DNA from: Asterias rubens
Taxonomy: Eukaryota
Length of the DNA: 64,000 nt
Assembly (NCBI RefSeq): GCF_902459465.1
Contig: NC_047080.1
Coordinates: 4,712,001 to 4,776,000 of the forward strand
Reading direction: 5' to 3'
Part shown: positions 1 through 64,000 of the stretch, one piece after another
Numbering within the stretch: position 1 is the first letter of the stretch
Layout of the letters: each line of letters starts with the position of its first letter
Made by a program: the position numbers and the translations under genes
Notes under the pieces: generated by a model
Told to the model about the DNA's origin: nothing
Database searches by the model: none
What the model saw: only the letters and a program-made list of their open reading frames with translations

Positions 1-20
1 TTGATGTCCCTGTGTTTAAC

Positions 21-390
21 TAAAGACACTGGACACAATTGGTAATTGTCAAGGACCAGCTTCTCACTTGGTGTATCTCAACATTTGCATAAAATAACAA
101 ACCTGTGGAAATTTGAGCTTAGTTGGTCGTCTAAGTTGCGAGATAATAATGAAAGAAGAAAAAAACACCCTGTCACACAAAGTTGTGTGCCCTTATTAAT
201 AGATGCTTGATTTCGGGACCTCGGAATCTAACTCTGAGGTCTCGAAATCAAATTCGTGGAAAATTACTTCTTTCGCGAAAACTACGTTACTTCAGAGGGA
301 GCTGCTTCTTACAATGTTTAATACTATCAACAACTCTCCATTGCTCGTTACCAAGTAAGTTTTTTATGCTAACAACTATTTTGAGTAACC
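21..390 (+). mobile_element. Kolobok-like MITE family A copy, right end truncated
   Basis: Starts taaagacactggacacaattggtaattgtc; same internal body as about 20 other copies. Confidence 0.8.
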
Positions 391-874
391 TGTAAGGACA
401 CTATCCAAATGGTTTAATTTCTAGCAAGAAATCTCTCAAAGGAAAATGTTCAGGACTTAATGCAAACAATCTAAACATGAGTGTATACCAGTTGAACCAT
501 GTTAACATTTGCTAAAGTAAACATAAAAGTTTGACCTTTTTTTTGTCCGGTCCCAGTGTATATTCATTCTAAAAATACATCATGACATACAGGGAAATAT
601 TTAATTACAGGGGGGGTGGGGTGGGGGAAGGATATATAGTCGAACGGCTGACAAAGAAACCTAAACATCGAGAACAATCGTCTAATCATGATACAGGGAT
701 CTAAACTGACCTGCAAATGCATCGCAGATGCACTTTAGAAGTACTTTTAAAATCAAATTCAATAGTTTCAATATTGGTAACTGTTCTTTGAGCGTGATTT
801 GGGGGCATTGCATGATGAGGTATCAATGCATTTGGTTTGAGTTGATATATCTATACAATTTGGTTTTTACCCAT

Positions 875-1050
875 GCACCAATGTGTGTTAGCACTGTATA
901 CTCAGTACTTTCCCGAGTCATGTGAACAAAATATCACATGCATATTACTCGGGTGGGATTCGAACCCACGACCTTTGCAATTCTTGAGCAGTGTCATACA
1001 CCAGCTATATAGACTACCGAGATTGCCCGGTAGCTGAGGCAGTTTGAATC
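875..1050 (-). mobile_element. tRNA-derived SINE family S1; other pieces at about 28010-28135 (+) and 38690-38800 (-)
   Basis: B box ggtcgtgggttcgaatcccacccgagtaatatg shared among the three loci. Confidence 0.7.
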
Positions 1051-3866
1051 TAAGGGGGTACCGCAACGACATAATATATTGCATCAGGGATAAGAAATAT
1101 ATATGTATATCTGCTTTGCTGTAGATTATGTTCTTCGAGAACTTTTCTTGATATTTATTCAACTGCGACGGAGTATACTTGTGGAATTCGGGAAACGTCT
1201 CAGTTCTGAAAAGAAACTTATCTGTTCTTAGTATTCTCATTTCGTGTGACATAAAACCATAAAATAAAACTTTTATTTTTGGGTTAATCCGGAGGTCGTT
1301 GGTTCGAATCCCACTCTAGTCAATTCTTTGTTCAACCCCAAAAATCATTTCAAAATTTACCCAGTCAGTTTTCACTGTGGTTTATATTGATAAAATAAAA
1401 CTTTGTAACAATCATGACTATATGTTCCCAGACTGGTTCATATTGATCCTCCAGGTATACCGCCTGTCGGGTTATTTGACGGTTCAACACGGCCCTGGCA
1501 GGTGAACAAAGTAAACGGTATAAAAACATCAACGGAAACAGAGACTTGGTGGTTTCCGGTTTCTCCTTTGAAGAGCTTTCAAAGAAGACGGGGTTTTTGA
1601 CGGACGAGCAGACACAATTGGAGAATGCTGACGTTCTTGGCTTGTTTTGAGGGAGGTCGACTCTGTGAATGGGCTGTATGAAGCATCCTAACATTTAATG
1701 GGTAATTGTGTTATTATTTCATGTTAGCTCAAGGTTCAAGTCTGCCAGTGGCATAGCCGATTGTGAGTCCATGGTCCATGAAACTATGAGTCACAATGTT
1801 TAAATAGAATTATAGCATGTATAGAGATGATGAATATTTTGCAAAAGGGAACGTGTATTATCACGACAGCCAGCTGTACTATACATGTTTCAAACGCATA
1901 CAAATAATAGAAGTATCAAAGATGACAACAAAAAAGTGACTTTTTTTGTCATATTTTATACTTTTATTTTTTAAGAGTAACAAAAATAATTAAAACAGGG
2001 AACAACCCATAATATTGCTCTACTCTTTTTTTCTTCCTGTCATGAAATTGTTTAGTATATTTTCGAAGGCTGACCAGAATCAGATAGTACAAACGCAATA
2101 TAATTTTTAACATGTGTTTATAGTGGTAAGGTATCAGCTCTATAATTAGTTATCAAAGTTGACACTGATTCGTATATTATTTGTTGACTCAGTTCAGATC
2201 CAGAGAATGTTCACGATCAATGGTCCTTGCTCTATGACCGAACCAACATATTTTAAATATCAACGAATTCCATTCAAAATCTCATATCTTCACGAAGTTA
2301 CACCCTTATCTTTATAATAAGGCTTCAACAACATTGATACTACCCCTACCAGGGACTCCAGCATGAGGCAATGAGTGGCACCTGTTACCTTAAATTCGTT
2401 TGAAATTAACCCCATGTCCTACACCCCTGGCACCAAGCCCTCTGGCAGCCCCGAGGCAATCAAGACATGGACCACCGTTTACTGGGGAAGTGAGATAAAA
2501 GTAGAGAATGGGGAGACCAGTGGGCTAGAGGTGAGGGATCCAAGACAGGGATCCACGACGGGGAACAAGGCAACAGGTGTTGCGTCCAACAGCTTGATGG
2601 GGTTATTAGATAAAGCTTATCCAATTATTGCGACGCTCTTATCAATAACGAAATCATGGAGTCCATAGGTGGTATGAAGAGTGTGACGTCATCACAAAAG
2701 TTATAGATGGGATCTCATGAAAAAATACTTCAAAAGGTCTTTGATGCAACTCTTTCAATACTAAACCAATGACGTGACTGGTTTTACCATATAGAGCAAG
2801 GTTTAACTGTCATCTTTTACTCAGTTTTTAAGACACAATATGCAGCTTCGTAAAAGTAATACACAACAAATGTTTTGCTGGTGAAAGCCATGTGAATTGG
2901 AAAAAGTTTTGATTCGGAAAAAAAAACGAGAGCTGAGAAAAATGCCGAGTCGCCAAAATGGACACTTTGTTATAAGGACACATTGTGATACACAGCGACC
3001 GAAATAACACATCTCCTTTCATGGGTTTCTTTCGTTTGATAAAATCTTATTATTAATTTTTATCCCATACTCATCGCCAAAAAAAAAAAACATTTAAAGG
3101 TTAGCGTCAATTTTTATTTACCCGGTATCAGGTCTTGCTTGGAGATTTGTTTTCTTAGCCATTGTATTTCTTGGTGTTGGACTTAATTAGGGTAGTAAGC
3201 CTTTTCTCAGAAGAGATGAATTAAGAACGGATACCATCACCGCTAAGATAAAGAAATCGTCTCAGCATTTTGCACGAATTCACACCGTATAAAAATAGAA
3301 ATATCCAAGCATCATTTCCGGAACCAATTTCCAGCTAGACAACCGCACGAGCCACTGTAGTTTTAAAAGAAAAACAGTTTCTACTCTCAAAGAGGAGAAA
3401 AATCTGTGCATTTCATCGTGATAATCCTCACGAGTCCCGACGGACGATCTTTACCTCATGCGAGACCCTTAATTTACTAATTGAGGGGTACAACAGGTGC
3501 ATGTAGCAATGGGAACAACTTTCCCTCTTACGATGTCCTAAAGGTATTAATCAATTACATTGTGTGTTTATCCCATTTCAGGCAAAATGAAAACCTTCCA
3601 AGGGAAAGTCAAATCTCAAAGATTTGCCAATTTATTCATAATCCCTTTAAGTGGAGTCTGATTAAAATCAGAATCGCCAAAACATGATAAGGAGCAATTC
3701 AATTAAATGCACTTTTGAAATTATGAAATTAAACTTATAAAAGTTCACCACGGTGCACCCTGCGTAGAACCTTTGAATACAAACTATACTTTGGGTCAGA
3801 ATTGACCCAGATTCCCAGGTCACAGGGCCTGTTCCATTTCTGGGTCAGGCTGACACGAAAATGGTT

Positions 3867-4253
3867 TTAAAGGCAGTGGACACTATCAGTAATTGTCGAA
3901 TAGACAAGCCCTCACAGTTGATGTTACTCAACATATGCATAAAATAACAAACCTGTGAAAAGTTGAGCTCAATCGGTCATCGAACTTGAGAGATAATAAC
4001 GAAAGAAAAAACACCCTAGTCACACGAGTTGTGTGCGTTAAGATGGTTGATTTCGAGACCTCAAGTTCTAAATCTGAGGTCTCGAAATCAAATTCGTGGA
4101 AAATTACTTCTTTCTCGCAAACTATGGCACTTCAGAGGGAGCCGTTTCTCACAATGTTTTATACCATTAACCTCTCCCATTACCCGTCCCCAAGAAAGGT
4201 TCTATGCTAATTATTATTTTGAGTAATTACCAATAGTGTCCACTGCCTTTAAA
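3867..4253 (+). mobile_element. Kolobok-like MITE family A, complete copy
   Basis: ttaa-AGGCAGTGGACACTAT...ATAGTGTCCACTGCCT-ttaa: TIRs with AG..CT termini and TTAA on both sides (Kolobok hallmark); no coding capacity. Confidence 0.88.
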
Positions 4254-4898
4254 GTAAATTTAGATTCTGCGATATTTTGTCGTGTTTCTTGTGTCGCTTT
4301 TGCAGTGACAAGATGCCTCGTTGTAAATCCATCGCGCTAGAAATGCGTTGTGAAATCTTCTGAAGTATCTTGTAAAAAACAAGTTAAAATTGCTTTTTAC
4401 GATTTGTCAAAAATGGCCGATCGAGTGGCTGAATCATGCAAGGAAAACACATCAGTTCTATCATTTTCCATAGAAAGATTTTCTTATCGTTAAAAATCCC
4501 TCAGAGCATTGAGATTCACCCAATAACACACCGTGCACCCGAATGTCACCGAAAAAGAAAAGAAGAAAAAAAACCACAAAAAAACAGCGGCTTTGCTGAA
4601 AGACTAACCCGGTATTATGAGTTGGCTAATGTTTGTTTTTATGGCTTAAGATGATTGGTTAGAATGAGGTGTAAATTATGCCAGGTATTTAGGCCTTCAA
4701 GGCTACCGTCACTACAGGTGCCAATTTGACATGAGATGACAAGTACAGACTCCCCATGCTAAGCGAGAATAGATCTGCTTTCTAGCAGACAAGGACAGGT
4801 GTCAATTGAGTTAGCTATGAGAATATAGAGTTTAATATAAAAAGCAGGGCAAACTACCTAACAGAAACAGAGTTGTAATTATTACATTCTTCCATCGT

Positions 4899-5280
4899 TT
4901 AAAGGCACTGTACACTATTGGTAATTACTCAAAATACATGTTAGCATAGAAACTTACTTGGTATAGCCTAAACAAGCAATGGAGAGATGTCGATAGTTTA
5001 CAACGTTGTGAGAAACAGCTCCCTCTGAAGTAACATTTTGAAAAAAACTTTAAAGAGGTAATTTCTCACTCAAGTAATAAGATACCCCCGTAATTTCAGC
5101 TGAAACCTTTTATTATGCATCTAAAAGCATACAAAGTATGCAACAAGGGTGTTTTTTTTTCTTTAATTATGCTCTCGCAACTTCGATGACCAAACGAGCC
5201 CAAACTTTCACTAGTTTGGTTTCTTTTGGGATACACCAAGTGAGAATCCTGGTCTTTGACAAGCAAAGGTGTCCAGTGCG
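4899..5280 (-). mobile_element. Kolobok-like MITE family A variant, inverted
   Basis: ttaaaggcactgtacactattggtaattactc ... aaaggtgtccagtg; body is the reverse complement of the family. Confidence 0.8.
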
Positions 5281-5602
5281 AGAACCGTGGCAAAACACAC
5301 AACTTTCCCCCAAATCGCAATGCAAAAAGACTTGCTCTCAAGTGATGATGACCACTGATAAGAATGTGATATTGTTTTGATGTAAGTTGATATTTAACAT
5401 AAATACATCAAGGCCTCCATGCAACCTTCCTGGAACGCCCAACCACAACACATTACAGTAAATGTAATTTAACATAAACAAAAGACAGCAAACACACACT
5501 GGAGACCAATCAGTTATCACCACTGGAGTACTTCTGCTGTTAACCATTAGTGAGATAAAACTGGGTCAACAAACTGGGTCGAGGGGCTTTCAAATATTAC
5601 CT

Positions 5603-5975
5603 TTAAAGGCATGGAAACGATTTGTAAATACTCAAAATAATTGTTAGCACGCAAAAACTTAACGAGCAATGGAGAGCTCTTTATAGTATGAAACATCGTA
5701 AGAAAATGTTTCATCTGAAGTATGTAGTTTTTGAGAAAGAGGTAATTTCTCGCTCAAATATTAAAAGACTTCGGGACTTAAGCTTTGTTGGGACATCTGA
5801 AAGCACACAAACTTGTGCAACAAGGTTTTTTTTTCTCTTCGTTATTCTCTTGCGACTTCGATGACTGCCAATTGAGGTCAAATTTTCACAGATTTGTTAT
5901 TTTATGCATATGTTGGGATATACCACGTGAGAGTACTGGTCTTTGAGAATATTACCAAAGGTCCAGTGCCTTTAT
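5603..5975 (-). mobile_element. Kolobok-like MITE family A, inverted, abutting the next copy
   Basis: ttaaaggc ... attaccaaaggtccagtgccttta. Confidence 0.8.
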
Positions 5976-5979
5976 ACCT

Positions 5980-6366
5980 TTAAAGGCAGTGGTCACTATT
6001 GGTAATTGTCAAAGACTAGCCTTCACAGTTGGTGTATCTCAACATATGCATAAAATAACAAACCTGTGAAAGTTTGAGCTCAATCGGTCATGGAACTTGC
6101 GAGAAAATAATGAAAGAAAAAAACACCCTTGTCCCACGAAGTTGTGTGCGTTTACATGGTTGATTTCAAGACCTCAAGTTCTAAATTTGAGGTCTCGAAA
6201 TCAAATTCGTGGAAAATTACTTCTTTCTCGAAAACTATGGCACTTCAGAGGGAGCCGTTTCTCACAATGTTTTATACCATCAACCTCTCCCCATTACCCG
6301 CCACCAAGAAAGGTTTTATGCCAATAATTATTTTGAGTAATTATCAATAGTGTCCACTGCCTTTAA
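5980..6366 (+). mobile_element. Kolobok-like MITE family A, complete copy
   Basis: ttaaaggcagtggtcactattgg ... aatagtgtccactgcctttaa. Confidence 0.88.
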
Positions 6367-7846
6367 ATGCACATAAAGCACGGTACCAACTCACAGCTTT
6401 CCCCGATACCTCGTGACCCACATCAACCCCAGAACAAACAGTTTAGGCTTTTAAATTGCTGGCTGGGAGGGATCTGTAGTGACATCTTACAAGAAACAGA
6501 AAACAGAGTTGTTTTTGGTGAAGAAGTGTTTCTGGATTTTAAGCGATGGTAAAAGTGATTGGGAGCGGGTGGTGAGGAGTTTGTCAAAGTGAAAGAAATT
6601 CAAAGATAAAAGTGGCATTTGTTATAAGGCATACAGTGAGGAGTCTGCCGTATTCACCAGTCGTGACTTTATTAAACAACAAACTTAGTTAGTATCTTAC
6701 ATTAGAATGATCACAATCCGTATTCCAATTTTTATTTTTAGACGGTACATTTTGAGTTCAAGTTGTAATGCAAAGTTCACAAGTAAATTTTGTTCAAAAT
6801 TCAAGTCTTCAATATACTCACATGTCCAATCATGTACCTCCACTTTCGTTTCAACAAACTCGGATAATTGCATACATTTGTATAGATCATTTAGGCCTAC
6901 ATTTTGAGATTAATTTTTAATGCAACAAGTCTAATTTTCACTCATCAAAACTTTCAACCAACTGTCAAAATTACATAGAAAGGTAACAAGTAGACCTATA
7001 TCCCATTTTACGTGCTTAATTCAATTACCAGTTACGGCAATCGAAATAACCAAGAGTTATTTGGGGCCTTCAAATGCTATTTTCTCAAACTTTGGCAAAC
7101 TTTTCTACCATATAGGAAATTTATAACATTTTGAACTGCATAATGGTGAGCTCCCTGATTGATGAAACGAAGAGCACTTTTATATTAACCTTTGAACAAC
7201 TTAAGTCACCCTAGAAATTACTTTAAAAGTTATAAATCATAATTAAAGACCATGGCGCCATAAAAATTGATATTGATTTTTTGTTCTGAAAATATCGCGG
7301 AGTGAGGAGTGAAAATTGGCACATGTTGCAAAACAATGGGGGCAATGACACATGTAGCAGGTAAAGTACACATACTGTCATATCCGAAATACCGGCAGTT
7401 CCTTTAGTGCAACAAATGTTTCACTTCCTTCACTCCCCGAGGAAATAAAACCTCACCGATATACCACCAAAGTAAAAAAATCCTGGCGCCATGTTCCTCT
7501 TACAAAGCATGGATTTCCATAATATTTATATTTGATTAGAGTTTCTATTTGTATGTTTTCCCAGCAGATTGCCACTTAAGGTATGTACACAAAATAAGGA
7601 AACAAGGTTAATTTTAACCCTTCAGGCAGGATGTAAATGTGAAAGGCTTGATAAATACTCCAATAATTCTTGGCTAGACTCTGGAAAAAATTCTTGTTAA
7701 CCGTGACCCGTTATTATTATTCATAATAATAGATTTGTAACTCAATTTTAGGGGTACTTCTAAAAGGTATATTGTGGCCCACATGATTATTCTTGGATTA
7801 AATGGGTTGAGTTTTATCCTTGAAATGGGTTTTATCCCCTCCAGGT

Positions 7847-8188
7847 ATGGACTGGATCAAGTTGCTGAAAACTTTTCATCGGGACTTTTCAGTCAAGGGC
7901 TTAACATTCTTAAAGAAACAAGCAATTTACCTAGCTGTAGAAATCTTTGAAAACTTTGCTATTGTATCTAAGCTTCACCAATAAACAAAAATATCTTTAA
8001 AACAATATTCAAAATTTGCTTTTGTGAAGACTGTTTTTCTTCTCAATCATATAAAATTCAAGCTACAGAAGTGTTTGTACTTTTGTAGTTTCAGCAACAC
8101 CACATGTCAGATGAAACAACAGTTTGTCGAAGAACAAAATCAACTCCCAATCCCCTCATCAAAGAAGTTTAAACTTTTACAACGGTGA
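7847..8188 (+). pseudogene. Decayed coding-like frame (114 codons, one internal stop), unknown family
   Basis: MDWIKLLKTFHRDFSVKGLTFLKKQAIYLAVEIFENFAIVSKLHQ-stop-TKISLKQYSKFAF...KKFKLLQR; preceded by an acceptor-like cccctccag. Confidence 0.4.
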
Positions 8189-8889
8189 CTGCTCTAGATT
8201 CCGGCACCCCTATAGTTCAGAGAACCCCATGTACCAAAAACACCCATGTGATTTTCGCTAGGGTTAAATACGGTTATTTTTAGGGAAAAAAGGACAAAAA
8301 GATTATCGGAACATATAAGGGGTGTCTGAACAGAGGGCTGTAACTTTTACAACAGCAAGTAACGCCTGTATGGTTGCTCTTAAATCCAACAAATTATTGC
8401 GATATTTTCAAACCTTTTCATAATATTGCTTCTATAGTCTCTTCCATTTTATTGACAAGCTATCTCAAATTAAAATGGTGTGGTTTTCACTGTCTACAGT
8501 TGTGCTTTGGTTATTATTAGTAACAATGCTTTGCTGAATTGTATTGAAACAATTCTAAGGAAATGAGCGATCTTTACTCATTTGAAACTGAAAATGGTGT
8601 GACTGGTCAAACGGATTCTTTAAGGAAGTTCAGGGGTTGAGTTATCAAGAAAAGAAACAGAGGATGTCAAGGTCAAGGAATCCTTCTTTTCTACAGAAAC
8701 AATGACTTTCTTATCTTAATGGTCTCGATTAATAGTCTTATAAGTGTATTGTCCATCCGAGGAATATAAACAAACGGGTCAATTCTCTGACAGAACACAA
8801 TGGGCTGAAACACAAAACATGACTGTATGTTTTATTTTATTTATAAATAAGCTAAATAAGTGTGAGACCACAACTCAAAGACATACTTT

Positions 8890-9502
8890 GTTGAGAGGGG
8901 TTTGGGTTTAGGGGGTTTTGAGGTGTTGGACTGGATTGGTGAGGGGGTGTGGTGGGAAGTTGAGGGGTGTTGACGAGGGATTGTTAAGGGTGTTGACGAG
9001 GGGTTGTTAAGGGTTTGGTGAGGTTTTGTTTAAGGGGGTTGGTGAGGGTTGGTAGGGATTGGGAGTGTTTGTTATGGGGGGGGGGGGTTATGGAGGGGGT
9101 TGGTTTGGTTGGTGAGGGGTTAGCGAGGTGGTTGGTTAGCGGTTCGGGGTTGGGGGGGGGGGGGGGGTTGAAGAGGGATGGGTTGTCCCAAGACGTGCAT
9201 TTGTGATTCCTTCATGGGTCAAGTTTTAGAGTGAGTTCCCCTTCTAGGATGTTGAGGGGTGTTGGCGAGGGGTTGTTAAGAGTTTGGTGAGAGGTTGGTA
9301 AGGGAATTGGTGAGGGGTTGGTGGGGATTGGGAGGGACTTGGAGTGTTTATTATGGGGGGTGGGGTTGTAGAGGGGATTGATTTGGCGAGGGATTTGCGA
9401 GAGGTTGGGGGTTTGCGGGGTAGGGGGGTGGGGTTGACAAGGGAAGGGATGTCCCAAGATGTCAAGATGTGCATTTGTGTTCCTTCATGGGTCAAGTTTG
9501 GA
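8890..9502. repeat. G-rich low-complexity tract arranged as two diverged units of about 270-300 bp
   Basis: gtcccaaga..gtgcatttgtg.ttccttcatgggtcaagttt recurs at about 9185 and 9452; many G runs. Confidence 0.75.
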
Positions 9503-9959
9503 GGAGTCCCCCTCGCCGCTCCTAAGTACCTCCCAGTCTATGCCAAGCTCATAATGTTGCAGTTTATTTGGCATTAAATGCGGGTGAAACACTCAATTTG
9601 TTCTCACATAAGTTGCATAAAAGGTATTTCGATATTTAGCCTGACCCCATAAATAAACCTACCTGTCAGAATACATTAAATGTTCCCCAGATGGTACCAA
9701 TGAATGACAGGAGGCAGATCACATTTACAGAAACAAAACGTCCATCGGGAATTTATTTTATTGTTTTACGAGAGCAGAGTTTTATATTGCCAAGTTTATG
9801 TTTGTTAATCATTTAAAGATGTAGTAACTACTGACTTATAAAGTCTCAAAGATTGCATGTGCATCACATGAGATTTTGGATGGCAAGCTCGGCACAATGC
9901 TGTCCTGATCATGGGAGTTGTTGACCATAGACAAGGAACATGAGATGAGGGTACATACC

Positions 9960-10670
9960 ATGGTCTGAGCATAGACTGAAAGACCATTCTGAGATGGTCA
10001 ACCCAAAATGATCATGCTGGGATGGTCAGCCTGAGATGGTCGTTCAAAGATGGTCAGTATAAGAGGGTCAGAATGAGTGGGTACAAGGTTGTTCTTCGAC
10101 GGTCAGCTCCCTCTAGCCTTTCTGAGATGGTCAGCATGAGATGATTATTCTGAGAGGGACGATTAGAGAAGGTCAACTTGAGAGCTTCACTCTGAGATGG
10201 TCAGAAGGAGAGGGTAGATGGTCAATCATTCTGAGATGGTCAGCTCAGAATACCCATGCTGAGATGGTCAGCATAAGATGATTATTTATTCTGAGAATGA
10301 CATTCAGAGATGGTCTACCTGAGAGTACCACTCTTAGTTGGTCAGAATCAGATGGTCAATGGTCAGCCTGAGATGATTATTCTGAGTTGGTCAGAATCAG
10401 ATGGTCATTCCGAGATGGTCAGCCTGGGAAAATCTTTCCAAGATGGTCATTCTGAGATGATCATCCTATAATTGTAATTTTTAAATGACCAGCTTGAGAG
10501 GACCATTCTGAGCTGGTCAGCCCGGAATGGTTAGCCCAGGATGGTCAGCCCGTGAGGATCATTCCAAAAGGTCAGCCTATAACAGTCCTTCTAGGATGGC
10601 CAGATTGAAAGGACCACTCTGAGCTGGTCAGCCTGTGAGGGTCATTCTAAGATTGTCAGCCTAGAAGGGA
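9960..10670. repeat. Old, diverged tandem repeat built on a ctgagatggtcag motif
   Basis: Motif recurs more than 20 times at irregular 10-40 bp spacing. Confidence 0.8.
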
Positions 10671-11580
10671 GAGACAATCCCTTTAAACATCTGGGAATCC
10701 TAGAAGAATGTTCCACCTGTAGCGCCCATACACACTCCGGTAAGATAATAGCACTATACCAGACACCAAGGCGGCACCACCAACACACCTTTACAACTCC
10801 TCCAAGTCATTTCTACATATTTGCAACATGTGAAGGATATCAGTTCAGTACCAGAGGGTATCATAAAGATTTGGGTTTCTAGGATTGTTTTCAGAGAGGT
10901 CCTCTGGGAGGTATGGGGACGTTGGACGATGGGGTATGTTTGGGGTCCTTGGGGCTAGCAAGGGGAGGGACAGGGGAGGTACTTCTTGATGTGTGAGTTA
11001 TGCTTGGGGTAGTTGAAAATGATTTAAAGATCTTGGAATTAAAAGATGAGGTATTTGGGTGATATTTCTTATAAGGAAAATATATGTGTTAAAAAGGAAA
11101 GTAGGAAGTGGCATGATATATGGTGTGGGGAGGTACTTCTTGAACTTCAAGATAAATTATGTGGAGTAAAAAGTGTCAGAGCTATAAAACTATTGGATCT
11201 TGTAATCAGGGAGATTTTGTACATAAAGGTTGCAGAGACTTATCATTGCATAGACTGGGTTGACATCACAGTCTCCAAGGTAGAAATCAAAAACCAATTG
11301 TATGGGAACAGGTTGAAGTACTTAATAATATACTCTAGCATTAACAGTCTTTAGTTCATTATTGAGCTCATGGTCACGACCTTAAAGTAAAACTGGCACA
11401 CCCCCATCAACAATTGGCTTTTGTGAAATTGTTACGGAAATCTCGAACAGATTTGTTTGCAGCCTTGCCCTTTTTCAGAATAGTTGAATCAACTTCTAAA
11501 TAATGAGTAAAGAAGTAGGTTAGTGGGGACATAAGTGGGTTGTATAATGACTAGGAAAAAGGCCATGTGATGCATGGCTG

Positions 11581-11840
11581 ATTTGGTTAAATCGACTAGG
11601 TGTAGAATTGAATGGCAGACGAACCAGTAAATAGAAGGGATGAGATTTGGTTAAATTGACTATGTGTAAAATTGAATGGCAGACGAACCAGTAAATAGAA
11701 GGGATGAGATTTGGTTAAATTGACTATGTGTAAAATAGAATGGCAGACGAACCAGTAAATAGAAGGGGTGAGATTTGGTTAAATCGACTATGTGTAAAAT
11801 AGAATGGCAGACGAACCAGTAAATAGAAGGGATGAGATTC
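11581..11840. repeat. Minisatellite, 4 x 64 bp
   Basis: atttggttaaat.gacta.gtgta.aat.gaatggcagacgaaccagtaaatagaaggg.tgag starting at 11581, 11645, 11709, 11773. Confidence 0.95.
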
Positions 11841-12489
11841 GGTGAATGTGAAAGTTTTCACTGAATTCTTCCCTCTCTACAGACCAAGAACCTCCCAACG
11901 GTTTACAACTAAGTGTAACACGTATAGAATACACAACTAAGCTCAATTTCATTGCCCTGCTTACCATAGTGCAATTATGTGAGCTGTAAGCGCAATGTTC
12001 TGCAGTAAGCGAGCCATGAAATTGAGCCCAGGTTTTGACACAATGATGTGGGCTCTTACTTCATCCCTTGGTGAATGCTTTAGTTCTATCAAAATAATTT
12101 AAAGGCTCAAGGAGATTTGAACAAAATCTTGAAATCAGGAAAAATTCTGAGAAATAACATGCCTACAATAGTAAAGGGCATTATCATTTAAGTTTCTCAA
12201 GTGGATTACACATACCGACAAGAGAAGCAGTCAGATTATTTGGTGGAGTTAAATTAAAAGATATTATAATCAAGTTAAAGACATAATATTATTTTTTAAA
12301 GTTTACTTCACAAACTGTTTTTAACTGAATGGAGACTCTTGCACGAGACGTTCAGTGCAAACAGGGGTCAGGACCCTTTAGTTTTATAATGGACGACCAA
12401 CAAACCAGACTGATGGGAGAGAATGTGTATAAATAGGTTAATAATCACAAACAGGGAGAGATGTCTGTGGAAAGAGCTCAAGTTAGGAT

Positions 12490-15400
12490 GTGGAACTATA
12501 TGTAGGGTACTTGGGGGTAAAAAGGGGTCAGACGCTGGTAAACAGGGGGAAAAGGGGTATGGGGGGGGGGGTTAGGACCTCTGTGGAAAGAGAGCACTTG
12601 TTAGGATATAAAAAGTAGGGTACTTGAAGTAAAGCAGTCAGAAGCTGAACAGGATGAAAGGGGTAAGGTGGGGATAGGAACTCTATAGACAGAGCACCCG
12701 TAAGGATGTAGGGTATTTTGGGGTAAAGCAGGGTCAGAAGCTGGTGAAAGGGGTAAGGTGGGGGATCGGAACTCTGTAGACAGAGCACCAGTAAGGATAT
12801 ATAGGGTACTTTGGGGTAAAGCAGGGTCAGAAGCTGGTGTAAACAGAATGAAAGGGGTAAGGTGGGGATAGGAACTCTGTAGACAGAGCACCGGTAAGGA
12901 TATACAGGGTACTTTGGGGGTAAAGCAGGGTCAGAAGCTGGTGTAAACAGGATGAAAGGGGTAAGGTGGGGATAGTAGGAACTCTGTAGACAGAGCACCG
13001 GTAAGGATATACAGGGTACTTTGGGGGTAAAGCAGGGTCAGAAGCTGGTGTAAACAGAATGAAAGGGGTAAGGTGGGGGATCGGAACTCTGTAGACAGAG
13101 CACCGGTAAGGATATAGGGTACTTTGGGGGTAAAGCAGGGTTAGAAGCTGGTGTAAACAGGATGAAAGGGGGTAAGGTGGGGATAGGAACTCTGTAGACG
13201 GAGCACCGGTAAGGGGGGATGGTACTTTTGGGGTAAAGCAGGGTCAGAAGCTGGTGTAAACAGGATGAAAGGGGGTAAGGTGGGGATAGGAACTCTGTAG
13301 ACAGAGCACCGGTAAGGGGGGATGGTACTTTGGGGGTAAAGCAGGGTCAGAAGCTGGTGTAAACAGAATGAAAGGGGTATGGTGGGGATAGGAACTCTGT
13401 AGACGGAGCACCGGTAAGGGGGGGGGGATGGTACTTTGGGGGTAAAGCAGGGTCAGAAGCTGGTGTAAACAGAATGAAAGGGGTATGGTGGGGATAGGAA
13501 CTCTGTAGACAGAGCACCGGTAAGGGGGGGATGGTACTTTGGGGGTAAAGCAGGGTCAGAAGCTGGTGTAAACAGGATGAAAGGGGTCAGGTGGGGATAG
13601 GAACTCTGTAGACACAGCACCTGTAAGGATATATAGGGTACTTTGGGGGTAAAGCAGGGTCAGAAGCTGGTGTAAACAGAATGAAAGGGGTATGGTGGGG
13701 ATAGGAACTCTGTAGACAGAGCACCTGTAAGGATATATAGGGTACTTTGGGGGTAAAGCAGGGTCAGAAGCTGGTGTAAACAGGATGAAAGGGGTAAGGT
13801 GGGGATAGGAACTCTGTAGACAGAGCACCGGTAAGGATATAGGGTACTTTGGGGGTAAAGCAGGGTTAGAAGCTGGTGTAAACAGGATGAAAGGGGGTAA
13901 GGTGGGGATAGGAACTCTGTAGACGGAGCACCGGTAAGGGGGGATGGTACTTTTGGGGTAAAGCAGGGTCAGAAGCTGGTGTAAACAGGATGAAAGGGGG
14001 TAAGGTGGGGATAGGAACTCTGTAGACAGAGCACCGGTAAGGATATAGGGTACTTTGGGGGTAAAGCAGGGTTAGAAGCTGGTGTAAACAGGATGAAAGG
14101 GGGTAAGGTGGGGATAGGAACTCTGTAGACGGAGCACCGGTAAGGGGGGATGGTACTTTTGGGGTAAAGCAGGGTCAGAAGCTGGTGTAAACAGGATGAA
14201 AGGGGGTAAGGTGGGGATAGGAACTCTGTAGACAGAGCACCGGTAAGGGGGGGATGGTACTTTGGGGGTAAAGCAGGGTCAGAAGCTGGTGTAAACAGAA
14301 TGAAAGGGGTATGGTGGGGATAGGAACTCTGTAGACGGAGCACCGGTAAGGGGGGGATGGTACTTTGGGGGTAAAGCAGGGTCAGAAGCTGGTGTAAACA
14401 GAATGAAAGGGGTATGGTGGGGATAGGAACTCTGTAGACAGAGCACCGGTAAGGGGGGGATTGTACTTTGGGGGTAAAGCAGGGTCAGAAGCTGGTGTAA
14501 ACAGGATGAAAGGGGTCAGGTGGGGATAGGAACTCTGTAGACACAGCACCTGTAAGGATATATAGGGTACTTTGGGGGTAAAGCAGGGTCAGAAGCTGGT
14601 GTAAACAGAATGAAAGGGGTATGGTGGGGATAGGAACTCTGTAGACAGAGCACCTGTAAGGATATATAGGGTACTTTGGGGGTAAAGCAGGGTCAGAAGC
14701 TGGTGTAAACAGAATGAAAGGGGTATTGTGGGGATAGGAACTCTGTAGACAGAGCACCTGTAAGGATATATAGGGTACTTTGGGGGTAAAGCAGGGTCAG
14801 AAGCTGGTGTAAACAGAATGAAAGGGGTATGGTGGGGATAGGAACTCTGTAGACGGAGCACCGGTAAGGATATATAGGGTACTTTGGGGGTAAAGCAGGG
14901 TCAGAAGCTGGTGTAAACAGAATGAAAGGGGTATGGTGGGGATAGGAACTCTGTAGACAGAGCACCTGTAAGGATATATAGGGTACTTTGGGGGTAAAGC
15001 AGGGTCAGAAGCTGGTGTAAACAGGATGAAAGGGGTAAGGTGGGGATAGGAACTCTGTAGACAGAGCACCGGTAAGGATATATAGGGTACTTTGGGGGTA
15101 AAGCAGGGTCAGAAGCTGGTGTTAACAGAATGAAAGGGGTAAGGTGGGGATAGGCACTCTGTAGACAGAGCACCTGTAAGGATATCCAGGGTACTTTGGG
15201 GGTAAAGCAGGGTTAGAAGCTGGTGTAAACAGGATGAAAGGGGTAAGGTGGGGATAGGAACTCTGTAGACAGAGCACCTGTAAGGATATCCAGGGTACTT
15301 TGGGGGTAAAGCAGGGTTAGAAGCTGGTGTAAACAGGATGAAAGGGGTATGGGGATAGGAACTCTGTAGACAGAGCACCAATAAGAATAGAGGGTACTTT

Positions 15401-15490
15401 GGGGGTAAAGCGGGGTCAGAAGCAGGTGTAAACAGGGGGAAAAGTTGGACAGAGCACCTAATAGAGGATATAGGGTACTAGGATTTGGGG
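12490..15490. repeat. G-rich minisatellite, about 104-bp unit, about 28 copies, degenerate at both edges
   Basis: ggggtaaggtggggataggaactctgtagacagagcaccggtaaggatatatagggtactttgggggtaaagcagggtcagaagctggtgtaaacagaatgaaa; track ORFs recur at 104-bp spacing. Confidence 0.97.
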
Positions 15491-16439
15491 TTAAAAGGGG
15501 TCAGAAGCCACTGATGGTGACATCTCACCATTCATGTGTGAATATAATTACGCAAACCTTTCAGAAGGACATAGGACTGACACAGGAGCAGGCAGGGTGC
15601 TACAATATAAGACAAGAAGCTGCTCAATACAAAAGCAAACAATTTAAAGAGGAGTTATTGTGTTGCCCTTGTCTTGACCGTGGTGCCCCATCAAAAGTTT
15701 CCAACAGACTTTAAGTTGTTCTCAACGGAAGTGCCTTTTTAAAAATGAAAATGGCTTTGCCCTTCTCAAAGATGAAATTCAACTTCTGTTAAACAACTAT
15801 GAGAAACACTGTTTTACGTTAAATGTGCTTCTATTAAGTGATACAGGAAGATGTTGGACATGCTTGACCTTCGCTCAATCGACTGAAACATGAAATTGAA
15901 GACTGAAAGGAAGAGGGTGGTGTTCTAAGACATGTGATGTTGAGGATGTTATCGCTTATAAAGATTCGAAACAACAACTGAAGGAGGCAGGCTTAGTTGA
16001 TAGAGCTTCCTGTTTTTATGTTCTTCCTCTAACATCAAATTAGGAATCGTTTAAACCCACGCAGATTACAAAATTATAACAAAGCTTATGACTTTTAAAA
16101 GAGTTTAATATTGTTAGGAAAATTATTTTGTGTGACTACTTTGGTTGACTCCATCCTCGGGTAAATTTGAATACAATTTTGTCTTTTTCTAGAAAATGAG
16201 AAAGGGGTGGTAATATATATATTTTTTTTTTTTTTTTTTTTATTAGGTTTGAAATTAAATATTCCATCTTTGATACGGCAAGGCCACACTTTGCAAAAGG
16301 TACTTGAACTTTGTTGATGGGTGCTAAGGCCAATACCAGGGGAAGTCAGGGCTCCACGAAATTCTAGGCCTGAAAATCTAAAAAATTCCAGATGTGAACA
16401 TTTTTAATTTGAAAAGTAAAATCTGCCCCAACAACCTCT

Positions 16440-16680
16440 TTAAAAGACACTGAACACCTTTGGTAATTGTCAAAGACCAGTCTTCTCACGTGGTGTATCC
16501 CAACATATGCACACAATAACAAACTTGTGAACAATTGGACGACGAAGTTGCGAGATAATAATGGAAGAAAAAACACCCTTGTCACACAAACTCGTTTGAT
16601 TTCGAGACCTCAGGCGTGAGGTCTACAACTCAAAAGAAATATTTTACTGAGAAACTACTTCCTTCTCAACAGCTCAACAG
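16440..16680 (+). mobile_element. Kolobok-like MITE family A, 5' part
   Basis: ttaaaagacactgaacacctttggtaattgtcaaagacc plus partial body. Confidence 0.75.
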
Positions 16681-18039
16681 CAATGCCAATCCATTCTGAC
16701 AATTGACAGGCAAGGTTCCATAAAGGCTTCACATCCGATCAAATCTAAGCATATCCAATGATTTCCCTACAGGTTCTTGATGTGACTCAACGATTCCTTC
16801 CTTCTTCTGTCCATCTACATTTCTGGATCATAGTAACTACTGCAAGAAAACATCAAGTGTTTTTTTTTAAGACATCTGCTGGAAGAGGAAGCACCATCAT
16901 GGAGTCTTAATTCTTGGATAATGTTTTGCTATTGTTTGGGATCAATCGACTGCCTGCCTGGGACTAGTGAAGATTGGGTTACATAGTTTTAAAGTGAAGA
17001 TACAACAGTCGCTTCTTTTAAATCTTAACACTCTTCTCAAGTTCTGTTGATATCACAGATTTAAATATCTGAAACTTGTATCTTTAGTTTTTTTCCTACA
17101 GCCCCTATAACTTGAAAAAAAAAAAACTTGATATACTCTGGTCTAACAATTCTTAAAATGTGTTTTGACTTGGCATTAATAAATTACTAAGAGAGTTTAT
17201 GCACTCTAAAAGGGGGATTACTGGTCACATGGGGTGTTTTAAGATGTGGTATAAAGACGGCTCCGTGAAGTAGCGAATAAATGGGCCCTATAAAGCATTT
17301 TGTTGTGGAAAAGTTCTATAAAATGCACACTGAACTTTAGACCTTGGCTTTGTTAGCAGCTTTAGACCTTGGCTTTGGTTTGGTCCATTTACAGCGGCCA
17401 GCCACCCAGTCAATACCACCCAATGAAGACTGGCTGCTCACACTGTTATTTCCTAAGTTATACTGAAGTGAATGTTTTCCCCTTTTTGGTGGGACAGGGG
17501 CACTATAAAGTATCATATTTCACGGGTTGCAAGAATTGAAGAAACAAACATTCCAAGCAGTAATTCCCATTGACAGTTGTTTTTAGTGAGAAAACGTGGC
17601 GAGTTGGCAACATCTGATATGAATCTGGTGAATGCTGATCACGAATGGAAACAAAATATATCCAAAATGTAAACAGACCCTCCCTTTTCTCTTTAATGAT
17701 ACACCAAAACAATCTAGAACAGTTGCAACTGGGATGCTCTCTGTGTCTTGCATACCACTACATTAACATTTTAAGACATTTTTTTACAAACAAGTCTGCA
17801 AAACTGGAATGAGTGATAAAGTTTTAAGTCGGTCCAGAGATGGGAATAGAAGAAAATATCCATCAAAATTAGTTTAATCTGAAGAATATCCTGAAATCAT
17901 AAGAAAGGGGTCACTGGGGATGACTCCACACAGTCCCATGTGAAGGGGAATAATTTGGAGTTCGGAAGTTCAATATTATTAAGAGGGTGAAGCTGCTTCG
18001 CTTGAACACATGTACAAGGGGCTTTACTCTTTATTGTCA

Positions 18040-18083
18040 GTCTCCTGACGATGACTAGAGCAAGCTAGTCGAAACGTTGAGAC
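18040..18083 (+). ncRNA. Minimal type I hammerhead ribozyme motif (Penelope-like element pLTR remnant, about 18030-18280)
   Basis: gtctc-CTGACGA-t-gactag-agcaag-ctagtc-GAAAC-GTT-gagac: helix I, intact core, helix II and palindromic AACGTT in place of helix III. Confidence 0.82.
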
Positions 18084-18338
18084 CAATTCAGAACTGACTC
18101 CGTGGCAGTACAGTTAATTACGATCCTATAAGCTAAAGTAGTAGTCCAGTCTATTTTCTATACCATCCGCCCTGGTAACAGTTAAAAAGCAGGACAGTTC
18201 TTTTCAGAACTGAGAAGTCTCCCGAGAAGTCTCCCGGATCTCCTGGCAAGTAGATACACACATGGTGTTACCGCAAACTAAATGCAATGCCTCAAATCAT
18301 GGCTTTACTCTTCAACAAGAAAAGTTCTAAATTGAGCC

Positions 18339-18535
18339 CTGGGACTAATTTCATAGAGCTGCTTGAGCAGAAAATATTTTGCCTTTTTTTTTTTGCTAAG
18401 TAGAAATAAGCAGGATACCAGTGAAAAATGTGCATGATACATAGTGTTTTGGCTGGTAATTTTAACTGGTAAGTATGATGTTGATGTGCTTGGCTACTTT
18501 TTGAGCTTAAACTGCTCTATAAAATTGGGCCCAGT
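18339..18535. mobile_element. MITE family with GGGCCCAATTTCATAGAGC TIRs (Harbinger-like, CWG flanks)
   Basis: ctgggactaatttcatagagctg ... ctgctctataaaattgggcccag. Confidence 0.75.
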
Positions 18536-19515
18536 TATTGGCTCAGGATACACTGTAACTTGCAGTATTTTTTACTGAAGAGATAATATGTTAAATTGGA
18601 CCCAGGTTGGAGGGCTTTCTTGCTCCAGACTTGGATTTAGCATCAAAGCTTGATTAAATTGAAGTTAGTGATTTGCAAAGCTGTCTTGGAAACACAATCA
18701 GAAGAAAAACTTGCTTTTAAAAACTCTTCTCAAACGCTGTACGATCATGAATTGGAGAATTGAACAAATTCCGAGTGTGTACAAATGTGCTTAAAGAAAT
18801 ACCGATGCTCCACTAGGGATGTATACAATGCAAAGAATGACGCTACCGCTGCATTTAAATTAGGACTAGGGTTTACTTGGGATTATCCGTCAAGGTAGCT
18901 CAGCGACCGCCTCAAGGGTCTCAAAATGATTCCCAGTTAACAACACAGAGGACCAGTTTGTTCCAAGATGCTCCGAGGTATGAAGGAGGCAAACAAAGAA
19001 GGAACTCTGAGGATCCATCAATCTTGAGGATTATTAGATGCCTTCAAGGGTACGGTAGGGACTAACAGGGGTTAGCTAGCTAACTAGATCAATATTTTGA
19101 TGAGAGGGGAAACGGGTTGGAAGTGGGGCGTCAAGTAGGTCCTGTGAACCACTTTTCCAAAAATCAAGCCGAAAAGCTAATAGGAGTTGAAACCACAGCC
19201 TTTGTGTGTACGGCCATTGAAAGTCTTCTTTCAATTTTCAAAGGGTAAATTTACAGTTGATGACTTCTTGGGTCACTACTTTAAGGCTACCAAGTTTGTT
19301 CTGTAAAGGCAGACATGGTTTGTGTGACTAGTATCTTTGTGAATGGAGCTTTTATGTTTCTTACAAATATACAAGTCCACTGAAGAGTGTTGGATTAGCA
19401 ACTCCCAAATTCAACGAGTTATATTAACCTGGGCCAGTGGTACTCTTGAGCCTTGAGGTTGTGTTCAAAAGAATAATATGTCCTGTTTCTTTCTTGACAT
19501 TGAATCCTCAAAAGC

Positions 19516-19777
19516 TGAAAGACACTGGACACTATTGGTAATTGTCAAAGACCAGTCTTCTCACTTGATGTATCTCAACATATACATACAAAAACAAACC
19601 TGTGAAAATTTGAGCTCAGTCGGTCGTCGAAGTTGTGAGATATAATGAAAGAAAAAACTAGCTTGTCACACAAAGTTGTGTGCTTTCAGTTGCTTGATTT
19701 CGAGACCTCAAATTCTAAATCTGAGGACTAGTGAAGACTAGTCTTTGACAATTACCAATAGTGTCCTTTGCCTTTAA
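19516..19777 (+). mobile_element. Kolobok-like MITE A derivative with left-arm sequence at both ends
   Basis: Left ...ggtaattgtcaaagaccagtcttctcac; right gtgaagactagtctttgacaattaccaatagtgtcc...cctttaa. Confidence 0.8.
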
Positions 19778-20268
19778 ACAGCCTGGGCCAATCTAACTGC
19801 TGTTAAAAATCCCGCCATTCTTTTTCAGAATCAACACTACTCAAAAGAAATTACACATGGGGCTAGCGCAAACCTCACCTAATAATATTCTACTTTCGCT
19901 TCTTGAAATTGAAATCTAAAAAACTTAAGCGGCAGGTGCTCTGTGAAATATGATGCGGCTGATTACCTTGGATCAGTTTGTGTCGTGGCACATTTCACTA
20001 ACCTTCTTTCAACATGGTTGAGTATTTCTAAATGTACATCAAATCCTGGTTGATTTAATTTGAAAATAGCGACAAAAATTGTCAGAAATAACTTGACACG
20101 TCCTACGAATGGAATACTAATCAAAAGAGAGTGTAATATCAAACGTCATAAAATTAATTGAATTGGCCAGTGTCTGTATTAATCTTATTCAACTGTCATC
20201 ACTTTATGTCTAAAATCACGAGCAAAAACTAGTATAAAACACAGCATAAGACTTTTCTACAAGGAGGG

Positions 20269-20453
20269 TAAAGGCCCGGTCACACAGGCCCCGATAACGA
20301 GAACGATAACGAGAACGATAAAAATGCACGCCCTCGATTGGTTGAAATGCTCCACTCAGAATACGTCCACGCTCATTCAACCAATCGAGGGCGTGCATTT
20401 GTATCGTTCTCGTTATAGTTCTCGTTATCGGGGCCTGTGTGACCGGGCCTTTA
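20269..20453. mobile_element. Palindromic MITE (PIF/Harbinger- or Tc1-type), about 185 bp
   Basis: taAAGGCCCGGTCACACAGGCCCCGATAACGAGAAC ... GGGGCCTGTGTGACCGGGCCTTta; about 80-bp near-perfect arms; TA/TWA flanks. Confidence 0.85.
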
Positions 20454-20844
20454 GGCTTTCCACAATCAATTTCATCACAACCTAAAGAAAATAAAACCTT
20501 TAGAAAGAGTTCAACTTAAAGGCCATTTTAAAAGGTCTCCTCTTCTATATTTGGACAAAAACAAAAACTAAAATAACCTCCGGCATGAACTCTTGCCAAT
20601 TGTTTTTCAACACAATATAAAATTATTTTATTTTCAAGCCAGCCGAACCCTTTTTAGAAACTCACCTAGGACTTGGCCAAAGAAAGATAACATGTTTCCC
20701 CTTCTGATTAAAGCTTTCAAATAAAAGTAAAATGACAGGCCTCTTTTTTGTTGGTGTTATGTTTATGAAATAAGTCTTCAACTTCCATGTGGGTGTTGCC
20801 TCAGGGATTCTACGCGGAACTAAACCATGTAAATAGAATCTGGT

Positions 20845-22900
20845 ATCTCATGGGATTGTCAGCAGACATTACTTCCGACAGATTTCTGCTCCCAAGGAGC
20901 TGAGATTTTTCTTCAAGATTTTAAAGAAGCAGATCATGAAAACATGGAGCAGCGTCCGGGACCTGGGGGCCAAGGATGAGGATTCTGAGAGTTGGGTCCA
21001 AGGGTCAAGCTTGAGGGAGTTCATTTAGGATTTTAAAGATTGGAAACAGGTTTGAGTGTTGTCTTTTGAGCCTCACCCATTCCTTCAAATGGACTCAAAT
21101 GGACAGATAAGGTGCTGAAACAGCTGAAAAATATAAAACTACAACTGATGTTGATGTTCCGTTGGAATATGGAAACTATCCAATTCCAAATGACGCACTT
21201 ACACAACTTCATAATGAGGCCTTCTTTTAATCTTTAAATTTGTCTCTCTAGTAGTCATATGCATTTTCCCCTGGTCTCCTCCTCAAATTGCCCCCTGCCT
21301 GAATGCTCCCACCCCCAGCCTGTCTTTCAAGTGCTGCTTCTTGAAGATCCATGGTTTCACAAACTGACCATAAATATTATCCTATAATAATAAAGACATT
21401 TTTCAAAGAATGCAAGGAAACGTCAAATCTATAGGAGTCAAGGACATGCATCAATCAGCCAATTACCCAGGCAGTAAAATCAAACAGCCTTCAAATCACA
21501 GGTTTTTGTCTTCTCTGAATCCAGCGAGGTGTTAGAGGAAGTAGGTCATCACATCAAACCGTTCAAGGTGCACATAAATCAAGCAGCAGGACAAGACGAT
21601 TCCCAACGCTACTTATTTACACCTCTTCAAGACTTAGATCAAGACACAAGAGGATCGTAAATTGGAACTTTCAAACACAGATTGAATCCTTTCAAATTAG
21701 GCACAACCCCCAGCTCAACAACCATCCCCCTCCCAAGTTCAACTCCATCTAGGGAGCTAGATCCAGCAGGGGAACAACGGATCAATTTAACACCCCTCAC
21801 ACTGCATGCCTACATCAAGATAAGAGAACCTGACTATCTTATCTGCTATGTAAGTCAGTTTGCTCTGAGAGGGAAGCCAGACTTCTTTCATGTTAGCCCC
21901 TAAGCTCCCGGGATCAAAATAAGGAGCTGCGGAGATTAGATGTTTTAAGAGGGACCAGAAGTGAATGGGAGGTGTTTGATCCTGGATGAGGAGAAAAACA
22001 GGAAGTATGGACTTCTTGGCGGTCGGGCGAAGGAAATGAAGTAAATAAAACATAACATGTGTTTTGTATATTGGCTGATTTTGAAATTGATATTTCAGTC
22101 TTGCCAACGGCATAGGACTGGGCAATTATTTAACCTTACATTGGTAATTTGTAAATAGGCATAATTTCTTTTCCGTTTGATCAGACACAAAAGTTTTACA
22201 TGGTAAACATCTCATGAGAAAGGAGTAAGAAAAAGGATTTCAGCTAACTAGTGGTAGGTTGGCACATTAGACGTAGCAACTTTTCAATAATCCTTACACA
22301 CCCCTGAGAGGAAAATGGAAGAGCCTGAGGTCAATGCCACTTTGTATTCATTGATTGCTTGGCCTGTATACAAAATCCAAACTGATGGCCATTTTAGATC
22401 CATCAATTATATAAATCAGGGCCATTTGTTACTGTACATTGTCCACATAATACATCTACCATGTACATCTTCTAAGGCTGTTTCACAAAATTTGAAGGGC
22501 GTGTGATCTGAAGGTTTTGTATTTCCTATGGTGGTTCAAGCCATCTTCAGTGACCGCATTGCTTAAGAAATCAAGGCAACATCCCTAGGGGTAATTTTAA
22601 CAGTGGGTTCTCACAGTGTCCTTGTCAATGGGTTTGTTGTCATGACCTTGGTCAACCCTGCCAATAGTGACATAACACCTTTCATGCTTGACCCTAACCC
22701 CTGGTTTCTGGATGGGGATGTAAAGAATCAAGACTGAACCGCCTCTAAGATGGAATACCCGGGAGGATTTCTGAGGGGATTTGAACAGGAAGAAAGCGTT
22801 GAGAGGGTTCTACAGAGCGTGGACAATGTTAGGGTTTGTCTGCTTGTGCAGGGATTTGATCTTGGTCAATATTTGTATACTTGACATTCTCTGGGTTGAC
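20845..22900 (+). pseudogene. Fragmented coding-like frames, unknown family
   Basis: Segments such as SRHYFRQISAPKELRFFFKILKKQIMKTWSSVRDLG, KTTTDVDVPLEYGNYPIPNDALTQLHNEAFF and EVLEEVGHHIKPFKVHINQAAGQDDSQRYLFTPLQDLD are separated by stops and frameshifts. Confidence 0.4.
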
Positions 22901-23267
22901 CTATCAGCTAGTCGGCCGTCTGTGACCGCAAAAGTTAGGATATTGACCAATGTTGAGTGACACATTCAAGTGGGCCTGGGACAGTACCAATCAAATAGTA
23001 TTACTCTAATATTATGTCACCATTCATTGTCTTAATCACGTTTTGTTTAAACTGTTCACATTCCACAACTTACAAAAACAATTTTCAGAGATTTTAGTCC
23101 ATTATGGATTTCTCCATTATTCTGCATATAAATCAGCTTTACGCTGATAAAAACCAAATTATGACATTTTAGTTTTAAGAAAATAAAATCCCTACATAAA
23201 GAAAAAAAAAACTTACCGTTTGTCATGAAGAGCACCTTATCCTGTGTCCTACAGTTCCTTGAAGCAG

Positions 23268-23432
23268 CTACATCCACCAGAAGCTAACAGAGAAACTTGT
23301 GCTGAGTGAGCGGACATAGTGCCAGCACCCACGAGGAATATATAACATCTCCCCAGGTCTTAGGATGGCTTCTTGATAGATGGCGGAGGGGAAGAGAGGA
23401 AATCTTAAGACGTCAGGGTTCTCTACATCCAC
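23268..23432 (-). CDS. KDM8: KDM8 last coding exon ([54 protein letters not shown]-stop)
   Basis: gacag| acceptor; [20 protein letters not shown] is the KDM8 C-terminus, including the distal His ligand; TAG at 23270-23268. Confidence 0.96.
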
Positions 23433-23828
23433 CTGTCACGGAGGAACACAAAGATAGCAGTGTTAAATGTGGTTATGGGGTGAGAGGACTTATGCTCAAC
23501 TTTGACTCAAGTTCAACATTGTTGTTTGACAAGGCAAAACGTATTCCCATTCAACGGTTTTCTCTGTGAAGACTTCATCAAATTTGGGAGGCCACAAGTA
23601 CAAAGTTTGAAATATGCCTAATAGAAATAAATCAATATGTTTAGTAGAATCTTTCTCAAACTGAAATATGGTTGAATCCCTCTGACTCTAAAACTACATT
23701 CCTTTGAAGGGAATGTTTTTTAAAAGCTTTCACTTTGTGAAAAGCTGCAGTGCCTTACCAAGTAAGTTTTTATGGTCATACGATTGTTGGAGTAATTACC
23801 AAAGGTACATCTATAGGCAAGCTCTCCC

Positions 23829-24205
23829 TTAAAGCCATTGGACCCTTTCGGTTCAGAAAAAAAAATAAAAAGTTCACAGATTTACAAATAACTTGCAGGG
23901 TTTACAGAAGGCAATGGTGAAAGACTTCTCTTAAAATATTATTCCATGAAATGCTTTGCTTTTTGAGAAAACAGCAAAACAATATCAATTCTTGATATCG
24001 AGAATTACGGATTTATTTTAAACACATGTCATGACACGGCGAAACGCGCGGAAACAAGGGATGGGATTTTCCGTTGTTTTCTCCCGACTCCGATGACCGA
24101 TTGAGCCTAAATTTTCACAGGTTTGTTATTTTGATATAGAAGTTGTGGTACACAAAGTGTGGGCCTTGGACAACACTGTTTACCGCAAGGGTCCAATGGC
24201 TTTAA
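23829..24205. mobile_element. Kolobok-like MITE family B
   Basis: ttaa-AGCCATTGGACCC ... GGGTCCAATGGCT-ttaa; shares the gagcctaaattttcacaggtttgttatttt subterminal block with family A; another terminus near 47780. Confidence 0.85.
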
Positions 24206-24560
24206 CAGACAGTGGACACTATTGGTAATTATCAAAGACTAGTCTTTAACAGTTTGTGTATCTCAACATGTGCATGAAATAACCAACCTGTGAAAATTTG
24301 AGCTCAATCGGTCGTCAAAGTTGTGAGATAACAATGAAAGAAAAAAAACACCCTTGTCACACGAAGTTGTGTGCTTTCAGATCGATACCTAAAATTCTAA
24401 ACTTGAGGTCTCGAAAATCAAATTCAATGAAAATTACGTCACTTCAGAGGGAGCTGTTTCTCACATTGTTTTGTACTATCAACCTATACCCATTACTCAT
24501 AATCAAGAAAGGTTTTATGATTATAATTATTTTGAGTAATTACCAATAGTGTCCACTGCC
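24206..24560 (+). mobile_element. Kolobok-like MITE family A
   Basis: Family termini and body, directly abutting the family B copy. Confidence 0.85.
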
Positions 24561-25329
24561 AAGGTTCAACTTGGATTTTGACCATCTCAGTGGAAAGTGA
24601 GAAGGTAGCCAGTCAATAACCTGCTTACAAGTGCTACTTATGGTTAGCAGCTTCAGAAATGTTAACATATCTGGTAAAATTCTCTACACCCTGATGGAGT
24701 GTAAAAAATATTGCTTAGCAATCAGTCTCGAAAACCCTTCTTAAACTCTGAGTAACCTTTTACTAAATTCTGGCTAGACCCTAGCTGGGTGGGCTCTGAG
24801 AATTCTTTCTCACTTCTCTGCACTATTCAAGAAACACACTTATGTCTGTCAGCAATAAATAACCACTCTTAATTTATGTAGGTGTCAGGACACTACTTTT
24901 TGACACCCTTGTCCCAGGGCAGTCTGTCTCCAGGACAACTGAATACAACCAAAAATGACCCTTGAAATTTGGAATCAAATGGTTCATTTCCTGAGATGAG
25001 ATTTCCTGTTCTGGTGGATAGACTTTTACAATCAAGAGAGTCAAATCTCTTGTGGCAATTTTAGTTTCACAACCTGGAAATGAAATATAAATGACCATTC
25101 TGAAACTAAGTGTACTATTCTTGAGGTGGTTTAGATGAGAGTAGAAATTGCCTGGTGATGAAGAATAAGAGGGTCTCAGGATAACCATTAACTTTACAGC
25201 AGAGAAAATGCTTTGTTAAAAACGATTTCCTGAGGTGATAAATTAGAAAGCTTGAAAATGGTCCAACAGTTCTGAGGATTTACAGACTTTTTACGCCACA
25301 ACAGTTTAGTTTGAACAATGTCTAGCACA

Positions 25330-25444
25330 AGTACTTTCTCACAATGTTTTATACTACCAACCTCTCCCCATTACTCGTTACCAAGTGAGGTTTTATGCTA
25401 ATAATTATTTTGAGTAATTACCAATAGTGTCCACTGCCTTTAAA
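25330..25444 (+). mobile_element. Kolobok-like MITE family A, 3' fragment
   Basis: ...gagtaattaccaatagtgtccactgcctttaa. Confidence 0.75.
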
Positions 25445-25689
25445 TTTGAATTCCACAGACTTCAGAGACAGTTGCTATGTCACATGGGTTGGGGCAAGCT
25501 TCTGCGAAGTTATGTAAGAGACGGCAAACACTCAGTATATGATATGATATCGAAGTCTTATAAAAATAGCACACATATCTACCAAACAAGGTACTCAAGG
25601 CGCTGATTATATACAACCTTCCAGAAAGATAGGTTATTACAGTGATGAATTCTGAGACCCAATTATTTAGCACCTTCTAAGCACCTAAC

Positions 25690-25960
25690 ATTGTTCTACG
25701 GCGCATATAGCAGCCACAGCCAGGAACACCGGGGCGAACCCCTTCTGTTTTTGATAAGTGTACTGGGTTCTTTTACATGCACTACACAACACATGGGACC
25801 AGCGGCTTTACATCCCATCCGAAGGACGAAGCAATGTAAAAGTGTCTTGCTTTTAAAAGGACACAAGTGTCTCCGCCGGGGATTCGAACCCACACTCTGC
25901 TGATCAGAAACACCAGAGTTTAAATTCGATGCTCTTAACTGCTCAGCACCGACACTTCCA
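25690..25960 (-). mobile_element. tRNA-Leu-headed SINE with Deu-domain-like body
   Basis: Same head as the 49360 SINE; body cttcggatgggatgtaaagccg..ggtccc..taaaagaaccc..aggggttcgccccggtgttcctggc resembles the Deu domain of AmnSINE1/DeuSINEs (recalled). Confidence 0.7.
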
Positions 25961-26360
25961 CAGTGCACACTTTTAAATGAATGTGTATGGCACATAAGTA
26001 ACAGGCTTTGCCTAGCAGGAGGTTGCTATACAAAAGCATGCCTGAACCATGTGACATAGCAACAATACTCTGATGAATGCTGTTTGATTATCATATATTT
26101 TTACTGTGTACAATAACTTTCTGTAATATAAGTGTGACATTTCCAGACTGGTTCCATTTAACTTATTGCCAGATCAATCCGACTGTTGGTTGAAATTCAA
26201 GCCAGATGTATGGTAAGTGTATGGACACACCATTGGGAGTTGACCACTACTCTGGACAACTACTGGATTACAACTAGTAGCACCTTTGGGAGCATCCGTT
26301 GACCTCAAAGACCTCAGGAGAGTAACAGTGTATAGAACAATAATCCTTACTCGCCGTCGC

Positions 26361-26690
26361 TTAAAGGCATTGGACACCTTTGGTAAATTGTCAAAGACCA
26401 GTATTCTCACTTTGTGTAGCTCAACATTTTGCATAAAATAACAAATCTTGGAAAAATTTGACTCAATAGCTCGGATATCAAAGTTGTAAAAGAACAATGA
26501 AAGAAAAAACAGCCTTGTTGCATTAGTTTGTGTGCTTTCAGATGCATAATAAAAGTCTTTAGCAAGAAATTTCCTCTTTCTCAAAAAATACATTACCACC
26601 GGAGCCGTTTCTCACATCGTTTGATACTGTCAACAATGCTCTCCATTGCGCGTTACAAAGTTTGCCAACAATTATTTTTAGCAGTTACCT
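26361..26690 (+). mobile_element. Kolobok-like MITE family A, diverged
   Basis: ttaaaggcattggacacctttggtaaattgtcaaagacc plus body. Confidence 0.78.
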
Positions 26691-26760
26691 AATGGGATCT
26701 TTGGTTTAATTCTGTACTGACAACAGTTCTATTATTATTAACTTGTTCTGGACAGCATAA

Positions 26761-27847
26761 CAGCTGCGCAAGCACCACGGGGGAAATGAGTTTTGCAATT
26801 TGGATAAAAGACCTGAACTTTTTAGATGAAAGTTTTGACAGGTTTGGAAATTTGACTTGGTGCAGATGAATACACTGGTAGTAAAAACTGCATGCATGGT
26901 GGCTCACAGAAGAGCGCTTTTGCTGCTTTATAATAGTAATTCTTACAAATAAATTTCAGCATCAGCTTTCTTTGTGGATAAATTTGTTAAGTGTGAAAAG
27001 AGGAAAAGGGTGTTTTGGGTACCTTAAGAAGACTCAATTGTGAAGAACCATTTGCTGGAAATTTTCATTGAACTAAATACACCTGTAATATTTATAACCA
27101 ATCAATCAGCCTTCGAGAATCTAATTTATATGAAGACAGGTCTTCCTCTAAGGGCCAGTATCCCATTCAAATTAACTGCAATACTTTTCAATGAATTATC
27201 ATCCGGCGTGAATTTAAAAAAATCAGTGACAAAAGTAAACAACCTGGGATGTTATCAATCTTTGAGGGCTGTAAGTTTGAAGGAGTATGATCAACTCAAA
27301 ACCATTTTGAAAATCCTCACAAAACAAACAATTTCCAATCACCCTTTCTGAAAAAAATCCCTAACAAAACCATCCACCCACTTCATCAAACTTTTCAACT
27401 TTTTGACAAAGCCATTCAAAAAAGTTGCTACCTGTAAGCCTAAAAAAAAATCTGTCTTTTCTGTCTGTATACAAAAGCGGAATTACCAAGTACAAAGTAA
27501 AACTGCCCACGGGCTTTGATGTTTTAACCATATTAAATAAAGTGCAGATCCCCAAACACACAAAAGTATTTGCAGAGTTGGACAGGTTTTTGGAATCGGA
27601 GCTTGACAAAAGTTTTTTTTGATACAGGGTTCAGAGACATTGAAAGGGTGTCAGGAACGTGAGTTATGGGATGTTTTTCTTGTCCAGTCTTGACAAGTCA
27701 GAGAAGGATTGTAGTTTTGGTTCGATTTATATGATCTGTGTTGAACCAAGAAGGAAAAGTAGGTTTAAGGTAAAACAAATAATACATTTTATTGTACTTG
27801 AACAGCTGTCTAAATATGTACTGCAGAGCTTAAACCTCAATTTTTGA
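26761..27847 (+). pseudogene. Decayed unspliced reading frame (about 360 codons) of unknown family, antisense within KDM8 intron 7
   Basis: One register with 7 internal stops and one frameshift in an A run; three track ORFs (27040, 27425, 27659) are its pieces. Confidence 0.55.
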
Positions 27848-30800
27848 GACAGAAGTTGTTTGGTTTAACCAGAAATTATGTAGACTACAAATGGCTGGGC
27901 TTGGGATTGGATGGGAGGGGGCATGTTTAACCCCCATATTTTGGCCAGGTGAGGGGTAGCCCATGGGATCCTTAGAATGTGACCAAACTATAACTGCCTC
28001 TAGCTACTGACTGGGATGGCTTCAGTGGTCTAGTGGTAAGAAATCTGTACGAGCATGGCAAAGGTCAGGGGTTCGAATACCAACCCGAGTAATATGTGAA
28101 TTTTTGTCCACAGGTCTCAGGAAAGTAAGGTGCAACGTTCAATACGGTTCACTTTGATGATAAGGTTGCACCTGTGTCTACTTTTGTGTCTAGGAATCCG
28201 AACTGTGTACACTGTAACTATGTACAAGTACAGTACAGGTGTAGGCCTATATTACACACAGAAGGTAAACTTATGATTTACAGGTAACCTGGCCACTGTT
28301 GTGTCATATTCTCTTTGAATAAAAAAGGGTGAAAAAGGGCATTCGTCTGAAAGGGAAGAGGGGTATAGAATGAGTGATAAAAAAATTGTGCTAATAAATG
28401 AATGGTGATTTGTGTTTAGATTTGTCAAGCATACATGATGTACAAAAGTTTGTGTGAGGGACAGGGAGAAGAAGGGGGTAAAGAAAGGGGAGGAAGCCCC
28501 ACCCCACTTATAAAACCTCCCAAATAACTGTTCATGTAGTAGGCCTATGTCTTTTAGGCGCTACATTACTGTTTTTCTGGGGCATTATTGGTTGTCAGGG
28601 ATTTCAGTGCAACTACTGAATTTAACAAGAACATTGTGACTCTATTGTATTGCCCATTTCTAAAACTACAAGATTAACATTGTCAGCACACTTGTGAATT
28701 TAAAGCTAACACAAGTGTCAAAGATTTACATTACAAATCCCAGCACTTTACAGCATTCTTCCTGTAAAACCATTCACAATGTAACAACACCTCCCTTCAG
28801 GAATAACATGTTAATGTAGCAAAGTACATAACAGTCACTAACTTGCTGAACGTGCCAATGACAAGAAACTATGACGCATCCATTGTAAAACCAGCCACTG
28901 GAACTATAGTACTAAAGCAGACTTGTCATCGGGTCACAGCGCCCCTAGTTATACTTTGTCTCTATACCAAGTCTATACAACCACCATTTATTCCAGGTGT
29001 AACTATTGTGTCTGACTATCATCGGCCGACTGCGGACACGTTTTCTTTTCAGCGACAAAGCAAAGTCAATCTATACTCTGAAAACCACCCCCCTAAGTCA
29101 GACTTTACGTCCTCAGGATTTCAAACACTGCTTAATATAATTCTCACTTTCCAAAAAAGCAGGGGTTAAACTGTTCAAGAAATGGAAAGTAATTTGTTTT
29201 TTTGCTATGAGGTCGTCTCATGCGGTTGATCTGAACAAAGTGTTCAGTTGCCGTTTGGTAAATGTAGCAAACACACGGAATAATCCTGTTTGATCCAGGG
29301 ATCAGTTTGCCATTAATATGTTGATTCCAACAACAAATATTCCAAAGAAACCTTTTCAGCTTTTGTTCAACTTGGCGATGATCACTGGAGGGGGGAATTT
29401 CTGACATTGTTGGGTGATGGCTTTTTGATGTGAGCTGGTGTTGTAACCCGAAGCGGAGCTCAAGAACTTGTTGTTATGGAAGCTGGAATAAGTTCTCGGA
29501 TGTTTAAAGTTTACAGTGCTGTGTAGAGTTTCAAACATACTCTCAACATAGTATTTATTTATTTCTTAAGTATCAAACAGAACAATAAGCGGTGAAATGA
29601 TTGTGAAACGAGAAGAAACATTCAGTTTACATGTTGGAGGAAAGCCCCAAATTGGGAAAACACATGAAATTGTAAAACCTGAAATGAAATTTAAACTGAA
29701 GGTAAAGAACTTTGTTTAAATTATATTGTTTTATTTTTTCGTTTCCAATTCTAATTTCTCGACAATGGTTTGCAATATTGGTGAACCGGTTGAAGTTTTC
29801 TAACTATTTAATTAATTAAACAAGTGACTCGTGACTCGGACCAAGTGACTCGGGACTCCCCCTCGGACTCGACCCAAGTGACTCGACTATAACACTGCAT
29901 GAAGGTACTATTTGAAACTTTGCACGGTGGCAGTATTAACTAAGGGGGGTTTACTCATGGGAGATTTCACATAGCGTACTGCAAACATCTCTTAGTTTAA
30001 AAACCCATGCAACCAGTCAGTGACGACCAAATCCATATATGCAAGGCTTTGGTCTGAGATGGGATTCGAACGGGGGTCCACAGAAGTGAAAGGCAGGGAC
30101 AGAAACCACTCAGCCCGTTGGTTTCTCTATCATGTATTTTATCACCATGCTGTTCCAACCCTCTCCAATCTGTGGTAAGGAAATAGGAGACTTTCCAACG
30201 CTAGGTGGCAGCAGACATACCGGGTAAATTTCAATTGTTTACGTAGTTCTGAACATGCGCATAATTCTGAGAACAATGGATTTACCCGGTAAGTCTGCTG
30301 CCCTCTATCGTCCCAGAAAGTCTCCCATTTGCCAATCAGGTCAAAGGGTGACTCAGAGAGAGAGAGCGAGACCAAGAGAGCAAGAAAGGGAAAGCGTCTT
30401 CTGAGAAACTTGCCGCCACTTCAGTCAGATGGTGGTCTGTAATCTGAAGTGACTTGAGATGCATCATTGAGGGTGTTTTTTATCTAAGATTGGATCAAGT
30501 AAAGAGGTATAATAACTGAGACATCAAAGCTGCTTCCAGAAATGATTTCAAAATCCCGGGGGGTCACTGACGAGTCAATAAACTTTCCCCCTCAGTCGTT
30601 ACCAATGACCCGTTTGAAATAAATAATCTCAGTTAAATTTGCTGGCATCGGTCCGTCTCGAGAGACAATTGAATTGAATGCGCTAGTTGGGTTTTAGAGG
30701 TGCAGCGCCTTCTACGGCTGAACAATCCAATCCTGGAAAGGCATGTCTTGTTACAGTTGATGCAGATATATGTCACGTACTCATAATTTAGTTAAATTAA

Positions 30801-31044
30801 TCACTTTGTAATCGTCTATTACGAACAAAGGGGATGGTTGACTGTATGTCAGAGATTTAATTAATAATGGTCAATGACTGTATCGTTTCTTTCTTCCCTG
30901 GATTTGGGTGATGAAAGTTTGACAAAGGGTCATAATTAAGAAAGTGACTTGCAAGATCTTAGTGGTTGGAAGCTAAGATTGACTTTTTGTAGAGTACTAT
31001 TCTTTTATAGAATTTGGAAGAGTTCATTCATAACAGGTGGTAAA

Positions 31045-34000
31045 CTATGGCCGGCCAAAAGGGCCAAAAGCTAAATAAAATAAAAACAAAAATATATTTT
31101 TGAAAACTAACATAACAAAAAAAACTCAAAGAACAATTACAAATATTAAAGATAAAAAATAAAACAAATAATAAATTAACAAAATATATGTGTTGTTCGT
31201 AAACACAGAGCATCAACAGTTTAAAATGAATAACATAACAAACAAAAACAGTATACTGTAAATTTAGACGAAAGGGAAAAGCTAAAGAATTAGTCAAAAC
31301 TGGAAATATTGATCCATTAGAAAAAAATTACACTAAATAAAATAAAAATTTAACAATAAAAAAAATGTTTATCCCTTAAAATAATCCATTGGAAAGAAGA
31401 TTACACTAAATTCAAAACAAGGTTATAATAAAAAAAAATGTCGTCCCTTAAAAATACATACACGAAATGTTTTTAAATTAACAATAAAAAAAAACAATAA
31501 AAATAAAATCCAATAAAATAATCCTTTAGAAAAAAAATACACTAAATAAAATAAAAAAAAAATAAAAAAATGTTTGTCCCTTAAAAATAATTACACGAAA
31601 TTTAACAATTAAAAAAACCATATCCAATAAAATAATCCATTAGAAAAAAAAAATACTAAAAAAATGAAAAAAAATAAAAAGGTTTGTCCCTTAAAAATAA
31701 TTACACGAAATGTTTTAAAATTAACATTAAAAAAAAACTATCCTTAAAAAAATTACATTAATTTACATAACAAATAAATTACATTAATTTTTTTAAAGTA
31801 ACTCCACCTGAAAACCAACAACGTCAACTAAAATGCACAAGCTACGTTTAAAAATTTAAACAAACATTGAGGGGTTCAAACTAAAGACAAATTTTGTAAA
31901 GGACAAATTGTGTAAAGGACAAAAACAAATTGTGTAAAGGACAAATTTCAGAATTAACGAACAAAAGTTTTTACGAACTGACCATAAATGAACATAGAGG
32001 GCGCGTATAATGGCGAGTTGCGAATTTATTTCCCAGTGGTAAGGCCAAGATTTCCCATTGGCTGCAAGACAGCATCTTCATCGTACATCACTTCTCGCCG
32101 GTCCAGTGTTCCCCTATTATTAAAGCTATTATCATATAATTAGAACAGCTGTATGGGTTGAAACATGTGATTTCATGGAGCCATAATAATAAAAAACAAT
32201 TTTATTTCACAGTTGACCGCCCCGCCTTTGCTTGCAGTGCATGGGTCCATGCATGATGGGTTCATGTACATGTATATGTACAGTCCATGCATGGTGGCGA
32301 TCATTGATAAAAACCTGTGCTTTCATGGCTGATCATGTGTGTGCTATGGACCTGCAAAAAATGTTATAATGGGGGTTTTCATGTACACATCAGAGCACTG
32401 GAGCCCGCCCCCAATTCCATGGCTCTGTGTACTGTGCGTATCGACGCTTTCGGAAGCAGGGAATTCTGCACTATGTCAAGCGTGTATTCACAAGATAGCG
32501 GGGAATTTCGGCTCTTGCGCATTCGTACTCTACGTTAGCAGCTCCTCACCGTAAGCAAAGAATCAACACTTTGGAAAGCAGGAAATTCTTTGCTTACGTC
32601 AACATTTTCACAGGTTAGCGGGGGATTTTGTTGTGCCCGTGCGCACTTCACGAATTTGATCGCGACTACTTTCATAGTACGGTCTTAGTCGCACGACTAA
32701 CCAAGTGGGTTGAATACCAATAGTCGCGACTCGACTAAGCAATCAAAATCCGCAATTTCCCATGAGTTGTTCCAAAAGATATGGTTAAGACTACGTTCCA
32801 AAAGATATTATGTATTATAGTGTTGTGATAATACTTACGAAGGACTTGTACAAGTCTACACTCATGCTTTTAATCTTTTGCTAGTAAGCCCATTGTATGT
32901 CACACAACCAGATCTACAGTTGCTCAATAAACCTTTGTGTTTCAACTTATAACAAAAAGTCTCCAACCTTATAACCATGGTTGTTCCTTGGCTACGCAGC
33001 TACTCAGATACGCTTACGTTCCAAGATACGCTTACTTTCCTTCAAGTTACGCTATACTATCAAAACGGTATACATTTTCAAGCCTGAGTCAAGCTACGCT
33101 TACGTTCCAAAATAGTAGCTACGTTTACGTTCCAAGATACCCAGCTATGCTTTACAAGCTACCCAGCTACGCTTTACATTCCAAGACACATTTAATGTAG
33201 GTTCCAAGTTACGCTATATTGTATCAAAAGGTCTCTTTCAATCCCTAGTCGATAGGCTCACGTTTCAAGATTTGCAGCATCACTTACGTTTCAAAAACCA
33301 AGGACGCTTTCGAATCCCTCAAGATTCCCTTCCCCCAAGATTAAAAAATCTTTCACTGTGAATACTAACAGGGCCCACCAGTTTCATTTGTTTAGCAAAT
33401 CATACTGCTAACAAAATTTCTTCACTACCAAAAAATTTAATCGGGCACCAGCCAAAAGTCCAAAATTTCAACTGGTTTTCAGAGCAGACTGTATCACTGA
33501 TTTTAATTTATTTTCATGTTATCCCTGATCGTAAGCCACCAGAGTAGGCCAGCTTTCAGCTGCTTATGGCAAAATGCTCCATATGGATCCTACCTCCATG
33601 GATACCAAACAATAGTTTTTAACTTTTAAGTCGTCTTGCAATTTCATGACCAGCATCTGAGACCATAGAGGAAATTATAGCTTTAATAATAGGGGAACAC
33701 TGGCCCGGCGCGAAGTGATGTACGATGAAGATGCTGTCTTGCAGCCAATTGGAAAATCTTGGCCTTAACCTTAAAAACAACCAGGAAAATAAATTCGCGA
33801 GTCGCCATTATACGCGCCCTCTATGTTCATTTATGGTCAGTTCGTAAAAACTTTTGTTCGTTGATTCTGAAATTTGTCCTTTACACAATTTGTCCTTTAC
33901 ACAATTATTTTGTCCTTTACAAAATTTGTCTTTAGTTTGCGCCCTCAGTGTTTGTTTTAATTTTTCAACGTAGTTTGTGCACTTTAGTTTACATTGTTGG

Positions 34001-34594
34001 TTTTTAGGTAAGAATTAATTTTAAAAAAAGATTTTTTTTTTTTTACGGATAGTTTTTTTTATTGTTAATTTGAAAAACATTTCGTGTACTTATTTTTAAG
34101 GGACAAACATTTTTTTATTATAAATTTTTATTTTATTTAGTGTATTTTTTTTCTAATGAATTATTTTATTGGATAGTTTTTTTTATTGTTAATTTAGACA
34201 CATATTTGGGACAAACGTTTTTTATTATAACCTTTTTTTTTTTTAATTAGTGTGTTTTTTTTCCAATGGATTATATTAAGGGATAAACATTTTTTTATTG
34301 TTAATTTTGTTTTCATTTAGTGTAATTTTTTCTAATGGATTAATATTTCCAGTTTTGATTAATTCTTCAACTTTTCCCTTTAGTCTAAATGTACAGTATA
34401 CTGTTTTTTTTGTTTTTTTTAAACGATATTCATTATAACTTTTTGGTGCTCTGTGTTTACGATCAACACATATATTTCGTTAATTTATTATTCGTTTTAT
34501 TTTATTTTATTTGATTTTCGTTTTTTATGTTAGTTTTCAAAAATATAGTTAGTTTTTATTTTATTTAGCTTTTGGCCCTTTTGGCCGCCCATAG
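31045..34594. mobile_element. Non-autonomous foldback-type DNA transposon, 3.55 kb, TIRs about 1085 and 920 bp
   Basis: CTATGG(C/G)CGGCCAAAAGGGCCAAAAGCTAAATAA at the left end and its reverse complement at the right; arms 31045-32130 and 33676-34594; AT-rich subterminal tandem subrepeats; TAAA directly outside both ends; no transposase ORF seen. Confidence 0.88.
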
Positions 34595-36088
34595 TAAACG
34601 TGGTTGTAATAATGCAGGCTTAGAATAACTTGGAGGCCAAGGAGGCCCTGTTGCCCGATGTCTTTACCTTGGTGCCCCTTCAGTTTCCCATATACTTTAA
34701 CATTTTCCACTGGAAGTGCCCCTTGCAAACTAGAAATGGCCTTGTACTCTTAAAGATTATCCAGGCCAGTAATGCTCGTCAGATTTGGGTCAAGAATTGA
34801 GTAAATGAGGGCTGGCATGGGACTGTGACTGGGATCAGTCACTGAGGGATGGGGTTGAAAGGGTGAGGAACCAGTACCAGACTAAAATGCCCATCAAGTC
34901 CAGAAGTGCCACAATCTAATAATTTAGTTATCTCAAAAACCTTGTTCTTATACTTTTCCTGTAACTTAATTTGCTTTTTAGAAATGTCTGTGAACTGTCA
35001 GGAAACCAATGGAAACAGTTCAACTCAGCCGTAGTCACTTCTCTGTAGGCACTTCCTTTAATAGGGTGTCAGATTTTACTTCAAGAAATCAGTGCAGACA
35101 CTGGTTAGAGGGACAGAGGGAGTCATAAAACAGTCACCTGGTCATCACTCAGCTTGGGAACTGAGGAAGGGAAGGGGACATAAAACAGTCACCTGCACCA
35201 ATGACATGTTTCCATCACACATTGAATTTACAAAGCCTCCTGAATCAAACTTTCAAAACTTCCAACACTACAGTTATCACAGAACTTACACGTACTCTTC
35301 AGACTAAGACTAGCCTGGTTAACGTCGTCTGGTAAAACATTTACAATGTATGGGCTAGTAAATGCCACTTCTCCATTTGCCACATGGTCTACTAAAAACT
35401 GTGCAACCTACTTGTTTAAAATTATCATAGTTCCTCCTTTTCAGATCAGAGGATGTGAATGTTAATAGATTGAAGATACCTTTATGGCAAAACATGCTTC
35501 TAAAATCTAGGCTACCCAAATTTCCTAGGGGAAGTAAAAAGTGCTTTGTTATTATCCCTGTTCATCAGGCATACTTTTAGAACATTCCTCTAACTTTCTA
35601 CAACCTCAAGCTGCTTAAACTAGTGCTAATAATAATAATATGGATTTATAATGCGTACTTTTCCAGAAACCGATCAAGGCGCCTACACAAAATGCTAAGA
35701 AGTTAGTGCCATCACAGTACTGTCTCAGCCCTCACAGGTTCCCATTAATACACCTGGGTTAAGAGAAGCAATCATGGTTAAGTCCCTCGCTCAAGGACAA
35801 AAAATGTCATGACTAGGAATTGAACCCGGTCCCTGATGATCCAGCAATCAGAACATTTCGCCAGCAATTCCCTACGAGACACCACACCAGCCCTGTATGC
35901 TTAATTTTTGGTAGGGCAAGGGCACCAAGTATTTTTCTCCTTGGTAAAGGGCACCTTAAGGAAGTTGTAAGTTTCTACTGGATCATTTCAAAGGCACCAA
36001 GGTAATGATCGGGGGCATGAAGGCAATCGCCTTTGATGCATCTGTGAAGTATCAGGCCTGCCACAATACAAATTTGTGAAAGTCTTAC

Positions 36089-36397
36089 CTGGCTAGTATT
36101 ATGCAGAAGATGGCTTTGATGTGGGTAGACGCTAGGTGTCATATCTTCTCCATAAAGACGAATGTATTTCTCTCCAACCACCTGAGATAGACAGTTGTGT
36201 TTAGGGTCAGTGTGTAGAGGGGAGACGGTGCCAGCTGGTCCGAACCAAGCATTGATGTCTACTTCATCATCAAGATTCTCATCATCACTAGTGGCATCTT
36301 CAAGGTCATCTTCAGCAGAGATGGGGTTGGGATTGTCAGTGTTGTCATGGATACAGCAGTAATCTGGGACGCAGATGTCGTCTCGGAGCTCAGGGAT
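36089..36397 (-). CDS. KDM8: KDM8 coding exon 7, JmjC core ([14 protein letters not shown]...[35 protein letters not shown]...HLLHNTSQ)
   Basis: tcttcag| acceptor, CAG|gtaaga donor, 103 open codons; HxD iron-binding motif (HTD) and the 2-oxoglutarate Lys (GEKY) present. Confidence 0.96.
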
Positions 36398-38324
36398 CTG
36401 AAGATGATGAAACAGAAAAGTGTATTAATTCTTAGATTCTTGTGTTAAGAATATTGGTTTACATCACTGTAGAAATCAATTTGAGTATCATTCCAGTATC
36501 TTGTTATTAATGACAAAAGCAATAATGCAAACTAGTGCCCACATTAAAAATGGGCAACCTGCAGTTGTCATCCTATTGAAAAGATTCATATGTTCACTCA
36601 CATTTCTTGAACATTGAGGCTTATTTCTGTATGCCTTTGATTTTATTGGTCTTTAAAGTTCTCTTTGGTGAAATAGTACACACTTTGTTTTCAATTTGTT
36701 TCAAAACATCAAAACAAATTGCACCGACTTGTCCAGAACATAAAGTTGCACTCATTCACGAGACCTCTCACCATATATGGCCATGAAATAAACCTCTTAT
36801 GTAGAGCACACCTGTGATGTTCTTGTGCCTGTCAACCTGGTACAATTATCCAGTATTGAAGCCAAGGTTAAATCATTTTGAAGATTCAGAAGTCAATCTG
36901 TGCCCCTAGGCTTCATCGTGTTGATGGATCACTTTGACATCCAAACTATCCATCTGTCACCTTGGACAATGTTTTGATGGTTTGGCCATATTTTTGAATC
37001 CATTATAACTATAAGTTTTTCCCACTGATATTAGGATTCGCACCAGGATTTTTTGGGCAAAACTGTCCTGCATTCTGGACCAAATCTGGCCATAGCCAAT
37101 GAACTGAAACTAGGTCCCCAGAACGTTTTCTACATGGTGTTTTTCTTTGGTTTAAAAAGCCCTTACTGTACAATGAGAGGGCATTCTAAATTGTTATGAT
37201 TTTTTTTTTAATTTGATCTGAGATAAACAAATTTATTCATTTATGTTTCGAATCAACCACAGTTCCTGCAAATTGACCAATTATGCTAGCTTACGCAATA
37301 AAAACAAAATTCAAAAATAAAAATTTTAAATTTAAAAACGTTACTCAATCTAAGGCCCCCTAAATTGAGTATTTGCTTTGAGACAAGAAATAAACTACAT
37401 AAAAATCCCCCTTTAAATCTCTTAAAAACATTGACCCCTTGAGGTCATAGTCTGGTGTTAAGTTAATTGGACAGACAAAGAAAACAAAACAAAAAAACAT
37501 GTCACATGTTTATCGAGCCAATCAGAACAGGTCACAACCCAATTAGGATATTCCAATTAATCCAGCTTGTCTTCCCACTAATTGATCGTTAGTCCCTCTA
37601 ACCACCCCTTGTCCACTATCTCAGGAACTTCTTGCTGTTCACAAGACGTTCAAGCCGAGGAGAGTCTTCATTAGGCGTAGTTGTTTCCCCGAGCATGCAG
37701 AAACTATGCAGCTTTTACCAGATATTGGTAATTAGATTAAGAAGTTTATAACACAATGATGCATCATCTAGATTCACAATCCCCTTTATTTTTTATTTTT
37801 TAAATTCTGTTTTTAAAATGTGTTGTTCAATGTCTGCAGACAAAATTTAAAGAGGTGCAGAGTTTGAGCATGGTTGGAGCAACTGCTAGAATGTTTTGAC
37901 TTTTTATCAGATATCCACCAAAAATAAATCTTGCGACATGAGCTGAATGAAACCTTCCTATCAGCTGTTCGCTCTCAGACTTGGAGGAAGGGGGAGGGTC
38001 CCCCTGTACCCCCCCCCCACACACACACACTCTAATGTTGAATGATATGACTAATGGGGGTAAGGCCTACGTGTTGTTTGGACAGTCTGGTTTTACTACA
38101 GGTGTGTCAGGTAACATGGGGTAAGAGTTAATACAGAGGGTAAGAAAGTCTTCACTTGCAACCACTCCTCTCCCCTATTGAGGAATGGTATGACTCATTC
38201 TGACTGCCGGAGTTAATAAATTTCTGCTAAGCACACAAAACAAAACAGGAAACCAGAGGGTATGTGTGATTTGGTATTAATTTGGCTGTTTTATACCTCA
38301 GCCTGGTAAGCAATATTGTTTTTT

Positions 38325-38645
38325 AAGAGCACCGAATTTAAGCTCTGGTGATTCTGTTCAGCAGAGTGTGGGTTCGAATCCTGGTCGTGACACTTGGGTC
38401 CCTGAGCAAGACACTTAACTATAATTTTTTCTCTCCACCAAGGGGTAAATGGGTACCTGTGAGGGCAGAGTTGGTTCTTGTGATTGATTAACCTTGATTG
38501 CGCAACATATTTGGCAGGGAGCTGAGATGGTTTAAGGAATGATTTACATGTAAGGCCCAGTGACCAGGGGTAATAATGTTGAAGCGCCATGAGCGTCACT
38601 GCAAGACGGACCTGAGCGCTATAAAAGAAGCTCCACTATTATTCA
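38325..38645 (+). mobile_element. Same tRNA-Leu CORE-like SINE, 5' truncated
   Basis: Colinear with 49360-49712; a minus-strand partial copy lies at about 35630-35870. Confidence 0.8.
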
Positions 38646-39657
38646 TATTTTTATATTTTATTATTAATTTGCATTGCAGAAAAAGAATATTATTTGGTCT
38701 TACCATGGTTTTACCCTGACACCGATGGCTGTGTGTAAGCACTGAATCTCAGTACTTTAAGAGTTATGTGACAAAAATTACATGCATATTCACTCAGGTA
38801 ATTGTTTCGAGCTTAGCTACTTTTTGTGCCCGAGCAGCTCTATGAAATAAGACCCCGAGGGTCGACAACTTTTTATTGTCACTGTTCTTAAGTTCCCAAG
38901 CCCCCACAGAATCGGCAAATCTATTATTGATTTGGCTTGATGCTCCAGGGTTGGGTATCAATTTCAGATGATTTCATTATTTTCCAGTTCTAGAAATCAT
39001 CTAAACGAAAATAATGCTTGTCATATTTATAAGTTGTGATTTACCCATTAAAAACAGATTCATTTTCACCTTTTATGTGATTTATTTTCAGATTAGTGCC
39101 AGTTAACTTCATATGAATTTAATATTTGACATTATTTTGTCAAGTTCACTTTATAAACCTGTCGAATTTCTAAACATTTAAATAATTCTCATAGTTGCCC
39201 CTCAGCAAAGTTGGACAAAAAGGTCCTTAGATATTCGAACTGAAACTCTTGTTAAATATCCCTTGATTGATGTATCCCTATTGTCAGCAACTATCTTTTT
39301 CTTGATCCCTGTGTCCAGCAGTAATAATGAATAATGATAATTTTTCTACCCCAAAGGGCACTTAAATATTTGGGCAGGCCTGGAATATGTATTAAGGTTT
39401 GAAAGGGCAAGGCCATTTCCATTTTGCAAAGAGAATTTCCAGTGTATTGGAATGCCTTGAAACGGCAACAAGGCAAAGACCAGGGCAACATATGCCATTG
39501 TCGCGGTGCATTTTTAGTCACATTACAGGCTGCTACATTCTTTGAATAAAAACCTTTTTACCTTAACTTTTTCATAAGAATACTTCGCTGTACCCAGTTA
39601 TATACACTGCTTATTAACCACTGACTTCAGCGCATACGGCATCGGATTCTATAGGCC

Positions 39658-39798
39658 TAGCCCACCTTGTTGAGATGTTAATGGCTCCGCTTTTAACATC
39701 GGTCTCATCACTGTCGCCATTACAATAACATTGTAATGGCGACAGTGATGAGAGCGATGTTAAAAGCGGAGCCATTAACAGCTCAACAAGGTGGGCTA
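39658..39798. repeat. Near-perfect palindrome: 69-bp arms, 2 mismatches, 3-nt loop
   Basis: tagcccaccttgttgag...ccattacaat-aac-attgtaatgg...ctcaacaaggtgggcta. Confidence 0.92.
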
Positions 39799-40680
39799 CT
39801 ATAGACCCTACCTAAGCAAAGAATTCTGCGGTTGGCAAGACTGGGATCTATCCTCAATCTGTACAGATAAATCTGATAAATGCTGGCTCAATTTATGACA
39901 CTAATTACCACTGAATTCTGCGCTTACAACGCCCGCAGGATTCTATGGGCGCTAGGAGTAGAATTCCGTGCTAAGCGGCGCCAGGAAATTAGGCCATAAT
40001 CTGTACAGACGAATCTGCTGAATTATTTGAATTCAGCGGTCAGCATCGCAATGACATTACATTCTAAGCACACATATTGTCAGGGGTATGACAGGGGAAT
40101 GACCTGAGAAGAAAGGCGATAAAGGAAACCTGTTCTACTTCTCCGACTTGACCAGGTGTATCTTTTCACACATGGGTTAAGAATGTAAACCTCAATTCTT
40201 CTGGGACACTTGATGTAGTTTTTTTCTTGTTAGACTGAATTCAAGCTTACTGAATTATGGAATTCAAACCCTCCAAGTGGGGCAGGATCACAGAAATAAG
40301 GCCAGCAATTTTCCGTTTCAGCAAAATGCAAACCTTACTCATCCTCAGAGACCAACAGGCCTGGGAATTACCATGGCCTCAATTGCCCTGGTATTGGCCT
40401 TGGTGCCCCTTCAAATGTTACCCAAACGTAATGTGCCCTGCCTTCTGCAATATGAAAGTCCACGCCTGAGCAGAACCACTCTTTTTATATTGGTGGTACT
40501 AATGAGAAATTAATAAACAGTCTAACACCTTATTTCCAAAATAAGATGACAGACTTTTTAAATTGAAAAGACCTGAATATCTGCCAATTGGAGAAAAACC
40601 TATATATTCAGGGAGTTCAACAAAATGCATACAATTTGAAGGAGCTTAATTTTGACCTATTTCTCAGAGTGAAATTTGAA

Positions 40681-40906
40681 TCTTCAGCAGATTCTAGAGC
40701 TCTAGTTTGGAGGCATTTTTCAAGTGTGTGTTACACTACAAAGCAAGCCGTAGCTTAAAAGTAAACATGTTCAAAGGTTTGTAACTCTGTAATAAGGTCT
40801 GTTGGGAATTAACATAGTGTTAGTGTCGGTGTACTGTGAACCTTCCATATCATCAACTAATTGGTCATTTTCAGTGCAGATTGGATACGCTAGAATCTGC
40901 TGAAGA
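40681..40906. mobile_element. Small MITE with 17-bp perfect TIR
   Basis: tcttcagcagattctag ... ctagaatctgctgaaga. Confidence 0.6.
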
Positions 40907-41032
40907 GTGTGTGAAACCCTTCTATATTTGGTCTTTTTTTGTCAGTTTTTAAAATTTGTTTTAATGCACCAGGACAACAATTGCAAAAGTCAAAGGGGGA
41001 CCCATGTTGTACCCAACGTGATACATTACAAT

Positions 41033-41205
41033 AACAAACCTATGCAAGTTTAATCTCAATCAGACATCAGAGTCAAACTAAAAGGTTTTAACAAACCTAT
41101 GAAAGTTTAATCTCAATCAGACATCAGAGTCAAACGAAAAGGTTTTAACAAACCTATGAAAGTTTAATCTCAATCAGACAACAGAGTCAAAAGAAAAAGT
41201 TATAA
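41033..41205. repeat. Tandem 3 x 57 bp derived from the Kolobok MITE subterminal block
   Basis: aacaaacctatgaaagtttaatctcaatcagacatcagagtc at 41033, 41090, 41147; compare MITE aacaaacctgtgaaagtttgagctcaatcggtcatc. Confidence 0.8.
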
Positions 41206-41989
41206 CACATGATAATTTTTCACTTTTTTTTATTGTTATTTTTATTTAATAATATTGCTTTTGGACAAGATCTCACTTCTCAAAAACTGTAGCATTTCAG
41301 GCAACATTGTTTTGGACTCCATGTAGGGTATAGGCTAGGGTTAGGGTTAAGGAAAATTAAAAAATTTCTAGGATGGCCCTAACAAATTTAGATTGAGGTT
41401 TATTTACAATTTATAAATTGAATTGTATTTACCACATTACAAAAACCTGTAATATTGTGCAATTTTGCCACCATCTGTCATTCGTCTCACCAAAAAATGA
41501 CTAGGAATTCCCGAGATAATAGGCACTTTCCGACTGTTTTGTTCAACGAACACTGATCAGGAAATTTAATCTTGCCACTGGGTCAATGTCTGGGGGCTAT
41601 AGTCTGGTCTGGCAGCTTCTACTGGGGTTTGTTTCAATCATTGTCATGGGAACACGATGATGAAGTCACGTAATAATGTTACAACTGGTATTGTTTGAGA
41701 GAGTTACTGGGAAAAGTATCTCTTGCTTGACACCACTAAAACTAAAAGCAACTTGATGTCTTAGAGAGCCTCTTTAGATTCAAGTGTTAAATAGTCCATT
41801 GTGCGGGGAAATTGTGTCTTACTAAAGATAAGACACCTACAAATGAAACAATCCATTAGTGTGTTTCTTTGAAAAGAGATATAAAACACATTTCTTTTAT
41901 CAATATTTGTTTTCAACAATTTAATTATTAAGTTGAAATTGTTATTAAAAGTCAATTGAACTTAAAGGAAAATATAAGAAAAACTAATA

Positions 41990-42222
41990 AAATAACAGTG
42001 TGTGCTTCAGATGCTTGATTTCGAGACCTCAAATTCTAAATCTGAGGTCTCGAAATCAAATTCGTGGAAAATTACTTCTTTTTTCAAAAATTACGTTACT
42101 TCAGAGGGAGCCGTTTCTCACAATGTTTAAACTATCAACCTCTCCCCCAATACTCGATACTAAGTAAGGTTTTATGCTGATAATTATTTTGAGTAATAAC
42201 CAATAGTGTCCACTGCCTTTAA
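41990..42222 (+). mobile_element. Kolobok-like MITE family A, 3' part
   Basis: gtgtgcttcagatgcttgatttcgagacc ... gtgtccactgcctttaa. Confidence 0.8.
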
Positions 42223-43884
42223 ACCAATGGGAGTTAAAACAATGTTAGTTTAAGTAATGTAATTGGCTAATTTGTACCAGGGTGTTGTTTTGTTTTTGAG
42301 GTCGACAATCCTGTACCTCCAGCATGATTTGGGTGTAACCTTTACGGATAATTCATTTAAACAGGGAGATATATACCTAAAGACAAAATATTGTTTTAAA
42401 CTTAGGGTCTTACATTGGTTATGGCCCCAGAAAGCTTATTTACAGATGGTAACAGTAGTAAGCATCCAGCAAAATTATCTTGTCTAAAGCCAATAAGTGA
42501 CAAATACTTCAAAGCTTTCGGAAAGTTCTATCACAATGTTAGCCACAAGTAAAGGCTACACCTCCCTTTAAAGCATGCGTAATGCGTGTATGTCAGCTGC
42601 ATGATCCATCTCAATTCATCTTATTTACCACACATGTTAAGATCCCTCTTACACTTGAGCATTAAAAGCTTACACATAAAGACCTGCCAGTCTCCGGTAA
42701 GCCAATAACAAATTCAGAGACACTTGTCACAACCGAAGAAACAACAACAATAAGACTTGGCTCATCTTTCTAGTAATATCATTAGAACATCTGTCAGGAA
42801 TTCAACACTGAGAAGAGGATTAGTGGTCTACTTCAACAGCTGTAAAAATAGACTGGGAGGGACAGACGTATGGGACTTGGAGCAGCATGGAGTAAGGTTT
42901 GGGGACCCCCCTTTCTCTATGGGGCCCCCCTACACCAGTTCCAAACCCCATAGGGTGAGGGAAAGGGAGACAGTTTAAGGGGTTTTAAAGGTCTACTCTG
43001 CGACTCAAAAAACATCTGTGGAGAGAGTCATTTCCAGAGTTGACTTCATTCAGACTATTGTAAAAAAAAAAAAAAAAAAATAGAGTAGAGGGTTACAGAT
43101 AGACAAATGGGGGGGGGGGGGGGGGGCGTGGGGGGGGGCCTTCCCATACCCAGCCCTGTAAGGGGAAGGGAAGGGGGCAGTTGAGGGTTGCAAATACTGA
43201 GTGCAGGAGTGAGGGGAACGCATTAGTTCGGAGTGGGGGAAGGTTTTAAGAATACTGATGTTTCAATTTAGAGGTATTTTCTTCAGACATAGGTTTGCAG
43301 TGCGGACGGAAAAGTTGTATCAGATTAAAAATAATCAGATTTTCTTTCAAAAGAATTGTAACGGAGTAGAAGGTTAAAGCACATAGCAGCTTGTGGACAG
43401 TCACACCAAGGCAGGAATGAAAAAGAAAAGGGGTCGGTTTCAGGTTTTCAACTTGTACGTATAGGCCTACACATCCGCTCCGACAAACATTTACAAAAAT
43501 AACTCCTGGGACTACGGAGGGGAGGGGGGGCATTTGAATAAATCATTAGGCATATCCTGTGTTGTTGTATTTGTATAGCGTGTGAAGACTCGTTCCCTCA
43601 ACGCATTGGGGTAAATTAAGATAATCAGACAAGGCTGTCGTCTCTCTTTCTGGCTACAGAGAGACAGAAGTTGTTTAAGTTTTAATGAAAACCAACACGG
43701 AAGATGCTTTTGACATGAGAAAGGTGATGATTAAATCACCAAAAGCCTGCAGAAATAGAATTGTAGAATTCAATAGTATCAATTTATTCAATCAGTGTTG
43801 ACAGTTTTGTTGTGAGAGCGGAAGTATGCTGGTTGCGTGGCCTCTTTTTATGTCTCAAGGGCAGAAACTGACTCTTTGAGATCG

Positions 43885-44420
43885 AGAAAAAGGTGTCTTG
43901 ACTTTTGTCAATGTAGAAAAGAAAGTTTGAACAAAAGGTGTTTTGACTTTTGTCAAAGAAATGAAAGTGTCTTGAGTTTTGTGAAAGAAGTAAAAGTGTC
44001 TTGACTTCTGTCAAAGTAGAAAAGAAAGTTTGACGATAAATTATCTTGACTTTTGTCACAGAAGAAAATGTGTCTTGACTCTTGCCAAAGAAGTAAATGT
44101 GTCATGACTTTTGTCAAAGAAGTAAAAGCATCTTGACTTTTGTCAAAGAAGAAGAGAAAGTTTAAAGAAAAAGTGTCTTTACTTTTGTCAAAGAAGGAAA
44201 GAAAGTTTGATAAAAAAAGTGTCTTGACTTTTGTCAAAGAAGTAAAGTGTCTTGACTTTTGTCAAAGAAGTAAAAGAGTGTTTTGACTCATGTCAAAGAA
44301 GAAGAAAAGAAAGTTTGATGAAAAAGTGTCTTTACTTTTGTCATAGGAGAAACAGTGTGCTTACATTTTTCAAAGAAGGAAAGAAAGTTTGATGAAAAAG
44401 TGCTTGACTTTTGTCAAAGG
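43885..44420. repeat. Diverged minisatellite (gtgtcttgacttttgtcaaagaag, about 25-40 bp)
   Basis: About 15 visible repeats of the core. Confidence 0.88.
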
Positions 44421-46059
44421 AGAAAAGGCTTCTCGACATCTGTCTAGGAAGAAAGGGAAGTTTGAAGTGCCGCAATAGAATTTGTGATTGATGAAGTGGT
44501 CACCATTAAAATTATTTTCAATACCCACTCCATAATTTCTGCTTATGGCTCGGGTTATTGTTATATCAGATGTTATTCAGTTTACCACATTCCAGTCTGT
44601 CTGAAGTGGAGGTACCAGGCCTAGCAAGGGACCAAAGTGCTCAAAGTTCGGTAATTTGTACTCAAATGTGTCTGATTTTCAATTAGACTAACCTGAGTCA
44701 CAAACATTGGTTTTGTTTTGGGGGTCTCCCTCAAGGGAACTTCGGGATAATATCTTGGAAAGTTTTCGAAATGCCTCTGAGATTTGCCATTCGCACTTTT
44801 TAAGATGAAATGCATGCTGGCTCGTTGAACAAAACATTGCAAATTGATTACCATCATCAGCATCAACATTTCATTTCACTTCAACAGTCAACTTGTTGTA
44901 TCAAATAAGTGATACTTTATACATAATTTGAAAATTTAACATCTATTACACCATTTTAACAAGAAATAGAAATTTGCAAATGGAGATGTGAAATGGAGAT
45001 TTGCAATTTTTTCCTGTCATTCATGAGAACTCAATCTATTGAAAACTAAGTGCACCACAAAACTCAATTTGACCTTGAAGCCCCTCCCTAAATATCACAC
45101 CAGGCACACCACAACCATCTTCAAAGTTTCCAAAACTCAAATCAATATTTTTAAGTTTCTTTCACAACTTTAAAACTAGGTGCGTGGTCCAAGAAATGAG
45201 GGGATTTGAGAGAGCACAGGGTGAAGCTTTGGAATTGAGTCCAATTTTGCCTCAAGCAAAATCAAACCCACTTGTTTTGAGAAACCTTTACAAATTTGTT
45301 CCTTATTATGTTCAAAATTGGGGTCTACAAGGTGATGTTTTGATCTCCATAAAGAGGCAGCGGTAAAGGAAACAAGCTCACATCTTAATCAATCTTTAAT
45401 TGACTTTTCAGGAACTTCTTTACATCTGAAAGGGGAGTTGTACCCCAGGGGGGCTGGTGGGGGGAAATGGCCAATCCCCATGTCCTGATTCCAGTAATTG
45501 AATTAAATAGAAACAAAACAGACATACGTTGATGACTGAGTAAAATAAGAGGAATTCCTTCACATTGATTCGTGTCTGGACAAATTGTACCCAAGTTATT
45601 AAATGATTACAAAACAAATACTGGAAACTACTGGCTTTCTGGGCTTCAAATATTGTGGGGGTTTTTTCCTGTTACAATTTGTTGTTTTCTTTTCCTTTTT
45701 GAGCAAGAACTGGGCAAAATGTTTGTTAAAAAATAATCTCGGTAGTCAATTTAAAACAAAAATAGAATGACACATTCATATCTGACATCAATTTTAATCT
45801 TTGGTTAGACAAGTAAGACAATGAAAGTTTTGAGGGAAGGGAAACTATAACCACGGGAATTAGAGATTCCTTGTGATACTTAGTAATAGGAAACCTTGAT
45901 AGGTTTGTAATTGGGATTTATAGTGTGCAACACTCCACATAATAGCACTGTCTGGTTTGTATTAAAATAAGACACAAGCACAGGCTGTTCTTATTTCATG
46001 TCTTTTGTTTGAAATTGAAGAAGGAAGGAGTGTGGAATTAAGGAGAAATTCTTGTGTTC

Positions 46060-46870
46060 TGGTTTCAGTTTAAAGATTTACATTTAAGACAGAGGCTTCG
46101 AGGATGTTCTGGTTTTAGTTTAAAGATTTACAAAGAAACTGTGGGGTAAAAACTGACGTGACTGACAAGTCTGACAAGTTAATATTTCTGCGTATTTCAG
46201 ATTTAGGTTGCATTTTAAAGGACACATTTAAAGGCAGTGGACACAATTGGTTATTACTCAAAATAATTGTAGCATAAAACCTTACATTGTAACGAGTAAT
46301 GGGGAGAGTTTGATAGTATAAAAACATTGTGAGAAACGGCTCCCTCTGAAGTAACAAAGTTTTTGAGAAAGAAGTAATTTTTCATTATTTTGATTTCAAG
46401 ACCTCGGATTTAGAATTTGATGTGTCGAAATCAAGCATCTGAAAGAACACATTTCGTGTGACAAGGGTGTGTTTTCTTTCATTATTATCCTGCAACTTTG
46501 ACGACTGATTGAGCTCAAATTTTCACAGGTTTGTTATTTTATGTACATGTTGAGATACACCAAGTGAGAAGACTGGTCTTTGACAATTACCAATAGTGTC
46601 CAGTGTCTTTAAGACTGGTTGATGGGTTCATCACTGACATGACTGAAAACTTAATTTCTCTGACAGATTTCAGAATTATGCTACATAAGGGAAAGATTGA
46701 AAGAAATTTGCATTTCATTTTAAAGATTTACATTTAAGACAGAGACTTTGTGGATGTTCTGGTTTTAGTTTAAAGATTTACAAAGACACAGACTATGTGG
46801 TAAAGACTGACAGATGGTTTCATCACTGACGTGACTGACAAGTCTGACAAGTTAACTTCTCTGACAGACT
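46060..46870. repeat. Local duplication (about 46060-46190 versus 46720-46860) bracketing a MITE
   Basis: taaagatttacatttaagacagag...gatgttctggttttagtttaaagatttacaaaga...actgacgtgactgacaagtctgacaagtta occurs twice. Confidence 0.75.
46228..46612 (-). mobile_element. Kolobok-like MITE family A, complete, inverted
   Basis: TTAA-flanked, both TIRs present. Confidence 0.88.
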
Positions 46871-47060
46871 GGGGTCACAATCACATATTAGGAAAGATTA
46901 AACATGCCATCAAATTGAATTTGGCTTCCAATTATGACAATTGATGTCTAGTTTCCTGACACCAATAAAATGTAACCATTAAACAAAGTCAGTTTCTGAT
47001 ATGGGCAAGTTAAGCTCCAGGCTAAGTCATGGGATGGGAGCAGACTATCAAAGTGTAACC

Positions 47061-47233
47061 CAGGCCTGGAATTTTATCCAGAGCCTAATGGCATGGCCTC
47101 TGTTGGACTGGTCTTGGCCTTGGTGCCCCTTCAACAGTTTCCCATCAACAAGTTTAAGATTTTCAAATAGAAGCACCCTTTGCAAAATGTGGCCTTGCCT
47201 CTGTCATGTCATAGATGAAATTCTAAGCCTGGT
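47061..47233. mobile_element. hAT-like MITE family (CAGGCCTG termini); related pieces at about 15680-15790, 16260-16375, 34620-34770, 35890-36060, 39375-39500, 40355-40470, 56030-56165
   Basis: caggcctggaatt ... aaattctaagcctg with the shared gttgccctggtcttggccttggtgccccttc core; CAGG..CCTG ends are hAT-like (inference). Confidence 0.65.
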
Positions 47234-48398
47234 AATCCCCTTTAAACTGTTTTTAATCACATCTCATTTGCAATCAAGGTAAAAGTGTTTTACCTTTTGT
47301 TAGGCTAAGTAAGTTGTCAGTCCCATGGTCATCTAGGGTGCTATCACTTTCAGATAATTATAGCTAATTTTGCTAAGCAAACTGTGGAGGGTTGGTGAGC
47401 AAACAAATTTTCAGGGATGTTATCTGGAACCCTGTCCCATGACAATTGAGAAGGAACAAGATAACCAGCTGGGGACCAGCTGAATGGCTAGCCAGAGGAT
47501 GAACCAATCAATCAAAGAGTAAGTTATAAGAGAAAGGACATCCAACCACTTCCAAGACGAGAGTATCTAGCCCACAGGGAAGGAACCTGTCTGACCACTG
47601 ACCACTGGACAGAGACACTACAAGGACATAAGGAGTGACCATGAGAGACTGGATAACCTGTTAGGTAAGTAGAGACATCTGGAGTTCTGGCAACCTCTTG
47701 ACCAACACCTGATGGGTAAAATCATAGAGTAAGGACAGACCTTACTCTATGGTAAAATGTACTTTTTTTTTTTGCTGAACCGAAAGGGTCCAATGGCTTT
47801 GACTGCATTTGTCCCACAACGTAAAAATATAACAAAGATGGGGAGGTCGGACATTTGTAAAAAAAATGTTTCTACCTTGAATGCCGGCAATACTAAAAGA
47901 CGGAATATGACTTTCTTCAAAGTCTCAAAGGCCCTAAAGAATTTCTTTGTGTACAATTATTCAGGCCGCCTTCCCTACTATCATTGAAGGTATTCATGCT
48001 AACCCATGCGTGAAGTTATTACACTACTTGTTGCGGGGACCTTCGTGTGGCCCCGCAAAACTTGCCATGGCATTTACCACCGCTCGCGTGGACCCCCTTC
48101 CGTCCCCGCAAAATCCCCGCGGGGGTGCGGGGGGGGGGGGGGTCCCCGTACCTGCCATGCAATTTACTCGCGGGTACCCGTTCCGTACTCGCTGAGGTTT
48201 GGAATTACTTACAGCTGGTACTGTACCATGTCCAAAAAAAAAATTGATCTTGGTGTCTTGCTCATTTCTGCTATAAAGCAGGAAATTCTAAAGCAACATT
48301 TTCTGAAAACACTATTTTATTAATCAAAATCTTCTAAAAACTCTTCACAAAATAAAACCTGCACACATGCCACCCGGTGCATTTTCATAAAGCTGATC

Positions 48399-48734
48399 TT
48401 TAAAGACACCGGACACTGTTGGTAAATGTCAAAGACTAGTCTTCTCACTAGGTGTATCCCAAAATATGCGGAGTTGCGAGATAACTATGAAAAAAAAAAC
48501 CACTAAGATGTGTGCTTTCAGATGCTTGATTTCGAGACCTCAAATTCTAAACTTGAGGTCTCGAAATCAAATTCGTGGAAAATTACTTCTTTCTCAAAAA
48601 CTTCATCACTTCAGAGGGAGTCGTTTCTCACAATGTTTTATACCATCAACCTCTCCCCATTACTCGATACCAAGTAAGGTTTTATGCTAATAATTATTCT
48701 GAGTAATTACCAATTTAGTGTCCACTGCCTTTAA
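48399..48734 (+). mobile_element. Kolobok-like MITE family A with internal deletion
   Basis: Both TTAA termini; lacks the acaaacctgtgaaaatttgagctc block. Confidence 0.83.
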
Positions 48735-49039
48735 AGCAGAAATAATAAAAGTTTTGTTAATAAAAAATTACCAGTAGTTTATCATTTTTACTTCTTGTTT
48801 AATACAGTCTTCTTTAACATCCCAACACTATTTCACTACAAATTAATTGAATCATGAGAAGATTCAGTCTTAATAAAGAACTTCCTCGCTCTTGTGGGAA
48901 TTAACAAGGACGTTGATGTAAATAGCACGCAAAGAAGTTGAAAGAAGAGTAATCTTAACCCACATCTCACTGTGGTGATTCAGTACTAAGCCTTGGGACA
49001 GGCGTCTTACAATCATTGCAGCATTCTCTCCATGTTAAC

Positions 49040-49290
49040 CTGGGCCCAATTTCATAGAGCTGCTTAAGCACAAAATTTTGCTTAAGCAAAAAATTCATTG
49101 CTTATTAAAATCAGATTACCGGCCAAGACTCCACTCAATTGTTAAATGCTAAGTAAACAACAGCTAAATACTAGTCATAAGCAATGTATATGGCATGACA
49201 TTTTGGCCAGTAACATGTGTAAAATAAGCGAGCTATTTTCGTGCTTAAGCAAATCTTTTGCTTAAGCAGCTCTATGAAATTGGCCCCCTG
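49040..49290. mobile_element. GGGCCCAATTTCATAGAGC MITE copy
   Basis: ctgggcccaatttcatagagctgcttaagc ... gcttaagcagctctatgaaattggccccctg. Confidence 0.82.
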
Positions 49291-49359
49291 TAGTCCGCTG
49301 GCAAAATGCCACTTGAAACACCCGAGGACCAGTCAGAATTCTCTCCAAGTGGTCCTGTC

Positions 49360-49712
49360 GGTACCGTGGCAGAGTGGATAAGAGCACCAAACTCAAGCTC
49401 TGATGCTTCTGTTCAGCAGAGTGTGGGTTCGAATCCCGGTCGTGACACTTGAGTAAGACACTTAACTATTACTGCTTCTCTCCACCCAGGGGTAAATGGG
49501 TACTTGTGAGGGCAGAGATGGTTCTTGTGATTGGTTTAGCCGAGTAGCGCATATTGTCACACAGGCTGTATACTCCCCAGGGAGTTGAGATTGTTTAAGG
49601 AATGATTTAAGGCCCAGTGACCAGGGGTAATAATGTCGGAAGCGTTTTGAGACACCCCTCGGACGTGAAAAGCGCTATATAAAAACAGGTTATTATTATT
49701 ATTATTAATAAT
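49360..49712 (+). mobile_element. tRNA-Leu(CAA)-derived SINE with CORE-like body and L2-type tail, full length
   Basis: Head gtggcagagtggataagagcaccaaactcaagctctg...gtgggttcgaatccc (A and B boxes, long variable arm); gagtaagacacttaac...caggggtaaatgggta; tail aagcgctatataa...(tta)n. Confidence 0.82.
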
Positions 49713-49971
49713 ATTTTGTTTAGGGCAAACCGTGAATTGCACTTGAGAATCAAGCAATTAAAGAAAAGAGCTGTTTTGGTGACAGAAACTTATGAGCGTA
49801 ACAACAAACACATAGGATCTGTTGGTAATCATTCACAAACTCATGGATAAATAAATCAGCACCATTAAGGTACATCAACATTTGACCATGGGTCCCAACT
49901 GGATAGGGCCTTCTGATAACAACCAAGTAAAAAGAGATTTGGATTAAGAAAAAAACAAAAACACACTTCTC

Positions 49972-50017
49972 TACTGAAGCGGAGCAGAGTAGGCTATACT
50001 GTTCGAAACGTTGAGAC
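49972..50017 (+). ncRNA. Degenerate minimal hammerhead-like motif
   Basis: tctcta-CTGAAGC-g-gagcag-agtaggctata-ctgttc-GAAAC-GTT-gaga; A9 changed to C; downstream ttttcagagcc..catggttgtt resembles the 18-kb and 53-kb elements. Confidence 0.55.
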
Positions 50018-50452
50018 CTAACCCGCTATTTTCAGAGCCAACACACTCCAATACATGGTTGTTCACACAAGTTTTCTACTTATTTATGGTTAATTCTTAA
50101 TAGTACAACACAGGATCTTAAGTGAGATGTAGATTGTCTTGATCCTGAACCTGACCTTGAACTTGAAGTCTTTTCCTGGGATTTCAAGATTTTATCTTCT
50201 AATCTTAAGACTTTACTGAAGATCCTTGACCGTGATTTATGATACAACATTAGCAGAAACAAACAGCTGCTTAAATCATTCCCTGAGAGCTAGTACATGG
50301 AACTCTTAGGAACTTAACAATTACCAACTCAACAGGTTTTCATTTAAATGAAAAAAAAACATGGGGGATTAATAGCTAGATTTTGTGGATAAAAAACACA
50401 GATAAGAAAAAGTAAAATTTTACAAAATACTGGGAAATAACAACCTATTCTG

Positions 50453-50798
50453 TTAAAGGCACTGTACATGTTTGGTAATTGTCAAAGACCAGTGCTCTCA
50501 CGTGGTGTATCCCATCATATGCATAAAATAACAAGCATGTGAAAATTTGGGCTCAATTGGTCATTGAAGTTGAGAGAAAATGATGAAAGAAAAAACACCC
50601 TTGTTGAGAATTTCTGTGCTTTCAGATAGGAATGATTTTAGAGAGAAATTACCTCTTCCTCAAAAACTACAATACTCCAGAGGGAGTCGTTTCCCACAAT
50701 GTTTTATACTATCAACAGCTCTCCAATGCTCGTTACCAAGTCAGTCTTTAAGTGAATATTTGTTTTGAGTAATTACCAAATGTGTACCTTCCCTTTAA
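50453..50798 (+). mobile_element. Kolobok-like MITE subfamily A2
   Basis: ttaaaggcactgtac ... gtgtaccttccctttaa. Confidence 0.82.
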
Positions 50799-51573
50799 TC
50801 CCAAGGGTTCAAATGCAGATGGAGATGTTAAAAAGAGAGGCAAACTTCTCTTTCTGTATGATTTTAAGAAATCTTAAATCAGAATGTTATATGTGATGCA
50901 ACCACAGTAGAGTCTTTCTTGAAGGCTAAATGATGTCATCAAAAGCCTTACCATGTATTCTTCCTATGAAACAGTATTCTTAGTTTTAAAACAAGATAAA
51001 AGGAGAAGTTCTCAATGAAATGGAGTAGGCCTATTACATGTCACAAGAAAACAGGGAAGTATAGACTCCCAGATGAACATTTTGCAAATTATCTTCTTAC
51101 AAAAATGACACAAGTACTGTATAAAGGAAGTGATAAATTTGCCCGGTTTTTGTAAGTGTGCCTAACATGTATTGGAAGACATCCAACATTCACAAAGGGA
51201 TGTACATATTTAAAGATATCAAGTTTGATGGGTTTCTGCCAAAAGGTGTGTGACTGATAACATCCATTAGGCAGAAGTAAAGACTTTAAAGGAAGGGTCG
51301 TATTGGCAACGACCCCAAAACAAAATTGTGTTTAACTTTTATTGTAGGCCTATCTGTCTTGATAATTTTGCCAAATAAGCTTTCTGTTGATGAAACCAAT
51401 CTATGACCTTACCTTTACTAAGGATACTTTGCCTTGGCTTATGAAACATGTTACTCCGCCAGGCCCAGCAAGATTTGTAAAACACAACAATAAATGCCCA
51501 GGTAAATGCCCAGGTCAACAAAGAATTGACTAGGGTGGGATTCAAACCAACCTCCAGATTAGCGGGCCAGGTT

Positions 51574-51949
51574 TTAAGGGGAAGGTACACGTTTGGTAAT
51601 TACTTAAAACAAATATTAACTTAAGAACTGACTTGGTAATGAGCATTGTAAAGCTGTTGATAGTATAAAACATTGTGAGAAACGGCTCCCTCTGAAGTAG
51701 TATAGATTTTGAGAAAGAGGTAATTTCTCACTAAAATAATAAAAGACTTCTAGCTAGAAGTCTTTTATTCCTATCTGAAAGCACACAAATTTGTCCAACA
51801 AGGGTGTTTTTTCTTTCATAATTTTCTCGCAACTTCGATGACCAATTGAGCCCAAATTTTCACAGGCTTGTTATTTTATGGTTATGATGGGATACACCAA
51901 GTGAGAACACTGGTCTTTAACAATTACCAAAAGTGTACAGTGCCTTTAA
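51574..51949 (-). mobile_element. Kolobok-like MITE subfamily A2, inverted
   Basis: ttaaggggaaggtacacgtttgg ... gtgtacagtgcctttaa. Confidence 0.83.
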
Positions 51950-52015
51950 GGTTAGTTTTATGATACCGGATTGAAACAAGCAGTGGGTTCCAATTACCAA
52001 ACCTGTACAATCCAT

Positions 52016-52399
52016 TTAAATACAATGGACACTATTGGTAATTGTGAAAGACCAGTCTTCTCAATTGGTGTATCTCAACATGCATAAAATAACAAACCTG
52101 TGAAAAATTGAGCTCAATTGGCCGTCGAAAGTGCGAGATAATAATGAAAGAAAAAACACCCTTGTCACACAAAGTTGTGTGCTTTCAGATGATTGATTTC
52201 GAGACCTTAAATTCTAAATCTGAGGTCTCGAAATCAAATTTGTGAAAAAATACTTCTTTCTCGAAAACTACGTTACTTCAGAGGGAGCCGTTTCTCACAA
52301 TGTTTTATACTATCAACAGCTCCCCATTACTCGTCACCAAGTAAGGTTTTATGCTAATAATTATTTTGAGTAATTACCAATAGTGTCCACTGCCTTTAA
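52016..52399 (+). mobile_element. Kolobok-like MITE family A, complete
   Basis: Family body and right TIR gtgtccactgcctttaa. Confidence 0.87.
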
Positions 52400-52797
52400 G
52401 AACACATGCATATTTGAGAACTCAGTATTTCTTTGCAATGATTTCATAGACAGATCTATCAGGCCACCCGGGATGTTGTTTATAACGGCTTCAATGATTG
52501 ATTTTTATTCTTTTCCCAGTTTAACTTTTACAACTCTTGTTGATGTCATAGTGGAGGAATAGCACAAATGGATTACATCATCTTGGGCAAGTTGTCAAAA
52601 TAAATTACAACAAATTTGTTTGACATTGAACAGAAGTCAAGTTTGGCGGCAATTTGGGGCTTTGATGTGAGCAGAAAGATCACGCCTTCGATATTTACAG
52701 ACTAAAACAATTGCTGTCTGAGTTCTTGACAATGTCAGTGAGAAATAAACACTTGAAGCCCACAACGAGGAACTCAGGACATTCACTCTGTGACTAA

Positions 52798-53104
52798 GTA
52801 GGATTTGAAACTTTGCATGGTGGAAATACGATAGGTTTGCAGTAACACCATGTAATGACTACATGTATCTCTATTGAGTTGGGGTGGTTCTGAAAAGACC
52901 CGCTGGTTTCAACTCGACGTTTTTGATCAGTATGCTCTGATCAGCTTCTGGAAAGCAGAAGATGATCATAGCATACTGATCGAAACGTCGAGCAGAAGAT
53001 TATCATAGCATACTGATCGAAACGTCGAGTTGAAACCAACGGTTCTTTTCAGAACCACCCCAACTCATTAGAGATAGTCATGGTGTTACCGCAAACCTTT
53101 CCAC
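52798..53104. mobile_element. Palindromic hammerhead-like short element, copy 1 (with a tandem-duplicated motif)
   Basis: Inverted arms of the unit CAGAAGA-c-gatcag-agcata-ctgatc-GAAAC-GTC-gagttgaaaccaacggttcttttcagaaccaccccaactcattagagatagtcatt... Confidence 0.8.
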
Positions 53105-53227
53105 ACTCATTGACTGTTATTTTTTTTTACAACAAGAAATTTTTGAATAAGGGAAAAAAAATAATCAAGTGTGTGTATTCATATACAATAGGATTATTGG
53201 TTCAATCAAGCGAAACATTTTCTTTAG

Positions 53228-53607
53228 TTAAAGACAGTAAACAGACTATTGGTAATTGTCAAAGACCAGTCTTCTCACTTGCTGTATGCATAAAATAACA
53301 AACCTGTGAAAATTTGAGCTAAATTGGTCGTTGAAGTTGCGAGATAATAATGAAAAAAAATAAACACTCTTGTCACACAAAGTTGTGTGCTTTCAGATGC
53401 TTGATTTCGAAACCTCAAATTCTAAATCTGAGGTCTCGAAATCAAATTCATGGTAAATTACTTCTTTCTCGAAAACTACGTTACTTCAGAGGGAGCCGTT
53501 TCTCAGAATGTTTTATACTATCAACCTCTCCCCATTACTTGTTACCAAGTAAGGTTTTATGCTAATAATTATTTTGAGTAATTACCAATAGTGTCCACTG
53601 CCTTTTA
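53228..53607 (+). mobile_element. Kolobok-like MITE family A, complete
   Basis: ttaaagacagtaaacagactattgg ... gtgtccactgcctttta. Confidence 0.85.
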
Positions 53608-53609
53608 GG

Positions 53610-53890
53610 TGAGGTTTGCAGTAGCACCATGGTTAAATCTCTTTTCTGTGAATTTTGATATTCTCATTATCAACACTCTTATAATATTAGAGCCAAACGA
53701 GAAGAGAGAAGACAATAAAAACATTTTAGTTTTAGATGTGGGAGGAAAACCCAAGAGAATTATTCCAAGGAAAACCCTTGCAGTCAAGTAGGGACTGAAA
53801 ACCCAAATCCACTTAAAGCCCCATGTGGGATTCGAACCGGGGTCCCAGAGGTGAAAGGCGAGACAAGACACCACTAAACCAACCTGACTG
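53610..53890 (-). mobile_element. tRNA-derived SINE with V/Meta-domain-like body
   Basis: ggtttagtggtgtcttgtctcgcctttcacctctgggaccccggttcgaatccc then gggttttcctcccacatc; head-only relative at about 30040-30120. Confidence 0.65.
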
Positions 53891-54005
53891 ACAACTTTTT
53901 AGTTGTTTTTGCTCCGAAAAAAACCGGTGGTTGACAATTCAACGTTTTGATCAGTATGCTCGAATCATGCGCCTTTGCAGGAGAAGTTTTTGTATTTCCA
54001 TGTAG

Positions 54006-54368
54006 TTAAAGGGAAGGTACACGTTTGGTAATTGTCAAAGACCAGTCTTCTCACTTGGTGTATCCCAACATAAGCATAAAATAACAAGCCTGTGAAAATT
54101 TGAGCTAAATTGCGAGAAAATGATGAGAGAAAAAACACCCTGGTTGAATGAATTTGTGTGCTTTCAGATAGGAATAAAAGACTTCCAGCTAGAAGTCTTT
54201 TGCTATTTTAGTGAGAAACTACCTCTTTCTCAAAATCTATGCTACTTCAGAGGGAGCCGTTTCTTACAATGTTTTATACTATCAATAGCTCTCCAATGCT
54301 CATTACCAAGTCAGTTCTTAAGTTAATATTTGTTTTGAGTAATTACCAAATGTGTACCTTCCCTTTAA
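54006..54368 (+). mobile_element. Kolobok-like MITE subfamily A2
   Basis: ttaaagggaaggtacacgtttggtaatt ... aattaccaaatgtgtaccttccctttaa. Confidence 0.85.
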
Positions 54369-55732
54369 GGAAAAGAAAGTTCATGGTTTTATACAGATTG
54401 GGAGTCTGTATCTGTATTTTAAATGTTTTGTGTCAGTAAAAAGATTGTTTAGGCCGACTACAACAAAATTCCCTATTGCATAAATCCAACAAGCTTTTCA
54501 TTCAATCAGTTTGAACTAGGTCTACTTGTGTCAATGTAATTCCCTGTAACTCGACTCACAATAAAATGTAGAATCAAAGAGAAATCAGCGACCATTCAGT
54601 GTAGACCACAAAAAGAATTATAAATTTTCAAATTTGTGCATGCAACGCATGAGTGAAAGTCTAAATGCCTTTCTTCTGCCTTTTGTTGGGGGCAGTCGGT
54701 ACAAGTCAGGAGGGCTTTACTTGTATTTAACAAAGCAAATTTTGGGGCTATTTATTGGTTTTTGTGGCATTTGAAAAGAGAAAAATTTGATTGATTATTG
54801 TGTAGACGAACACAGAGGCACCTTTGGTGCATAGTTGGACTTAGGGAAGGTACCCACTGCCTCAAAACCCCCTTTTGTTGAGTTGTAGGTGATTATGAAT
54901 GGAGATTTCAGAAAGGACTTGTTTTTATAATATTTGGTAGGTAGAAACCTCTTCCTCCATGGTAGGACTAACTAAATAAAAAACTATAATGGCTGGAACG
55001 ATAACATGGATTGTTTGTACTTCTGCAAGAGTTTGAAATGGGTAGGCCTACCCAAAGTCTCACATTTCCTTCAAAATCTAACAAAATCTTTACAATGTAA
55101 TGAAACTTTAATTTCAATGTCAAATAGCACAGTTAAAAAAACAACAGCACAGGTAAAAAAAAACCCAGCAGCACACGTAAAAAAACAGCAGCACACGTAA
55201 AAAAAACAGATGCTCAGTGCGGCAAATGAAATGTAACTACCAATGTCTGTTCATGGTCTGTTGTTGACAAATATATTGCTTCACCATTCACTACATAACA
55301 TCCCACCAAAATGTAGACAATCTACCCAGTATCAACATAATTACAACGTCATGCCTGGGGCTGTTGCCCATAATAATCAAGGTAATGTACCAATGCGCCA
55401 ATGACCCAATGTACTGTTGATCAGAAACACCTCAGCTCGAGTCCAGTGCTCTTCTTATCGTTATGACCGCGAAACTCTAGCCACGTATATATTTTTTTTC
55501 ACTGAGCAGTTTCATGAAACTTTCATCATTATAAACTGCTTCAGACACACAAGTGGCTGCAGAGCTGCTCACTACATTTTTATCCGTACAAGAAAGTACC
55601 CCCCTCTATTGTTGAAATCAGTTCAATCTTAGTTTAGTGCCATAACAGTCGAACCAAATGGCGCCCTCATGTAGTGTTCTTAGCTCTACTAACATTAATT
55701 ACTGACGTGGCTTAAAGACAAAAATGTTTGAT

Positions 55733-55990
55733 CAGGGCCCAATTTCATAGAGCTGCTAAGCACACAAATTTTCTAAGCATGAAATTTCTTCCTAGATAAA
55801 AAAAAGATTACCATCACAATTTCCATGTGATTTTCAGGATAAACAAACAACAGCTAAACACCAGTAACAAGCAATATATATACAACAAACTGACAAATGG
55901 AAATTTGGTAGGTAATCCTGTTTTTATCAAGGAAGACATTTCATGCTTAGCAAATTTTTGTGCTTAGCAGCTCTATGAACTTGGGCCCTG
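55733..55990. mobile_element. GGGCCCAATTTCATAGAGC MITE copy
   Basis: cagggcccaatttcatagagctgctaagcac ... gtgcttagcagctctatgaacttgggccctg. Confidence 0.82.
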
Positions 55991-56376
55991 GAGAGGGCTA
56001 TGTTGAAGCCTTAGTATACAAGACCTCAAAAAAACCAACGGCACCGAAAGCAGTTGCCGTTGTGCCCTGCAATTTTGCTCTAATACAAGCCGACATTTTT
56101 CCTAAGTGCCCCCAACCAGAGGAAAATTGACGTGCCCCTTTAAGAGTGGAGTTCAAGGCCTGGCACATGGACATGTACACTTAGAAGCTATAATGCTGGC
56201 TAACGCAGCAAGAAAAATGTGGACATTTTCATCATCAATAAAGAAACCTTTCAAGTACAAGTTGATATAAAAATATAAACGCTGAAAGATTGTTTCTAAG
56301 TAGTTGTCAACTTTGAGAAAAATTGAAATCACATTTAAAGTACGTCTTGAGGAAAGATAAGAAAAAGAACACTTAC

Positions 56377-56436
56377 CTGATGGAAGAGTTGGTGTTGTGC
56401 CAAGTATCCAACTTTATCCTTCCCTTGGGTTAGTGC
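56377..56436 (-). CDS. KDM8: KDM8 coding exon 6 (ALTQGKDKVGYLAQHQLFHQ)
   Basis: ttttgccag| acceptor, CAG|gtaagt donor; GYLAQHQLF motif. Confidence 0.94.
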
Positions 56437-57062
56437 CTGGCAAAATAGAAATGCACAAGTACTTGGATGATAACTTAAAGGTAGGGTCATACATTGGTAA
56501 CGTGTAAATTGTTTCCAAACGCTTACTTGTTATACAGATGATTTGGGGTTGAACAAAGAAGAATGAATGGGACTCGAACCAATGACCTCTGGATTAGCAT
56601 GCCGGAGCTCTACCAACTGAGCTGTCTAGCCCTATGTTGGCGGTCTCCCTATTTTGTCAATATCTTTGTTTAGGTATGCCAGTCGGAAGCCATACAACTT
56701 TTAACTTGTGTAGGCAGGGATCACACCCAAATGATAAATATGGTAGAGGTTGTAAGCATCTGAAGTGCACCAATTGGACAGAAATCAATAAAAAGAACAT
56801 AAAAGAATTCAAATCTCCAAAACTCACCTCAAGGCAAGTTTTGGAGGTCAAGTTTCAGTGGTGTCCGTTCGTGAATGCTGTGGCCAGAGATGTGGTTGAT
56901 ACTCACTGTAGCTGTACCGTCCCTTGATGTATGGATTGTATGCTCTTTATGAAAATACCGCACACAGTTTTTTCTTCTTCTGTTTTCTTATCAAATTAAC
57001 TGTATTTATCCACCCAACCACTCAACCACAGGGACTTTTATTCCTCATATTGACTCTGGTCT

Positions 57063-57439
57063 TTAAAGGCAGTGGACACTATTGGTAATTACTCAAATTA
57101 ATTATTAGCACTATACCTTACTTGGTAACGTGTAATGGGGAGAGGTTGACAGTATAAAACAATGTGAGAAACGGCTCCCTCTGAAGTGACGTAGTTTTCG
57201 AGAAGAAGTAATTTTCCCCGAATTTGATTTTGAGACCTCAGATTTAGAATTTGAGGTCTCGAAATCAAGCATCTGAAAGCACACAACTTCGTCTGACAAG
57301 GGTTTTTGTTTTTTCATAGTTACTCAAAACTTCGACGACCAATAGAGCTCAAATTTTCACAGGTTTGTTGATTTATACATATGTTGAGATACACCGAGGT
57401 GAGAAGACTGGTCTTCAGACTGGTGTCCAGTGTCTTTAA
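57063..57439 (-). mobile_element. Kolobok-like MITE family A, inverted
   Basis: TTAA-flanked, both termini. Confidence 0.86.
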
Positions 57440-57532
57440 AAAAGAATTATGGCCCAGTGGATATTTTTAGCAACAAGCCCCAGGGGTCTTGTGGATTTCC
57501 CCCAAAAATTCAATCCTTGCTCAAACACGTAC

Positions 57533-57665
57533 CTTTTCCTGGATGTACTTGGTGATAAAGTTTGACAACGTCATCAGAGATTGTGACCATGACTCGTCGG
57601 TGTATTTGGCTCCAAGCTCAATAGGGATAGTCCGCTGACCTGCCACTTCATGAAGATACCTCAAA
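57533..57665 (-). CDS. KDM8: KDM8 coding exon 5 (SLRYLHEVAGQRTIPIELGAKYTDESWSQSLMTLSNFITKYIQEK)
   Basis: ttgtag| acceptor (phase 2), AAG|gtacgt donor; close to human [33 protein letters not shown] (recalled). Confidence 0.95.
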
Positions 57666-58074
57666 CTACAAGAAGATACAAAAGAAAGTAACCTCAGTTT
57701 CAATTAATGTAGTATTTTTGGGACACTAGGTGGCGGCAGACTAACGTGGTTGATCCACTATCTGAACTTTTGAAATGTACCTGGCATATCTGCTACCAAC
57801 TAGCATTCTAAAGATTACCAATGTTTTCAAAGAACCTTTTTTAGAAATAAAGTGTTGACAAGTGTTCTCATGATGGATCAAGAGAATGATGATGATGATG
57901 ATGATGATGAAGTGTTCTCATAAGATTTGTTTTCCTGTCTTAATGACAAGACTTTGATAAAATAATAATAGCAAAACTTTTGGAACAAGGCTCAATTGAG
58001 AAACCAAAGTGCTATTTATTTTCCTGAAAGCAAGTGTTAAATTAAAATATGATTTTTGGGGTTGAACAAAGAAT

Positions 58075-58147
58075 TGACTAGAGTGGGATTCGAACCATTG
58101 ACCTCCGGATTAACGTGCCGGCGCTCTACCAACTGAGCTATCTAGCC
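58075..58147 (-). pseudogene. tRNA-Asn(GTT)-like cloverleaf inside a dispersed repeat (58048-58230); relatives at 56540-56700, 1278-1352, 51515-51570, 62083-62125
   Basis: 7-bp acceptor stem GGCTAGA/TCTAGTC, perfect D arm GCTC-AGTTGGTA-GAGC, anticodon loop ACGTTAA, TTCGAAT loop; mismatched T stem and no U33 argue against a functional tRNA. Confidence 0.7.
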
Positions 58148-58237
58148 ATACATTGGCAGTGTCCCTATTTTGTCAATATCTTTGTTCGGGGGGTGCCAGT
58201 CAGAAGCCATACAACCACACAACCGTTAACTGCCGTG

Positions 58238-58700
58238 TAGCCAGGGATAATAATAATAATAATAATAATGAAAGCATTTATATAGCGCCCCACAAAGAAC
58301 GGAGCGCTTTACAATATACAAAGAAACAAACAATGCAAAGACAAAGATACAAACAAAAAACAGTACAAGCAAAAACAAAAAATGGCCAGATTAAACAAAT
58401 AAATGGGTTTTGAGCATATTTTTGAACCGTTCCAGTGTGTTGGCTTCCCGGATGTTACGGGGAAGGGAATTCCAGAGCCGGGGAGCAGCGGCTTGAAAGG
58501 CATGATCTCCTGCGCGTGATCTAGTTTTGGTGATGTGAAAAAGTGTTTTCTCGTACGATGAGCGGGTGGCATAGGGGGATGATTTGAACGAAATGAGTTC
58601 TTGAAGATATGAAGGTGCTGTAGAGTGGATACATTTGGTGTTGATAGTAACATGGATCAAGGAAAAAAGCATTCGGAGATGGAACATGTGGCCTTACTGT
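58238..58700 (-). mobile_element. L2-clade LINE 3' fragment (ORF2 C-terminus plus (ATT)n tail)
   Basis: APSYLQELI...TRSS...GDHAFQAAAPRLWNSLPRNIREANTLERFKNMLKTHLF is the typical L2/CR1 ORF2 end; followed by aagcgct..gcgctatataaatg and TTA repeats. Confidence 0.9.
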
Positions 58701-58712
58701 CTCAATCCTTAC

Positions 58713-58891
58713 CTCCACTGTCTGGCCCCCATCGCTGGCCAGTGGTCCATGGCTCCCTGGATGATAACAGGTGTCTTAGTCTCCATGAATTGGGAATAGA
58801 AGTGAAGTAGAGATGGACAGGTCACTCTGGGGATCTCATGCTGTTTTGAGATCACTGGGGCTTGGAGGAGAGATGGAAGCTCAACTGGTGC
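58713..58891 (-). CDS. KDM8: KDM8 coding exon 4 (KHQLSFHLLQAPVISKQHEIPRVTCPSLLHFYSQFMETKTPVIIQGAMDHWPAMGARQW-); 5' boundary uncertain
   Basis: Matches the KDM8 PRL..PSL..F......PVI..G..DHWP...W motif; AG|gtaagg donor in phase 2 fits exon 5. A phase-0 join to exon 3 needs the caag| acceptor at 58892-58893 (or a nearby in-frame AG), not the upstream ctag|. Confidence 0.88.
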
Positions 58892-58957
58892 TTCTTGTAG
58901 CTAGAGAGAATAAAACCAACACTTCTTATAAGGAACAATAATATAAAGAAATTCTGC

Positions 58958-59201
58958 TTAAAGACAGTTATTGGTAATTTATTGGTAATTTGTCAAAGAC
59001 CAGTCTCCTCACTTGGTGTATCTCAACATACATGTATGCATAAAATAACAAACCTGTGAAAATTTGAGCTCAATTGGTCGTCGAAGTTGCGAGATAATAA
59101 TGAAAGAAAAAACACCCCTGTCACACGAAGTTGTGTGCATTCGGATACTTGATTTCGTGACCTCAAATTCTAAGTCTGAGGTCTCGAAATCAAATTCGTG
59201 G
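58958..59201 (+). mobile_element. Kolobok-like MITE family A, 5' part, ending at an RTE fragment
   Basis: Family body ends at caaattcgtgga, where RTE-like sequence begins. Confidence 0.82.
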
Positions 59202-59590
59202 ACTCTGACCGCAAATCAAGAAAGAGCACTAGACGGCGTATATACAAGAATGCTATGGATGGCCCTTGATGTGCACTGGAAGATCATATGCCAAACTCCC
59301 AGCTCTACGCTACCCTACCAAGGGTAACTGTTAAGATCAGGGAGTGAAGGATGAGGCTTGCTGGCCACTGTGTAGGCCATCCAGAGCTAGCTGTGAGCCC
59401 CCTAGTTCTCTGGGAACCCATTGACGGAATCAGAAATAAGGGCAGGAGAAGAACTTCATTCGTAGAACAGCTGAAGGAAGGACGCTACACAACAGGAAAC
59501 ATCTGAGCTTAGGACGCTGATGCTGGACCTCGATGCTTGGAAGACGACCATCAGAGTTTCCCGAGAAGGCATCGGCTGAAGACATCCTCT
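59198..59590 (+). mobile_element. RTE-clade LINE 3' fragment, degraded
   Basis: WTLTANQERALDGVYTRMLWMALDVHW/...LPRVTVKIRE-RMRLAGHC...LVLWEPIDGIRNKGRRR matches the RTE RT C-terminal motifs WTLT..LDG.YTRMLR, R+R.AGH and LW.P..G.R..GR. Confidence 0.85.
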
Positions 59591-59669
59591 CGCTCAACTG
59601 ATAATTCATCTTGGATATTTTACTCAGGGGACATTCTTTTTAATTGGAAGATAAATGGGAGTTACTTAC

Positions 59670-59813
59670 AAGACATTTAGGATGAACTTCTCGATGATCA
59701 GTGGATGAAGTTGCTTTGAAGGATTTCTGTAAGGCTCTTGCTAAGTGGCTTAAGATGTTGTCAAGGATGGGAGCTCCCATGAGTAATCCCATGTCACATG
59801 CTTCCAGAGCTCT
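59670..59813 (-). CDS. KDM8: KDM8 coding exon 3 (RALEACDMGLLMGAPILDNILSHLARALQKSFKATSSTDHREVHPKCL)
   Basis: tctag| acceptor, CTT|gtaagt donor; CDMGLLMGA motif of KDM8. Confidence 0.93.
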
Positions 59814-60002
59814 CTAGACCAAAAAGTAGATATTCAATTCATGAGGTTTAGTTAGTAATAAATAATACGTATGCAGTACTGAGTAATAGGTTGAGTGAAC
59901 TGGAATTTGCAAAACAATTTTTTTTTAATTTGTTTAAATTTCCTTCCTCCAATGTTTGGTGAGTTATAAAAGACTTTTTACTGTCTTTGAATCTTTCTTT
60001 TA

Positions 60003-60685
60003 TAACGGAACATTACAGAATTGGTTTTGCTAACAAAACTGTTGCTGGCAGTGTAAACATTTTATGTAATCCATCATAAACATAAACTGACAAACCTGTA
60101 GAAATATAGAAAGGTTTGCGATAACACCATGTAATGACTATCTCTAATGAGTTGGGGTGGTTCTGAAAAGAACCGTTGGTTTCAACTCGACAGTTCGATC
60201 AGTATGCTCTGATCGTCTTCTTCTACAGCTATCTCCAAAGACGCTCAGAGCATACTGATCGAAACGTTGAGTTGAAACCAACGGTTCTTTTCAGAACCAC
60301 CCCACCCCAACTCATTAGAGATAGTCATTACATGGTGTTACCACAAACCTTTGTATATCGTATTTCCACCATGCAAAGTTTCAAATCCTACAAACCTGTA
60401 GAAGTTTGAGATCAATCGGCCAGCTGGGTCTCAAGAGAATAATGAAAAAACAGTTAAAAATTTTGCATTGCATCGATGCCAAAACAAAAATGAGTAAATG
60501 CTCACTGAGCGATAAACTCCACACGCGAAATTAGATTATTTATTTCTCATCAAATATGACATTTCAGACACAAATATTTCAAGGGATGTTTTCTCTTATC
60601 ATCATTATTAGAGCGTGTAAGTTTTATAGTAAGTCTGTGATCTTCACGATTTATGTTTCTTACCAACTCCGTAACGTTCCTTAAA
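60003..60685 (+). mobile_element. Kolobok-like MITE (GGAAC-type termini) interrupted by a hammerhead-like palindromic insert
   Basis: ggaacattacagaattgg ... ccaactccgtaacgttccttaa; family subterminal block split at acaaacctgtagaa. Confidence 0.7.
60104..60389. mobile_element. Palindromic hammerhead-like short element, copy 2, flanked by a 14-bp TSD
   Basis: acaaacctgtagaa at 60090-60103 and 60390-60403; same inverted unit. Confidence 0.83.
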
Positions 60686-60896
60686 AAAAATACTAACGCT
60701 AGCTGCAGCAAAAATAAGTTCTGTAAAATAAAGAACGAGAAAGGTTTTGATTTTTGCTTGTTTTAGGCTTGCCTTTTGTTACTCCTAGAACTATGAGGTT
60801 GGTTCCGCTATCTTCTCATTGAGATCATAGCAGAACGTCGTAACAAACCTCATTGTTCTAGGAGTACATGGAGCAGTATGAGATCTACTATTTTAC

Positions 60897-61151
60897 CTCT
60901 ACTAATTGTGCCTGCAGTCCATCCCTGTCTTCATCCAGTTCACCATAAATGCTCATAACTTTGAGAAGAGATGCGTATGAATAGACATGTCTCCAGGCTA
61001 TGTTGACATCCTTCCAGTGACCCGTGTTGAGCTTCTCCCAGCTGAAGTTCAGAAGATCCTCTGATTTAGCAGAGCTTTGTTGAAGATCACTTTGGAAGAC
61101 ATCTTCTGCACAGTCTTGGAGTAGAGAGTGGACATCATGACCAACTGTCTC
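60897..61151 (-). CDS. KDM8: KDM8 coding exon 2 (85 codons; ETVGHDV...LLNFSWEKLNTGHWKDVNIAWRHVYSYASLLK...QLVE)
   Basis: aaacag| acceptor, GAG|gtaaaa donor, open frame; SWEKLNTGxWxDV..WR.VY is the KDM8 N-terminal motif. Confidence 0.93.
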
Positions 61152-61186
61152 CTGTTTATTAGGTTAGAGGAAATAAATTCAACTTT

Positions 61187-61452
61187 AGTAGGATTTGAAA
61201 CGTTGCATGGTGGAAATATGATATGGAAAGGTTTGCTGTAACACATTGGCATGACTATCTCTACTAAATGAGTTGGGGTGGTTCTAAAAGAACTTTTCGA
61301 TCAGTACGCTCCGAGTCTGATCGTCTTCTGGAGAAAGCTCAGGAGACGACTACTTAGTTAGAGCATACTGATTGAAACGTCCAGTAGAAACCAACGGTTC
61401 TTTTCAAAACCACCCCAACTCATAGAGATAGTCATTATGGTGTTGCCGCAAA
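61187..61452. mobile_element. Palindromic hammerhead-like short element, copy 3 (more diverged)
   Basis: Same two-arm geometry; fragments also at about 53920-53965 and 29905-29935. Confidence 0.75.
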
Positions 61453-61578
61453 ATTCAACTTAGTAGCCTAAGTAACACTAACAATAATGGTAATTTATTC
61501 TTATTTAGCGTTTCACAATAAAAAATCTCAAAACGATGTACACTGGAGACAGTTTAAATATATTATTATTAACATTCA

Positions 61579-61969
61579 AGGAACACGTTGCCTTGGATCG
61601 GACGAGTTGGTCTATGAAAAGCGTTTGAAACCGTTTGTTATGAAATGCATATGGTTAGAAAGATGTTTTAAAAGTAGAATATAATGATCCACACAAGTAT
61701 CACTCAAAATTGCACGGTTTTCATTTTACGTCGCAAACTAACATGGTCGGCCATTTTTTTATGGGAGTCAAAGTTTTGACGGACTCCCATAAATGGCCGA
61801 CCATGTTTGTCAACGAGGTAAAACGAAAACCATGCCATTTCGAGGCATATTTGTGTAGATCATTGTATTCTACTTTTAAAACATCTTTCTAACCATATCG
61901 ATGTTATAACAAACGGTTACAGGACGCTTTTCAAAGACCAACTCGACCGACCCAAGGCAACGTGTTCCT
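61579..61969. mobile_element. Almost fully palindromic Kolobok-like MITE family C (about 390 bp) in KDM8 intron 1
   Basis: AGGAACACGTTGCCTTGG ... CCAAGGCAACGTGTTCCT; arms pair to the centre (tatgggagtc/gactcccata); degenerate TTAA flanks. Confidence 0.85.
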
Positions 61970-62436
61970 AAAAGCTAAAGAGAGATTAAGCAAAAATACA
62001 GCAAGAATCCAGACACAATTTGCACAGGAAAAATCAACACAAATTCACAATGTAATAAAAACCACAAGGGAAACTTGTGGAGGTCGTTGGTTCGAATCCC
62101 ACTCCAGTCAATTCTTTGTTCTTTGTAATTTTGACAATTACAATTGTAATTATTAAAGTACTAACTAAGTAGGCCCAACCATCTCCATTTATGGCCCCAC
62201 TTGTGTGGCCAAGGAAGAAGGATCTAGCTGACTCCTTAAGGATTCAGCTATCCTTGGCCACACAAGCGGGGCTACTCCCATGGCCTAACATAACATGTTT
62301 TCCAATAATATAATAATTAATAATTGAATTGAAGAAGAAAGGTAATTGAAATTTTGAAAATTAGTGAATACAAACATTATTAAAACAAAGTCGCTATAAA
62401 TAATTAATAATGATGTCAATGAATTCGAACGTCTAC

Positions 62437-62511
62437 CTTCAAAATGTCTTCCAAATGTAGTTCATTTATGTTTTTTGGGAGCAATGTTCTTACATGTGGT
62501 AATCTCTCCAT
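62437..62511 (-). CDS. KDM8: KDM8/JMJD5 coding exon 1 (MERLPHVRTLLPKNINELHLEDILK)
   Basis: ATG with an in-frame upstream TAA; AAG|gtagac donor in phase 0 matching exon 2; RTLLPKNINELHL resembles the human KDM8 N-terminal RALLPHSKEDLKL (recalled). Confidence 0.75.
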
Positions 62512-62830
62512 TGCATCGTTTGTGGTTTAATAGACAAAACGTGTTGTTACCGTTTATTTTAAGACGACATTATTTTGTACCCCTGACTGCGCGCCGACAT
62601 GTTTAACTCAAGTGCCAGCAAGAGAGGGCGCACTTTAAGAATAACCATAGAATTAGAAGAGAACACCCTTTCTATTTCTTCGCACTTGAATAACCATAGA
62701 ATTAGAAGAGAACAACCTTTCTATTTCTATGAGAAAGTACTTTCTGCCAACAAAATAAAAGTAATTATTTAGAAAAGATTGTGTAAAATGTATTTTGCCA
62801 ACCTACATAGTGAGATAATCAACTTCGGTA
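62512..62830 (-). promoter_or_regulatory. Inferred KDM8 5' UTR and core promoter, with a CTCF-like AGAGGGCGC core at about 62621-62633
   Basis: Position directly upstream of the start codon, CpG-containing patch (gcgcgccgac), bounded by a MITE at 62838. No TSS evidence. Confidence 0.4.
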
Positions 62831-62837
62831 GCTCAGA

Positions 62838-63187
62838 CGTCAGTAGGGACTTTTCGTTTTCGACGATGGATGGTTCTGCGACGGTTGTTCAGCTAAACGT
62901 TGTCGTTTTCAGCACAACGAAGATTCATCCCAAGTACTATCGTAGAAATTGAGACTTTTATTCAGCCATGGGTCAGGCCACAAGATTAGGGTTCGTTTTC
63001 GACGACGGATGGTTCTGCGACGGTAAAGATGACATTTGGCATCATCTGCGCATGCGTCGGCTTTGAGGACGGTCGTCCCTCAATTTCTACGACAGTACTA
63101 TGAATCTTCGTTGTGCTGAAAACGACGTTTAGCTGAACAACCGTCGCAGAACCATCCGTCGTCGAAAACGAAAAGTCCCTATTGACG
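62838..63187. mobile_element. Palindromic Harbinger-like MITE upstream of KDM8
   Basis: acgtcagtagggacttttcgttttcgacga ... tcgtcgaaaacgaaaagtccctattgacgt; about 115-bp arms with an internal partial third copy. Confidence 0.8.
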
Positions 63188-64000
63188 TAGACTGTGCGTG
63201 TATACAACGTATACAAAGACACGGCGCAGTCAGGATTCCAACCAACAATAAAGGGGTCATTCAAAAAATAGGCCCGGACAATTAAAAACTTTCAGCAACG
63301 CTCTGGAATAACTCTGGAACTAAAAAAGCTAGAGAGTTGCAGTTTGTACCTTAGTCATCCTGTCATGTCCCTGCATCCATTTTTTAAAGGTTTAGGGCGA
63401 CTTGCACACTTCTTGATAGAAAAAAGCTCAAGTAAGCGGGGTTGCTCAGAAACGATTTCAACAGCCTCCACAACGAGAGTTTTGTGCACAGAGCTGTCGG
63501 AGAGAAAAACAAAATGTACAACGGGTAATTTCGATCCCAGTATCATGCTCAATCTTCAAAATTTTACCACCACAGGATTGCCATGTTCAAGGGCGATCCT
63601 CTCGTACAAAACTTAATGCTCTGACGATTTTTAAGGCGGGGCTAGATGCGACGGCGCGAGCAGGCACCCATTAGAAATTGACGTGGACTGTGCGTGTATA
63701 CAACGTATACAAAGACACGGCGCAGTCAGGATTCCAACCAACAATAAAGGGGTCATTCAAAAAATAGGCCCGGACAATTAAAAACTTTCAGCAACGCTCT
63801 GGAATAACTCTGGAACAAAAAATGCTAGGGAGATGCAGTTTGTACCTTAGTCATTCTGGCATGTTCCTGCGTCCATTTTTTAAAGGTTTAGGGCGACTTG
63901 CACACTTCTTGATAGAAAAAAGCTCAAGTAGGCGGGGTTGCTCAGAAACGATTTCAACAACCTCCACTATGGGAGTTTGGTGCACAGAGCTGTCGGACAG
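63181..64000. repeat. Tandem repeat, about 496-bp unit, at least 1.65 copies, running off the window
   Basis: attgacgt.gactgtgcgtgtatacaacgtatacaaagacacggcgcagtcagg starts at 63181 and 63677; the copies are highly similar. Confidence 0.93.

What the first reader, a model, noticed from the sequence alone, without database searches (positions are those of the whole stretch)
52798..61452. Family of about 300-bp palindromic elements with hammerhead-like motifs on both strands
Seen: three loci (52798-53104, 60104-60389, 61187-61452) each consist of two inverted copies of one unit, with the motif C-A-GAAGA-c-GATCAG-agcata-CTGATC-GAAAC-GTY-GAG next to the centre on each strand. All three share the same asymmetry: a long arm ending ...caaagtttcaaatcctac and a short arm ending near ...gcaaacctttc, in either genomic orientation. 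Established: Penelope-like elements and animal retrozymes carry minimal type I hammerheads lacking helix III, and PLE insertions often have inverted ends. Inference: the shared geometry suggests the inverted dimer itself is the mobile unit, a rod-like RNA with ribozyme motifs in both polarities. That would be a non-autonomous PLE or retrozyme-like family that behaves like a MITE and resembles viroid-like RNAs in architecture. The family has A at core position 4 (CAGAAGA rather than CUGANGA), so activity is not assured.
Basis: partly seen in the sequence, partly recalled or inferred. Interest (0 to 1): 0.78.

Follow-up and report, generated by a model that had tools for sequence, protein, structure and literature searches.

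The report
Inverted-pair insertions of Penelope retroelement tails
The ~300-bp palindromes are real, but they are a by-product of how Penelope-like jumping genes insert (both DNA strands are primed, leaving two head-to-head copies of the element's end), not a self-contained rod-shaped mobile RNA; that end carries a one-letter-mutated hammerhead ribozyme followed by a hairpin of the kind that ends histone mRNAs.

Summary
Observation confirmed: three loci are near-perfect palindromes of one family, with one arm about 31 nt longer.

The reading is only partly right. The link to Penelope-like elements (PLEs) and the minimal hammerhead hold. An autonomous copy (L061: RT plus C-terminal GIY-YIG) ends in the same module.

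The inverted dimer is not the mobile unit. In 69 unbiased tail-bearing loci:
- about a third have an inverted arm, and about 10% are full palindromes; monomers are common;
- 8-15 bp target duplications (TSDs) flank each insertion;
- outer ends are fixed: the longer (tail-bearing) arm ends at +118 and the inverted arm at about +84..+88, counted from the ribozyme cut;
- inner ends vary independently.

This is the published PLE signature: an inverted 5'-truncated copy, a 30-40 nt tail, both strands primed, and two reverse-transcription start sites.

CAGAAGA is a derived U4-to-A change; a sister family has CUGAAGA, with compensatory changes in helix II and in the stem-loop. Insertion 5' ends pile up exactly at the predicted cut (93 hits against 28 and 3 at control boundaries), which hints at cleavage in vivo. 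RNA-seq shows no discrete ends.

Each arm also carries a histone 3' stem-loop (Rfam, above threshold). This scan had already noted the hammerhead-plus-stem-loop pairing elsewhere in this genome. The palindromes are ordinary PLE biology; the module is an unusual variant.

The parts
52784..52795 (.). Locus 1 target-site duplication, left copy (CACTCTGTGACT), followed by 2 extra A before the element
   Evidence: Read. It matches 53104-53115 (CACTCATTGACT) at 10 of 12 positions.
52798..52952 (-). Locus 1 tail-bearing arm (element sense is on the minus strand); the 3' tail ...CAAAGTTTCAAATCCTAC lies at 52798-52830; the arm's 5' end is about 36 nt upstream of the ribozyme cut
   Evidence: BLAST to the family reference, 88% identity; alignment.
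52956..52992 (+). Locus 1 extra 37-nt tandem copy of the hammerhead-like unit (CAGAAGA...GAAACGTC|GAG)
   Evidence: Direct-repeat family D4, spacing 37; sequence.
52993..53103 (+). Locus 1 short arm: hammerhead-like motif 52993-53026, predicted cut after 53026, histone-type stem-loop 53041-56, ending at ...CGCAAACCTTTCC without a tail
   Evidence: Rfam RF00032 hit at 53036-53081, 35.7 bits against a gathering score of 34.
53104..53115 (.). Locus 1 target-site duplication, right copy
60090..60103 (.). Locus 2 target-site duplication, left copy (ACAAACCTGTAGAA, perfect 14 bp)
   Evidence: identical to 60390-60403.
60104..60221 (-). Locus 2 short (inverted) arm; its outer end ATATAGAAAGG... is the complement of ...CCTTTCTATAT, the internal RT start site; stem-loop on the minus strand
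   Evidence: BLAST 97%; Rfam RF00032 at 60134-60179 minus strand, 35.7 bits.
60226..60391 (+). Locus 2 tail-bearing arm: decayed core, GAAACGTT|GAG, stem-loop, terminal stem CATGGTG/CACCATG, and tail ending CCTAC at 60391 (the last 2 nt overlap the TSD)
   Evidence: BLAST 94%; Rfam RF00032 at 60278-60324, 32.3 bits.
60390..60403 (.). Locus 2 target-site duplication, right copy
61175..61185 (.). Locus 3 target-site duplication, left copy (AAATTCAACTT)
   Evidence: matches 61451-61461.
61188..61335 (-). Locus 3 tail-bearing arm (sense on the minus strand), with an internal deletion of about 20 nt that removes the cleavage site and spacer
   Evidence: 77% identity with gaps.
61360..61452 (+). Locus 3 short arm, from about -22 to about +74, ending ...GCCGCAAA, earlier than usual; its last A's overlap the TSD
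   Evidence: weak RF00032 hit at 61391-61436.
61451..61461 (.). Locus 3 target-site duplication, right copy
53913..53961 (-). Fragment of a related subfamily (hammerhead 3' half plus spacer)
   Evidence: BLAST 84%; repeat family D10.
18031..18290 (+). Related monomeric element with a canonical core (CTGACGA-T-GACTAG...CTAGTC-GAAAC-GTT|GAG), a stem-loop variant AGTTCT/AGAACT at 18196-18211, and the shared 3' end ...CATGGTGTTACCGCAAAC

Best explanation
The palindromes are insertion products of a Penelope-like retroelement family, not a palindromic mobile unit. The family consists of an autonomous element (RT plus C-terminal GIY-YIG endonuclease) and very many 5'-truncated or non-autonomous copies of its 3' end. 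That 3' end is a module. In order it holds a minimal type I hammerhead (CUC helix I strand, CAGAAGA core, a bulged C, a 6-bp helix II, GAAAC, GUC then the cut, GAG). After 14 nt comes a histone-mRNA-type stem-loop (GGUUCU-UUUC-AGAACC). Next is a 7-bp terminal stem (CAUGGUG/CACCAUG), then a tail ending ...AAAUCCUAC(UU). At integration the endonuclease makes a staggered cut, which gives the 8-15 bp TSD, and both target strands can prime reverse transcription. One strand starts at the distal site (+118 from the ribozyme cut, the 'tail' end). The other starts at the internal site (about +84..+88, inside the loop of the terminal stem). Each cDNA runs to the 5' end of its RNA, and the two cDNAs are then joined head to head by template jumping, often with a few filler bases that are frequently A-rich. 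When both RNAs are the common short form (5' end about 41 nt upstream of the cut) the product is a roughly 285-bp near-perfect palindrome with one arm 30-34 nt longer, which is what sits at the three window loci. Shown here: the geometry, the TSDs, the independent inner truncations, the monomers and the autonomous partner. Inferred from published in vitro work: dual-strand priming and template jumping. The hammerhead-like motif is a real PLE minimal hammerhead carrying a derived U4-to-A substitution. An excess of insertion 5' ends exactly at the predicted cut suggests that some template RNAs were self-cleaved; I put about even odds on this.
For: (1) TSDs of variable length (8-15 bp) flank whole insertions in 29 full-length copies, with one constant end and one variably shortened end. 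(2) Unbiased sample of 69 exact-tail loci. An inverted arm is present in about 22-24. Its outer end lies at +80..+92, mostly +84..+88, in about 19 of 21, whereas its inner end ranges over -683, -46..-28, +2, +7, +11, +50, +57 and +59. Tail-arm 5' ends are independently spread, with clusters at -46..-33 (about 21 loci) and -3..+4 (about 11). Only 7 are full palindromes. Clear cases are L048 (full inverted arm, tail arm starting at G+1, 14-bp TSD), L040 and L032 (inverted arm only 24-30 nt), L033 (tail arm is only the tail) and L031 (the inverted arm is an 820-nt piece of PLE with the EN ORF). (3) Autonomous partner: the L061 ORF matches RVT_1 at 2.4e-10 and GIY-YIG at 5.9e-5. About 250 nt of 3' UTR then runs into the same CCAGAAGAC hammerhead-like motif and stem-loop, ending ...TTTTCTATA. 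The endonuclease protein has 568 first-look candidates in the genome. (4) Arms of one copy share non-consensus bases far more than chance (26 against 6.7 +/- 2.4, maximum 15 in 2000 shuffles). Variants shared among copies are not arm-specific apart from CpG sites. Centre fillers differ between copies. (5) Literature: an inverted 5'-truncated copy plus a 30-40 bp tail at one end is typical of PLEs (PMC8557442). A PLE protein cleaves and extends both strands, RT starts at two adjacent internal sites, and the tail is the stretch between them (PMC11167929). Minimal hammerheads on opposite strands 100-700 bp apart have been noted, as has a 6-bp helix II with a bulged 5' base (PMC4209133). (6) Hammerhead authenticity: the sister family has CTGAAGA-C-GAGCAG-AGTATA-CTGTTC-GAAAC-GTC|GAG, with a compensatory change in helix II. 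(7) 5' ends at the cut: 93 hits at +1 against 28 at +4 and 3 at -4. With upstream context printed, about 60 of 86 hits are true ends, including dimers with both arms starting at +1. (8) RNA reads run from the module into the tail and across inverted junctions, so such copies are transcribed.
Against: (a) In the in vitro work both RT start sites were used on both strands. Here dimers almost always pair one distal with one internal start (only 1 of about 21 has tails at both ends), so there is an extra asymmetry that I cannot explain. (b) I cannot exclude that some complete palindromes were later re-copied as units: L003 and L011 have similar A-rich centres but different TSDs. (c) The dominant 5' end about 41 nt upstream of the cut is unexplained; it could be a transcription start, a processing site or an RT stop. 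(d) RNA-seq shows no pile-up of read ends at the ribozyme cut or at the stem-loop, and U4 is a conserved core base, so cleavage may be rare or absent. (e) The sample comes from the first 13 Mb of one contig and is conditioned on an exact 19-nt tail. (f) The RT was identified only through the generic RVT_1 model plus domain order; no PLE-specific phylogeny was done.
Confidence: 0.85

Rival explanations
1. One reading: the inverted dimer is itself transcribed and retrotransposed as one rod-like RNA with ribozymes in both polarities (retrozyme-like or viroid-like, behaving like a MITE).
For: Dozens of full-length palindromes at 85-91% identity share the same outer ends. Palindromic copies are transcribed, as shown by reads that change strand at the junctions. 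L003 and L011 have similar A-rich centres. The predicted hairpins are very stable, -107 to -182 kcal/mol.
Against: Only about 10% of tail-bearing insertions are full palindromes. The inner ends of the two arms vary independently and follow the same distribution as monomer 5' ends. Centres differ between copies. No arm-specific inherited variants were found. If read-through RNA of a palindrome were the template, the far end should carry 5' flank or be truncated at random places, yet it sits at +84..+88. No circular-junction reads or discrete ends were seen.
Confidence: 0.06
2. The palindromes arose after insertion, by DNA-level fold-back duplication or repair at monomeric copies, unrelated to the element's own enzyme.
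For: Local rearrangements do occur in this family: the 37-nt tandem duplication in locus 1 and mini-arrays of parts of the module.
Against: TSDs flank the whole dimer and not one arm. The second arm's outer end is at a fixed element position 30-34 nt from the 3' end, which random fold-back would not give. The same geometry is a documented PLE trait and matches the two RT start sites seen in vitro.
Confidence: 0.04
3. A DNA transposon derivative (MITE or foldback element) with terminal inverted repeats.
For: It is short, palindromic, abundant and sometimes nested in other repeats.
Against: TSD length varies from 8 to 15 bp. The termini are asymmetric. There are 5'-truncated monomers. An RT/GIY-YIG element carries the same 3' end. 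Extra A/AA or TT bases occur at the tail junction.
Confidence: 0.01

Closest known systems
Penelope-like elements (canonical EN+ type, RT followed by C-terminal GIY-YIG) and their complex insertions (Evgen'ev & Arkhipova 2005; Arkhipova 2006; Craig et al. 2021, PMC8557442; Frangieh et al. 2024, PMC11167929)
   Same: The partner has RT plus C-terminal GIY-YIG. Copies show heavy 5' truncation and variable TSDs. An inverted 5'-truncated copy is placed head to head. A 30-34 nt tail is present at one end only, matching two RT start sites. The hammerhead sits just upstream of the RT start region; in Anolis PAc the cut-to-start distance is about 85-92 nt, and here it is about 84-88 nt to the first site.
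   Different: The core has A in place of U4. A histone-type stem-loop lies between the ribozyme cut and the RT start sites; I found no description of this in the papers searched. Dimers almost always pair one distal with one internal start. A discrete short form of about 160 nt dominates.
Minimal hammerhead ribozymes of metazoan PLEs (Cervera & de la Pena 2014, PMC4209133)
   Same: Type I topology. No helix III, with GAAAC-GUC giving a palindromic ACGU for dimer pairing. A 6-bp helix II with a bulged base at its 5' side. A short helix I (CUC/GAG). Very abundant, mostly single or paired on opposite strands.
   Different: CAGAAGA instead of CUGANGA in this family; the sister family in the same genome has CUGAAGA. 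No activity data exist.
Animal (non-LTR) retrozymes, small circRNA-producing tandem repeats with type I hammerheads (Cervera & de la Pena 2020; Li et al. 2026 preprint, 10.64898/2026.07.22.740005)
   Same: Short non-coding derivatives of PLE ends that carry the hammerhead; highly represented in RNA.
   Different: Retrozymes are direct tandem repeats cut to unit length and circularised. The window loci are inverted pairs flanked by TSDs, and the reads showed no unit-length ends.
Histone mRNA 3' stem-loop (Rfam RF00032), the SLBP-binding signal
   Same: A 6-bp stem of the form GGYYYU/ARRRCC, a UUUC loop, CCAAC 5' flank and ACCCC 3' flank. Scored above Rfam's gathering threshold.
   Different: It lies in a retroelement tail and not after a histone ORF. 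Thousands of copies exist. There was no sign of 3' cleavage there in RNA reads. Identity to the host's own histone stem-loops was not tested by me.
MITEs and foldback DNA transposons
   Same: Small, palindromic, abundant.
   Different: Variable TSD length, asymmetric ends, truncated monomers, and an RT-encoding partner.

Membership tests
Penelope-like element (EN+) | Single ORF with reverse transcriptase and GIY-YIG endonuclease | tested here: met
   The L061 ORF at 3741-5273 matches RVT_1 at 2.4e-10 and GIY-YIG at 5.9e-5, both above the Pfam cut-offs, with EN C-terminal. The L031 EN fragment matches at 1.2e-5.
Penelope-like element (EN+) | RT belongs to the PLE/TERT-related clade | not tested
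   Only the generic RVT_1 model and bacterial RT models matched. There was no PDB hit and no phylogeny was made.
Penelope-like element (EN+) | The short copies share their 3' end with the autonomous element | tested here: met
   The L061 3' UTR runs into the same hammerhead-like motif, stem-loop and ...CTATA end. The 5' extension of L047 matches that 3' UTR.
Penelope-like element (EN+) | Insertions are 5'-truncated, with variable TSDs and an inverted or tandem partial copy | tested here: met
   TSDs of 8-15 bp; inverted arm in about a third of 69 loci; wide range of 5' ends.
Penelope-like element (EN+) | A 30-40 bp tail extension present at one end only | tested here: met
   The tail arm ends at +118 and the inverted arm at +84..+88, a difference of 30-34 nt. 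Only 1 of about 21 dimers has a tail at both ends.
Hammerhead ribozyme (minimal type I, PLE type) | Core CUGANGA ... GAAA with C3-G8 | tested here: not met
   The family consensus is CAGAAGA (A at position 4): 47+ of about 50 intact copies, none with CTGAAGA. GAAA, C3 and G8 are present. The sister family has canonical CTGAAGA.
Hammerhead ribozyme (minimal type I, PLE type) | Helix II supported by covariation; helix I pairing; cleavage triplet NUH | tested here: met
   GATCAG/CTGATC here against GAGCAG/CTGTTC in the sister family, a compensatory change. CUC/GAG forms helix I in the predicted fold. The triplet is GUC, or GUU in some copies.
Hammerhead ribozyme (minimal type I, PLE type) | Self-cleavage after H17 | tested here: inconclusive
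   Indirect support: insertion 5' ends are enriched exactly at G+1 (93 against 28 and 3; about 60 of 86 verified). Against: no read-end pile-up in four RNA-seq runs. A biochemical assay is not possible with these tools.
Hammerhead ribozyme (Rfam models) | Match to an Rfam hammerhead covariance model | tested here: not met
   No hammerhead hit even at E <= 10. The canonical-core monomer at 18040 is also missed, so these models do not cover hammerheads without helix III.
Animal retrozyme | Direct tandem units, each with a hammerhead, giving unit-length circular RNA | tested here: not met
   The window loci are inverted pairs with TSDs. No unit-length ends or circular junctions for them appeared in the reads.
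Histone 3' stem-loop (RF00032) | Covariance-model score at or above the gathering threshold | tested here: met
   35.7 bits against 34 at 53036-53081 and 60134-60179; 32.3, 24.1 and 23.9 bits for the decayed arms.
Histone 3' stem-loop (RF00032) | Functions in 3'-end cleavage or SLBP binding | tested here: inconclusive
   No RNA ends at the stem-loop. The stem is kept by compensatory changes across families: GGTTCT/AGAACC, GGCTCT/AGAGCC, AGTTCT/AGAACT, AGTCCT/AGGGCT. Binding cannot be tested here.
MITE / foldback DNA transposon | Fixed-length TSD and symmetric terminal inverted repeats | tested here: not met
   TSDs are 8-15 bp. One end is 30-34 nt longer. Truncated monomers exist.

The most novel reading that the evidence does not exclude
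The hammerhead plus histone stem-loop is a working unit of this retroelement lineage. The ribozyme, even with A4, cuts 14 nt upstream of an SLBP-type hairpin, so that templates begin with a histone-mRNA-like end signal. The element would then borrow the host's histone-RNA machinery (SLBP binding, stability, or S-phase timing) for its RNA or for recruiting its RT. The hairpin is kept by compensatory changes across at least two to four diverged families, which argues for selection on structure.
Probability: 0.25. Interest if true: 0.75.

Novelty: new variant of a known kind. Interest (0 to 1): 0.4.

Why it matters
The palindromes themselves need no new biology. They are natural products of the Penelope-like insertion mechanism, and thousands of genomic examples here independently fit the recent in vitro result that both target strands are primed from two start sites about 30 nt apart. 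Three points could interest specialists:
- Dimers pair one distal with one internal start almost without exception, an asymmetry the in vitro work did not show.
- Insertion 5' ends pile up exactly at the ribozyme's predicted cut. This would be rare in vivo evidence that these weak minimal hammerheads process template RNA, and here with a U4-to-A core.
- The ribozyme is followed at once by a histone-mRNA-type hairpin that co-varies across families, a pairing I could not find described.

For genome annotation, these loci should be labelled as PLE fragments, not as MITEs, miRNA-like hairpins or histone 3' ends.

Tried and rejected
- Rfam found no hammerhead at gathering scores or at E <= 10. I do not count this against the motif, because the canonical-core monomer at 18040 is also missed. 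The miRNA-family hits at the palindromes score far below their thresholds and only reflect the hairpin shape.
- MITE/DNA-transposon reading: rejected on TSD variability and asymmetric ends.
- LINE-mobilised SINE reading: dropped once an RT/GIY-YIG element with the same 3' end was found.
- Unit-copying of palindromes: tested with symmetric and arm-specific variants and with centre junctions. No support, apart from one similar pair of A-rich centres.
A pattern for canonical stem-loops was swamped by a second repeat family. So I did not test whether the element's hairpin copies the host's own signal, nor any U7/HDE complementarity.
- ESM Atlas was busy. PDB gave no hit. NCBIfam gave only generic RT matches.
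- RNA reads: no discrete ends and no circular junctions attributable to these loci. A 'goes back 47' joint starting at G+1 is best explained by genomic mini-arrays seen.
- I did not identify the organism. Earlier notes call it a sea star, and the run labels are coded.

Full report
**Observation.** The three loci are as described. Each is a near-perfect inverted repeat of one unit of about 125-155 nt. One arm ends ...CAAAGTTTCAAATCCTAC and the other ends near ...CGCAAACCTTTC(TATAT). The motif CAGAAGA-C-GATCAG-AGCATA-CTGATC-GAAAC-GTY|GAG lies next to the centre on each strand. Locus 1 has an extra 37-nt tandem copy of that motif. Locus 3 has an internal deletion of about 20 nt. The cores of locus 2 are further decayed.

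The family is abundant:
- at least 2629 first-look candidates for the 286-bp unit, with dozens of full-length copies at 85-91% identity;
- 2013 hits to a 32-nt core motif, against 0 in the reversed control;
- 5949 hits to the 19-nt tail, against 4 in the control.

Rfam gives no hammerhead hit even at E <= 10. It does place a histone 3' stem-loop (RF00032) above its gathering score in each arm: CCAAC-GGTTCT-TTTC-AGAACC-ACCCC, 14 nt after the predicted cut. Each window locus is also flanked by a target-site duplication: 14 bp and perfect at locus 2, about 12 bp at locus 1, about 11 bp at locus 3.

**Retroposition, not a MITE.** I aligned 29 full-length copies with their flanks. TSD length varies from 8 to 15 bp. 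One end is constant (...CCTAC, often followed by one or two extra bases). The other end is sometimes shortened. The centres differ between copies, with different fillers that are often A-rich.

**Is the dimer the unit?** I took an unbiased sample: all 69 non-array exact matches to the tail that were listed on the first 13 Mb of contig 1. Each was mapped onto a reference numbered from the predicted ribozyme cut.

Tail arms begin at many positions:

| 5' end of tail arm (relative to cut) | Loci |
|---|---|
| further upstream than -47 (into the element's 3' UTR) | 4 |
| -46..-33 | about 21 |
| -32..-4 | 5 |
| -3..+4 | about 11 |
| +5..+83 | 17 |
| +84 or later (only the tail) | about 11 |

An inverted arm is present in about 22-24 loci.
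- Its outer end is tightly fixed at +80..+92, mostly +84..+88, which is 30-34 nt short of the tail end at +118.
- Its inner end varies over -683, -46..-28, +2, +7, +11, +50, +57 and +59.
- Only 7 loci are full palindromes like those in the window.

Individual cases make the point:
- L048 has a full inverted arm joined to a tail arm that starts at the first base after the cut, within a 14-bp TSD.
- L040 and L032 have inverted arms of only 24-30 nt.
- L033 has a tail arm that is only the tail.
- L036 is a plain monomer with an 11-bp TSD.

So the two arms are independent draws from one distribution of 5' ends, joined head to head at insertion.

A second test agrees. In 36 full palindromes, the two arms of a copy share non-consensus bases far more often than arms of different copies (26 against 6.7 +/- 2.4, never above 15 in 2000 shuffles). 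Variants shared among copies show no arm preference apart from CpG decay. Arm-to-consensus identity is 96.4% and arm-to-arm identity within a copy is 94.0%. The arms were therefore alike at insertion and have decayed independently since.

**Autonomous partner.** In L031 the 'inverted arm' is an 820-nt piece ending in the module and containing a GIY-YIG ORF. Searching the genome with that protein gave 568 first-look candidates. In L061, a 510-aa ORF has RVT_1 (2.4e-10) followed by GIY-YIG (5.9e-5). About 250 nt of 3' UTR then runs straight into ...CCAGAAGAC-GATCAG...GAAACGTC|GAGTTAATCC, the stem-loop and ...TTTTCTATA. The 5' extensions of longer copies (L047, L102) match that 3' UTR. Two subfamilies differ in the spacer: GAGTTAATCC goes with L061, and GAGTTGAAACC is the form in the window copies.

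**Comparison with the literature.**
- Craig et al. 2021 describe PLE insertions as heavily 5'-truncated. They often have an inverted 5'-truncated copy placed head to head and a 30-40 bp tail at one end only.
- Frangieh et al. 2024 show in vitro that a PLE protein cleaves and extends both target strands. Reverse transcription starts at two adjacent internal sites, and the tail is the sequence between them. In their element the ribozyme cut lies about 85-92 nt from the start site. Here it lies 84-88 nt from the first site.
- Cervera & de la Pena 2014 define the metazoan PLE minimal hammerhead: no helix III, a 6-bp helix II with a bulged base at its 5' side, and a short helix I. They note pairs on opposite strands.

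The window palindromes are this known geometry, in the case where both arms are the common short form.

**The hammerhead-like motif.** A sister family in the same genome reads TCTC-CTGAAGA-C-GAGCAG-AGTATA-CTGTTC-GAAAC-GTC|GAG-ACCAAACC-GGCTCTTTTCAGAGCC. That is a canonical core, the same bulged C, a compensatory change in helix II, a different spacer, and a compensatory change in the stem-loop. The window family's CAGAAGA is therefore a derived U4-to-A substitution. It is present in the autonomous copy and in 47+ of about 50 intact copies that I hold, and none has CTGAAGA. Core changes usually cost most of the activity, although rare natural variants are tolerated.

I found indirect evidence for cleavage by counting genome-wide where a non-element dinucleotide directly precedes an element boundary:

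| Boundary tested | Hits |
|---|---|
| G+1 (the predicted cut) | 93 |
| +4 (control) | 28 |
| -4 (control) | 3 |

With 14 nt of upstream context printed, 13 of 86 hits are mutated intact copies. About 45 have unrelated flank, and about 15 are dimers, several with both arms starting at G+1. About 8 are mini-arrays.

Against this, four raw-read RNA runs show no place where many reads begin or end:
- The element body is at 1-40x depth and the module at about 4000x.
- Of the laid reads, 93-94% run on into unrelated flank, and the two mate orientations are equal.
- This is read-through of dispersed copies, with many reads continuing into the tail and some crossing inverted junctions.

**The stem-loop.** It is a good histone-type hairpin by Rfam's own threshold. 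It is kept by compensatory changes in at least four variants: GGTTCT/AGAACC, GGCTCT/AGAGCC, AGTTCT/AGAACT and AGTCCT/AGGGCT. I could not compare it with the host's histone genes. I found no paper pairing a histone stem-loop with PLEs or hammerheads in the library searched. Earlier notes of this scan report the same pairing on other windows of this genome, and one unfollowed note reports a similar palindrome. The pairing is therefore not new to the scan.

**Open points.**
- Why dimers almost always combine one distal and one internal start.
- What sets the dominant 5' end about 41 nt upstream of the cut.
- Whether the A4 ribozyme really cleaves.
- What the hairpin does.
- Whether some palindromes were re-copied as units (L003 and L011 have similar centres).

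**Verdict.** The PLE and minimal-hammerhead parts of the reading are supported. The central inference, a palindromic rod-like mobile RNA, is not supported. The palindromes are ordinary PLE insertion products, and the module they carry is an unusual variant.

Noticed in passing
G000:C1:7752229-7754539; L043 (G000:C1:2692315-2695983): Tandem arrays with a 65-68 bp period, made of just the terminal stem-loop plus tail of the element (CATGGTG...CACCATGCAAAGTTTCAAAYCTTAC). This looks like repeated initiation or local amplification of the RT start region.
   Followed up: partly
G000:C5:614024-614956; C4:8310365; C138:8687: Mini-arrays whose unit starts exactly at the first base after the ribozyme cut and holds only the spacer and the histone-type hairpin (period about 44-78 nt). 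RNA reads show a matching 'goes back 47' joint starting at G+1.
   Followed up: partly
Genome-wide; e.g. G000:C1:5559305-5559453, C1:18134429-18134564, C1:23308150-23308314: A sister PLE-tail family with about 1000-1600 pattern hits. It has a canonical CUGAAGA hammerhead followed after 8 nt by a canonical GGCTCT/AGAGCC histone-type hairpin, and it also often forms head-to-head pairs 100-130 bp apart.
   Followed up: partly
69 sampled loci (L031-L050, L062-L110); L061 5524/5525 in RNA reads: The commonest 5' end of the short form lies 33-46 nt upstream of the cut (GCWTTCTCCAG...), in both subfamilies, even though the autonomous element's 3' UTR is continuous there. It could be a transcription start, a processing site or an RT stop; this is unexplained.
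   Followed up: no
L003, L011, L020, L027, L032, L063, L064 (centres of dimers): A-rich filler of 10-25 nt between the two arms of several dimers, different in sequence from copy to copy. It is possibly non-templated addition during template jumping.
   Followed up: no
L061:5533 joined to 5620/5621 on opposite strands (RNA runs X21-X24): One inverted junction type (tail arm from -31 joined to an inverted arm ending at +57, the foot of the terminal stem CATGGTG) is seen in 84-210 reads per mate orientation in each run. L032 and L040 have nearly the same junction. This is either a hot spot for strand switching or one highly expressed locus.
   Followed up: no
window 52016-52400, 53230-53608, 54006-54376, 57055-57398, 58964-59214; tRNA-like hits at 58075-58147 and 56559-56631: A different dispersed repeat family (repeat families D1-D7 and inverted pairs I1-I7) surrounds the loci. 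Two tRNA-like segments (Rfam tRNA, 42.3 and 26.6 bits) suggest tRNA-derived SINEs. Locus 2 is inserted inside one of these repeats (the TSD ACAAACCTGTAGAA lies within the repeat's ACAAACCTGTGAAAA... motif).
   Followed up: no
window 61579-61969: Another foldback of about 390 bp directly beside locus 3 (arms 61626-61756 / 61791-61921 at 85%, and 61579-61624 / 61924-61969 at 93%). The same outer-arm sequence occurs upstream of the element in L037.
   Followed up: no
window 55733-55990: An inverted repeat with arms of 97 nt (88% complementary, 64 nt apart), unrelated to the family studied.
   Followed up: no
window 61451-61470: At locus 3 the target sequence just past the TSD reads AGTAGCC, which resembles the element's own end AGTAGGA on the other side. 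This may be microhomology between the target and the RNA 3' end at priming.
   Followed up: no
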